Program-made: the position numbers and the translations under genes
Shown here: one piece after another, positions 1-64,000 of the stretch
Numbering within the stretch: position 1 is the first letter of the stretch
Layout: each line of letters opens with the position of its first letter
Assembly (NCBI RefSeq): GCF_006345805.1
Contig: NC_043003.1
Coordinates: forward strand, 65,596,001-65,660,000
DNA length: 64,000 nucleotides
Direction: 5' to 3'
From: Octopus sinensis
Taxonomy: Eukaryota
The notes under the pieces: model-generated
Told to the model about the DNA's origin: nothing
Database searches by the model: none
Seen by the model: the letters and a program-made list of their open reading frames with translations, nothing else

Positions 1-1
1 A

Positions 2-490
2 ATAGTATATCCTAATGTTGTGGATTAGAATGTCAGATGGAATCCTTTATTTATTTCTTGTCGGAAAATCTTACTTTCTGAGTTCATACAGAGATTAAGA
101 AAATATTGTACCATTTGTTATCAGATTCGGTAGAGGATAAGTGCTTACAGATTAGATGTCTGAGTCTCCACGTTCAGATTTCATATTCCAAAGAGCTCCA
201 AGATCCTATCTTCTGTCTTAGATTGATTTAAGGAAAAACTAGTCAACAAGTGTGGGATGGGAAACTTCATAGTATATCGTAATATTAAGGATAAGAATGT
301 TAGATGGAATCCTTTATTTCTTGACGGAAAATCTTACTTCCTGAGTTCATACAGGGATCAAGAAAATGTACTATTTTAATCAGAATTGGGACAGGATAAG
401 GACTTCACGTTCTGATTTAATATTCCAAAGAGATTGAAGTTTCTATCATCTGTCTTGCATTGATTAATAGAAAAACTAGTGAAGCAGTGT
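2..490. repeat. Diverged tandem duplication, ~267-bp period (array may continue left of the window)
   Basis: ATAGTATATC..AGAATGT.AGATGGAATCCTTTATT..GGAAAATCTTACTT.CTGAGTTCATACAG starts at 2 and again at 269. The second copy has an internal deletion, roughly 80% identity by eye. Confidence 0.85.
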
Positions 491-604
491 CAAAAAAATT
501 ATCATAAGGCTAGTTACCTGATTAGCAAGTCGGATAACTAACCAAGATAACAACAGTCCCTCTGAATGAAACACCAATCTGTGGCTGGGTTCAAGTCCAG
601 CTGG

Positions 605-780
605 GACGGGACAGTTCGATTAAGCCGACCTCAGTAATAGAATGTGTTATTTTATAGATTCCGAACGGATGAAAGCAAGTTCACCGCGGTGGGGTTTGAC
701 CTCAGACCCTAAAGTGACAGAAGAAATGCCGCTAAGCATTTTGCCCGAAATGCGAAGGATTTTACCAACTTGCCGCCCTG
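605..780 (-). mobile_element. Degraded tRNA-derived SINE, family A (head GGCGGCGAGCTGGCAGAA..; body GTCGACTTTGCCTTTCATCC..GGGGTCGAT)
   Basis: Reverse-complement similarity to better-preserved copies at 18505-18860 and 45900-46115. Confidence 0.7.
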
Positions 781-1961
781 GAAAAATTATATAATTCCAT
801 TTTAATCACCTCGAGAACTTGACATGTACGTTATGATATTGCTTCATTCACAGCAGAAATGCTTTATAAATTCCTTTACTGCATGTCATATTTGAACAAA
901 ATGTAAATACAGGGTAACTAAATTCATTTAAACAGGAATTGAAGCTAATGTCTCTGCAGAGAGTCTAAATCAAAACATGATATGAATTCCTTAATCAGAA
1001 GTGACTTATCTTAATGTATATTTTTAAGCATAAGCCTGGTGCAAATAAAGCATACATACTGCCATCTTAAAAAAGTAGGAAGAAAACCTTACTAGAAAAA
1101 TATTGATGTTCATAAAAGACCGTTGCAAGGATCATTAAGAAAGGCACCGTTGTTTTTTCTAAGTCGGGGAATAGCTTTAGAAATCAGGAAAACAGAAAAA
1201 AAGAATAAAGGATGTTTACATGATTTGGGATTTATATATGTAATTGGCGAGGAAATCAAAATAATGATGAGTCGATAACTTGTTTGATGTTGGATTAAAG
1301 ATAATCATAAGCATTTGTATGTATTTATTCGTTATATAGATATATATCTATGTATGTATCTGTCTATATATACATACATTAAAACATACATACAGAGAGA
1401 AAGAGAAAGAGATACAGAGATGGGGGTGAAAGATGTACGCATGAAAATGCACGTGTATTTATGTCTCGTTTAAGAAAAATCACATAATTAATAATTAATA
1501 AGAACCATATCATAATATTACATAGATCATTAGAAAGCCGAGGCATATATCACAGTTAATTAATTAATTATGGCACTGATCAAAACGAAACAAAAACATA
1601 TATAACATCGATATCAAAGAAGAAAGAGTCAGGAAAAAACACTTCAAACTCTGTAGTATAATTAACCTGTAGCACGAAAACAAGAAACAATATTGCAGCA
1701 GTGATATAAAGATCACAAAAAACATAGACAATTTAATATATTAAGAAAAACAAAATTCATTTTCCTCATGAGAAATAACGGTTTGCAAAAATATGATGTA
1801 AACATGCTAAAAATTATTTTGCAACAGAAAGTTTTGTGATGGAAAATAATATTACTTATGAAATTCATTGTAAACATCCTCCAAAGAAAATAAGGTGAAG
1901 GATGGTTATATACATACATATGTGTGTGTATATATATATATAATATATATATATATATATA

Positions 1962-2163
1962 GTTAATCCAAACAAGAAAGCACAAAAAAAAACACAACAA
2001 CGCGAGGACGTGGAACAAATAAAGTATTATTGGACGCTCAGGAAAGAAGGGAAGAAGGAGGGTCTAATGTTTCGAGCGGAGCTCTTCGTCGGAAACATAG
2101 GAGAAGGAAAGATCCAGAGAAGGGAAGACAGAGGAAAAAAATCGCCAGCAGTACTCACGAGGT

Positions 2164-2165
<2 letters not shown>
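1962..2165 (-). mobile_element. Short (TA)n-anchored element with a degenerate minimal HHR (PLE-derived, non-autonomous)
   Basis: Bounded by (TA)n tracts. The minus strand at 2062-2098 reads GTTT-CCGACGA-A-GAGC-TCC-GCTC-GAAA-CATT-AGA (core U4>C, stem III mutated). Similar to 24523-24750. Confidence 0.6.
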
Positions 2166-2222
<57 letters not shown>

Positions 2223-2641
2223 TCACGCACGAACACATACACATACATTGGTTCACTGTTTGTTCTTATGCTTAGTAATACAATCCTAACCCAGAATTTT
2301 GCAGTAATGTGATGGGTTACCCTATATTTCTGTAGAATTCAAATTTATTACTCTTAGACAAGATTGTTATTGATAGTGATTTCGAAGTTTAGGCCAGTTG
2401 AACTATCGTCGGATGATGGCTTCACTGGCTGAGACTTCGAAATCACTGCCAATAATAATATTGCTTAAGAATAATACACACACACACACACACACATATA
2501 TATGGATGTGTGAGCTGTTGTGTGTATGTGTGTGTGTATGCTTCTATTTCTATGTGTCTTTATACGTATATATATATGTATATATGTGTAAAGTCGTGTA
2601 TATGTGTTTGAGTGTGCATTTGTGTGTATATATATGTATGC

Positions 2642-2710
<69 letters not shown>

Positions 2711-2732
2711 AGAAAGAGAGAGAGAGAGAGGC

Positions 2733-3286
2733 TGTATACTGTCAAATTAACGTGACAGTCCCGTATGAGAATTACACCACCGCTGTTTAGCCCTAGGAAG
2801 CATCGAACGCTTCCTGTCGGCTTTGACACATTTTCTGTGTCCTTATATTTGTGAAGGGGAGGCAAGCACCCCTACCAGCCAAGATCGCTTCACCACCGTT
2901 CATGTCTCTTTGAGACATTTAGAAATTTTATATTTTTGATTACGGTAACCAGTGAATAGATTTCACTGTAAATATATATATTTGTGAAGGCTGGACAGGC
3001 ACCTCAATCAGCAGATCTCACTGTCCTGGGCTGATGACGGGTTAAGACCCAGAAACATGCATGTGTGAATCTTAGCTGGTAGGGATGCTTGCCTCCCCTT
3101 CACAAATATAAGGACACAGAAAATGTGTCAAAGCCGACAGGAATCGTTCGATGCTTCCTAGGGCTAAACAGCCGTGGTGTAATTCCCATACGGAACTGTC
3201 ACGTTAAGTTGACAGTATACAACCACTCTATCGCTCCACCACCGCTCATGTCTCTTTGAAACATTTAGAAATTTTATATTTCTGAT
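2733..3286. repeat. Inverted duplication with direct repeat (A-B-X-A'-B)
   Basis: Arm A 2733-2885 is the reverse complement of 3069-3221 (~95% identity). B 2884-2940 is repeated directly at 3230-3286. Confidence 0.95.
3026..3065 (+). ncRNA. Degenerate minimal hammerhead ribozyme motif
   Basis: CTGATGA-C-GGGT-TAAG-ACCC-A-GAAA followed by the self-complementary ACATGCATGT. The triplet is GUG (non-cleavable) and the stem I 3' strand is missing. Confidence 0.5.
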
Positions 3287-3288
3287 AT

Positions 3289-3336
<48 letters not shown>

Positions 3337-3338
3337 TA

Positions 3339-3423
3339 CTTTATTTAAAGCAGCAGAAAATTCTACAAAACCTGTTACTCAGATTAACAGGTTTTGTAGA
3401 ATTTTCTGCTGCTTTAAATAAAG
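3339..3423. repeat. Perfect 39-bp hairpin, 7-nt loop
   Basis: 3339-3377 is the exact reverse complement of 3385-3423; loop CTCAGAT. It directly follows a (TA)n tract. Confidence 0.95.
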
Positions 3424-4960
3424 CATATTACTCTACCACTGGTATTTGAGTACTCTTTTTTTCCACCTTGTTTCACATTTATGTGGTTACATATATGATA
3501 TGTATACATGCATGTATATATGTGTGTACGTGTGTAAATGTGTGTGCGTATGTGTGTACATGTGCGTTTGTATGTGTACGTGTGGAAACACTCGGCGTTT
3601 TGTCCCAAAACAATGTTTATGCACTTCAACTTCTGATAACTCGATTTTCATTGCTTTTGTAACCCAATTAGAAATAATCAAGGGAGCCAGACCATGTTTG
3701 AGCAAGGGAGATTTGCCATAAACGGTTACTGGAAATTTGAAAACGAAAGCTGACGGCTACATATAATGTGGGTGGGAGGCCTACCTGTAAGATTCAGCAT
3801 CAATTAAAAAGAAGTTTGAATTAAAGATTAGTATGAAGCTAATGGAACTATTCAAAATGTTCGCAAGAAAACTTCCTGAAGACCACCGGTACAGACGACC
3901 CTCTCGATGCAAGAAATGGTATTAGAGACATATTGCCAGAGTTCAAGAAATTCAGTTGTGGTAAGTGAATCGTGAGATAGGACTTAGAAGGGATATCATT
4001 GGAAAAGTTACATTTCAAGAATACTTTCAGTTAAGATGACCCGCACCGAACTTTTGTGAGTGGCACTTGGCCAAATATGTAAAATTGCCGGCTATGTAAA
4101 ATTGAGTGATGAGACTACATTTAAATTAAATGATTCAATTAAACGCGAAAATTGCACCTACTAGCGATGCCCTTAAAGCCAAGAACTTTTCAGCATGCTC
4201 TCGTGTGTCTGTGTAGGTACAAGATATATATGTATATGTATACAACCATACATGCGTGGGGGTGTTTTAGCGCGCGTGTAAAACAATTCGGACGTGTACA
4301 CGCCGTCCAGTATTGTGTGTGTTCATCTTACTGGGTATAAAATAAGTAGCTCCAGGAATAACGTATAACTCAAGTCGCCCTTAATATTTTCAGTCGTAGT
4401 CTTTTCAGAAATTTCTAACTAATTCGCATATGTAGTAACGGCCTGCTTGTGAACAGATGCGTTGCTTTTGTGAAGTATAAATCACTTAGTTGTCAAGCAG
4501 AACTGAATGCATATGCTAGTTTTATGAAATATCAGTAGAACCGTGACACTTTTGACAAAAATGATCCATTATTATTGCACGACGCTTCAAAAGTGAAAAC
4601 CGATGCGTTGTAGTGATACGGTTTGTCAAATAATCAGATATTTTCCTTGTCCTGCAAAAGAACGTTCACAACAATGCTACGTGGTTTAGTTCCATCCCTT
4701 GCTGTAGCTCGGATGTGCAATATTTAATCACCAGGAATGTATAACTAAGAAGAACAACACTTTCTAAGATAAATTTGTTTTCCATACAGATTTTGTAAAA
4801 TGTTGAGTTATTTTGCTATTAAAATCGTAATTTTCAATTTGTTGCTGTTGATGTCCTATTTCATGTTTTTGTATACTTCCATTGTCAATGTTGATTGACC
4901 AGCCCTATGAGGAAATGTATTTCAGCAATATTCTTGTCACAGGTTTTAGGAGAGAGAGAG

Positions 4961-5002
<42 letters not shown>

Positions 5003-7089
5003 TGTGTGTGTATGTGTGTGGTGGGGATGTTAACATAAATATGTTGTTTTCTTTTCTAACACAGTGAAATGTGATTCGGGATTTGTACTTTTACCAAGTT
5101 GAGTGACCAGCTCTGACCTCTATTACGTGAACAGGTCAATACAAATTTACTTTTGTATATTGAAAAAGCATACTAGAAGTAACACACACACACACATACG
5201 CACACACACATACACCCACAAATATGGGAACCATAAAAAAACGATATGACTATTCCAACAGTAAAACACCGATATCATATAGTAAATTTTTCTCTTGAGT
5301 GTGGTCTGGTTGTATCACATATTCTGTTAAATAACACAAAGTGATACGATTAATGGAATATGATCGTAAAAGCAATGATCTCATTTGTTTGTATAAAAAT
5401 CTGAGGATATAAAGATTATTCTATGATTAAATTACATAGTCTCTATTGAATACAAGTATTCGTTATGAATAAAGCTACCATTGGTAAATATCGTAAATTA
5501 TTTATCATACTTAGGCATGGTTATGCACCCTCGTGGTTTCGAGTTCAATCCTGATGAGCGGAACCTTGAGCAAATGTATTCTAATATAGCACCCAACCGA
5601 TACCCTGTGACTGATATACAAGCAAATTTTCTAAACCTTTTTAAAACAAACCTATTTATTTCCACTTATCTATTTCCACTTGTAGATCATGCAGTATTTC
5701 CGTCTTGAAACATCAGTTTCACTCCTTGATTTGTCCAGTTTCAGAATTCTTCAGATGCTACATGGTTTATATATATTCAACACTTCTGGTGCCATTAGTT
5801 GCAGACCCGCTTTAAGCTCCTGCATTCCTCCCTTCTCCTATATTTTGTTTAGCTTCATTGCTACTTGTGAAATTAGGGGCCAGTATCCTGGTTTAATTGT
5901 AACCACCATTTGCATGAAGTTACAGGACAGAATGTTTGCCATCTCTTCGAACAGTTACTCACTGCTTCTGGTGTACGGAAGTCTACTATTGATGTATGTA
6001 TTCGAAGATATTTTCGTCAATATAATTTGGACAGCATGCAAGATAAAGTTACTGGTCACATTACACTTGGTGGAAGACAACTTTAGCAATGCCTAGAGGC
6101 ACCTCGCTCTTGGAATGTATTTGAACTGCCTTTATTCATGAAGGAATCTGCAATGAAATGCGTTGCAGTATCAAGCGCAATAAGTTACTGGTATTGTTTA
6201 CTTCACTCAGTGTATTGATAACATATTCTTTCCATGAAACTACAAATATTTAAATAAAATATTTAACCCTACTTCTCAATAAGTGAGGTGATCACTTTCC
6301 AGAAGCCAATATTGTTTAACATTCAACGTTGGCAGCAGTTCTTTTATTTAACTTCCAGTTGCAAGATGTCTTGTCATTCAAAATGTTTGAAAGTCGTGCC
6401 AATTAATCATTTTTTTGTTCGTGACCGCGTTTCGAATATTAAGTAGCATTATCTGCACTTTGAATTCTGTTTCCTTACCAGTTGAGTTGCATGATCTTGT
6501 TCGTATTTCTTCTAATCCCCAGAGTATCTGAGCATCTGCAGATATAGAGTAAAGAAGAGAAACCTAGAGAATCTTTGTAAGATTTGGTCCAAATTTGGTC
6601 GATAATTCTCCCTTCGTGGCTCTGCCTTTCTCATCCTTGATATCGAGGACGTTTGCTCTACACATCATATACAGTTGTGTATTGGTCGCCTCGGAATGTA
6701 TGCAAGACTTCGTGAGATGTTACACCTGCATTGGATAAAGTAGCATTTACAGGTAACGGCCCTTAGTCTGATGCCAGCTGAGTAAGTTTACGGAGATATG
6801 ACCATGCAGATTACTCTTGAATCTCCCGCACATCCTAATTTGTGTATTTAACGCTTTTTATTGTCCAAGAGAAAGTACTTGGGAATATTTGAATAAAAAA
6901 TGTTTGAGCCTCCGACTCTTGCACATTTAGATAGACCAACCGTTCCCACTCGTGCTACTATAACTATCTCTCTCAGGGTCATTGCGATTTTAGGATCTTT
7001 TAGAAATTGATCACCCTCCTCTAGGCGTTATATTCAGGGATGATTAATCCCCTGCTCTTTCCTGTTAGTGCAACCATTCATATCCCTTT

Positions 7090-8130
7090 TCAGAGCCCAC
7101 TCTTCCTGATCCACAGTCTCCTTGAAGTAATCTCTGCTGCCTCTAGATCCAACTTGGTGTCTGCTATCTACTGGCCCTTGCCAAACATGTAGTCTCTGTC
7201 GATAGAAGAGTCCCCATCCCTTCCTCTCAATCCCACCTCTATAGGATTGCACATTATTTTCCATCCATTGCTTCGATATAACTCCATAATCTCAGTAAAT
7301 TGTATTCATGTCATCATATTTGATTTGTCAATCTGTTAACCTCAGTGAATGAAGAGTTCTACCAGAACAGCCTGCTTAAATGCTTCATACATCAGCATTA
7401 TGACTAGATTAGTGATGATCATGTGACCGTTTCTGAGAGAATCAGCGTCTTCTCCAGGCTGATTTTAGTAACTTACAGCTCTGTTCCATTGCTAGGAAGC
7501 GCGCGGAAGTAAGTTGACCATGCGTCATATTTAAACCAGCTTTGAAGAACGGTAGTTTCTGCTGTTGCATGTAGGCGCTTACAATTGCCGATTCCACGGC
7601 GATAACGTCAGCTATGGCCTTCAAGACATGTTCTTGAATCCAGTTGTTGAGGTTCTCGCCCAAAACATTTGGACAGCTTTGCGAGTGTGTTCTAAGCTTC
7701 ATTTCCTCACGCCCAAAAGGAAAACTTCTGATTTCAACTTCCTCAACTAGAACAAGTCGAACAAGATCGGTAAGACGTCGTAAACTATTTGAATCAGAAA
7801 TTTATTTGCAGTGGAGCTCGTCTTTCCAAAGCTCAGGTCATGAGACTTTGTGTACATGTGGATTGCATCCATCTAAATCAGGTTTTCTGGTGCTGCATAG
7901 AATTCTTCAAATGACGTTTGCACCTCTATCAATAACCTCCTGTACTTTCTTTGCACTCTTCATGGCGAGTGTTATACTGTATCCCAAGGCAGCCCACCCA
8001 CGAGGTTCAGCACTCACCATCGCTCTGTGCTTTTGCCGTCACTGTGTAGTCTTAATAGCCCTTACTGCTTATTATGTCTTTCTTTCTTAAACAGATTGCT
8101 GATGTTTGCAGGGCGCTATCTTGTTGATAT
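7090..8130 (-). mobile_element. Fossil 3' part of a HERO-like (R2-group, RLE-type) non-LTR retrotransposon
   Basis: Manual translation across stops and frameshifts gives HKVS*PELWKDE, KFLIQIVYDVLP, SCPNVLGE..HVLKAIADVI..FFKAG, KQAVLVEL..YRSNGWKIMCNPIEVGLRG..EAAEITSRRLWIRK. These match the HERO-type zinc-knuckle/RLE C-terminus as I recall it (KFLIQAVYDVLP; GWRARCEPIEVGCRG; SRWLWIKR). Confidence 0.7.
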
Positions 8131-9099
8131 GGGCTAAGAACATTATGTTTATACCATGCTTGAAATACTTCATAGAAACAATCAACTGTTTACACAAAGG
8201 ATATTAATAATATTTCAAAGCAGAAAATCCCTAGAACAAGCGTTAGAATCCCAGAAAAACAGGGGTGTCACGTACTTTTGTTATCCATTGAAATATTATT
8301 TCACTTCACTTACAAGAGAAGTCTCCCAGCAATTATAACTCTTAGAAGTAATGAATTCAGTCCCAAAAGTACAGAAAACTCTTTAAATTTTTCCTTCATT
8401 ACATTCGTCACCAACATCCTCATCATCAACAGATGAATCTTCTTTAAGAGCAATTCCTTTTAAAATATGTTTCTTTTATTCTTCAAAAGTTTCCCTTTAT
8501 AGCCCTGTCCTTAGAATAACTCGTATTTCCTCGACATATTTTTTTCTAATACACATCCTTTTATTTAAGCAGTCATTAACTTTCAAGAGGCTTTTTCTTT
8601 TGAAATTGAATTTTGTTTCTTTAGATGTCAAACTAGAATTTAATCGAATTTTATAACAATTGATCTCTTTTCTGTTTGTCGCTCTGAGAGTGATTATTCT
8701 TTCTTTCTTTCCAGCAGGTGAGGTTGCTTAATTCCATTTGTAAAAAGGTTGATTATTAATGAATCTGGCAAATGCGTCATAGAGCCAAATTTTATGTAGG
8801 ATGCGCAGAATTAAGGAAGCCTCCAGAATTTTCCAGAATTATGGTTTGTTAATACTATTACTGATTGAATGACATACCAAGTGAACTTCATAAAATTGAA
8901 TTTAAAAGACATCCTTATAACAGGTATTACATTAAAGTTAACTAAGTATTAACTGACAAACTTTTCTTTTGATACAAATTTTATATATGTAGGAATATAT
9001 TATATTGACGTCTTTGTAATTAATCAACTTTCCATTAACCAATTTATAACTGAAAGAAAAATGGTTAGGGGATAGATGTTTTATCGTGTATTCAGTTCA

Positions 9100-9290
9100 G
9101 TCATTGGATTGCGGCCATACTGAGGTATCACCGTAAAAGACTTTAATCGAACTAATTGACTCTAGTTGATATGTTTATTTTAGCCACGTACTTATTCTAT
9201 CACTCTCTGTTACCGAACTGCTAAGTACGAGGATGTAAACAAAACAGCACCAGTTGTCAAGTAATAGCGGAGGGGTGACACATACACAAA
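9100..9290 (-). mobile_element. 3' half of tRNA-derived SINE family E
   Basis: Similar to the reverse complement of the 3' half of full copies at 59478-59880 and 62520-62890. Confidence 0.65.
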
Positions 9291-9774
9291 CGCTCACATG
9301 CACACGCACACAAACACACACACACGCGCGCGCGCGCGCGGGCTTTCATAGTTTCCCTCTACCAAATTCGAAGTAAAAGCAGGAAGAGGAGGACGAGGAG
9401 GAAAAGGAGGAAGGAGGAGGAGAAGGAAGTGGAGGCAGGCTAAGAGGAGAAGGTGGAAAAGAAGAAGAAAGAGGAGGAGAAAAAGGAGAAGGAGAAGAAG
9501 GATGAGGAGGAAAAGAAGGAAGACGACACGAAGGAGGAGGAGACGACGAAGATGAGAATTTCATTGTGTAGACCATCACAGCACAATCGCGAACTGCAGC
9601 AACGACACAAATAATGATTATTCCTGCTACAATCTGGTCCTGTCCTGACGAAACAATGCTTTTGTTGCAATACTGAAGTTAACTTGTCTCGTAATTCTCA
9701 GAAAGAAAATGGAAGATGTTTTAGAGTGAAGAATATATCAAATTATAAAATGTCGAGTGACGATACGTGACAAA

Positions 9775-10070
9775 GAGATTCGGCTCACGATCGAAAGATC
9801 ATGAGTTCGATACCTGTCGGCACTTTGTGTCCTTGAGCAAGACACTTTATTTCACGTTCTCCAGGCCATTCATCTGGTAAAAAGGAGTAGCACCTGTATT
9901 TCAAAGAGTCATCCTTTCACAATTCGTGTCATACTGAATTTCTCAGAGACCTACCTTAAATGTACGTGTTTCTGTGGAGTGCTCAACCACTTGCACTTTA
10001 ATTTCATGAGTAAGTTGTTCCGTTGATTGGATTAACCGGAACCCGCATCGTCGTAAGCGACGGAATATCA
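9775..10070 (+). mobile_element. tRNA-headed SINE (distinct family)
   Basis: B-box-like GAGTTCGATACC followed by GTGTCCTTGAGCAAGACACTTTATTTCAC, a core similar to that in the head of the 30565-30830 element. Confidence 0.7.
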
Positions 10071-10481
10071 ATTAAACAGGAATTCCAAAGAAGATATCTT
10101 TAAAACAAAAACCTAGAGAAAAGCGAGAGGAAAATATAACTTGTAGTTATATTGTTAGAGAGAAGTATGCATGTGTGAGAAAGGATGAATCATAAATTTG
10201 TTCGTCCATGTGCAATTATGTGCAAAGTAATAAATTATAAAGTTCAAGAATATTGAATGAAAACCAAAACTCCAGTCTAATCGAATTGAAAAAGGAATGC
10301 ACAATATTTGAAGATTTCGCAAACAATTTCAAGCAAAGTGTTGTGAATGAAAGACCAAATTAATCTAAAATCTATAATTGATATTTCAGTTTACAGTGAC
10401 ACTAGAATACCGATCTAGTCGAAATATTTGAAGTACAAGTAACAAATTTTAAGCAGATACTCATTGTAGATGATGCGTTTA

Positions 10482-10731
10482 CAGTAATACCTCGACTATC
10501 GTGGGTGTTATGTTCCAAAGCTCCCCGTCATAGGTAAAAATCCGCGAAGTAGGAACAGTACTGTACTGTATATTTAAAAAATTATTTTTATGATTTATAT
10601 ATATTTATATTGTTATAAATGCAAAATAACACCGCAGAGGGATCGGCATAACCTTAAATAATAAACCGCGATAACTGAACCGCGGTAGGTGAACGGGGGT
10701 AGGTAAACCGCGATATGGCGAGGGATTACTG
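10482..10731. mobile_element. pogo/Tigger-like MITE
   Basis: TIRs CAGTAATACCTCGACTATCG / CGATATGGCGAGGGATTACTG, with TA on both sides (10480-81, 10732-33). Confidence 0.85.
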
Positions 10732-10894
10732 TAGATGCAAAACTGGTAGGATAAATTGCTAAACATTACACGAATAAAACCTAGAACTGAACGTTCCTTA
10801 CTGGAAAACGTATGATAATGAGATGCAAAACTTATAGTTACATGTGTTACGCAACAGATACAATTATATTTTAAACAAGAATACCAGTGCATGA

Positions 10895-11440
10895 AATTCT
10901 TCTCTACTCTAGCCACAAGGTCAGAAATTTGAGGGGAGGGACCAGTCGATTAGATCGACCCCAGCACACAATTGGTACTCACTTTATCGACCCCAAAAGG
11001 ATGAAAGGCAAAGTCGACCTCGTCAGAATTTGAACTCAGAACGTTAAGACACAGAGTGGACAAACAAGGATAGACAAACGGATTAAGTCGATTATATCGA
11101 CCCCAGTGCGTAACTGGTACTTATTTAATCGGCCCCCAAAAAGATGATGGGCAAAGTCGACCTCGGCGGAATTTCAACTCAGAACGTAACGGCAGACGAA
11201 ATACCTATTTCTTTACTACCCACAAGGTCCTAAACATAGAGGGGACAAACAAAGACAGAAAAAGCGATTAAGTCGAATACATCGACCCCAGTGTATAACT
11301 GGTATTTACTCAATCGACCCCGAAAGGATGAAAGGCAAAGTTGATCTCGGCGGAATTTGAACTCAGAACGTAGCGACAGGCGAAATACCGCTGAGCATTT
11401 CGCCCGGTTTGCTAACGTTTCTGCCAGTGCTGGCGCCCTT
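10895..11440 (-). mobile_element. Trimeric family-A SINE array
   Basis: Three consecutive ..ATCGACCCC..GGATGAAAGGCAAAGTCGACCTCGGCGGAATTTGAACTCAGAACGT bodies with one head at 11390-11440. Confidence 0.9.
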
Positions 11441-12481
11441 TTATAGCGTAATAGAGACAACCCGACGCTTTACTTGTCTCGGGTATCTCTCCTCACCCTA
11501 ACTAATACAAGAAATTAGAGGAGTTATTAAAGTGGCAGGCACAAGAATACTAGACGTTTAGGAATAGGCGATTTGGAACCCGTTATCTGGCGTCAGTTTT
11601 TGACCACAGCAGTTTTCATGTTTCTCTCGTTCCCTCCTCCCCTACTTCCCTTTCTGTATAGCTATCATTCATTGTGTGTATTCTTATGTATGTGAGCATG
11701 CTTCTGTCTGTTTATGCATATGAGGAGAAGAAAAATGCTGTGTCATTCTTTTCAATTAATAAATTGTAATGGCTCTTTCTATCTGTATTTGTATAATTCT
11801 GCGCGCGTATGTATGTATCATGGAATGATACAGAAACAAAACTTTGATAGTTTACCATGTGTTGGCGTTTTATATTAACAGAGAGCAATATATTCAAAAC
11901 AAAGAGATAACGCCGACAGACATCCATAAAGTTGCTCGACCTGCAAGACATAACAACAACAACTTACTCAAATGATAGCCTGAAATCTTAATAAAGAGAA
12001 CATTGGTATGGTGTCAGCTCTGATGCATTTGAACTCAGGCCCCTTCATTCAAAACTGTAAAACAACAACAACAATAGCATCTTCGCAGAGGATTAACTTG
12101 TCATAATAAATAAGAGAGAGAGAGAGAGGGGGGGTAAAATAAACCATGCTTATCTCCCCCTAATCAAATGGTATCGGCTTACAAAGGGTGGGAAGCATGG
12201 AATGGTATGGAAATAGTAACACATTTGAATAGAAAAGGATCATAACACGGATAGAACGTATTTCATCATAGGTGCGCTTGATCCGGATAAAACCGGCGCT
12301 AATCAATAACAAGTTGTCCAAGAAATTTATCACAATAAATACGCATTCCTTGAAGAATTTCTCAGTTTGACTGGATAACTCACACAAGGTAGAATCTCAT
12401 GTATGTAATATAATTATGTAATATAATAAGATAAACAAACAAAGGCGCCCTCAGGCGAATTTAAAATCTAAATTACAAGAG

Positions 12482-12791
12482 AACAGTTCTATATTTAAGA
12501 GATGAGGAATTATGTACGTTATTTACGTTATTTAGAATTGACGATATTTGTCATTATCTTGTTTGCTCTTAATACAACGTTTCGGCTGATATACCCTCCA
12601 GCCTTCGTTAGGTGTCTTGGGGGGAAATTTCGAACCTTTGTTCTCATTCCTAAGGTAATTTTCGATGTTGTTGTTGTTGTTGTTATTATTATTATTATTA
12701 TTATTATTAAGGTCACTGCTTGGAATCGAACTAGGAATCTTGGGGTTTGTAGCCCGCGCTCTTAACCACTACACCATATGCCCGTGCGCAT

Positions 12792-12834
<43 letters not shown>

Positions 12835-12864
12835 TCGAAAAATACCTTAGGCATGAGAACCCAG
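12482..12864 (-). mobile_element. Composite element: inverted repeat + tRNA-like head + triplet repeat + PLE-type HHR body
   Basis: IRs 12636-12709 / 12793-12864 flank a tRNA-like core 12710-12791 (minus: A-box TGGTGTAGTGG, B-box AGTTCGATTCC). The HHR-like motif at 12572-12618 reads GACAC-CTAACGA-A-GGCTG..CAGCC-GAAA-CGTT-GTATT. The body is shared with 22729-23040. Confidence 0.8.
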
Positions 12865-12879
12865 TAATTATTTTTCTGT

Positions 12880-12986
12880 AAGCCTGGGACTTAGTTTATC
12901 GGTCTCTTTTGCCGAAGTTTTATGTTGCAGGACGTAAACACACCAGCAACGGTTGTCAAGTGGTGGTGGAGGATGCACGCACGCAT

Positions 12987-13048
<62 letters not shown>

Positions 13049-13123
13049 GTAATACAGTGGACTTCTTTCAATTTCCATCTAGGAAATCAACTCAGAACGC
13101 TTCGATCGGCCTGAGCCTATAGT
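12880..13123 (-). mobile_element. Internal fragment of SINE family E with expanded (CA)n
   Basis: TTTGCCGAA..GTAAACACACCAGCAACGGTTGTCAAG, then (CA)n, then CTTCTTTCAATTTCCATCTA, as in the other E copies. Confidence 0.7.
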
Positions 13124-14139
13124 ACCAAAAACCGCGTCTGCGCCTTGTCATCATATCTAATGATAACTAGATTCAAAATTCTAAACAGTATGCATCATAA
13201 GAGCAGCTTCACTTTCGGATTTTATTCACCTAGTTTCAGAAAGATTTCATCTTCTAATTCCAAGGATAATTTTCATTAATAGAAATGTTTCAATTCACTC
13301 TTTTTACATAAGTGAGAAGCTATTCAAACGCTCCTCTGAATTAGTTTTTGGTAACCATGGCATTGATAGCCATAATCAGCTGCAATGCTTTTCTTTTATC
13401 TCTCTGTATGCTACCGCTTCTAATTATAACCAATTCAGAAGAAAATTCAACGTGAATTTAGATTACATATTCCTCTTAGCAGGATTTTTTTTTCACTAAG
13501 AAGGGACCATCACATGTATAAATGTACAGACTTTTGAAGGAATGAAAGGTACACCTCAAACCAGCGAAGGAGCTTCATGCGAAGTTGCTTGACACTATCT
13601 CGCTAGAAATAGCAACCGTATTCCCTCAAATCAAACCCAATGTGATGAAAAAATCAAGAATACGTTGTCAAACTCTTCGATTCTTACAGAGTACAGTGGT
13701 CATCGACTTTGCCCCACATCCCCATTCTCGACTTTAGGTCTTCGCAGGTCTTGTTGGTGTTGAATTAGTATTGATGCTTCTGCAGCTTTGTTTGTAGGAA
13801 GGGGTGTTGGCACTACACAAATCCATTTTTACCAGTAAGAAGTCGTCTGTATTACTTTGGCCCCTATACTTTAACCTGTTCAGCTCTCAGGAGCACTGAA
13901 TCACACGAGCCACCACAGCGCAACTAGTGCTGGACTTTAGATATACTATTCCTCAAAATCAAATGTCGGAACATCATGAATTTAAAACTTGGCTAATGAA
14001 GGAAGATATGGGATTAGAACACCACTGCAAAAACTATGGCTTGTAGTATCTGTGAAGTTTTGGACAAAAATTATGCGCCATTTGATCAATTTCTTTGTGT
14101 TCTCATGTCACATGCTGCAGCGATCAACGTCGCCTTTGA

Positions 14140-14345
14140 GCAGGCAGAATCGTTAGCTCGTCGGAAAAAATGGTTAGCGGCATATCGTCTGTCTTTACGT
14201 TGAGTTCAAATTCCGCTGTGGTCGTCTTTGCCTATCATCCTTTCGGGGTCGATTAAATAAGTACCAGTTATGCACCAGTGTTGCTGTAATCGACTATCCC
14301 GTCCACCAAAGCTTCAGGCGTTGTGCCTATGGTAGAAAGGCTTAT
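14140..14345 (+). mobile_element. Family-A SINE
   Basis: GTTGAGTTCAAATTCCGC..GTCGTCTTTGCCTATCATCCTTTCGGGGTCGATTAAATAAGTACCAG. Confidence 0.85.
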
Positions 14346-15219
14346 GCTGAGAGGGATACGTAACGTGTGTTCGTGGTAAAACACTCACAGTATCACTTTT
14401 GACCAAGAAAAGTTAGGGAAGAGTTAGGCGAGAGGCTAACAAGGCATTCGCATCAAGCGAGCAAAAAATAGAAAAAATGGCGCTCCTTAACGGAGCTGTA
14501 GAACACCTATTGATTGATAAAAATATGAAGTAAAAGAAAAATAGATGCAACAGCACTGGTATAGATTCGAATTAGAAACACAACAATGTCAATCCCCTAT
14601 TCACTATCACAATTATCAATGAGCATACGAAGGGCCCTCTACAGAGTCATTGATTCTGCTAGAAATAGCTGTCAAATCTCCTTAGTAATACATCGAGTCG
14701 TCTCAAAGTTTATTTAATATTGTGCTAAGTACCCTTATTTCGAGAAAGAAATACATGATTACAGGGCTTGTATCATAGGTTTGCATCTTGAATGGTGACC
14801 TAGGGTTAAACAACAGGAACACACAGAGTCTCAAAAATATTTACTGTACCAACTATGTACATTGTCATCACCGGCATTAAATAACAAATCAACCGGCAAC
14901 AAAGGACGCATTCGACATGGTTGAATTGAGATACGAAATATTGAAATGGATACAAGTAGAACGCCGCCATGGAGGAACAACAATATTTGACAATGTATTA
15001 GTGAAATATAAAAACAATGAAATGGAAAGGAATGGAATTCTTTTGATCATATGTCTGTTAAGTGAAGATTGAGCATGGCCTAGACAACAGCAACGACTCT
15101 GATAGCAGCATGAAGGTGTTACCTGGGTGTCAATTCCACAAGCAAGTACAAAGAGATGGAAACATCATGATGATAATGATGATAATAATGATGGTGATAA
15201 AGATGATGATGATGATGAT

Positions 15220-15272
<53 letters not shown>

Positions 15273-15598
15273 GGTAGTGGTGGTGGTGGTGGTGACAGTG
15301 ATGATTGTATATGATACGAACACAAAAATTACATTTTGTGATTGTTATCGCTGTAGAGTAAAAGAAAATGTGACGTATATCTTTATCTAAATGTCTGTTT
15401 AAATTACGTTTCCCCACTATGAATCATTTCCGTGAATACACCCACTCACTCTCTCTCTCACTCTCTCTATCTCTCTGTGTCACACACGCACACACAAACA
15501 CACACAAATACATAGAAATATATATATATATATATATCTTCAATATATATATATATATACATATACAAATATATATATACATGTGTGTACGTACAGAT

Positions 15599-15630
<32 letters not shown>

Positions 15631-15668
15631 CGAATATACATATATATATATGAGAGAGAGAGAGTGAT

Positions 15669-15719
<51 letters not shown>

Positions 15720-16559
15720 GATATATATATAGTTCTTTAAATATAGGCATACTTACAGTTGTTTATGCAATTTACATCGAATGTAAAATATTGATACTTG
15801 CCAGAATGTCTTCCGTTATGTGTGCTAGTACTTAAACAGATGTATGTAGTGTGTACGTGTGTGTGTGTGCGCGCGTGTGAGTCTGTGCTAGTTTCTTTCG
15901 ATGTTATCTGACCCATTGTACTGATTTCTTTGTTTTTTTAACTATTCTTACAATAATTCAAATTTATCTATGTATTTATCTCTTTATCTATTTATCTATC
16001 TATCTATCTATCTATCTAACTAGCTTTTGTCTATCTATCTAATTATTTATCTACCCATTCAGTTAATCTATTTTACTATCTATCTGTATATTTATCAGTT
16101 TAACTTTCTACCCTGTTATCCTCTAAGTCTATATCTAAATGCACACGACTGCCTAGGATATTATACAATTCAAACAAGCTTACTCACGTATTTCTTTTAT
16201 ACATTTACTGAATAAACGAATGGGCGAGACAAGAATGAATTTACTACCAACTACTCAATCATAGCCAATGTATAATCTGTTATACAATCGAGACACCATC
16301 GAAAATATCGTTTTCACTTGTTGTTTATTCCGAGCTCGGACCTAACCAAGTAAAGCTATACTGATAGAAGCTTCCTTTTTAACAATCCCATTTTCTTTTC
16401 AGGCAATATATTTTACAATTTGTCTAATCAAATGACATTGCCAATCTTTAGTTTTGATTTAACAAACTTCTTTATAGGAGCGGTCCAGCCGTGACCATTG
16501 ATGCGTATTACCATTGCATGTCACTAAATAGGTTCTCCAATTCAAAAAACTATCATAAA

Positions 16560-16630
16560 AAAATGAGAACTATAAAGGTTATGCTAGTATGACAGAAGAG
16601 ACATTCAAAACAAAATTTTACAACCATACC
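16560..16630 (+). mobile_element. Possible Penelope GIY-YIG endonuclease remnant
   Basis: YKGYASMTEETFKTKFYNHT resembles the PLE GIY-YIG second motif (YIG.TE..FK.R..NH). Very short. Confidence 0.35.
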
Positions 16631-16891
16631 TATCTCTACGCTCCATCATCTTTTGGCTCATTCTTTCGCTACAAACAATTCAAAGAAAATTTGGTTGCCA
16701 TTTCAAGCACATCGAAATATCACGTATACACTCTCTTGTTGGCTCGTTTATTCAGAAGCACATAATCAAATATATCTATTCTTTCTAATATAGTCGGGTG
16801 TGGTTCAAAGACGTATTAAACTGTCGCTGCTTTGTTCAAATATCATTCTTGCGATTTATCGCATAAAATTTCTGTAAAATTCTCTCTATTG

Positions 16892-17261
16892 TAGAAACAT
16901 TATTATTCCTAAATCTCGCAACGAGAGATATTTAGTAGCAGTTTTTTAAATTACCGATTATTTGTCAACCTAATGTGGCAGTCCCGTTTAGGACGAATGC
17001 TACTGTTGTTTAGCCGCATGAAACATCGTCTCCTGTAAGCTATACGACACGCGATCCGATCCGTGTTCTTATATTTTCGAACGGGAGGTGCTTGGCACCC
17101 CAGCCCAGCACAAAGCAGAGAGAGATATGGTATCTCCTGGGACTAAACAACAGATGCATTCGTCCCAAACGGGACTGCCACATTAGGTTGGCAAATAATC
17201 GTTACTTTAAAGTACTGCTACTAAATATCTCTCGTTGAGAGATTTAGGAACAATGTTTCTA
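16892..17261. mobile_element. MITE-like element with ~120-bp terminal inverted repeats
   Basis: 16892-17015 pairs with 17140-17261 (..CAACCTAATGTGGCAGTCCCGTTT.GGACGAATGC..). A fragment of the same arm occurs near 32530-32590. Confidence 0.85.
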
Positions 17262-17719
17262 TTTATTAGATCAGTGACTGTTTGTCAATTAGAAAATTAT
17301 ATACATTTTAGAACGGGTGTTTAGCAGCGCCATCTCAGCGAAAGAGTTATTCAGTGCCGACGAAGGTAAACCGTACGGTCGGCAGATACTTCTTTTGTGT
17401 TAGTTGGGGGAGAGTAAGCCTCACTGTTCAAAAATATAATGACACAAATCGTCTCTCTATTATATTGTTCCGGAAGTTACCGATTTGTGTCCATGTTAAA
17501 GCCTGATTTCGTTTCTTTACGGATTATAAATTCCTCTTGTCTGGGCGGGTAGTTGTATCACTGTCCTTGTATTAAAATAAAATTATTAGTGAGATAAGGT
17601 CAAAACAATTGCAGATCACGAAACGGTGCAAACATTTATGCACACACACACACACGCACACACACGCATATCCATAGAGTCACATAATGCATACAAGTGT
17701 GGGAAAAAAGAACTATTAT

Positions 17720-18200
17720 CATTACTATTATTGTTGTCAATATTAGTAGTACAAGTATTAGTATTAAGTAAGTACTTGTTAATTTAATGAGCAGGGATGT
17801 TATCTTGAGATTCGGTGACAAGATGTCTTTAGAAATCTAGGGCTCTTGTAAAATATAAGGTGGTGCTTTTCCTTAGGTCGTCAAAGCATGTCTCATTTCA
17901 ATTATCCTTCAGCATATTACGTAGTATTTTTGGTGTGATGCGAAGAGCACCAGTTACCACAGGAATAATTGTTGTCTTAGTATTCTACAATTCTTTAAAC
18001 TCTTCGGCCAGCTCCTGATATATTTTATTTTGTTTCAATTTCTTTGGTGTCGCCTCTACTCTTGTAAGGAATTGCAAAATATATGACTTTACGCTGTTTG
18101 CTATTTTCTTCTCAATAATCATAACTGGTCTTCTTGGTTCAATAGTATGGTCATCAGTCTTTGTGGAAAAGTCTCTCAAGACTTTTCTAATTCTCATTTT
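17720..18200 (-). mobile_element. 3' end of an R4/Dong-like RLE non-LTR retrotransposon
   Basis: LRDFSTKTDDHTIEPRRPVMIIEKK..KIYQELAEEFKEL*NTKTTIIPVVTGAL..DLRKSTTLYFTRAL matches the RLE domain (WDF.I.TD..IEARRPD..KYQDLA.E.K.LW...IIPVV.GALG). Followed by a degenerate (AAT)n tail. Confidence 0.75.
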
Positions 18201-18204
18201 CTAT

Positions 18205-18390
18205 CTCAGTCTCTGGACGAAATGCTTAGCGATACTTCGCCCGTCGCCACGTTCTGAGTTCAATTTCCGCTCAGATCAACTTTGCCTTTCATCGTTTGAG
18301 GGGTCAATAAAAATAAGCACCAGTTAAACACAAAGAACTTTGTAATCTCCACAAATTTCAGACCTTGTGCTTATAGTAGAAAGGATTATG
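18205..18390 (+). mobile_element. Family-A SINE
   Basis: GAAATGCTTAGCGATACTTCGCCCGTCGCCACGTTCTGAGTTCAATTTCCGC..; ends in an (ATT)n tail. Confidence 0.85.
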
Positions 18391-18442
18391 ATTATTATTA
18401 TTATTATCATTATTATTATTATTATTGTTATTATTATTATTA

Positions 18443-18494
<52 letters not shown>

Positions 18495-18504
18495 TATTAT
18501 TATT

Positions 18505-18860
18505 AAGGCGGCGAGCTGGCAGAAGCGTTAGCACGCCAGGTAAAATGCTTTGCGGTATTTCGTCTGCCGTTACGTTCTGAGTTCAAACTCCGCCGAGGTC
18601 GACTTTGCCCTTCATCCTTTCGGGGTGGATAAATTAAGTACCAGTTACGCACTAGGGTCGATATAATCGACTTCATCCGTTCGTCTGTCCTTGTTCGACC
18701 CCTGTGTATTTAGCCCATTGTGGGTAGTAAAGAAATAGGTATTTCGCCCGTCGCTACATTCTGAGTTTAAATTCCAGCCAGTGAAACACTGGGGTCGATC
18801 TGATCGATTAGTCCCCTCTTCACAAATTTCAGGCCTTGTGCCTCCAGTAGAAAGGATTAT
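18505..18860 (+). mobile_element. Dimeric family-A SINE
   Basis: Intact head GGCGGCGAGCTGGCAGAAGCGTTAGCACGCC, long body, second body joined at GTATTTCG (18739). Confidence 0.9.
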
Positions 18861-19511
18861 TATTGTTGTTGTTGCTGTTGATTGTTGTTGATTGTTGTTG
18901 TTGTGAAGCAACAAGACGGGTAAGGGTGATTAGGCAATGGTCTAGGGCTAAGGGGCGGGAGACCCCAGAACTTGGAAAAAATGTTTGGTTGTCTTGTTGT
19001 AGTCGAGGGCTCTTCGTTGACTCCCGACACCCCTGGGTGGTGACCCTCGATGTCGCTGGAAATGGAGATCTCCAGGTCCAAATTCTTGAACGGATGCTGT
19101 TGGTGGTGTGGATTTTACTCACTGTTGTTGCAACAGGTTATTTACAATTACACATACAAATATCAGTTCTATTTTCTTTGGAAACATTTGGAAATTTATT
19201 ACTTTTCTTAATGTTATAAACTCTTCAGCTTAATATTTGTTTTGACTTTATTGTCGGACTATACGTATCTGTGTTTGATGCTGTATTATGTTTCTATATA
19301 TAAAAATTGGCATTACAATAACGTATCATTAGCAAGTATTGATATTAGCCTTCCATTATAAGATTTTATGAGTATTTTCCTGATCACTATGGTTGTAAAA
19401 CATTTAAATATATTTAAACTCAATTTCTTGATTTTGTTTTTACTATATCGTTTATATATTATATTTATTTATCTGCATCTATCATGATTACCACCTTGCT
19501 GTTAAGAAAAT

Positions 19512-19546
<35 letters not shown>

Positions 19547-19801
19547 TTCTAATAACCGAATGTAAAGAGCTAAACAATGCAAAAACCAAGCAAGAGAGGG
19601 GCAAGTGAATAAATATCGAAATTATAACAAGTAAAATATGGTTTGTATGCTCAAAATATTCTGTAAAATGTACGAACTTTTGTCTGTAGGTAATTAAGAG
19701 TCAAATATGAGAGTAGATGTCTCCTATCTATTTTGAGTATGAAAACAACCTATTGTATGTAAAATAAACCATTAGAAATTGAACATTGAAACTACATCAT
19801 A

Positions 19802-20037
19802 CAGTATGTTCGAAAAGTTTCTGCGCAGTGAATTTTTTTCGTCCTGTGCATCGCCATGGCGATACTTCAAGAGCTTTTCGGTGAACAGATTATTTCGAAG
19901 GTACTTTGGCTAGCAAGACCCCCTGATTTACCACCACCAGACTATTTTTTTTCTGAGGAGCAATTAAAGGATCTGTGTACAAGAAACGCCCGAAAACCAT
20001 TAAATATGTACTGCGGAGAGACCTTTTGAACACCCTG
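19802..20037 (+). mobile_element. Tc1/Tc3-like deletion derivative (MITE)
   Basis: Imperfect TIRs CAGTATGTTCGAAAAGTTTCTGCGCAGT / ACTGCGGAGAGACCTTTTGAACACCCTG. Internal ELFGEQIISKVLWLARPPDLPPPDYFF resembles the WPARSPDL motif. Confidence 0.75.
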
Positions 20038-21294
20038 TTGAAATTACTTTTCCTTCGTTTTACAGTTTAACTCATCTCAGGATCAAATGTAATTTCCGAT
20101 TTCAGTCAGATGGTTGTGTTTAATGCTTATAGTGAATGTTATTACAATGAGAAACGGCTGTCGTGATGAATTTCCTCGGGAACAGTACTGTGCACCCTTG
20201 AAATTAAGTGATGATAATACTATATGATTATTATTCAATATACGTATTACAGTCAATGTAAGGTCGACTAAGGTGCTGAATCAGTAGAATTAGCTAAGAG
20301 ATGTTTTGGCGCCATTTATTTGGCGTCGCTGATTCGACGCTGACCTATTTGACATCAGACGCTCTAGAGATGTTCATCTTCTCTCCTTCCCATCTAAGTG
20401 TGTGTGTTTATGTCTGTGTGCATACGTCTCTTTATGTGTATAAAGAGGAGAGTATTTATTTCACACGCGTTCAATTAATAAATTGTAATCTCTCTCTTCC
20501 ACCCGGCTTCTTTCCTTCCTTCCTTCCCTCCTTCCTTCCTTCCTTTCTTCCTCCCTTTCTTTCTTTCTTTCTTTTCCTCTCCCCTGTCTCCCTCCCCTGT
20601 CTCCCTCTCACTTCACAGTTTCTCCCTCTCCCCTCTCTCTCTCCTTATCGCCATGTGTATTCTCCTGTGCGCACACTTGTGGCTGTGTCTGTGTGTCTCT
20701 CCAAAACACCTGCACCAATTTATCACACACCGAGAATGATTTGCGATTTTATTTCAACCCTCAGTTTCTTAAGTATAAATCACGCCAAGATCAACTTTGA
20801 TTTTCATTTCTTCAAATGTCAGTCTAGTGTGTTAGCGTTGTTAGAATGCCCGACGATGTGCCTTGCACGCAATCTATTCTTGGTCTGTGTTTTTTCAGTT
20901 CAAATCTTGCGTCAAGAATTGTGACCGACAACATATTGACAATCTAAGAATCAAGAGATTTTTTGCTTTTATACGTTTTAGTCAAGAGCGAAGGCAGCCT
21001 TTATGATTTTTCCCACGGTATCCAGGACAACTGAGAAGGAAGGCAAGAAGAATGTGTCCTAAAACTAAAAAACAAAAAAATGCCCCTTTGCTTTCGGCCA
21101 AATAGGCATAATTTTGGATGATACTCCGTACGCAATTAATTCTCTCTTCATTTTCTGTTGAGCAAAACGCTTTTTTTATTTCCTAGACGCAAGAACACAT
21201 AATTCTCGTTACCGGTTTCCACGACGTATATGTAGCCGTGATCACAACACTCCTCTTCAACGGAAAGCCGATTCGTTGCGGGATCCAATGCTAG

Positions 21295-21490
21295 CAATTT
21301 TTAGGGGTAGGTCGATTAGATAGACCCCAGTACTTGGTTTGTTCTTTAATTTATCGCCCCCTCCCTAACCAAATTGATTAAAACAAAGTTGACCTTGGTG
21401 GGATTTGAACTCTGAAAGCATAAAGCCGGAAGAAATGCTGCTAGGTATTTTTTCAGATGTGCTAATGATTCTATCAGTTCGCTGCGTTTG
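21295..21490 (-). mobile_element. Degraded family-A SINE
   Basis: GGTCGATTAGATAGACCCCAGTAC..AAAGTTGACCTTGGTGGGATTTGAACTC. Confidence 0.75.
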
Positions 21491-22497
21491 CTAATTAGAA
21501 TAAATAACGAAGAATTTTAGAGCGTTGTACAAAATGTCGAACATTTACTCACGACTCTTTAAATGCTGTGGGCCGAATCTCATTGAAATCAACGGTTCAT
21601 TTCAATCTGGCATGGTTGGTAAAACAAAATGTCAGTGAAGCACAAGGAATCATGTGTATAATAATCTCCAGTATCCTGCACCAAACTTCCGTTTTGCGAT
21701 CATATCAAACATAGATTTCTAGATACTGATATTTCTATATTAATTTCACACTACATCTAAATGAACTTAAACTGTCACCTTTCTGCGGATAGCAAAAAGG
21801 AAATGGTTAGAGTATTTGAGAATTCCATATTTCTGTTCTTCTATCTATGTCAAGAACAAATATTTTTTATCAATGTCTAAATTATCTAGATTTTGTTTCA
21901 CTGACGATGAGTAGGGTCTTGGATTACGAATAGGGCAGATGGCAGTTGTATGTTTTACTAACATTGAATTGTCTTTATCTTTTTGACACTTACATTTTAA
22001 TGGAACAGTCAGCTTGTGACGAAGTTGTTTCGTTCTCGTCTGTCGATAACGAAGAGTATACTGATGGTTATTTCGATGGATACTATAGTTAGATGACCCC
22101 TTCAAAAGGGATGTGGTTTAATTAATCTGTATTTTTAGAGGTCTGACATCCTGTCCTTAGAAATCCACCATTTATAAGATACAGAAACAAAGGGTCGTTT
22201 CCCATGCACAAATACGCACACACATAGGGGCATACAAACACAATATGTGTATATGAGAGACAGACAGAGAAACGCCAGTCAATCGTCTGCTTTTAATGAT
22301 AAATTTAAACCTTTTAGAAAATATTGAGTAAGGGAACCTCATTACTGTTTGATTATTTTCACAAAAAAACACACATGTACATATATATGTGTGTGTACGT
22401 ATACATGCATACATGCATACATACATACATACATGCATACATACATACATACATACATATATACATACATACATACATACGTATGGGGATAAAGATA

Positions 22498-23702
<1,205 letters not shown>

Positions 23703-23780
23703 TATATGTATACATATACACATGCATACATACATATATATATATACTTACAAATATATACACACATATATATGCATGTA

Positions 23781-23816
<36 letters not shown>

Positions 23817-23825
23817 TATATGCAT

Positions 23826-23859
<34 letters not shown>

Positions 23860-24522
23860 AGGGAGAGAGATACGCAAACACGCATATTCATAGAAAGATA
23901 TATACATTTAAATATCCACGTCACCGTTCCCTCTCGTCCTCTCACTCTTCCTCCTTGACTATCTCGTTGCTGACACGTGACGAAAGGCCATCTATATCTT
24001 TCTTTTTTCTATTTCCTTCCTAAAGACAAGACGTGCTTTTACCTGTCTCTTCTCAAAGCTCGTTTTTCTAGCGTTCATAATCTTCACATCGTCTTGACTA
24101 AACAGCCCTCACCGTTTGTTTTTACCGTCATTTTCTCACTGTCTTGTTTTTGTTACCACTTTCACCTTCCGCAAAAAAATCCCGAATTCTATTTAATTTG
24201 CTTTGCGGGAAAGACTGTTTTAACGCAGCCGCGTCGTGTCCTTACCTTCTAAAACGCAGGGTAGATGAAACAGCGGACAATTGATGAAGGGAATATTCTT
24301 TATGCTGCATGTCTAGTTTCTCTGCTTGTTATTTTTCGTTGTTCGAAAAAAGTTCGTTTTCTATGTTTTTGTTTTTTTATGTTCTCGTTTCTCATTCCGT
24401 CTACGTTTCTTTGTTGGCTTGTACCCATATATGCATGTATATAAACATACATATATGTATGTATATATTCATATATTTATATATTATTCATATTATTATA
24501 CATATACATGTATATAATATAT

Positions 24523-24749
24523 GGAATTAATCCACCGCCAAAAAAAAAAAAGAATGAAGAACAAGTACAAGAACAAAAACCCGAATACGTGTAACGTGCT
24601 AAATATTAGCACACTCTCAGGGAAGGAAAGAAAGGGAGTTTTACGTTTCGAGCAAAGCTTTTCGTTAGAAACAGGAGACAGAGGAATGTCTAAGAGAAAA
24701 GAAAGATGGAGGAAAATACTCGCCAACGATCCACATGTGTTTAGATTAC

Positions 24750-24750
<1 letters not shown>
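24523..24750 (-). mobile_element. (TA)n-anchored short element with a degenerate minimal HHR
   Basis: The minus strand at 24638-24675 reads GTTT-CTAACGA-A-AAGC-TTT-GCTC-GAAA-CGTA-AAAC (G5>A, G10.1>A). TA-rich flanks. Confidence 0.6.
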
Positions 24751-24796
<46 letters not shown>

Positions 24797-24843
24797 CGTT
24801 CTTGGCCCAGTTTGTATTTTTCTACATAAAATGATATATATAT

Positions 24844-24922
<79 letters not shown>

Positions 24923-25070
24923 ACATATATAGATAGATAGATAAATACATAGGTAAGTAGATAGATAGATATAGATATTTTTTAAATAAAAACCGAAAAA
25001 AACAAACAAACATGAGTATATATATATAGGAATGTATATATGTATATATATACATTCATATATATATATG

Positions 25071-25107
<37 letters not shown>

Positions 25108-25114
25108 CCTATAT

Positions 25115-25185
<71 letters not shown>

Positions 25186-25765
25186 TACATGTATGTATGT
25201 TTATGTGTGCGTTGAGTGAAGCGTGCGTGATGTACGTACGTAAATATGTATGTATGTATAAATATACATATATATATATATACATATATATGTGTATATA
25301 TATCTATATTTATATGCATACATGTATATATGTATATATATGTGTTTGTGTTGAGTGTGTGTGCGTTAGTACGTACGTACGTATGTATGTAATCCACGAA
25401 AAGCGGCTAAAAAATGCAAAATTTCACATCTTTAATGGTTAGGATCCAACAGAATTACTAAAAGCTATGAATGTAAAAATAGGTTTAGTAAAACGGCAAT
25501 TATCTATGGTAGTTCGTTTTTTCATATATATCATTTCTCCAATCACAACATGTCATGTTATCGGCTATATAATCAAACCGTATTTAGAGATAACTTCACC
25601 CTACTCCAGCCCCAAATACCCCTCTATTCCATATTCGTCTTTACGCCTGTTCCTTCACTTTTACTCGCTTTGACACTCTGCGTTCGAAAATCGTTCTCAT
25701 ATATCATATATGGCAGATATACTTCTACATTTCTCCAGAATCTCAATTAATGAAAAAAAAAAGAA

Positions 25766-25808
<43 letters not shown>

Positions 25809-26092
25809 ACTCGCTCACTGTCTATCTCTCTTTATGTATGATTACACACAAACACAAACACAGTTATATATATTCATTTCTGTGTGTGTTTGTATGTATG
25901 TGTGAATATATTTATGTGTAAACTAAACGTAATTACATCGAAGTTTATGTATATACATATATTATATATATATATGCATATATGTATGTATATTTATGTA
26001 TATACATATATATATATACATATATATATGTATGTATATTTATGTATATACATATATATATATATATACTATATATATATATATTTATATGC

Positions 26093-26135
<43 letters not shown>

Positions 26136-26163
26136 CATATAAATCTGTGTATATACGTATGAA

Positions 26164-26202
<39 letters not shown>

Positions 26203-27219
26203 ATCTCTCTATATATTTATATAATATATGTTTATATATATTTATAAACAGATATAACATACATGTGTGTATACATATATATAAACATAAATGCGTGTAT
26301 ACATATATATAGTTATGAGTATATATACATGCTGATACATATACGAATATATATTTATGAATATTTATAGATATATGTACATGTATGTATATCTGTTATA
26401 CGGACACACACACGCACACACCAGTCACCCACACACATATCTGCACAAACACACCCACCCACACACGTACATATGTATATATATAGAAAAAACACGCGCA
26501 CACAGAATACTATACACACAAATTTCTACACTCAAGCACACCCGACGAAAGTAAGTATTACTTGTATTTTTAATTTTTTCCTTTCTATTTCCCCACAGCA
26601 TAAAACTTGCTGAAGAATTTATGAAGTATCGGTATTGAGGAGTTGAGGAGCCATGGTTCTCCATAGTTATGCAAATGGTTTTCTTAAGAAAATCCAATTC
26701 TTAACCATCTTTAACCGGCGATGAAGTAGACAGGTTCATAGAAATTGCATCAATTGAAGAATACATAGAGGAAGAAAATAAAGTATAAATATTATACAAC
26801 AAGTAACTAAGAAAACATACGAAACGAAACGTTTTTGTATTATTTTGGTTTTCAGCATCAACGGAATTCATATTGATTTCTCTCATAACTACTATTTCAT
26901 CGCAATGAATTTTGTTCACGTTTTTTCTGTGTCGTAGTATATGCGTGTGTTTTTGCGTGCGTATGTGAGCGTTTATGTGTGTGTGTGTCTGTGTGTGTGT
27001 TTGTGCGTGTGAGAGAGAAAGAGAGAGCGAGAGAGAGAGAGAGAGAAAAGGGAGCGAGAGAGAGAGAGAGAGAGAAAGAAAGAAAGAGAAAGTGCGTGTA
27101 TGTAGGAATCTGTATATATGTGTATGTGTCCGTATATGTATGCATATCGTACGCGCTCACACTCATATTTATGTGTGTATACATAACATACATATATATA
27201 TATATGTGTACATACATTG

Positions 27220-27256
<37 letters not shown>

Positions 27257-27412
27257 CACCTATATATCCATTCATATACATGTATCTATATATGTATATT
27301 GATAGAGTGAGTGAGAAAAAGAGTTTTATACATATATGCATAGGTATATAAAATTATATTCGTATGTGTGTGTATATATATTTACACACTTATATATTTA
27401 TAAATATATTCA

Positions 27413-27461
<49 letters not shown>

Positions 27462-27650
27462 GCATGTATATATATATATGCACACAGATGTAGGCATCAT
27501 CTGTATGTGTGTATGTATATCTATGTATCTATAAATATGTATATGCATATACATATATACACACATATATATGCATACATATACATATATATATACATAC
27601 TTATATACTTATATATATATATATATAACCGTGTATGTGTATAACTCTAT
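24750..27650. repeat. Microsatellite-dominated zone: (TA)n, (TG)n, (GA)n, (TATC)n, (TATG)n
   Basis: Directly visible compound simple repeats, with short unique islands around 25390-25760 and 26540-26930. Confidence 0.95.
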
Positions 27651-28254
27651 TCATATCGATACATACATAGGTAAGTGTGAGCATGCGTAGATGCACCAGT
27701 TAGCTCATATGTCACACCACCCTCATATCAGAAGGACCTCTCATTCACTCTCATTGAAATATTATTTCCTGCCACTCCAAATTATATAATATTCTCTTTT
27801 GTCTTCCTGAGTGTCTCTCTCTCCTCTCTCTTTCTCCCTCTCCCTCTCTCTCTCTCTCTCTCATTCTTCTTTTCTTCTGTATCTCTCATCCTCTATTTTT
27901 CCCTTCCTTTTATTTTATCCTTCTCTCTCTCCCTCTCTCTCTGTTTCGCCATTGCAAAAGACAGAAAGTTAATAGCAACTTAAATATATGTTTACTACCT
28001 GCTAACTGTATATTCGTTATGAATCTTCCATGAAGTCAATATTACTATCAGTGATTTATTATAAAACAAACGATGACGTTTTCTTTGTCGCAATCATTTT
28101 ACATTGAACATCGACAGCAAGTATTAACACTGGCATTTGTTGCCGTGGAGTATTGCTATGCATCATAAATATTAGGCAACAGTTTTATTGTATAATATTC
28201 GTTATTAACTTTGTGGTTTTATGGTATTGGTGGTAGTGACTATTAAGCTGAAAA

Positions 28255-28520
28255 ACGGGAAGGATCTTTAGAGCATTGAAATAAGGTTTCACGGCCCTTT
28301 TTGCCCTTCTTTGGATTTTAAGCTCAAATGCCTCCTATGTTGGCTTTGCCTTTATTCTTCTGGGGTTTGATAAAATGAAGTACCAGTCAAAATCCTGGGG
28401 TTGATTAAAATGAAGTACCAGTCAAAATCCTGAGGTTGATAAAATGAAGTACCAGTCAAACTCCTGGGCTTGATGTAATCGGTTACCAGGTCCCCGAAAA
28501 TCCAGGGCCTTGTGTTGTTC
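28255..28520 (+). mobile_element. Family-A SINE with an internal ~35-bp tandem triplication
   Basis: CTGGGGTTGATAAAATGAAGTACCAGTCAAAATC repeated ~3.3 times at 28360-28474 within a SINE body. Confidence 0.8.
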
Positions 28521-28852
28521 TTAGAAAGCTGTATTAAACCGTTAGGGGGGCATCGCGCTAATCGGCGCAACGGAGATTTGAAGAAAATACTTTGTTCCTG
28601 ACATTTTCCTTCTGAGTTCAAATGCCACCGATGTTATTCTTTTATTTCTTTCAGTTATTAGATTACGCCCATGCTAGGGCACTGCATTGAAGAATTTTTA
28701 GTCGAATGAATCGACGCCAGTTAAGTTACCATTCTTTAGAATGTCTATAAAACACTATACCAATCAAGTATTGGGTTGATAAAGTCTATTATTCGCTCCA
28801 CTCAAAATTTCTGACCTTGTGTCTAAATCGGAAACCTGTTATTAAAGAGACA

Positions 28853-28854
28853 TG

Positions 28855-28887
<33 letters not shown>

Positions 28888-29077
28888 GCTGCTGCTGCTT
28901 TTTTTTTGCGTATCCCTCAGTCAAGGAAATAGGCTTAGGAAGAGGAAGATTCCAAATGTGGCCACCCTGTTTCGTTATCGGTATTTAGAGAAGCATAATA
29001 TTCGATGTCCCTTTTCGTTGCTTGCTTGTTGTTTGATTTTATTTTTCATAGATTCAAAAGAGTTAGAGAGAGAGGGG

Positions 29078-29109
<32 letters not shown>

Positions 29110-30008
29110 AGGGCGCGAGGGAGATAGGTAGTGAGATCTAACTGTTATTTCTTGTGGTACGAAAAATAACGTCATAACCTTTCCTTCCACTTTGATCATT
29201 CAATCTTATTGAATGGTGAAGAATTGTACTTGACTGGTACTTTGAGACTTATCGCAGCTGTGGTAGTAACTGTAGCAGTCGAAGTGAAAATCTACTTCTT
29301 TTTCTGGTTTTCAATTTTTTTATTTTTTACCTAACGAGGTAGAATGATACTAAACTGTACTAAAGATTAAATTACGAAGGTGATAAGGGTGATATAGCTT
29401 TTACATTCTGAGACATAAACTTTCAAGCACAGTAAACTCATTCTCACGTACCATTTGCATCTTTTAATCTGGCTCCGTTTGGATGTAATGGAGAATTTAG
29501 CTAGTAGTTCTAGTCTGACGAGTAACTAAAGGTGGTTCGGTTTAGTGGTTTTTTGCCATTAACCGCAAAAAACCACTAAACCGAACCACCTTTAGTTACT
29601 CGTCAGACTAGAACTACTAGCTAAATTCTCCATTACATCCAAACGGAGCCAGATTAAAAGATGCAAATGGTACGTGAGAATGAGTTTACTGTGCTTGAAA
29701 GTTTATGTCTCAGAATGTAAAAGCTATATCACCCTTATCACATTCGTAATTTAATCTTTAGTACAGTTTGGTATCATTCTACCTCGTTAGGTAAAAAATA
29801 AAAAAATTGAAAACCAGAAAAAGAAGTAGATTTTCACTTCGACTGCTACAGTTACTACCACAGCTGCGATAAGTCTCAAAGTACCAGTCAAGTACAATTC
29901 TTCACCATTCAATAAGATTGAATGATCAAAGTGGAAGGAAAGGTTATGACGTTATTTTCGTCCTACAAGAAATAGCAGCTAGATCTCACTACCTATCTCC
30001 CTCGCGCC

Positions 30009-30048
<40 letters not shown>

Positions 30049-30250
30049 CCCCTCTTTCTCTAACTCTTTTGAATCTATGAAAAATAAAATCAAACAACAA
30101 GCAAGCAACGAAAAGAGACATCGAATATTGTTTCTCTAAATAAAGATAACGAAACAGGGTGGCCACATTTGGAATCTTTCTCTTCCTAAGCCAACTTCCT
30201 TGACTGAGGGTTACGCAAAAACAAAGCAGCAACAACAACAACAGCAATCA
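28853..30250. repeat. 1.4-kb near-perfect palindrome, 8-nt loop
   Basis: The left arm 28853-29556 is the reverse complement of 29565-30250; loop CATTAACC at 29557-29564. Confidence 0.98.
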
Positions 30251-30564
30251 TTGTTTGATTGCCGAAGGTGTAGTAGATGAAGTAGTATTTATGGTGATAT
30301 CTATAAAAGAACACTCGTGAGGTTAACTTCGGGTCAGCCCTAAACGTAGCACAACTATGTTCAGAGACCGCATATATTCCAGCTACGTCCATGCTGTCTT
30401 ATGTTAGTCACAGCATATGTAAGTTCACTGAAGTTTCTTCTTCGTAGACCAATTAATCTACTCAAAGAAATGGATTGCTATCTCTAAGCAATCGAGCGTT
30501 AGATTAGAGTTCTTCCGTGTCTGTGTGGTGGGTCTCTATTTTCAGTAATCTCTCTCCTCGTACT

Positions 30565-30830
30565 TTTAAAGCCTAGCCAGGCTCATGGGCCCGGTTTCCC
30601 GGTTTCAATGGCGTATGTGTTTCCCGGTTTCAATGGCGTATGTGTTTCCCAGCTGGATGGGACGCCATTCCATCGCAGCGTTACTCATTTTTTTCCAGCT
30701 GAGTGCACTGGAGAAACGTGAAATGAAGTGTTTTGCTCAAGAACACAACGCATCGCCCGGTCCAGGAATCGAAACAACAATCTTACGATCATAATGCTGA
30801 CAACCTAACCACTAAGCCACGCGCCTCCAC
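30565..30830 (-). mobile_element. tRNA-derived SINE family D with a 25-bp internal tandem duplication
   Basis: Minus head GTGGAGGCGCGTGGCTTAGTGGTTAGG..GTTTCGATTCC. GTTTCCCGGTTTCAATGGCGTATGT is duplicated at 30594-30643. Confidence 0.85.
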
Positions 30831-31904
30831 ATTTTCATTAATGATTGCTCAAAATTGTATTGCGATAATTCACTGTTAGTACGTGTGAATGGAGCTTCCC
30901 GCATACATGGGCGTTTTTAGATTGTTATGTATGTATATTTTTCTCGGTTATTTTACGTGTATTCGAATATCCTATGTAGAACAATTGTTTGTACACGCAT
31001 TAACACACCTATTAAGTTTTATTAACGTAGGTTTTTCATACTTGCTTCTTTATCATTTCTACTTTACATTGAACAATAGGTTTCCCAACCCAATAGCATT
31101 TTTAGTGGCCCTTATCATCTGAACGAAATGATAATAGCGCTAATTTGTTGTTGTTTTGTATAGTAAGCAATAAATGATCATGGAAATAATAATATACCAA
31201 GTAAACTCATTATCACCGGAAATTAATATTGATTAGCAATAAACTGCCAGTTAGTTTTATATTTATTTCACGCCCTGCGCAATATTTGTTTGGTGGATTT
31301 TATATTTTGTTTCAAGATTAACTTCTGTGGCTATACAAGTTATTTTTCATGGAATTCCACACAGGATCTTAGTGCGATCAACTAAAGTTATGTTGTCTAG
31401 TTTTTCTTTCCAGTTTTTCTTTTTTTGTGTTAAGCATTATAATACGCTGTGACTGTTTCTTTCGTGTAAATGCATGCTCATCGAACGAGAAAGATTCTTT
31501 TCTACCTATTAAAAATAAAACTTCTCCAAAACTTCGCTATTGATCTTTCATCCAGGTGTGAAGATGAAAATTAAAGAAATTTAAACAGTTATTGACTTTG
31601 TAAAATTAATTTTTTTGAACTTATCCTAATTAGGAAATATGAAAAATCCTCAACAAAATGAACGTTATACATACTTACGCACACACACATACACGCGCAA
31701 ACGCTTGGAGACGCACTGACACGGAAACATATATTAGATATTAGCACCGTCATGTCTTCTAAATAACATGGTTGAAAGAAACTTTAAAATCTGTTTTCCA
31801 TATAAATACACATACTTGAATAACGTTTGTTATTATGTTCAGTTAAAATGAATTAATCTCAAGGGTTTACCTACACTTTTGTAGTGTACGATTTTTATTA
31901 TTCT

Positions 31905-32115
31905 TTTCTACTCTAGGCACCAGGCCAACAATTTTGGGGAGATGGGTAGTCGATTATATCGACCCCAGTACGCAAGTGCTACTTAATTTATCGACCCCTG
32001 AAAGAATGAAAGCAAAGTTGACTTCGGTGGAATCTGAACTCAGAACGTAAGGCCAGACAAAACACCACTGAGCATTTAGCCCGGTGTGCTAACGCTTCTG
32101 CCAGATCACCGCCTT
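31905..32115 (-). mobile_element. Family-A SINE
   Basis: TCGATTATATCGACCCCAGTACGC..AAAGTTGACTTCGGTGGAATCTGAACTCAGAACGT. Confidence 0.85.
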
Positions 32116-32657
32116 ACGAATTTTATTATTCTGAAACCAGACCTGATAGTGAATTCGAAATTTCAACCAGCACTACGATAATGCCATAGCTGACCAAAGC
32201 TTCGAAGTCACAATTAATAATGTTCTTCTTGAAAAATTACACACACACACACACATACTATTTTACTCGTTTCAGCCATGCTGGAGCACCGGGGAAACAA
32301 TGATTTCGTTTCTGCCTGTGCTTGAAAGTGCTTGAAACTCTCAGCTTTGAAGAACTTTGTAACTTTTCTCAATTAAAAGAAAATAAATATAATAACATTA
32401 ATAATATACTCATATCTTCAACTCTAAGTATCCTGTTTGTACTATCAAAACAGCATATGTGTGTAATATATATATATATATATTATATATATATATATAT
32501 TACACACACACACACACACATAGTAAAGTTTATTTGGCAACATAATGTGGCAGTCCTGACTAAAACTGTTACTACTTTTTAACCCCAGGAAAACACACAC
32601 ACACACATGTATATGTATATATATATATATATATATACATATGTGTCTGTGTGTGTA

Positions 32658-32709
<52 letters not shown>

Positions 32710-33344
32710 TGTGTGTGTATGTGTAAACATATATATATACAAACATACACATGTACACGCAGGCACACGCAGGCACACGCATGCACACACACACAAACAC
32801 ACACACATTCTAGTATACAAATAAATGTAAAAGTATGTGTGTATTGGTACGTGTGTAAGTGTGTGTGTGTCTATGTGTGAGAGAGGTATATATATGTATA
32901 TAAGTCAGAGAGAACAAAAGCGTTGGGAGAAAAAGAAAGTGAAAGGGAGAGGAAAAGTGAGAGAAGGAAAGTGTGTGAAAGAGGAGAGAAGGGAGAGATA
33001 TAGATCAAGAAATAAAGAGAGAGGGAGTTGGGGAGAGTTACACTATTTTTCGCGTCGACGGCTTCTGCATTATATTGCAATGGTGGTTGTGACAGCGGCG
33101 ACGGATACCTGAAGCCATGAGTATATTGGCGACAATACTTGGGAAAGGCATTGCTAGTTGTTACAGCGGTAACTGCCGTGGCGGTGACGACGTTGATATT
33201 CGTTGTGCGGTTGTCAGAGTGACACAATACTCCTGTCACAACTGCAGGAGTATTATTAGGCGCAGATGGAGTTAAAATGGCGATGGAATTAGGCGGTTTA
33301 TAAAGATTTCGTAAAGCTGATTGTATTAGTGGATGTTGTGCCTG

Positions 33345-33950
<606 letters not shown>

Positions 33951-34199
33951 CATGCTGATTGTAATTTTTGGTTTAGGCAGTGTTTGTTGTTGTTTTGATC
34001 CATATCAGCCTTGATCCATATCATCCTTGAACGAACAAACCTATGATGAAACGATGCCATAGCATAGCCGCATTCTTTGGTCTGAAACATATGTACGAAA
34101 GGCGAGTTACAACCGTGGCCATCCTGTTTGTTTTTAATTTTGATTGTCTAGCTATTGCCGAACCCTGAAAACAATATTCAATGTAAACTTCTTTTATGA

Positions 34200-35110
34200 T
34201 GGCGTGGCTGTGTGGTAAAAAGATAGTTTCCCAATCTCATAGTTGCGGGTTCAGTCTCTCTTCGTTACATCTTGGGCGAGTGTCTTCTGTTATAACCTCA
34301 GACCAACCAAAGATTTGTGAATGAATTTGGTTGACGGAAAGTGAAAGAAGTCCGTCGTATATGTATGTGTGCATGCGCGCACGTGTGTGTGTGTGTTTGT
34401 GTATGTGTGTGTTCAAAGGTGTACTGAAAATTTCCTGTTTTGGGGGTAAAAAAAATATAATGGGGAATCAGTTAATTATGATTTTATTCAACATATTCTC
34501 CTCTCATATTCACTTGCATATTGCAGCAGTCCTTCAGTGTTTTCAAGTCATGTAAAAGAACTGGGAAGGTTGGGCCTTCAACCAGGTCTTTGGCGATACC
34601 CTTAAAGCCAGTATGTGTGTGTGTGTTCGTGTTTGTTCCTCTCCTCCCCACCGTTTGACAACTAGCGTTGGTGTGTGTATGTCCTATAACTTAGTGGTTT
34701 AGCAAAAAGAACCGATAGAATAAGTACCAGGCTATATTGTATGTTCCTTCTCGAGCCATTCCTGGCTCATAAGGGCCGGTTTCCCGGTTTCCTTAGCGTA
34801 ACGGTTCCCCCACTTGGACTGGACGCCGGTCCGTCGCAGGTGAGCTGCTATATGGAGGAGGAAAGAGTGAGAGAAAGTCGTGAAAGAGTTAGCAGAAGTT
34901 CGCCATTACCTTCTGCCGAAGTCGCGTGGAGCTTAGGTTTTTCGCTCGGTCTGAGATTCGAGCCCGCGATCCCTTGACCGCGAGGTCGCTGCTCTAACCA
35001 CAAGGCCATGTGCCTCCACTATCAGGCTATATAATAAAAAGAAATAATTATTAGGGTCGATTCATTCGAGTAAAATCATGACGGCGGCACTCCAGAATGG
35101 CTGCAGTCCA
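34200..35110 (+). mobile_element. SINE family E interrupted by an antisense family-D SINE (34745-35020)
   Basis: E head GGCGTGGCTGTGTGGTAA at 34200. The E 3' part resumes after 35020 (GGGTCGATTCATTCGA..CAGAATGGCTGCAGTC). The insert has a tRNA-like head on the minus strand near 35015. Confidence 0.75.
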
Positions 35111-35480
35111 ATGATCGAAGCAAGTAAAGAGAGGAAACCCAAACGTCTTGCTCAAGTCGGTGATTTGAGAGATAATTAGTAGCTTTTGCTCTTAATGAAA
35201 GTAAGGAAAAGCCATCACTGGTGGTGGAGGTGGTGGTTGCCGTCGTCGTTGTAGTTCGTTCTCGTCGTCGTAGTCGAAGTAGTAATGATTTTGATGATGG
35301 TGGTGATCATAATGGTTATGCTGAAGTGGAATGTAAGTTACCATTGCTGATATTGCCGTTATTTAGTCCCATCTCAATCCGGATCGAACAATAATTAAAC
35401 GGATTCGAACAACAACCTGTTTCTGTCTTTTTATTTTCGTTTGGGGAAGGGTTTCGTAGAATAAAATCTTGTCACATATT

Positions 35481-35805
35481 AGACACTAGGGTGTGATGTC
35501 AGAGAGATTTGCTGATATTTCCACGTATAAGATACTAGGGTGGGATGCTTGATATTTCCACATATAAAAATACTAGGGTTTGGTACGAGATATTTCTACG
35601 TTTAAGATACTAGGGTGTGATACATGATATTTCCACGAACAAGTCACTAGGATGTGATATGAGAGAGATTTGCTGATGTTTCCACGTATAAGATACTAGG
35701 GTTTGGTACGTGATATTTCCACGTATGAAATACTAGTGTTCGAAACGTGATATTTCTATGTTAGGGTGTGATTCGAGAGAGTTGGCAGGTATTTCCAGCA
35801 AGTCG
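35481..35805 (+). repeat. Minisatellite of 37/38- and 49-bp units
   Basis: ACTAG-anchored units start at 35484, 35533, 35571, 35608, 35645, 35694 and 35731 (spacing 49,38,37,37,49,37). Confidence 0.9.
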
Positions 35806-35999
35806 AGTGAAATTAATAAGGCCCCATCATTAATAGTGATAATTATGTGTATTACAATGTTTTCTTGTACTTGTAGCTACTTAGCCCTAGGTCAGACCTG
35901 ATCAAGGTAAACCATCCATGTCCTGTCCAGCCTTTGGTACGTTATAACTTTGTTTTTCCTCTTCTTTTACTTTTTTCCTGTTATTAAACTATGGTCATG

Positions 36000-36795
36000 C
36001 TGGATCATCAACTCGAAGAGTTTTAGCCGAAAGAATCGAATCCAGTCCATTTTTAAAGCCATGTACATATTCTACCAGTTTTTTTGTGAACTGCTAAGCC
36101 ACGGGGACGTAAACATAAGAACACCGGTTTTCAAGTGGTGTTAGAAAACAAAAACAGACACAAAGACACACACACACACACACAATCTCTCTCTCTCTGT
36201 CTCACACACAAAAATACACACACACATATATGCTTAGACGACGGGCTTCTTTCAGCTTCCGTCTAAAAAATTCGTTCACAAGACTTTGGTCGGCTCCAGG
36301 CTGCCCAAGGTACCATGCAGTGGGACTGAACCGGGAGTCATGTTCTTGGGAAGCAAGCTTCTTACCACACAGCCAGGACTAAAATATCTAATGAGCTGGG
36401 TTCTAATATTGGTTTCAAATTTTGGCAAGAGACCAGCAATTTTGAGGTAGGTGTGGGTGAGGTGAGATAAGCTCATTACATCGATTCTTTTGATCAACTG
36501 GTACTTATTTCATAGACCTCGGAAGAATAGAAAACAAAGTCGACCTTGGCTGAACTTGAACTTAGAACGTAAAGACGGACGAAATACTAGTGTCAACTTT
36601 TGGCACAAGACCAACAATTTCGGGGAGGAGATAAGTTGAGTACATGGACCCAGTATTCTACTGGTACTTATTTTATAATCTCCGAAAGGATGACAGTAAA
36701 AGCCAACCTGGGTACGATTTGAACTCAGTAAAGACAGACAAAATATTGCGAAACAATTTGCCCGACGCTCTAACTATTCTGCCAGCTCGCCGCCC
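36000..36795 (-). mobile_element. SINE family E (36000-36378) followed by family-A copies (36410-36795)
   Basis: Reverse-complement matches to the E and A copies elsewhere in the window. Confidence 0.8.
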
Positions 36796-37199
36796 TATGC
36801 TGGATTGTAATATTGGTTGTGATGGTGATGCAGTTGATAGCCATTATGATGGTGTTGTTAGTAAGGGATGCGGGAGGCGATGATTGCTTGCTAGCTGACT
36901 GGCTGGCTGGCTTGGTGGATGGTAATGTGACAATGGTGTTCCTGGCTGTGCTGAGCTGATGCCAGCTGCCGATGAGTCATACAGTTTTCCCCAGTTTTTA
37001 ATGTCTTACCTCTTCCACCATCGACAACACACAAAACACCCAACGCCCTCATACGCACACACACACACACACACACACACACCTATCTTCTCACACACAC
37101 ACACACGGACACACATATACACGCCCTCATTCACGCATATATTTCTCAAGCACATCGCGCTAAACTCGTCCTTCCATTTCAGGTCGCTTCATAGAATTT

Positions 37200-37223
37200 C
37201 ATCAACATCAGCAACATCAGCAA

Positions 37224-37254
<31 letters not shown>

Positions 37255-37547
37255 GTCGTCATCGTCGTCGTTGTTATTGTCGCTATCGCCATCTTCCCCT
37301 CCGTCGCTGCCACCATCACTGCCACTAAAACCAAAACCACCACCGCCCCCACCACTACCACCACCACCACCACCACACTACCCATTACTACCATGGCTAC
37401 TACCACCAACATTATTACCATCACCACCACCATATCATCATCAGCATCATCACCACCACCACCACCACCACCACCACCACCACCATCACCTCCATCATCA
37501 TCTCCATCATCATCTCCATCATCATCATCATCATCATCATCATTATT

Positions 37548-37587
<40 letters not shown>

Positions 37588-37589
37588 CT

Positions 37590-37635
<46 letters not shown>

Positions 37636-37830
37636 CATCATCATCATCATCATCATCACCATCATCACCATCATCATCGTCGTCGTCTTCGTCGTCGTCA
37701 TCATTTTCAATATTATCACCTTATCGTCACCAACAGCATTATTATCCAATTTCAGCTTATATTGTCTCCAAGATTCCGATTCCTTTTGCCCCATTGTTAA
37801 GAAGCTTGTTGATATTGTTGTTGTTGCTAA

Positions 37831-37884
<54 letters not shown>

Positions 37885-37920
37885 TGTATTTGTTGCCCTC
37901 CTTCTGGCTGTTATAATAGT
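37200..37920. repeat. Long compound triplet microsatellite (CAT)n/(CAC)n/(CGT)n/(ATT)n
   Basis: Directly visible; it accounts for the 332-aa poly-His/Ser/Ile ORF. Confidence 0.95.
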
Positions 37921-38889
37921 TATTTTCTTTTATTTCTTTTTCTTTTACTTGTTATAGCTTTATTTTGGCTTCTTTCTCCTTCTCTCCTTCTCTCCCCCCT
38001 CTACCTCTCTCCTTCCATATTTCCTCCAGTGATTTCGTTCCTTGCACATATATATCCCCCCACCACTTCTCAAATCCCTACCAAGCCCTCTTCCAGCCAT
38101 CACTGTCTTCTTCGACTCCATAGCCCAGTCCTTTTTAGAAACCACTTGCTCGCCTCAAGACGAAGGCTGCCTGTAGAAGAATGTCACATTTCTTAGCTTC
38201 TGTAACCTTCCTAACCTCACCTCATTCGCCCCACCGAACCCTTTAAATCTTCTTCCCATTACTTCTGTTCGCCCGTCCCTCACCCAATCCTTCTTGTATT
38301 GCATTCCATCGCATTACATTACACCGCTTTGCTTTCCTTTCCATTGCTTTGCTTTACATTGTATTGAATGGCAGGCACCATCTTATCCAGAAACACACCC
38401 CAACCAGCCTAACAAACCTCCGCTGTCTCTACCAAACATTCCATTAGACTGCCGTGATAAGCAACCTAACATCTGAGACGTAAAATGCAATTGGTTATTA
38501 ACGAGAAGAGAAAATGTCACGTGAATGTCTAGAAGATGGAAATTGATGCTGGTAGAAAACGGAAATGCTAGTGTTGGTTCTTGGTGTTGAGGGTGTTAGT
38601 AGCAATGTTGATTACAGTGGTTGTATTAACGATTTGGTTTATCCCCATAATTCAACTCTTAAGCAAGGCGTTCCACCACTGCCTATCCTGTCTTTTTGTA
38701 TTTAGTGTTCCTAGGAAATTATACTGGAAAAATAAAACGAAGCAATGCAAAAAACGGAAGTATTAGCGCTGGTTATCTTTGCTATTAAAGTTATGCAAGG
38801 CGTTCCATCTCTGCCTATCTCTACTTTCATTTACTGTTCCTACAAAATTATACTGACATAAAACGAAAGTGCTGCCGCTGGTTATTAGT

Positions 38890-39520
38890 AGCGGTGAGCT
38901 GATAGATTCGTTAGTACACTGGCCGAAATGCTTAGCGCTATTTCACCCGTCGCTATATTCCGAGTTCAAATTCCACCGAGGTCGACTTTGCTTTTCATCC
39001 TTTAGGGTCGATAAATTAAGTACCAGTTGTGTACGGGGGTCGATCTAATCGACTGGTGCCCTCCCCCAAAATTTCGGTCCCTATGTGCCTAGAGTTGAAA
39101 AGATTAGAGGGGTGAGCTGGCAAAATTGTTAAAACGCTAAACAAAATTGCTTAGCAGCATTTCGTCCGCTTTTCTGCACAGAGTTCAAAGTCTGCGGAGG
39201 TCGACTTTATCTTTCATCCTTTCGGGATTCGATAACATAAGTACCAGTTGATTACTGAGGTCGATGTAATGAACCTATCTCCCCTCGCCAAATCAATTTT
39301 GTGGTGGCTATTAAAGCGGTGAAGCAGGCCGGATGAAATGCTAAGGGGTGTTTCGTTATATTTTGTTCTGAGTTCAAATGCTGCCAATGTCAACTTGCCC
39401 TTTTCTCCTTTGAGGGTCGATAAAATACGTACCAGCTGAGGACTAGGGTCGATGGAATCATCTTAACCACCTCATCTCAACATGTTGGCCTTCTGCTAAA
39501 ATTTACAACCAATATTGTGC
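38890..39520 (+). mobile_element. Cluster of three family-A SINEs
   Basis: Three heads (GCGGTGAGCTG.., GGGGTGAGCTGGC.., GCGGTGAAGC..), each followed by a GTCGACTTT/GTCAACTT body. Confidence 0.8.
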
Positions 39521-41394
39521 TGATTATTAGCGCTGACTCTTTTGCGTTGTTAGTGTGATAGCGTTGGAGAAGGTTGCATTAACACTTTTGGTTTATCCAT
39601 CAATTTGCTCTTCAAAAAGGCTTTCCGCCCCTGCCCATCATGTCTTATACTCTTTGTCCCTAGATAATTATGCTGGTGGGAAGTGGATATTTTGGCGTGA
39701 GTATATGCGTATTTTTTGTGATAGTGGTTACGTAGAAAGTAAGTGTGGTTGTTATGGCATTTCCGATTATCGACTCTAAACAAAGCGTTCCATCAATGCC
39801 CATCCTGCATTTTATTCAGTATTTCTAGAAAATTAAGCTGGAATAAAGCGAATACGTTGGCGCTATTTCTTTGCAGTGTTGATGACGGCGATGAGGTTCG
39901 AAACGGTAAACGTCGGGCTGTATTGTATTCTTTTATACACTGTGGGAAGTCAGAAATTGCATTGAGAGTATTTCTGTGTTTTTTGAAATATTTTTGGATA
40001 GCTACTTTCACTATAATAAATGGGCCTTTTCATTTAAGTACCTAAAACCATGTTTTGCTATTTTCAAAATAATGTTTTTGTGTATCAGGTTTTTCTTTAA
40101 GGTTGTGAATCTCACCTTGTTTAGAATATTGTAAATAAAGAATGAAAAAAAAACCCCTCCAGTATTGTTCAGTATTCTTTGCGGGTTGGAACAAAACAGA
40201 TAAGTGTGGAAGATCCACAATTCTGGATAGCATACCGAATGTTATTTAGAATGCTTATTTTTGCCCAAAGCAAGCTTCGAGACGTAATGAAATATGCGCA
40301 AACCATCGATCTATACTAGAAAGATGGTTATGCGTTTGAATATGTTACAATCCTTTAGCTATTCTCGAAATATTGAAAGAGCTGAAGAAGCAATCCTGTT
40401 GCTGTTGTATCTGCTTCATTGATAGGAAAGTTGAGAGAACTGAAATTCTTCAGCAATGAAGTTAAAAGACTGGAATTAAGTATGGAAAGATTTCTGAATT
40501 ACCGTACATCTGAAGAAGCATGCTCAGTGTAGCAATTATTTGGTTCTTAGAGAAAATCAGTGTCACAACGAAAGCGTGAATGCTTCGTTTACCGAAGCTG
40601 TAGCGAAATATGTTTACAAAAAACGGTGACTGTTCATAGCCAGTGCAACGTAACGTTTCGAAGTGTTTTACTTCAAAACGAAAATCGCTATTCATCTCTA
40701 TCTTATGAACACTCGGAACAAAGAAAATATAGAACCTCCCCAACCCCACAAAAAAAACAACAAAAAAAAAAACAAACAAAACAAGTCAACAATCATGCAA
40801 CCACTTTTTGAAATCAACAATGTAGAATTTAATTATGATGATTTCAAAAACTTCTTTTTATGTATTGACTGTGAATATGCAAAATATGTTTGATACGCTT
40901 ATTGGAAACGAAAGCGCTTCGTCTTCGTTACCAGGAGGTTGAATTACCTTACTCGACGAACAGGATTACAAAAAGAAAGTTTAAAGGATATCCAACAAAC
41001 TTTTTACGCAGACTAAAGAATTATTACTATTCCCATTATTCAACTTGGGACTGAAAACGCACTTTCTAATGGCAAATGTGTTTGAGGACAGAAAAATGTC
41101 TCAAGGAATATACATCATGTTTCTAAAGGTCTATGATTCCTAACTCAAGGGCACTGCATTTGATGGGTCACAATTCAATGAGATATTGGAGTGAGGATAA
41201 CTTGAAAGATAGATTAGTAGAATAGACGACGAAGCCAGGTAACCACAGCCACGCAGTGGATACCGAGCTTTATGGAAATAAACATGAATATACAACATGA
41301 AAATAAGCAAGCGCCCTCGCGCGCACACACAGGGGTTCGCATGCGTGTAGAAACACATAGACACACCTATTTATTTATTTATTTATGCGCCATT

Positions 41395-41655
41395 TTCAAG
41401 CCTGGTCAGTCTCATGGGCCCAGTTTCCCGGTTTCTGAGGCGTACGTGTTCCTCCCAGATGGACGGGACGCCAGTCCATCGCAGCGTTACTCAAGAAACG
41501 AGGGAGAGAAATTTGTGGCAAAAGAGTACAACATGGGTCCCCTGAGCCTCGTGGAGCTTTAGGTGTTTTCGCTCAGTAAACACACGCAACGTCCGGTCTG
41601 GGAATCGAAACCGCGATCCTCCGCTGCCCTAACCACTGGGCCACTGCGCCTCAAC
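41395..41655 (-). mobile_element. Family-D-like SINE
   Basis: Minus head GAGGCGCAGTGGCCCAGTGGTTAGGGCAGCG..GGTTTCGATTCCC. The body is shared with 30565 and 34745. Confidence 0.8.
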
Positions 41656-41825
41656 AGAGAGATACATACATACAAACATATATGTGTTTGTGAAATATAG
41701 TTTATATGCATATTAACATGACACACACATGCATGCATACATATATATTTATATCTATATACATGTGTCTGTATGTGTATGTCTCTGTGTGTGTGTGTGC
41801 ATATATATATACACACATATATATA

Positions 41826-41862
<37 letters not shown>

Positions 41863-41981
41863 TATACATATATACATATATGTACACATAATACCTATAT
41901 ATATATATATTTATAAATGTATCTATATGTATATCCATCTATCTATCTACCTATCTCCCCCTCCTCTCTCTCTCTCTCTCT

Positions 41982-42015
<34 letters not shown>

Positions 42016-42020
42016 AATAT

Positions 42021-42720
42021 AAAACATTATTGGTGAATTGAAGAAGAATGGAGCTGAACGCAGATTGAACAGAAATCGTTTTATTTCATTCTACACGTGT
42101 TTCGAAAGGCACAAATTACCAAAATCCGATTGAATAATGGGACCATATTGTGTCTTTCTCTTCAGGAAGAAAAAGGAAATCCGTTGGAAAAACAAAAACA
42201 GAACAGAGGCGGAGCAAAAAACAAATCGATGTGCTCCTAAGAGCCCATGGCGAAACTGTTTATCAGTGTATGTTGAGAACCGGTGGCTGAAGAATTCAAC
42301 GGGTCAGGCATCGGTCAATCATGGGTGTGAGGGTTGTAGAGATGTTCTTTGTGACCGAGAAAAAGTTCTAACTATTTAAAGAATATTGGATGTTTTATAA
42401 GGGGCGAGAAAAAATCTACTTAGAGACGTGTGTGTGTGTATACTGTTCTATATATGTGTGTGTTGGCGTAGGGGTAGAAAATATTTTTTGTGTACGTGTG
42501 TGCGTTTGATCGTTCGGCTGTCAGTGGCTACTGCCGTGATAACCGTTGGGTGGCAGAAAGAAAAAATAAAAAAATTATATATATATATTATGTTTATGTG
42601 TGTTGTGTGTGTTCATCTAAGCCTGCCTTGACAAAGGAAACCCCCGCTGTGATTTTTGCTACTAAGGTATCGGTTAACTTTTGATTAATCTACTACAAGA
42701 TTATTCATCTTTCTATTTCA
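42021..42720 (-). mobile_element. ~700-bp (TA)n-flanked PLE-type element
   Basis: Unique block between (TA)n tracts, containing an intact HHR and flanked by a long direct duplication. Confidence 0.6.
42084..42175 (-). ncRNA. Minimal type I hammerhead ribozyme with an intact catalytic core
   Basis: Minus strand: UUC-CUGAAGA(42165-42159)-GAAAGACACAA..UUGUGCCUUUC-GAAA(42103-42100)-CACGUG-UA-GAAUGAAA. G10.1-C11.1 is closed, stem III is the palindrome ACACGUGU, the triplet is GUA (cleavage after 42092), and stem I is UUC/GAA plus an imperfect extension. Confidence 0.75.
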
Positions 42721-42904
42721 CATAATATATATATATTATAATATATATATATATATATATATCATTTTATCTTTTTTTGTACACATAATACCTAATATAT
42801 TATATATATAGATATATATATTTATAAATGTATCTGTATGTATATCCATCTATCTATCTACCTATCTCCCCCCTCTCTCTCTCTCTCTCTTTCTCTCCTT
42901 TATA

Positions 42905-42936
<32 letters not shown>

Positions 42937-43429
42937 TTATCTTTTTTATATATATATATATAGGTGTGTTGTGGGTACATGTACATAGTTCATAAAGCTA
43001 GATATCTTATCCAAATAAGTCATTTCGTCAGAGAGAAAAGGAATGTCAACTGGTTCTGAAGGATAAATAAATGGGAATCTGTTGTGAAGAATAGTAAGGT
43101 GATGAAAAGAAGTGGGGGAAGTGGTGGCAATCATTAATGGACAGGATGAGAAAATATAAGGGAACGCGTGAGGATTTGATAAACCTTGAGCGATGGAGGA
43201 GAGCTAATTAGGCGCCTATTGAAACGTACCTCATTTTCATTCACAATAGGCTATGTATACATATACATACATAGATACACACACGCTCTCTCTCTCACAC
43301 CCATACACACATACACGCACACACATGCGAATGCATACGCGCACACACACAGACATACGTACGTACATATGTATTTACATACATGCATATATATATATGT
43401 GCACACACACACACATATATATATATACA

Positions 43430-43815
43430 CTTTTACTCTTTTACTTGTTTCAGTCATTTGACTGCGGCCATGCTGGAGCACCGATTTAGTCGAGTAAATC
43501 GACCCCAGGACTTATTCTTTGTAAGCCTAGTACATATTCTATCAGTCTCTTTTGCCGCTAAGTTACGGGGGCGTAAACACACCAGCATCGGTTGTCAAGC
43601 AATGTTAGCGGGACAAACACACACACACATATATATATATATATACATATATACATATATAAACGGGCTTCTTTCAGTTTCCGTCTACCAAATCCACTGA
43701 CAAAGCTTTGGTCGGCCAGAGGATATAGCAGAAGACACATGCCCAAGGTTCCACGCAATGGGATTGAACCCAGAACCATGTGGTTGGTAAGTAAGCTATT
43801 TACCACACAGCCACG
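43430..43815 (-). mobile_element. Near full-length SINE family E
   Basis: Minus head GCGTGGCTGTGTGGTAAATAGCTTACTTACCAACCACATGGTTCTGGGTTCAATCCC through to the tail CAGTCAAATGACTGAAACAAGTAAAAG. Confidence 0.9.
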
Positions 43816-44092
43816 CTTGCGCCTATGTATATATGTTGTGCAAGGACAAAAGAATGCGATAAGATACAAAAAGAAAACAGGACAAGTTAAAACAATTTGT
43901 AGTTTTTGCCTTATATCTCTGTATTTCGGGGATCCATGTCACCTCTTTCAGGACATATAGAAGAACAAGCGAAGAAAAGGGTTGTTTCTCAGATGTGAGA
44001 GAGGAGGAGGGTGAACGACAAAGAGGGATGCTGATATGCACAGACTTTTATTGCAGTAGTAACCAACCTGCTTCATTTATGTACACGTAATG

Positions 44093-44157
<65 letters not shown>

Positions 44158-44158
<1 letters not shown>

Positions 44159-44390
44159 TATTTCTTTATTGCCCACAAGGGGCTAAACATAGAGGGGACA
44201 TACAAGGACAGACAAAGGGATTAAGTTGTTTACATCGACTCCAGTGCGTAACTGGTACTTAATTTATCGACCCCGTTAGGATGAAAGGCAAAGTCGACCT
44301 TGGCGGAATTTGAACTCACAACGTAACGACAGACGAGATACGGCTACGCATTTCGCCCGGCGTGCTAACGTTTCTGCCAGCTCGCCGCCA
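44158..44390 (-). mobile_element. Full-length family-A SINE (long tail)
   Basis: Head at 44390 (GGCGGCGAGCTGGCAGAAACGTTAGCACGCC); tail CCTTGTGGGCAATAAAGAAAT abutting (TATG)n. Confidence 0.9.
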
Positions 44391-44435
44391 TTTATATATA
44401 TATGTATATTGTCACCACACAGTATAAAATTAACG

Positions 44436-44780
44436 GTGGAACTCGAAGCAATCGAACAAAGTCGGGAAAGATATGCCGTGCTACACATCTAGAAAATCTT
44501 AGAAGTCCTTGTACCAAACTTTGACATTGAGAGACCTACAAAGTGTGGATGTAGGTGTCTTCAAAACAAAACTGGATTTCCTGCTGTTAAGGGTTCCAGA
44601 TGAGCCCCCTTCACAGAAGGAAATACAGATGAGGGCAGCAGAATCAACCTTTCTCATTCACCAAATGCCACATATCAGAGGATGTTTCAAACAATGGTGT
44701 AGCACAATCAACGGCGGTGCACCAGCATGAACGCAGCTTTGAAGCTGAAACAATTTAAAGGTTTAAAGAGATCAAAGATT
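44436..44780 (+). mobile_element. CR1-like LINE 3' fragment
   Basis: EQSRERYAVLHI*KILEVLVPNF and LRDLQSVDVGVFKTKLDFLLLRVPDEP..RAAES match the CR1 ORF2 C-terminus. Confidence 0.75.
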
Positions 44781-44834
44781 TATATATATATATATATCCC
44801 TCTCTCCTCCTCCTTCTCTCCCTCTTCCTCTGTC

Positions 44835-45126
44835 TCTCAACCATTGTTGGAACGTTTAGTAGATATGAGGGATGGGTTACTGGCCCGTCAAAAGTGTATG
44901 GTCCAACAACATGACGCTCATTAAGTGCTGCCCACATAATGGAATGCGGAGTGTTGTATTCAGTTTTTATATAATGAAGATTCTCTTTTACCCAGAAGTA
45001 AATATTTCTTGCCCGACTCGAACAGTAATCTGTGCACTCGTAGGTTAACATCACTTTTCCTCGAGAAGGAATCGTATTGAATAACATAATAACGTATGGA
45101 CGGGTAGGGACTTACGGGCCTCCCTG
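44835..45126 (-). mobile_element. Tc3-like transposase fragment with one TIR
   Basis: VMLTYEC..RARNIYFWVKENLHY..PHSIMWAALNERHVVGPYTFDGPVTHPSYL. End CAGGGAGGCCCGTAAGTCCC with TA at 45127-28. Confidence 0.75.
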
Positions 45127-45269
45127 TATATATGTGTGTGCGTATGTATGTATGTATGTATGTATGTATGTATGTATGTATGTATGTATGTATGTATATT
45201 TCTTCTGCATATCACAGGCAGAAACCAAGACTGCGATTTAAGTAGTGTGTCAAGTCCTCATTAAAGGCC

Positions 45270-45592
45270 TGTGATATGCAGGAGACTGACTGGGAGAATA
45301 ATGCCTGTCATCACCACAGATGGAGGAAGCAGGTTAAGGAGGGAGTCGACACCTTTGTGAGAGCATGTATTCTGCATGAAGAACTTAACCGTGCTGCTCG
45401 AAAGCGCACCGCTTGTGTAGTGAATGAGGAAAGATTGACTTGCAATGTTTGCAGTCGTGTATGTTTGTCAAGAGCAGGGCTCATTAGACACCAACGGAAA
45501 CGCAAATACAAAATATATGAGCGCACTATGTTCCTGAAGGTTAGCAATGGTCTTCCTCGGTCACGAGAGGACGACCATCATGTATATAAGTG
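45270..45592 (+). mobile_element. RTE-clade LINE 3' end
   Basis: WENNACHHHRWRKQVKEGVDTF..RAARK..LTCNVCSRVCLSRAGLIRHQRK is the RTE C-terminal C2H-type motif. Confidence 0.85.
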
Positions 45593-45597
45593 TGTAA

Positions 45598-45631
<34 letters not shown>

Positions 45632-45679
45632 GCAAAAACACACAACCATAAAAATATATCCCTGAAATATGTGTAATCA

Positions 45680-46115
45680 CATTCCCCCATGCTCTACTCT
45701 AACTGCTTTAACAATTTCATATAAGGGCAGACAGCTTCATTGCTTGCTGCTTTTATATCGACCCCAAAATGATGAAAGGCAAAGTCGACCTCGGCGGGGT
45801 TTGAACTCAGAACATAAAAAAACGGACGGAATACTACTAAGCATTTTGCCCGGCGTTTTAACTATTCTGCCATCTCACCGCCTTATAATATTTTAAGAAT
45901 ATTTTCTACTCTATTCTCAATGCTTGAAATCTTTGGGGACGGGGTCAGTCGATTAGATCCTCCCCAGTACGCAACTGGTACTTAATTTATCGACTCCGAA
46001 AGGATGAAAGGTAAAGTCAACATCGGCGGAATTTGAACTCAGAACGTAAAGACAGACGAAATACCGCTAAGCATTTCGTCCGGCGTGCTAACGTTTCTGC
46101 TAGCTCGCCGCCTTT
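45680..46115 (-). mobile_element. Two family-A SINEs
   Basis: Heads near 45885 and 46112, both with canonical bodies. Confidence 0.9.
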
Positions 46116-46673
46116 CTACAAACATAATACCCTATACTACTACCTCGTTTTATCCACTCTGAACTTCATAGTTCTAGCTCTCCCTTTTCTCAAGCGAGAA
46201 ATTTTTCTCGGCGACAAACTGCAGTGTAAAACCTTTAAGATTTAGCGTGTCTGAAACATATTCCAACTGCTCCTTAAATGTGTATTCTTTCTGTCACTGC
46301 TTCGTGTATCTACTCTGAAATGTGTTCAAGACTCGCGACGAATGTACAGTATATCAGTTTAAAATATCGGCTGATGTACGATGACCGAATCAAAACTGTC
46401 AGTCAGTTAAGAGCTGCCATTTATGGTATCTGGTACTGAGGAGAACTAACGAGTTCGAATTTCATCTATCATTCCAATAGAAGACGCTCTGACCTCACTT
46501 CAGTGTTTTAACATCTTATTGTCATGAGGAAGAAAATTTTCCCACGACAAACTACAGTGAAAATCCTTTACAGGCTGAAATATTTCTCAAACATATTTGA
46601 AATCGTCATAAGTTTGTATTTATGCATATGCACCAATACATACATAACACATACATGTGTACACATATATATA

Positions 46674-46894
46674 GGGTTGGCCAAAAGCACCCGACAGTAA
46701 ATCAAAATTCCATAAATACTTGATATTCAATTTATTTTATTCAATCCAGTTATGAATGTTTAATAATTGAATGCGGTGAGTTAAAATGGCCATTTGTCTA
46801 TTTATTAGCGAAATCTCATATAAAATAATTGTTTGTTTTCATCTTGGAATTAAATGGTCTTCATTTATTGTCAATTGACTTTTGACTAACCATG
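46674..46894. mobile_element. Degraded Tc1/mariner-type MITE
   Basis: Imperfect TIRs GGGTTGGCCAAAAGCACCCGACAGTAAAT / ATTTATTGTCAATTGACTTTTGACTAACCATG, TA flanks. Confidence 0.5.
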
Positions 46895-47764
46895 TATATA
46901 TATGTGTGCGTGTGTGTGTGTGTGTGTGTATACGCATACGTCATGCGCCCATGAAATACATGCAAATATACACTCCCTCACGATTGCACACACACACTCA
47001 TACAAGCACACGTACACATGCTTACAAACACACACACACACACATATGTAAACGAAATAAGCTCATATAACACCGTTGGTTGCAACAATATTTTAATCTT
47101 TAGCTAATTAATATGCGCATTACGGAACAATTAATACCCTCCTATGTGTTCGTAAGATCGAATTGAAACAGATGTTGAATCTAACTGAAATCATTTATCA
47201 CTGTTATGAAACAGGACACATGGTATGATATAGTCCTTGATATTGCACGGCACCTAAACAGATAAAGAAAAAGGGGAGAACGGCCACGACTATAAAGATT
47301 TTGATCATAAACTTGTGATAAACACCGTACTGAATAACAACAGCGATGTTTCTTTAGGCCACTAACATCAAAGAGAAATGTCTCAAAACACTCATGTATA
47401 CTTCTTTCTACTATGTTAGACACTACGAATAAATCATAAAGTATACATTGTTTTGTTAAAGTGTAATTACATTTCACCTTCGTAAATAACTTATATAGTA
47501 TGACATTACGTGGGAGCTTGACTTAAGTCAACAACCAACGTATTTCTTCTTCCGATTTAATAAAGAAAAAAGAAAAACAAACATTCAAAATAACAAGTAT
47601 CGATAATGAGATAATACTTCAAGAAGAAACAAAAGCACCATTAACAACTACATATCTCTTTATATCTGTCATCTTTCTTCAGTTTCCTTCACTGCCTCCC
47701 TTAGTCTTGCGTCGGTTTCTAAACTTAGGCTGGTGACCATAAATTTCTATTTACATTAGTTTCA

Positions 47765-48355
47765 AATTTTAGCACAAGGCTAGCAATTTTCAGGGGAGGG
47801 CAAGTCTGTTAAATCGATCCCAGTGCTCAACTGATATTTATTTTATCGACCCTGTAAGGATAAAAGAAAAAGTCGACATCCGAGGTTTTTTTTTTTTTCT
47901 TCTGTAGGCAAAAGGCTCGAAATTTTTTGCGGGAGGGACCAGTCAATTAGATGAATCCCAGTACGTACATGTTACTTAAATTATCGACCCCGAAAGGATA
48001 AAAAGTGAAGTCGACATCGGCGGAATTTGAATTCAGAACGTACAGACAAACGAAATTCCGCTAAGCACTTCGCTTGGCATGCTAACGATTCCTCCAGCTC
48101 GCCGCCTTTTTAAATATTTTGTATACCCTTTTCTACTGTAGGCGCAAGGCCCGAAATATTGGGGGAGGAGACCAGACGATTAGATCGAGCCCACTACGTA
48201 TCTGGTACTTAATTTATCGACCCCGAAAGGATGAAAGGCAAAGTTGACTTTAGCAGAATTTGAACTCAGAACAGTTCTGCCAGCTCGCCGCACAGAATGT
48301 ATAGACGGACGAAATATCGCCCGGTGTGCTAACGATTCTGCCAACTCGCCGTCTT
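47765..48355 (-). mobile_element. Cluster of family-A SINEs (3-4 bodies)
   Basis: Repeated TTATCGACCC..GGAT.AAAG..AAGTCGAC blocks. Confidence 0.85.
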
Positions 48356-49584
48356 AGGTGTCTATTTAAATTTAAAATCAAAGAACTATTTCGAGTTGTA
48401 GGGTTCACAGGGGCGATTACTCGATTTCTATGCGTATATGTGACGTGGATCACAACATACCCTTGAACGGGACACTCGCCGTTCGCAGAATTAAAGGACT
48501 GGGTCAACGTGAAATAAGTGTTTTGTACAATAGCTCAAAGTACCACCCGGTCCGTGTAGTGAAACTACGATCTTGCGATCGCGAGCGTAACACCCACTTT
48601 ATATTAAAGAGTGAATTTGTTAGAACGGTGCAAGTGATTCGAATTAATATTCGTATAGCATAATCTTTATTTAAATTTCATTTCTATAGTTAAGGTAAAA
48701 TCTATTTGCCAACGTAAAGTTGGAGCCTTGCTTAGGATGGTGTTACTATTGTTTAGCCCATCTTTTGCAGTTGGCTACTGACACGTCATCTGTGTTTTCA
48801 TGCACTGTGAGGGCGCTAATGCTCCCGTCCAGCCTCATCGATATCAGCAGACCAATGGTTTCTATGTAATTTCCCTTCCTCAGTACAGAACAATCGCTGG
48901 TTAGAGGTGGCAGCTACTCGTCCGCGCTCACAGTATATACTTTAAAAGTGACACACAGTCGCTGACCTCGTAAAGAGAAAAACAACTAGTTTTAAATCTC
49001 TGAGCGAGAAATATGTAGTAACAGTACTACATAGTAAAGTTATGCGCCAACGTAGTTTTCCAGAAATCAAGAACCTTATAGAATAATACTTGTTGAAAGT
49101 TTTTCCACACCAAACATGTGCATGTTATCACAAAAATACATTTCTTAAGATACCTAATCGAGGACTCTGCAGATAGTATTTAAAAAAATGAGATTCACTT
49201 TTCGTTTCGACGATAACCGACATATATCTCATACAAAAACAAAGTTTGAATTTATACAATAGCATAAACAAATAAAACAAACAAATAGCAGGAGCCTTTC
49301 GATACATTAAATTACTACTCTTCCAATTGAGTAAAATGCGCAACAGCTTTTAAAAGACTGGAAATATAAATCTAACAAGCCCTCGAAATTCGGAAAAAGT
49401 CATATTTAAGGTGTAGACCACTACGCACACGACAGTCTGATAGTACCGTTTGCCAAAGCATATGGTAAAAATGCGAAAATGTAAGTAGGTTCAGAGCAAT
49501 AATAAATAAAATATAGAAGTATGTCAAAGCTGAAGAGACTTAGATACACAAAGAGATACCAACACACACTCATTCATTCTTCTT

Positions 49585-49602
49585 TATATGTATGCATGTA
49601 TG

Positions 49603-49636
<34 letters not shown>

Positions 49637-49750
49637 TGTATGTATGTATGTATGTATGTATGTATGTATGTATGTATGTATGTATGTATGTATGTAGGTA
49701 GGTAGGTAGGTAGGAAGGTATGTAGGAAGGTAGGTAAGTAGGTAGGTAAG
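49585..49750. repeat. (GTAT)n grading into (GTAG)n
   Basis: Directly visible. Confidence 0.95.
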
Positions 49751-52088
49751 TTGATAAGTAGGAGGGTATGAAACAGGAATTCCAATTACAAGTTGTAGTG
49801 AATATGGTTTTTATTAGAATTGAAAATATTATAACCTCCTCTCGAAGTAAAATCCCCTTTCGTCGAGGGGACACCTTATCTGATTTTGAAGTTAAATTGA
49901 AATTGTCGTTATAAATTTAGAGGACGAAGTCTTTGAATAGAAAATGTGTTCCTATTTTTAATCTTTTGGGCAGCTAGAAATAAGCTGCCTTGAAGGTTCA
50001 AACTATTCATGGTAATCTGAGCTACTATTCCCTTTTTTCTTTAATATATTGTTTTTTTGAGTCCTTTTCGTACTTTTGTCATTCAATTTGATAATTGGGT
50101 CATTGAAAATGGCGAAAGAAATTAGCGCCATGAAGTTAGTCGTTCAAATTCGTTTTTCAATTATTCAATTTCGCATTTCGGTCAAAGAATTTTCTGGTGT
50201 AGAACAAGTAGACGGGTTCATTCCCATTCCGATTGTTGAAGAAAGAGGTGGCTCAGACTAAATAGTGCTCATTACGGCAGCGACGTGCTGCCGTAATGGA
50301 GACACGGCAGCCACGCGCTGCTGCCTTACACTTCGCACTACACTTCCCATCCAGTTCATATAGTCACTCTATCATAGTCATTGTTACCTGCAAACCCGTT
50401 TCTGCCTATCTAGCCATCGAGGACATGGGTGCAGAGGTTATGGGCCCAAATAACGTTGCAAAAATATTCCAGTTTTCAGCGTTAATCTATCGTCATTAGA
50501 TTTTTATACTCTCCAATCTAATTCGTTATTGAAATGTTATTTATACGGATTGAGTTATGAACGTAGTTAATGTGATTAATCACGACGCAATCATAGAGTT
50601 TCTTTTTTCCATTTTCTTTTTCGTTGTTGCTGTGACTTATCTCTAGGTTAACCTTGATCGAAATTCTTGAGAAGAAAAGAATTTTAGCTGTGATTATTTG
50701 AAATTTTTCCAAAACGTAATTCCATGCAACAAGCAAACTTCTGAAGGAAAGAATTTTCTGTAACTAGCAAAAGCAAAAATTACTTTATCGAAAAGTCGCC
50801 TTTTTTTCTAAGAAGGACCTATATAATTCGGTATCGTTTTGGCTGCAAACAGATAGAATGACTTTATCAAAGATCTGTTTGTGAATCTTAGTTTATGTTC
50901 ACAAATAAGGGTTACAATGACATTTATATTTTTCAAAACATTATTAGCAACATAAAAGAGCTGATTTAAGTGCTGTTAGAAATCGATAGGTAGATAGTTC
51001 AGCCGGGTCATCTTATCTCACACACTGCGGCTTTCTCTCCTCTATCACTGATTAATAACGCTTTTCTTCCATAACAATACAATTTATCGACTCTTCAGGA
51101 GCAAAAAGAAGATATGAAACCATATAATTCTTACTTAACAAGAAGTGGGACGGAGTTAAATGGCATAAAACATATAATTCCGTCAATTTCAAATTCTTCT
51201 TTGAATAAGCGCAAAGATATTACAATTTAAAGAAAATTAGAATCATAAAATTCCTGCTCTACGGAACCGAATTGCAGTGAAAGTACTTGAATTTGTCATT
51301 AAAGGCATTTTGCAGCCTGCAAATGCTGCCTAGATTTTCATGAAATTGCTTAGAAGTGCCATATTTTGAGGTAATGGGAGAGGAAAGTGTACATCTCTTA
51401 TCTAAGTGCATTCTGTGACAGACTGAGGAGTGAATGTTCCAAAGTAGTATTGAAACTTTTATTGCGATTATTTTCGACAAAAGTTTCCTTCTGACTCATT
51501 CCGTCGCAAGGACCTACGACCATATTTAGCAGAATGATCAGAGTGGGGAAGAAAATACCTTGCAATATTTGGTGACGTGATTCTGCGATGACGATTGAAT
51601 TCCAGTCGAATTCGAACTTTGTGATTTTCGTATTGACTTTCGTATTTGAGCGATTATTTCTCACGGTAATTTCGGAATCTCATTTGATCTTCTGGCACCG
51701 TTAGAAATTATATTTTATCTTTTACTTCTTTCTGCCTTTGGATAGCGGCCATGCTGGGACACCGCCTTAAAGGGTTGAATCAAACAAATTTATCGTAAAA
51801 TTCACTCACGGTGCATTGGTCAGTCTGGGGTAACACAAGAAGACACTCGCCTAAGATAACAGGCAACGAGATTGAACTCGAAACCACGTAGTCGCAAGGT
51901 AAATTTCTCAATCAATTTATTCCTTTAGAGGATTCCACGTGTTAGAAACAAGTCTTCCGACTGGAAACCAAGTGTATGGCCTACAAAACAGTTTGAAAGG
52001 TGCATTACCGTTCTCGTATAGTCACACCTAAACTAACAAAATATTTCTGAAAACGTGACTCGTAGTAGTCCTCGATATTATGAGCACG

Positions 52089-52121
<33 letters not shown>

Positions 52122-52349
52122 ATACCGTATCCGTTTCGCATATTATAATTGCAGATACACAGCCAATCCCGACAAGAAATGTATGAACCAATAAGGGAAT
52201 ATCAGCGCGATGGTTCGAGCGCTAGATATAGCAGCCAAAACATAGCATTTTCTGTCTTTCCTTCTTAATAAAGAAAGGTTGTATGTACACTCTTCCAGAT
52301 ATACTTTGGATAAATAAAAAAAATAATTGATTTTTTTTTTAGACACAGT

Positions 52350-53525
52350 CGAAGAAGCTTGCTTCCCAACCACATGGTTCAGGGTGCAGTCCCACAGCTT
52401 TGAGTTGATGGAAACTGAAAGAATATACATATGTAGTGTGTGTGTGTGTGTGTGTGGTGTGTGTGTGTGTGTGCCCTACCACCGATTGACTAGCTGTGCT
52501 GGTGTTTACGTCCATGTAACTTAGAGGTTCGGCAAAAGGGTCAGATAAAGTTCGCACCAGGCGCGAAAAAAAAAGAATAAATATCGGGGTCGATACATTC
52601 GACTACAATTTCAAAGCGGTGCCCCAGCATGGCCAGCATTCATAATGAGTGAAACAAAAGATAAAAGTCATTTTTTAATACTGGTTTGGAATTGGTACGA
52701 GGCAAGCAGTTTCCGGTGAGGGGTTTAATCGATTAAACCCCTCACCTCACTGTTCAACGGATACTTATGCTATCGACCACGAAACGATGAAAATCAAATT
52801 CGACCTCCGCGGAAATTGAACTCAGAACATAAAGAAAGACGAAACACCGCGTGCTAACGTTTCTGCCAGCTCGCCGCCTTAAAGTTGTTTTTTAATATTC
52901 TTTTCTATTCAAGGCCTAAAATTTGGAGGGAGGGGCCCAGTCGATTAGATCGACCCAGTACGCAACAGGTATTTAATTTATCAACCCCGAAAGGATGAAA
53001 GACAAAGTTGACCCCAGAGTATAATGGCAGACGGAATGCCTATTTCTTTACTACCCACAAGGGGCTAAACACATAGAGGACAAACAAGTACAGACAAACG
53101 GATTAAATCGATTATATTGACTCCAGTGCATAACTGGTACTTATTTAATCGACCCCGAAAGGATGAAAGGTAAAATCGACCTCGGCGGAATTTGAACTCA
53201 GAACGTTGCGACGGGTGAAATAACTCTAAGCACTTCGTCCGTTGCGCTACTGTTTCTGCCAGTCGACCTGGGCGGAAATTGAATTCAGAACTTAAAGACG
53301 TAAAAACCGTCGCTAAGCTTTTTACCCGGCGTGCTAACGATTATTTTCTACTATAGGCAGATGGCCTGAATTTTGGGGGGTGGAGGCCTGTCGATTCGAT
53401 CGGCTCCAGTACGCAAAGTACTGTCGACCTCGGCAGAATTTGAACTCAGAACATAGCGACGGGCGAAATAGCGCTAAGTACTTCTTCCGGTGCGCTACTG
53501 TTTCTACTAGCTAGTCGCCTTGAAG
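52350..53525. mobile_element. SINE cluster: E fragments (52350-52640) and a multimeric family-A array on the minus strand (52680-53525)
   Basis: At least five GACCT..GGCGGAA.TTGAACTCAGAAC blocks. Confidence 0.85.
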
Positions 53526-53874
53526 TTGCCTTTTAATATTGTGCGAGGATCACGGTTGTTTTGCAGGAATATTAGATATTAATGATTTGCAGGAATTAGT
53601 TTCAGGAATTTTCACGTAAAATAATAACAGCTCAGATAAGACCCGAATGACCATCATACTGCAGATATTTAAGTTGATTAATTTAATGGTGTTCATTACT
53701 GCGCAGGTATTTCATTGAAACTGGAAGGATAAAAGGCAAATTTAATGTGTATGCGTTGTGTGTGTGTGTTTCTCAGGTGGTCAGGTGGAGATTATCTGAG
53801 ACTATAAAGCGCCGTAATTAGCGAACAACAATCAATTACATTGTAATTCCAACTCCTTTGTTCAAGCAAAACCT

Positions 53875-54240
53875 GGCATGGCTGTGTGGTAAGAAGTTTG
53901 CTTCCTAACCACATGGTTCTGGGTTCAGTCTCACTGCGTGGCACCTTGGGCAAGTGTCTTCTACTGCAGCTTCGGGCCTCTCAAAGCCTTGTGAGTGAAT
54001 GTGGGGGACAGAAACTGAAAGAAAACTATCATATATATGTATATGTATAAATCTTTATGTGCGTGTCTTTGTACCAAAAGTTTTCACTCACCACCGCTTG
54101 ACAACCAGTATTGGTGTATTTTCTTCGCCGTACATTAGCGGTTCAGCCAAAGAGAGCGATAGAATAAGTACTTGGGTTGTTCGACTAAAGCTCGTGAATA
54201 CGGCATCCCAGCATGGTTGCAGTCATATGACTGTAACAAG
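53875..54240 (+). mobile_element. Near full-length SINE family E
   Basis: GGCATGGCTGTGTGGTAAGAAGTTTGCTTCCTAACCACATGGTTCTGGGTTCAGTC.. through CAGCATGGTTGCAGTC. Confidence 0.9.
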
Positions 54241-54902
54241 AAAAAATAATAATAACTTCTTTATTCTTCTCCATCTCTCTGGCTCCACCTCCAAACACCT
54301 TCATACTCATCTATGTATGTATTCGTGACGAAATAACCGTGTTTGAAATAACAAATAACAAAGTATCTTAGTCTTAGGTACTCAGTCCCCTGTGAACATA
54401 CACCTTCCCCTGTTTGTATGGCTATTGTTCCTTACATCGACTGCATTCTCTAAACTCTGTTGTAAAAAGTAGTAATACTTGTGTCTTTACGGTTCTAAAA
54501 AGTTCACATCCTAGACCTCACATAGTGTGTAGGGCTTAAGAAAACTTGTCTGAACGTGAGTACTAAATAATTATTACGTGACCATTTTTTGTCACTTCCC
54601 TCTTAATAACTGCTGTAATTGTTATGTTGTATTGAAACCTTTCAAACAGAAGTAATACTACATCTGTTTCGTTTGGATATTTGTTATATAGGTTGGATTT
54701 CACAAACGCCTAGTTTGTGTGAATCTTCAGTTTTTAGGGTCGCTGCTTTTTCTGACCTGTGAATTGACATTTCAAAAAATACACACGTAAGTTTTTGAAT
54801 AATCTCCCCTTCGTCTTGAATGTTATCAACAATAGTCACTAATTATTACTTCCTGCCTCAATCGATGTGAGATATTAAGCTATTATTTCCCTTATCCATA
54901 TT

Positions 54903-55090
54903 AACTAGCGGGACCTGTGACTATTTCACGGAATGAATGGCAAACCTATTAGGCTATTTCTGAAAACTTTGTACAAAAATCCCTAAAGCGTAGCCTGTGT
55001 TGTGTCTGTATGGAAAGATAGTCGCTCATCTGCAACTCATTGAAAAGTGAAAGAAACAGGAATACGATAATTACTTAATGCACTTTATAT
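54903..55090 (+). mobile_element. Possible non-autonomous Helitron/Helentron-like element
   Basis: Begins TAACTAGCGGGACC..TTTCACGG, reminiscent of DINE-1/HINE-type 5' ends. Recalled similarity only. Confidence 0.3.
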
Positions 55091-55594
55091 ATACACTTTA
55101 TATACTTTATGCACAATTTTATAAACTTAATACACAACACACATAAAATAAATATTCTCTCTTTATTTTTCCATTTTTTCCTATATATAAAAAAACCCCT
55201 ATATCCCGTATATATATTATGCAGCCTTTTGTAGAATTGCATATATCTGCCACATAAATAAGCGTGAATATTTCACGGAATTGCATTATGCCCATGCGTC
55301 AAGTGACAGGTGATATAAAATAAAATTTCCGTGAAATTAAAAATATTACCTATTTCTTTATTACCCACAAAGGGCTAAACACAGAGGGGACAAACAAGGA
55401 CAGACATAGGTATTAAGTCGATTACATAGACCCCAGTGCGTAACTGGTACTTAATTTATCGACCCCGAAAGGATGAGAGGCAAAGTCGACCACCACTCTT
55501 CCCCTCTCTGATACATACCACGGACTGCTCGAAGTTTACAAACCTCCTACCCTTAGATACTTGGGTTTATAATTACATATCGATATATATATAT

Positions 55595-55634
<40 letters not shown>

Positions 55635-55659
55635 TGTAAGTCAATATTTATTATATATA

Positions 55660-56030
55660 CAGGGTGATTCAAAAGTCTCCAAATATAGGAAAAATTTATA
55701 TTTTTATAAGAAATAGTTTATAGTATCCTCTAGATTCCCTGATCTGACCCCTCTTGATCTCTATCATTGGGGACATTTGAAAGGCATGGTGTATCGCGGA
55801 AAGATAAAAGACATAAATCGTTTGAAGGAACGCATCACCAACTCATTTGCACATGTATCACCAGATGTGCTATTATAAGTTTACAATGAGTGGGGTAAAC
55901 GTATTGCAATGCGTATTCAAAACAATGGTAACCATATAGAGCCTTTTAAATAAAAAAGAAAACTGTACATATAAACTGTTTCTTATAAAACGATAAATTT
56001 CTCCTATTTATGGCGACTTTTGAATCACCT

Positions 56031-56032
<2 letters not shown>
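55660..56032 (+). mobile_element. Tc3-like deletion derivative
   Basis: TIRs CAGGGTGATTCAAAAGTCTCCA / TGGCGACTTTTGAATCACCTTG. Internal SPDLTPLDLYHWGHLKGMVYR..LKERIT..NNGNHIE. Confidence 0.9.
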
Positions 56033-56075
<43 letters not shown>

Positions 56076-56134
56076 CCCAAGTCAATGGGTAGGCAAAGAC
56101 AAAAGGCAAATAAACGAGGGGAAATTTGGAACAA

Positions 56135-56960
56135 AGACTATGCTAAAACAACCATACTCTCTTCCTACAAGGGAACCTCTCATCTAATAATATCATCTAA
56201 TATTACCAGAGACCTAGGAGTAATTTTTGATGACAATCGCAACTGAAGAGCCCACATCAACAATAAGTTCGATATAGCCCGTAGGATGAACTCCTTGATC
56301 CGAAGATCCTTCCAATCGAGAGAACAAAGTGTCATCATTTCCCTTTTCTCCTCCTTTGTACGGCTACACCTCGAATACTGCTGCCTGTTGTCGTCTCCCC
56401 ATACAAAACAAAACATTTCGAAAATTGAATCAGCCCAGAGGGCATTCAGTAAATGAATTAGGGGCATGGCTGATCTCGATTAGTGGAACCGCCTTGAAGC
56501 ATTGAAACTCTATTCTCTCCAGCACCGCTGCGAGCGATGCATAATTTACACGAAGTGGAGAATATAAATGACCTCAACATTAGTTTCAGAATTCATCCAA
56601 AGCTACGGCCATGGGCAATACGTCTCCTATCCAATTCAGGATCACAACACACAAATACACTGCAACACAAATTTTTCCTCAGCAGGCCCTGCCCGATTTA
56701 ACATTGTCCCGAAACATCAAAGTGGAAATGGATTTCATCACCTTTAAACGGAATCTGGACAAATTTCTTCAAGGGATACCAAATAAGCCACCTATACCTG
56801 GATACAATTCGCTCAACAAGAACTCACTACTCAAATGGACCACGATGCTACAAAACTTGACTTAAAAAGGATTTAGATAATCGTATCAGGTGGTGCTATT
56901 ATGTTAGACATGGCCTGGACCAATCTGTAGTCGAAACATATCTAAGTTATCTAAGATTCC
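56135..56960 (+). mobile_element. CR1-like LINE, 3' ~0.8 kb (RT C-terminus and 3' UTR)
   Basis: RDLGVIFDD..AHIN..RSFQSRE..FVRLHLEYCC..KIESAQRAFSK..RLEALKLYSLQHRCER; short repeated tail ATCTAAGTTATCTAAG. Confidence 0.9.
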
Positions 56961-57589
56961 AAGTTACAAGCACACTCACACACACACACACACACACATA
57001 CATACAGGTGGATAGATAGCTAAATAAATAGATATGAAACATACCTGCAAACAAACCAAGAATTCCGAGGTGAAACTAGAAGAATATTAGCCCACATATA
57101 AAGGTATGATTATTAAACTGTGTTGTGAAACACTTTCGTATACCATTGCAGAACTCTAAGTAAATTTGATAACTTCACAAATATAACCTCAAATTGATTG
57201 TTTCTTATATTGATTATTAGGTTAGATATTGCTCAAAACCACTCTTTGCGTGTGTTTGCTTGTGTATGTATGTAGAAAATGTGTACGCATGTCTCTGTCA
57301 TAAAGTGAGCGTGTCTGTGTGCCTGTGATGGGGTGTGTCTTCATGTGTGTGCTCGTGTCTAATTTACCGTGTCCGTCCACTGTGGTAATCTTGTCTGAAA
57401 CCGCAGTTTGAGCATTAATTTAATAAGAAAATATAATAGCATAAACGATCGAAAGTCCAAGGTTGCGTTGTATAAGTTCAGCAGCGATTAAAGTTGGGAA
57501 GAAGTTCTGCATCAAACGACAGCAATCTCATGCTTGGGATAATCAACTAACCATGGTGCTGAAAATGTCTACATTGATCACACACACAA

Positions 57590-58850
<1,261 letters not shown>

Positions 58851-59477
58851 ATGTGGGAACATGAAGTCACAAAACATAAACAATCTCAAGAATTGAGAAT
58901 TCTCCAAAGTTTTTATGCCATGAAGGAAAATTACATGTCTATTGTCTGAAGATAAGAAGACAGACGTGACAAGTGTTTCCGTCTCGATAACCGTCATCAG
59001 CTTGAAATTTCCAGTAGCCAAAGGAATTTGATTTACGCAAAAAAGCAGAATACTTTTATGTCCTTAATAATTTGCATGAATTAAACAAACGAGACAGAGA
59101 AAAATATCTCGTGCCCTGTATTTGAACATCATACGCGAATACAGGTATATTAAATAACATACATTCTTGATTTATGGAAATTTTCTTCGCCTCTACAGGA
59201 TGTATAATTTGTGTGTGCGATCTAATTGAAATAGAATTTGAGGATTGATCTAATATCCAGTACAGAAAGCTATTCCAATAAATAAGAGCGAATATTTCAT
59301 CCAATCAAATTCACGCAGAACTTCTTAAAGTGTCGGAAAGTGTGTGTATGTGTGTGTGTCTGTGTGTGTCTGTGTGTGTTTGTGTGCTTGTGTATATGTG
59401 TGTATATATGAGAATGTTTGTATTGATAAGCATATACGTTCAGAGGCAAACACAAATGAAGGGATTGTACATAGCCG

Positions 59478-59880
59478 CAGAAGTGGCTGTATGGTAAAAA
59501 GCTTGCTTCCCAACCGCATGGTTCCAAGTTCAGTCCTACTGCGTAGCACCTTGGGCCAGTTTCTTCTACTATAGCCTCGGGCCGATCAATGCCTTCTGAG
59601 TGATTTGGTAGATGGAAACTGAAAGAAGCTCGTCGTATATATATATATATATACGTGTGTGTGTGTGTTTGTTATTTGTGTTTGTGTTTGTCACCCACCA
59701 TCGCTTGACAAATATGTTTACGTCCCCGTAACTTAGCAGTTCAGTAATGTTGTCCGATAGAATAAGTACTAGGCTTACAAAGGATACGTCCTGGGGTCGA
59801 TTTGTTCGACTAAAGGTAAAGAGGTGTTCCAGCATGGCCGCAGTCAAATGACGGAAACAAGTAAAAGAATAAAAGGATAA
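59478..59880 (+). mobile_element. Near full-length SINE family E
   Basis: GTGGCTGTATGGTAAAAAGCTTGCTTCCCAACCGCATGGTTCC.. to CAGCATGGCCGCAGTCAAATGACGGAAACAAGTAAAAG. Confidence 0.9.
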
Positions 59881-59965
59881 AAGGTGCAAGCAAATTCTCA
59901 CGCATACATATGTATGCCCATATATATATATGTACACATGCGTGCACATATATACATACACAAAA

Positions 59966-60005
<40 letters not shown>

Positions 60006-60181
60006 TATAATATAATATACATGCGCGCGCACACACACGCATATATATATATATATATATGTATATATATGTTAACCCTTCCGAAGAAATAGTAGTCTTA
60101 TATTTCCCCTCCACACGAACGTTTTCCTTACCAATCCTCTCTCTCTTTCTTTCTTTCTTCATACATTTATGCATATATGTA

Positions 60182-60255
<74 letters not shown>

Positions 60256-60321
60256 ATCTATCTATATATATATATATTATATATATATATATATATACAT
60301 ATGTATGTATATATATATACA

Positions 60322-60876
60322 TAACTGAAACAAGCTCTTCATCTGCGTAAAACGATGTTCTGCGTATGGTGGGACCGGGAAGGGATTATCCTTTACGAAT
60401 TGCTTGAACGGAACGAAACGGTCAACGCGAACTTTATGTTCAACAGATATAATGACTCAACATAGCTATTCAAGAGAAAAGTCCTAATCGGCAGCATGGA
60501 GTTCTTCTGTTGCATGACGACGCCCGCCCTCATGTCGCCAATACGACCAAAGAAGCCATTCAAACGCATGGCTGGGAAGTGCTGCCACACCCGCCCGTAC
60601 TCTCCTGATTGGGCACCAACGGATTTCCACCTCTTTCGATCTCTTTCAAATGCTATGTGCGGAGTTTCGTTCAATACTGATGCAGAATTGAGAGGTTGGT
60701 TGGATCAATTTTCTGAGTCGAAACCGGGTGATTTCTACCAACGAGATATTGAAAATCTTGTTGAACGTTGGGAAGAAGTTGTAAACAAGATTATTGATTA
60801 ATTAGTTGTTATTTTTATTAAACCTTTTAAAAAAATTAAATCTTAAAAAACGGCGGGAACTTAGTTGTCAACCCAA
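60322..60876 (+). mobile_element. mariner (Mos1/Hsmar-type) transposase 3' half with the right TIR
   Basis: KTMFCVWWDREGII.YELL, LLLHDDARPH, YSPDWAPTDFHLFRSL..GIENLV-like ending. TIR AAAAACGGCGGGAACTTAGTTGTCAACCCAA. Confidence 0.92.
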
Positions 60877-61699
60877 CAGAGTTGATATAATAGATATATA
60901 GATATATGAATATATAGATATAGATATATTTTCACTTTGGTGATACATTTAACGTTAAAGAATGAAACATTTGGTTATGTGAATTTACTTACGATAAGCT
61001 GGATTTCCTTTTGGACAACTGCTGTGAAAGTGTCAGACTATAATGAAATAGGTTTAAATACATAGATGGTCATTCGATAAAGACAAACAGCGTCTTCGTA
61101 TTTGTGTATGAGTGTGTGTATGTGTGTATGTGTGAGTGTGTGCCTGTGTTCCTGGATGCATATACCTATGTATTAATATGTGGATATATGTGTGTCTGTG
61201 TGTGTGTATTTGTCGATATATGTCTGTGTGAGAGAGTGTGTCTATGCGTTAATATAGACACACTGTTGTTATTTTTGTTGATTAGGTGTCTCGAAATTGC
61301 ATCCATATTTGTATTGAACGCACACCTTTTCCCTCTCTCCCTCTCCCTCTCTCTCTCCCTCTCCCCCTCTCTCTCTCTCTCTCTCTCGGTCGGTCCTGTT
61401 TCTCTGTCCCTGGTTCTCGCTATTTCTCTCCGTCTAATTTCTCTCACAATCTTCTGTACCGTACGCAGTTGTACCCGAACATCTTTGCGCATTTTCCAAC
61501 ACAGTCACGTAAGCATAAACTTGCTAACGACGACGTATTGACAAACAGAACAACACTTCCACACGCACACGTACACACTGACAGCAATCCATAACAAAGA
61601 ACGTTCGTTTAAAGACTCTCAGGCGCCGCACGAACATGGGTGCAAACTCACACAAACACATGAACACATTCGTTACAACAAATGATGTCATGGAGTGTG

Positions 61700-62053
61700 A
61701 ATACATATACCTATCTATACATACACACACACACGTACATACGTACATACCTACATACATACATCTGTATATACATACATATATATATATATATACACAT
61801 ATATATGCACATATATACATATATAAACATAGGTATATATACACATATATTTATATATATATGCATATATATACATATATATATATATGAATATATATAC
61901 ATATAAATGTATATATATATATTATATACTACATATGTATATGTATATATATATACATATATATATATGTATAAATATACATATATATATATATGTATAT
62001 ATATATATACATATGTCAATACATATATATGTATACATATATATATATATATT

Positions 62054-62095
<42 letters not shown>

Positions 62096-62250
62096 TATGT
62101 ATACATATACATATATACACATATATTTATACACATATATACTTGTATATATGTATACACGAATGTATACATATATGTAAATATGCATACAAATATACAG
62201 ATATACATACACACACACATACACACAAACACACACACACACATAGGTAA
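61700..62250. repeat. Degenerate (TA)n/(TACA)n low-complexity block
   Basis: Directly visible. Confidence 0.95.
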
Positions 62251-62519
62251 AAGGTACAAAGACAGTGAGAGAGACAGTAAGAGTTAGACAGAAAAAGACA
62301 CAGAAATGGTGTGGGGGAATTCGGTGAAGGTAAAATTGACGTGTCTTGAGTAGTTTCTGTGATTGAATATATTTCGAAAGATCGTATAAGTGAATTCTTT
62401 TCTACTGAAGCCGCTGACAACAACGTTGGTCCAACGTTAGCTAAGAATTACATCTAACTTAACATTTTTACTATTTTAGTGCTCTCTGTCACCGGACTGT
62501 AGCCATGCTGGAGCACTAG

Positions 62520-62890
62520 GAGTGGCTGTGTGGTAATTAGCTTGCCTACTAACCACATGGTTCCGGGTTCAGTCCCACTGCGTGGCACATTGGGTAAATA
62601 TCTTCTACTATAGCTACGGGCCGACCAAAGCCTTGTGAGTGGATTTGGTAGACGGAAATTGAAAGAAGCCCGTCGCATATATGTATATATATATGTATGT
62701 GTGCGTATATGTTTGTGTGCCTGCGTTTGTCCGCCAACATCGCTTGACAACCGATGCTGGTGTTTTTACGTTCCTGTAACTTAGCAGTTCGGCAAAAGAG
62801 ATCGATCAAATAAATCCTGGGGTCGATTTGCTCGACTAAAGGCGGCGCTCCAGCATGACGGCAGTCAAATGATTGAAACAAGTAAAAGAG
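62520..62890 (+). mobile_element. Near full-length SINE family E
   Basis: GAGTGGCTGTGTGGTAATTAGCTTGCCTACTAACCACATGGTTCCGGGTTCAGTCCC.. to CAGTCAAATGATTGAAACAAGTAAAAGAG. Confidence 0.9.
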
Positions 62891-62915
62891 TATTGATATA
62901 TATATATATATATAA

Positions 62916-63255
62916 TTAACAGAATGATTTTAAAATCCAAGGCTGTGAAAGATTTTAGAACATTTATAAAGAGAAGGTCTTACAGCTGTTTCCGGGATAT
63001 TTCAAATATCCCTTTATCGGAGATGGCGCGAGAAAATGGTTAACCAATAGTTATTCTAGGGAAGATATAAAATAGATAGTGAACTGGAGGAATAAGAATG
63101 TACGTGAGATATGTAAGGATATCGCATCTGCAGTTCCATTATTTAAGCAGAATGGTGTACATATAAGTTTCCTGTACCTTGTGTGTAAGTCCCAGTAGTA
63201 TCTAACATCGGTCATTCCAAGCATAGAGTTTGTAAACGGTGTTATTGGATCGAGG
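62916..63255 (-). mobile_element. (TA)n-anchored element with a degenerate minimal HHR
   Basis: The minus strand at 62978-63026 reads TCT-CCGATAA-A-GGGATATT-TGA-AATATCCC-G-GAAA-CAGCTG-TA-AGA. Palindromic stem III and GUA are intact; the core has two substitutions. Confidence 0.6.
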
Positions 63256-63269
63256 GTTTTTTTGAAAAC

Positions 63270-63450
63270 GTATATAGGCTCAGTAAAACATATGGGCTAC
63301 TAGGAGAGGTTAAAGGAACTGGGACTCTACTCCCTGGAGAGGAGACGTGTGAGATATGCAGTGCTATACGCATGGAAAGTAAGGGAGTGTCTAGGTCCAA
63401 ATTTCGGAATAGAATCTGAAACAACCCCCGAATTGGACGGCATTGCAGTG
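63270..63450 (+). mobile_element. CR1-like LINE fragment
   Basis: MGY*ERLKELGLYSLERRRVRYAVLYAWKV..PNFG. Confidence 0.8.
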
Positions 63451-63478
63451 TACTAAAGATTTCCATCGAGGATACGAA

Positions 63479-63524
<46 letters not shown>

Positions 63525-63704
63525 GAAATTTACAGGAAAACAATCGATGAAGACTGGTTTATAAACAACAAACAGGTGTGTTAGTTTAACGCTCGAGATT
63601 GTGAGAAAGCCTTTTACAAAGCTAAAGTATGCAGGGTGAAGCCGCTTCACAAAGATTGACCTTGAAGACTGCCGCTCTAGCTCAATTCTGCGGTTTATAG
63701 AAGT

Positions 63705-63865
<161 letters not shown>

Positions 63866-64000
63866 CAATCTTTCAGTTTTATTCGTTTCAACCATGCGGC
63901 TGTGGTCATGCTGGAGTACCACCATGTATCTACCAATTTTATTTCTTTACTCTATTTATCGCCCCATTCATACATACACATATGTATATATATGCATACA

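What the first reader, a model, noticed from the sequence alone, without database searches (positions are those of the whole stretch)
28853..30250. 1.4-kb palindrome with an abrupt step in arm identity (inner 99.5%, outer ~95%)
Seen: ~700-bp arms around an 8-nt loop. Manual alignment shows only 2 substitutions over 29166-29556 versus 29565-29955. The outer ~310 bp carry about 14 substitutions, several indels and different microsatellite lengths, starting sharply at ~29165/29957. There is no TSD or transposase. Established: such palindromes are normally unstable (cruciform, SbcCD/Mre11-type cleavage), and coleoid cephalopods edit dsRNA extensively via ADAR. Inference: an old palindrome whose core is being homogenised by arm-to-arm conversion or selection for a long hairpin RNA (endo-siRNA or ADAR substrate).
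Basis: partly seen in the sequence, partly recalled or inferred. Interest (0 to 1): 0.75.

Follow-up and report, generated by a model that had tools for sequence, protein, structure and literature searches.

The report
Single-copy 1.4-kb palindrome, mosaic arms
A 1.4-kb stretch of non-coding octopus DNA reads almost the same forwards and backwards, is found only once in the genome, and has arms that are nearly identical near the centre but diverged at the edges, which most likely reflects one arm repeatedly copying the other and not any known gene, transposon or RNA function.

Summary
Window 28852-30251 is a 1400-bp palindrome with arms of 705 and 687 bp. It is symmetric about 29560/29561, and only two mismatched pairs lie at the centre.

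The core (29163-29556 against 29565-29958) differs at 2 of 394 sites. The outer arms differ at 15 of 286 sites and carry 4 indels. The step is significant (change-point at 29159, permutation p = 0.0004). However, the outer part is itself a mosaic: a 130-bp patch is as clean as the core.

The arms occur nowhere else in the 2.72-Gb genome, which matches the published figures for the Octopus sinensis PacBio/Hi-C assembly. No target-site duplication, ORF with a family match, tRNA or Rfam family was found. Two other hairpin-shaped repeats in the same genome belong to high-copy families; this one does not.

A simple fold-back read artefact fits poorly. The flanks are unrelated, no gap lies within 28 kb, no adapter sits at the centre, and the arms differ mainly by substitutions.

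Best reading: an old local inverted duplication whose arms were later re-templated on each other. An endo-siRNA role is disfavoured, because there is no second homologous locus and molluscs appear to lack that pathway. ADAR editing would be incidental and is untested. Independent reads and sister-species loci could not be reached.

The parts
28852..29556 (.). Left arm of the palindrome (705 bp)
   Evidence: Gapped alignment to the reverse complement of 29565-30251; the repeat finder I1-I4
29557..29564 (.). Centre: CATTAACC. Symmetry axis lies between 29560 and 29561. TTAA is self-complementary, and 29558/29563 and 29557/29564 are the only mismatched pairs, so there is effectively no spacer
   Evidence: Sequence read directly; alignment
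29565..30251 (.). Right arm of the palindrome (687 bp)
29163..29556 (.). Near-identical core, left half (partner 29565-29958): 2 substitutions in 394 sites, with perfect duplex runs of 188 and 177 bp
29141..29162 (.). Mismatch island at the core boundary (partner 29959-29979): 4 substitutions and a 1-nt indel in 22 bp
29011..29140 (.). Second clean block (partner 29980-30115): 1 substitution in 130 sites plus a 6-nt (GA)n length difference
28852..29010 (.). Outermost diverged block (partner 30116-30251): 10 substitutions in 135 aligned sites (7.4%), a 21-nt (TTG)n/(CTG)n length difference and a 2-nt indel. Read from the centre outward, each arm ends in A-run-(CAG)n-(CAA)n-TCAT
28723..28851 (.). 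Unique left flank abutting the palindrome; unrelated to the right flank
   Evidence: only the dispersed repeat at 28638-28722 has other genomic hits; no homology beyond 28852
30252..30562 (.). Unique right flank; a TGATTG motif (the terminal motif of the left arm) lies 5 nt outside the arm end at 30256-30261

Best explanation
This is a genuine, single-locus, non-coding inverted duplication, and it is not a mobile element.

A ~700-bp piece of unique sequence was duplicated head-to-head with essentially no spacer. The likely route was a fold-back or strand-switch event during replication or break repair, and the only candidate priming homology at the centre is the GC dinucleotide on either side of CATTAACC. 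This step is inferred.

The two arms then diverged to about 7-8%, a level still visible in the outermost 160 bp. Later, one arm was used as template for the other at least once, either by intrachromosomal gene conversion or by intrastrand (quasi-palindrome) template switching. That reset the inner ~550 bp to near-identity and left a mosaic of clean blocks (29163-29556 and 29011-29140) and unconverted remnants (29141-29162 and 28852-29010).

A centre-high, edge-low pattern is what conversion predicts for a spacer-less palindrome. Homology with the partner runs straight through the centre but stops at the outer ends, so tracts rarely reach the edges. The dense mismatch island would also block hairpin or heteroduplex extension.

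The DNA itself has no demonstrated function. If transcribed it would form a ~700-bp duplex and be edited by ADAR as a by-product.
For: Shown:
- The palindrome and its step are real (change-point permutation p = 0.0004).
- The outer arm is mosaic: block 29011-29140 is as clean as the core (p = 0.58) and cleaner than the rest of the outer arm (p = 0.002).
- The arms match only each other in the 2.72-Gb genome, even at E <= 10, and match nothing else in the window apart from (GA)n.
- The flanks are unique and unrelated to each other.
- There is no TSD, and no tRNA or Rfam family. The arm ORFs were not found by exact look-up and the one searched for homologues found none.
- Arm differences are mostly substitutions (17, against 4 indels; ts:tv 10:7), none at CpG by inspection. 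This is not the indel-dominated residue expected of raw PacBio error.
- No N lies within 28 kb and no SMRTbell adapter sits at the centre.

Precedent for arm-to-arm conversion maintaining inverted repeats: primate sex-chromosome palindromes and C. elegans long inverted repeats (PMC3723533, PMC8327919 and PMC1803023, listed).
Against: - There is no independent sequence. No reads, second haplotype or sister species could be reached, so neither the reality of the locus nor the direction or timing of conversion is shown.
- A single conversion tract cannot explain a 22-bp diverged island lying between two clean blocks. Two tracts, or patchy mismatch repair, must be assumed.
- The core is not GC-enriched (0.348 against 0.412 for the outer arm), so there is no trace of GC-biased conversion.
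- Long spacer-less palindromes are expected to be fragile (PMC7999016), which makes survival for millions of years surprising.
- With only 17 substitutions, the position of the step is soft. A break at 29011 fits nearly as well as one at 29159 (hand calculation from the counts).
Confidence: 0.5

Rival explanations
1. Two ages by construction. An older inverted repeat (the outer ~310-bp arms) originally flanked a unique spacer. During replication the nascent strand copied ~394 bp into the spacer and folded back on itself at a GC microhomology. It then copied its own strand back out and re-joined the original template through the homology of the old arms. This would create a brand-new perfect inner palindrome, delete the rest of the spacer, and put the identity step exactly at the old arm boundary.
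For: - The step at 29159-29163 is abrupt and coincides with a dense mismatch island that could be the inner edge of an older repeat.
- The centre has only a 2-nt GC homology around an 8-nt asymmetric core, as expected for fold-back priming.
- Template switching at quasi-palindromes is an established mechanism (discussed in PMC7999016; PMC3855049 listed).
Against: - It does not explain why 29011-29140, outside the supposed new part, is as clean as the core.
- It needs a pre-existing inverted repeat of unique sequence, which itself needs an origin.
- No outgroup is available to show a former spacer.
Confidence: 0.2
2. Assembly artefact. A fold-back or chimeric PacBio read, or a mis-join of two haplotypes in opposite orientation, produced a palindrome that does not exist in the animal. 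The arm differences would then be haplotype differences or polishing noise.
For: - The genome's figures (13,516 scaffolds, 2719.2 Mb) match the O. sinensis assembly GCA_006345805.1 as tabulated in PMC10700109. From my own recall, not verified here because the assembly paper is not held, it was built from noisy continuous PacBio long reads plus Hi-C. It shows 5.2% duplicated BUSCOs.
- Fold-back reads are a documented artefact class (PMC12870357).
Against: - A fold-back read mirrors everything beyond the fold, so the left and right flanks should be reverse complements. They are unrelated and each is unique.
- The arms are only ~700 bp, and the locus is at least 28 kb from any gap.
- No adapter remnant sits at the centre (best local score 7 of 45).
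- The arms differ by 17 substitutions arranged in blocks, not by random indels.
- No alternative haplotig of the arms or flanks exists in the assembly.
- The three PacBio data sets examined in PMC12870357 showed virtually no fold-back reads.
Confidence: 0.12
3. Functional hairpin-RNA gene. The locus is transcribed, and selection for a long perfect duplex (as an endo-siRNA precursor or a dedicated ADAR substrate or sponge) keeps the core arms complementary.
For: - Either strand would fold into a single ~700-bp hairpin (MFE -1193.5 kcal/mol for the + strand), with perfect runs of 188 and 177 bp.
- Octopus ADAR editing concentrates on hairpins in non-coding RNA (PMC9699675).
Against: - No other genomic sequence is homologous to the arms, so there is no trans target.
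- Molluscs, including an octopus, show no dedicated siRNA machinery or Dicer-pair signal (PMC12479628).
- No Rfam family reaches its gathering score.
- Arm differences show no significant strand-specific G:U bias (7 against 3).
- Selection on pairing alone would allow compensatory change and would not require identity.
- Transcription is untested.
Confidence: 0.05
4. A foldback-type transposon or MITE, or two head-to-head copies of a retroposon, now decayed.
For: - Hairpin-shaped repeats are common in this genome. Window 2625-3332 and L060:159-1081 are inverted pairs belonging to families with thousands and more than a thousand first-look candidates.
- Read outward, each arm ends in an A-run followed by a (CAG)n(CAA)n tail that resembles a retroposon 3' tail.
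Against: - The arms have no other copy in 2.72 Gb, even at E <= 10.
- There is no TSD.
- There is no coding capacity or family match.
Confidence: 0.03
5. No conversion at all. The arms are of one age, and the outer part simply mutates faster (microsatellites, local context), or the pattern is chance.
For: - The outer arm contains (TTG)n, (GA)n and T/A runs, which account for the length differences.
- There are only 17 substitutions in total.
Against: - The permutation test rejects uniformity (p = 0.0004).
- Most of the substitutions do not lie in the microsatellites, and by inspection none is at a CpG.
- The (GA)n-containing block 29011-29140 is one of the cleanest segments.
Confidence: 0.05

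Closest known systems
Arm-to-arm gene-converting palindromes (primate Y P1-P8, primate and mouse X palindromes) and long near-perfect inverted repeats of C. elegans
   Same: Inverted duplicates of non-repetitive sequence whose arms stay far more alike than their age allows, which is attributed to intrachromosomal gene conversion (PMC3723533, PMC8327919, PMC1803023).
   Different: Those are 8 kb to over 1 Mb, have spacers of kilobases, carry genes, and show >99.9% identity along the whole arm. This one is 1.4 kb, has no spacer or gene, and is only partly homogenised. Conversion has not been demonstrated here by cross-species co-variation.
Human PATRRs (palindromic AT-rich repeats on 11q23, 22q11, 17q11, 8q24)
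   Same: Unique-sequence, near-perfect, essentially spacer-less palindromes of several hundred bp in non-coding or intronic DNA. They share no homology with one another and are expected to extrude cruciforms (PMC7999016).
   Different: PATRRs are >90% AT; this palindrome is 62% AT, close to the 63% AT average of this 64-kb window. PATRRs are defined by recurrent translocation breakpoints, which cannot be assessed here. This palindrome is two to three times longer.
Quasi-palindrome correction by intrastrand template switching (Ripley model; studied in E. coli and yeast)
   Same: It predicts that an imperfect palindrome is made perfect over a discrete tract with sharp ends, as seen for the core.
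   Different: Documented tracts are tens of bases in short quasi-palindromes. A tract of about 400 bp in a metazoan germline is an extrapolation.
Drosophila hpRNA loci and young plant MIRNA genes born by inverted duplication
   Same: A long, near-perfect inverted duplication capable of forming a hairpin RNA.
   Different: Those derive from, and target, a homologous gene elsewhere in the genome. Here no homologous locus exists, and the siRNA pathway appears to be absent from molluscs.
Foldback elements / MITEs with long TIRs
   Same: Hairpin-shaped DNA. Examples occur in the same genome (window 2625-3332).
   Different: Those are multi-copy with recurring inverted-pair architecture. The focal arms are single-locus and lack a TSD.

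Membership tests
Foldback transposon / MITE | Multiple dispersed copies in the genome | tested here: not met
   Only the two arms match, at E <= 0.001 and at E <= 10, in 2.72 Gb. The control families at window 2625-2885 and L060:159-597 returned 84 and 118 scored hits.
Foldback transposon / MITE | Target-site duplication flanking the terminal inverted repeats | tested here: not met
   No direct repeat of 6 nt or more abuts both ends.
Fold-back read / assembly artefact | Mirror symmetry continues into the flanks, or the palindrome sits at a contig end or gap | tested here: not met
   Homology stops at 28852 and 30251 and the flanks are unrelated. There is no N anywhere in the 64-kb window.
Fold-back read / assembly artefact | Adapter remnant at the fold point | tested here: not met
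   The best local alignment of the SMRTbell adapter to 29500-29620 scores 7 of 45.
Fold-back read / assembly artefact | Absence of raw reads spanning both arms and both flanks | not testable with these tools
   No read data are available. Look-ups that might have reached independent assemblies found nothing.
hpRNA / endo-siRNA locus | Long inverted repeat able to form a hairpin | tested here: met
   It folds as a single hairpin with MFE -1193.5 kcal/mol and perfect runs of 188 and 177 bp.
hpRNA / endo-siRNA locus | Homologous trans target elsewhere in the genome | tested here: not met
   No other match in G000.
hpRNA / endo-siRNA locus | Transcription and 21-23-nt Dicer products | not testable with these tools
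   No expression data are available. The literature reports no dedicated siRNA pathway in molluscs (PMC12479628).
Rfam miRNA families (mir-548, MIR6425, MIR476) | Score at or above the family gathering threshold | tested here: not met
   The scores are 62-69 bits against thresholds of 80-142. They are symmetric on both strands and centred on the fold point, so they are generic perfect-hairpin matches.
PATRR-type palindrome | Near-perfect palindrome of hundreds of bp without a spacer | tested here: met
PATRR-type palindrome | >90% A+T | tested here: not met
   G+C is 0.376 for the whole palindrome and 0.348 for the core.
Gene-converting palindrome (sex-chromosome type) | Arm identity far above that expected from age, shown by within-species co-variation of arms across species | not testable with these tools
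   No orthologous sequences could be reached. Only the internal contrast is available: core 0.5% against outermost 7.4% divergence.
Gene-converting palindrome (sex-chromosome type) | Large arms (>8 kb) with a spacer and arm-borne genes | tested here: not met
   The arms are 705 and 687 bp, with no spacer. The arm ORFs (30 aa or longer) gave no exact match, and the one searched for homologues gave none.

The most novel reading that the evidence does not exclude
The octopus germline tolerates, and actively re-homogenises from the centre outward, a spacer-less 1.4-kb palindrome of unique sequence over millions of years. That would imply hairpin- or cruciform-templated repair operating on a structure that is rapidly destroyed in bacteria, yeast and mammals. 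It could possibly be coupled to transcription that feeds the unusually active coleoid ADAR system.
Probability: 0.1. Interest if true: 0.6.

Novelty: new member of a known kind. Interest (0 to 1): 0.3.

Why it matters
If the locus is real, it is a natural long palindrome of ordinary base composition in a metazoan germline. Its built-in age contrast (0.5% against 7.4% arm divergence) would allow palindrome survival, conversion-tract length and edge effects to be measured in a lineage where none of this is known.

It would also be a predicted fragile site and a predicted ADAR substrate. As it stands, it is one unverified locus in a long-read assembly, with no gene, no RNA evidence and no comparative support. 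Its present value is that of a curiosity and a test case for read-level validation.

Tried and rejected
1. Transposon origin. The genome-wide copy number of the core, the outer arm and the whole arm gave only self-hits. Rejected.

2. Empty-site or paralogous-flank approach. The flanks next to the palindrome are unique, and the only repeats lie 130 bp and 310 bp away. No empty site is available.

3. Known RNA families and tRNA. Nothing reaches threshold.

4. Reaching independent assemblies through spurious ORFs of the arms. Exact look-up of 10 ORFs failed, although the TTG-start ORFs were submitted as L-initial translations, which may have prevented an exact match. One word-based homologue search also found nothing.

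5. Exact 32-33-mers of the centre and of the core against metagenome contigs gave no matches.

I substituted a scan of 242 kb already held.

7. Coding context. The ten longest non-low-complexity ORFs of the window gave no Pfam hit, so the gene or intron context remains unknown.

8. SMRTbell adapter at the centre or ends. None was found; the (TTG)n and (GA)n similarity is only microsatellite.

9. CpG decay as the cause of the outer divergence. None of the transitions is in a CpG context (inspection).

10. Snap-back retro-copy origin, suggested by the A-run-(CAG)n(CAA)n tails. Rejected because there is no TSD and no parent copy.

11. The original assembly paper is not in the library. One literature search timed out.

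Full report
**What is there**

Window 28852-30251 is a 1400-bp palindrome. A gapped global alignment of the left arm (28852-29556, 705 bp) with the reverse complement of the right arm (29565-30251, 687 bp) shows homology starting sharply at ATGATTG / CAATCAT. There is no similarity beyond that on either side.

The '8-nt loop' CATTAACC (29557-29564) is better described as no spacer at all. The axis of symmetry lies between 29560 and 29561. The central TTAA is self-complementary, and only the pairs 29558/29563 and 29557/29564 are mismatched.

**The step in arm identity**

The core (29163-29556 against 29565-29958) has 2 substitutions in 394 sites. The outer arm has 15 substitutions in 286 ungapped columns, plus four indels:
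- 21 nt in the (TTG)n/(CTG)n tract
- 2 nt at 28993-28994
- 6 nt in (GA)n
- 1 nt in an A-run at 29162

Fisher's exact test gives p = 1.8e-4. A maximum-likelihood single change-point falls at 29159, and only 0.04% of permutations reach its likelihood ratio.

The outer arm is not uniformly '~95%', however:
- 28852-29010 is 7.4% diverged.
- 29011-29140 has 1 difference in 130 sites. It is indistinguishable from the core (p = 0.58) and cleaner than the rest of the outer arm (p = 0.002).
- 29141-29162 is a dense island of 4 substitutions and 1 indel in 22 bp.

The real pattern is a mosaic of two clean blocks, a small island between them, and a diverged outer rim. With only 17 substitutions, the exact position of 'the' step is soft. 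From the counts, a break at 29011 fits almost as well as one at 29159.

**Where the window comes from**

The genome holding the window has 2,719,151,902 bp in 13,516 sequences. These figures equal those tabulated for the chromosome-scale Octopus sinensis assembly GCA_006345805.1 (13,516 scaffolds, 2719.2 Mb, 5.2% duplicated BUSCOs) in PMC10700109. From my own recall, not verified here because the assembly paper is not held, that assembly was built from noisy continuous PacBio long reads (not HiFi), short-read polishing and Hi-C. This bears on the artefact question below.

**It is not a mobile element or a known RNA**

The core, the outer arm and the whole arm each match only the two arms themselves in the entire genome, even at E <= 10. 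Within the window the arm matches nothing but (GA)n tracts.

The sequence next to the palindrome is unique for 130 bp on the left and 310 bp on the right. Dispersed repeats begin only at 28638-28722 and 30563-30625. No direct repeat of 6 nt or more abuts both ends.

There is no tRNA, and no Rfam family reaches its gathering score. A permissive scan returns only sub-threshold miRNA-precursor models (mir-548, MIR6425, MIR476). These match both strands symmetrically at the fold point, so they are generic perfect-hairpin matches.

The ORFs in the arms are short and low in complexity. None was found by exact look-up in the protein collection, and the one searched for homologues found none. The ten longest non-trivial ORFs of the whole window have no Pfam match, so the neighbourhood is repeat-rich non-coding DNA. 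Whether it lies in an intron could not be determined.

**Contrast with other hairpin-shaped DNA in the same genome**

I scanned 242 kb already in hand (the window plus 58 three-kb loci from elsewhere in the genome) for inverted self-matches. Two examples stand out:
- The inverted pair at window 2625-2885 / 3069-3332 belongs to a family with about 2,800 first-look candidates, and its copies recur as inverted pairs at many loci. This is a foldback/MITE-like element.
- A 920-bp palindrome at L060:159-1081 sits inside a (TA)n tract. Its arms belong to a very young family with more than 1,000 candidates at 93-100% identity, which also forms ~485-bp tandem arrays.

Palindromic repeats are therefore common in this genome, but they are multi-copy. 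The focal palindrome is the only long one found whose arms are single-locus.

**Is it an assembly artefact?**

Fold-back reads are a documented long-read artefact in which the second half of a read is the reverse complement of the first (PMC12870357). Several features argue against that here:
- The palindrome stops after ~700 bp, and the two flanks are unrelated unique sequences. A fold-back would mirror the flank as well.
- There is no gap anywhere in the 64-kb window, so this is not a contig end.
- There is no adapter remnant at the centre.
- The arms differ by 17 substitutions arranged in blocks (ts:tv 10:7). That is unlike the indel-dominated errors of raw PacBio data, and it is incompatible with two strands of a single molecule.
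- No alternative haplotig of the arms or flanks exists in the assembly.

A more contrived artefact (a chimeric read combined with a structural heterozygote) cannot be excluded without reads. I put the artefact at about 12%.

**Most likely history (inferred)**

A ~700-bp unique segment was duplicated head-to-head by a fold-back or strand-switch event. The only candidate priming homology at the centre is the GC dinucleotide on each side of CATTAACC.

The arms then diverged. The Jukes-Cantor distance of the outermost block is 0.078, against 0.005 for the core. That is a roughly 15-fold age contrast. With an assumed rate of 1-5e-9 per site per year, it corresponds very roughly to 8-39 My against 0.5-2.5 My.

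Afterwards one arm was copied from the other at least once, and probably twice, by intrachromosomal gene conversion or by intrastrand quasi-palindrome template switching.

A spacer-less palindrome is homologous to its own reverse complement straight through the centre, but that homology ends at the outer boundaries. Conversion tracts should therefore cover the centre easily and the rim rarely, which is the polarity observed. The 22-bp mismatch island would act as a barrier to hairpin, cruciform or heteroduplex extension, which would sharpen the step.

Arm-to-arm conversion is well documented in much larger palindromes and in C. elegans inverted repeats (PMC3723533, PMC8327919 and PMC1803023).

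**Main biological rival**

The outer arms may be an older inverted repeat that once flanked a unique spacer, with the core being a younger nested fold-back duplication that replaced that spacer. This places the step at the old arm boundary by construction. It does not explain the clean 29011-29140 block. One outgroup sequence would separate the two models.

**RNA function**

Either strand would fold into one hairpin (MFE -1193.5 kcal/mol for the + strand), with perfect duplex runs of 188 and 177 bp. Any transcript would therefore be an excellent ADAR substrate. In octopus most A-to-I editing does fall in intronic and 3'UTR hairpins (PMC9699675). That makes editing a likely by-product of transcription, not a reason for the structure.

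The endo-siRNA idea is disfavoured for three reasons:
- There is no homologous target anywhere else in the genome.
- A survey of 32 molluscs that included O. bimaculoides found neither siRNA-class Argonaute or Dicer proteins nor Dicer-pair signatures (PMC12479628).
- The arm differences show no significant excess of G:U-compatible changes on either strand: 7 on the + strand, 3 on the - strand, and 7 mismatched on both.

The core is also not GC-enriched relative to the outer arm (0.348 against 0.412).

**Comparison with known kinds**

In behaviour, the locus resembles a miniature gene-converting palindrome. In anatomy, it resembles a human PATRR: a unique, near-perfect, spacer-less palindrome of hundreds of bp in non-coding DNA (PMC7999016).

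It fails the defining >90% AT criterion for PATRRs (62% AT). It also lacks the size, spacer and genes of sex-chromosome palindromes. It is not a foldback transposon (copy number and TSD criteria not met) and not an hpRNA locus (no target).

I file it as a new member of a known kind, namely long inverted duplications with partial arm homogenisation.

**Limits**

The following remain open:
- whether the palindrome is real
- its age
- the direction of copying
- whether it is transcribed

The decisive data are the raw reads, the O. vulgaris and O. bimaculoides orthologous loci, and RNA and small-RNA maps. All are public, but none could be reached with these tools.

Noticed in passing
L060:159-1182 (G000:C1:153658859-153659882): A second long palindrome: arms of ~430 bp that are 100% identical in their outer parts, a spacer of about 56 nt, and a third partial copy of the centre at 1082-1182, all inserted inside a (TA)n microsatellite. 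Its arm belongs to a very young high-copy family (more than 1000 first-look candidates; 118 scored hits at 93-100% identity). That family also forms head-to-tail arrays with a ~485-bp period (e.g. G000:C10:102789415-102796562) and inverted pairs. It may be a satellite-like or rolling-circle (Helitron-like) element. It is unrelated in sequence to the focal palindrome.
   Followed up: partly
window 2625-2885 and 3069-3332: An inverted pair (~85% identity, 183-nt spacer) from a multi-copy family (about 2800 first-look candidates). Its copies recur as closely spaced inverted pairs at many loci (e.g. C8:60109568/60109915, C2:128929804/128930085, C10:7125475/7125683). This is a foldback/MITE-like element with ~260-bp terminal inverted repeats.
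   Followed up: partly
window 16902-17032 / 17124-17254 and 55615-55725 / 55966-56071: Further short-spacer inverted pairs (86-91% and 80% identity). They are probably also repeat-derived, but this was not examined.
   Followed up: no
window 30555-30650 and L060:1323-1565: The right-hand neighbour of the palindrome is the 3' end of a tRNA-like SINE in minus orientation. The intact copy in L060 shows sequence that looks like tRNA-type A and B boxes. In the window, its terminal 25-mer GTTTCCCGGTTTCAATGGCGTATGT is tandemly duplicated (30594-30643). The family has hundreds of copies at 96-100% identity over the 63-bp core.
   Followed up: partly
window 28360-28474: A 35-bp tandem repeat of 3.3 copies (CTGGGGTTGATAAAATGAAGTACCAGTCAAAATC). 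It lies ~165 bp upstream of a dispersed ~85-bp repeat at 28638-28722, which has more than 1000 genomic candidates.
   Followed up: no
window 36926-37957 and 33440-34147: Stop-free low-complexity tracts of 708 bp and 1032 bp built from trinucleotide microsatellites. They give poly-H/S/P/I/D 'ORFs' of 235-343 aa in several frames. These are not genes but could mislead ORF-based annotation.
   Followed up: no
window 60393-60801, 44755-45111, 23177-23470: To the eye, these ORF fragments resemble decayed mariner/Tc1-type transposase (e.g. ...YSPDWAPTDFHLFRSL...). None reached E <= 0.01 against Pfam.
   Followed up: partly
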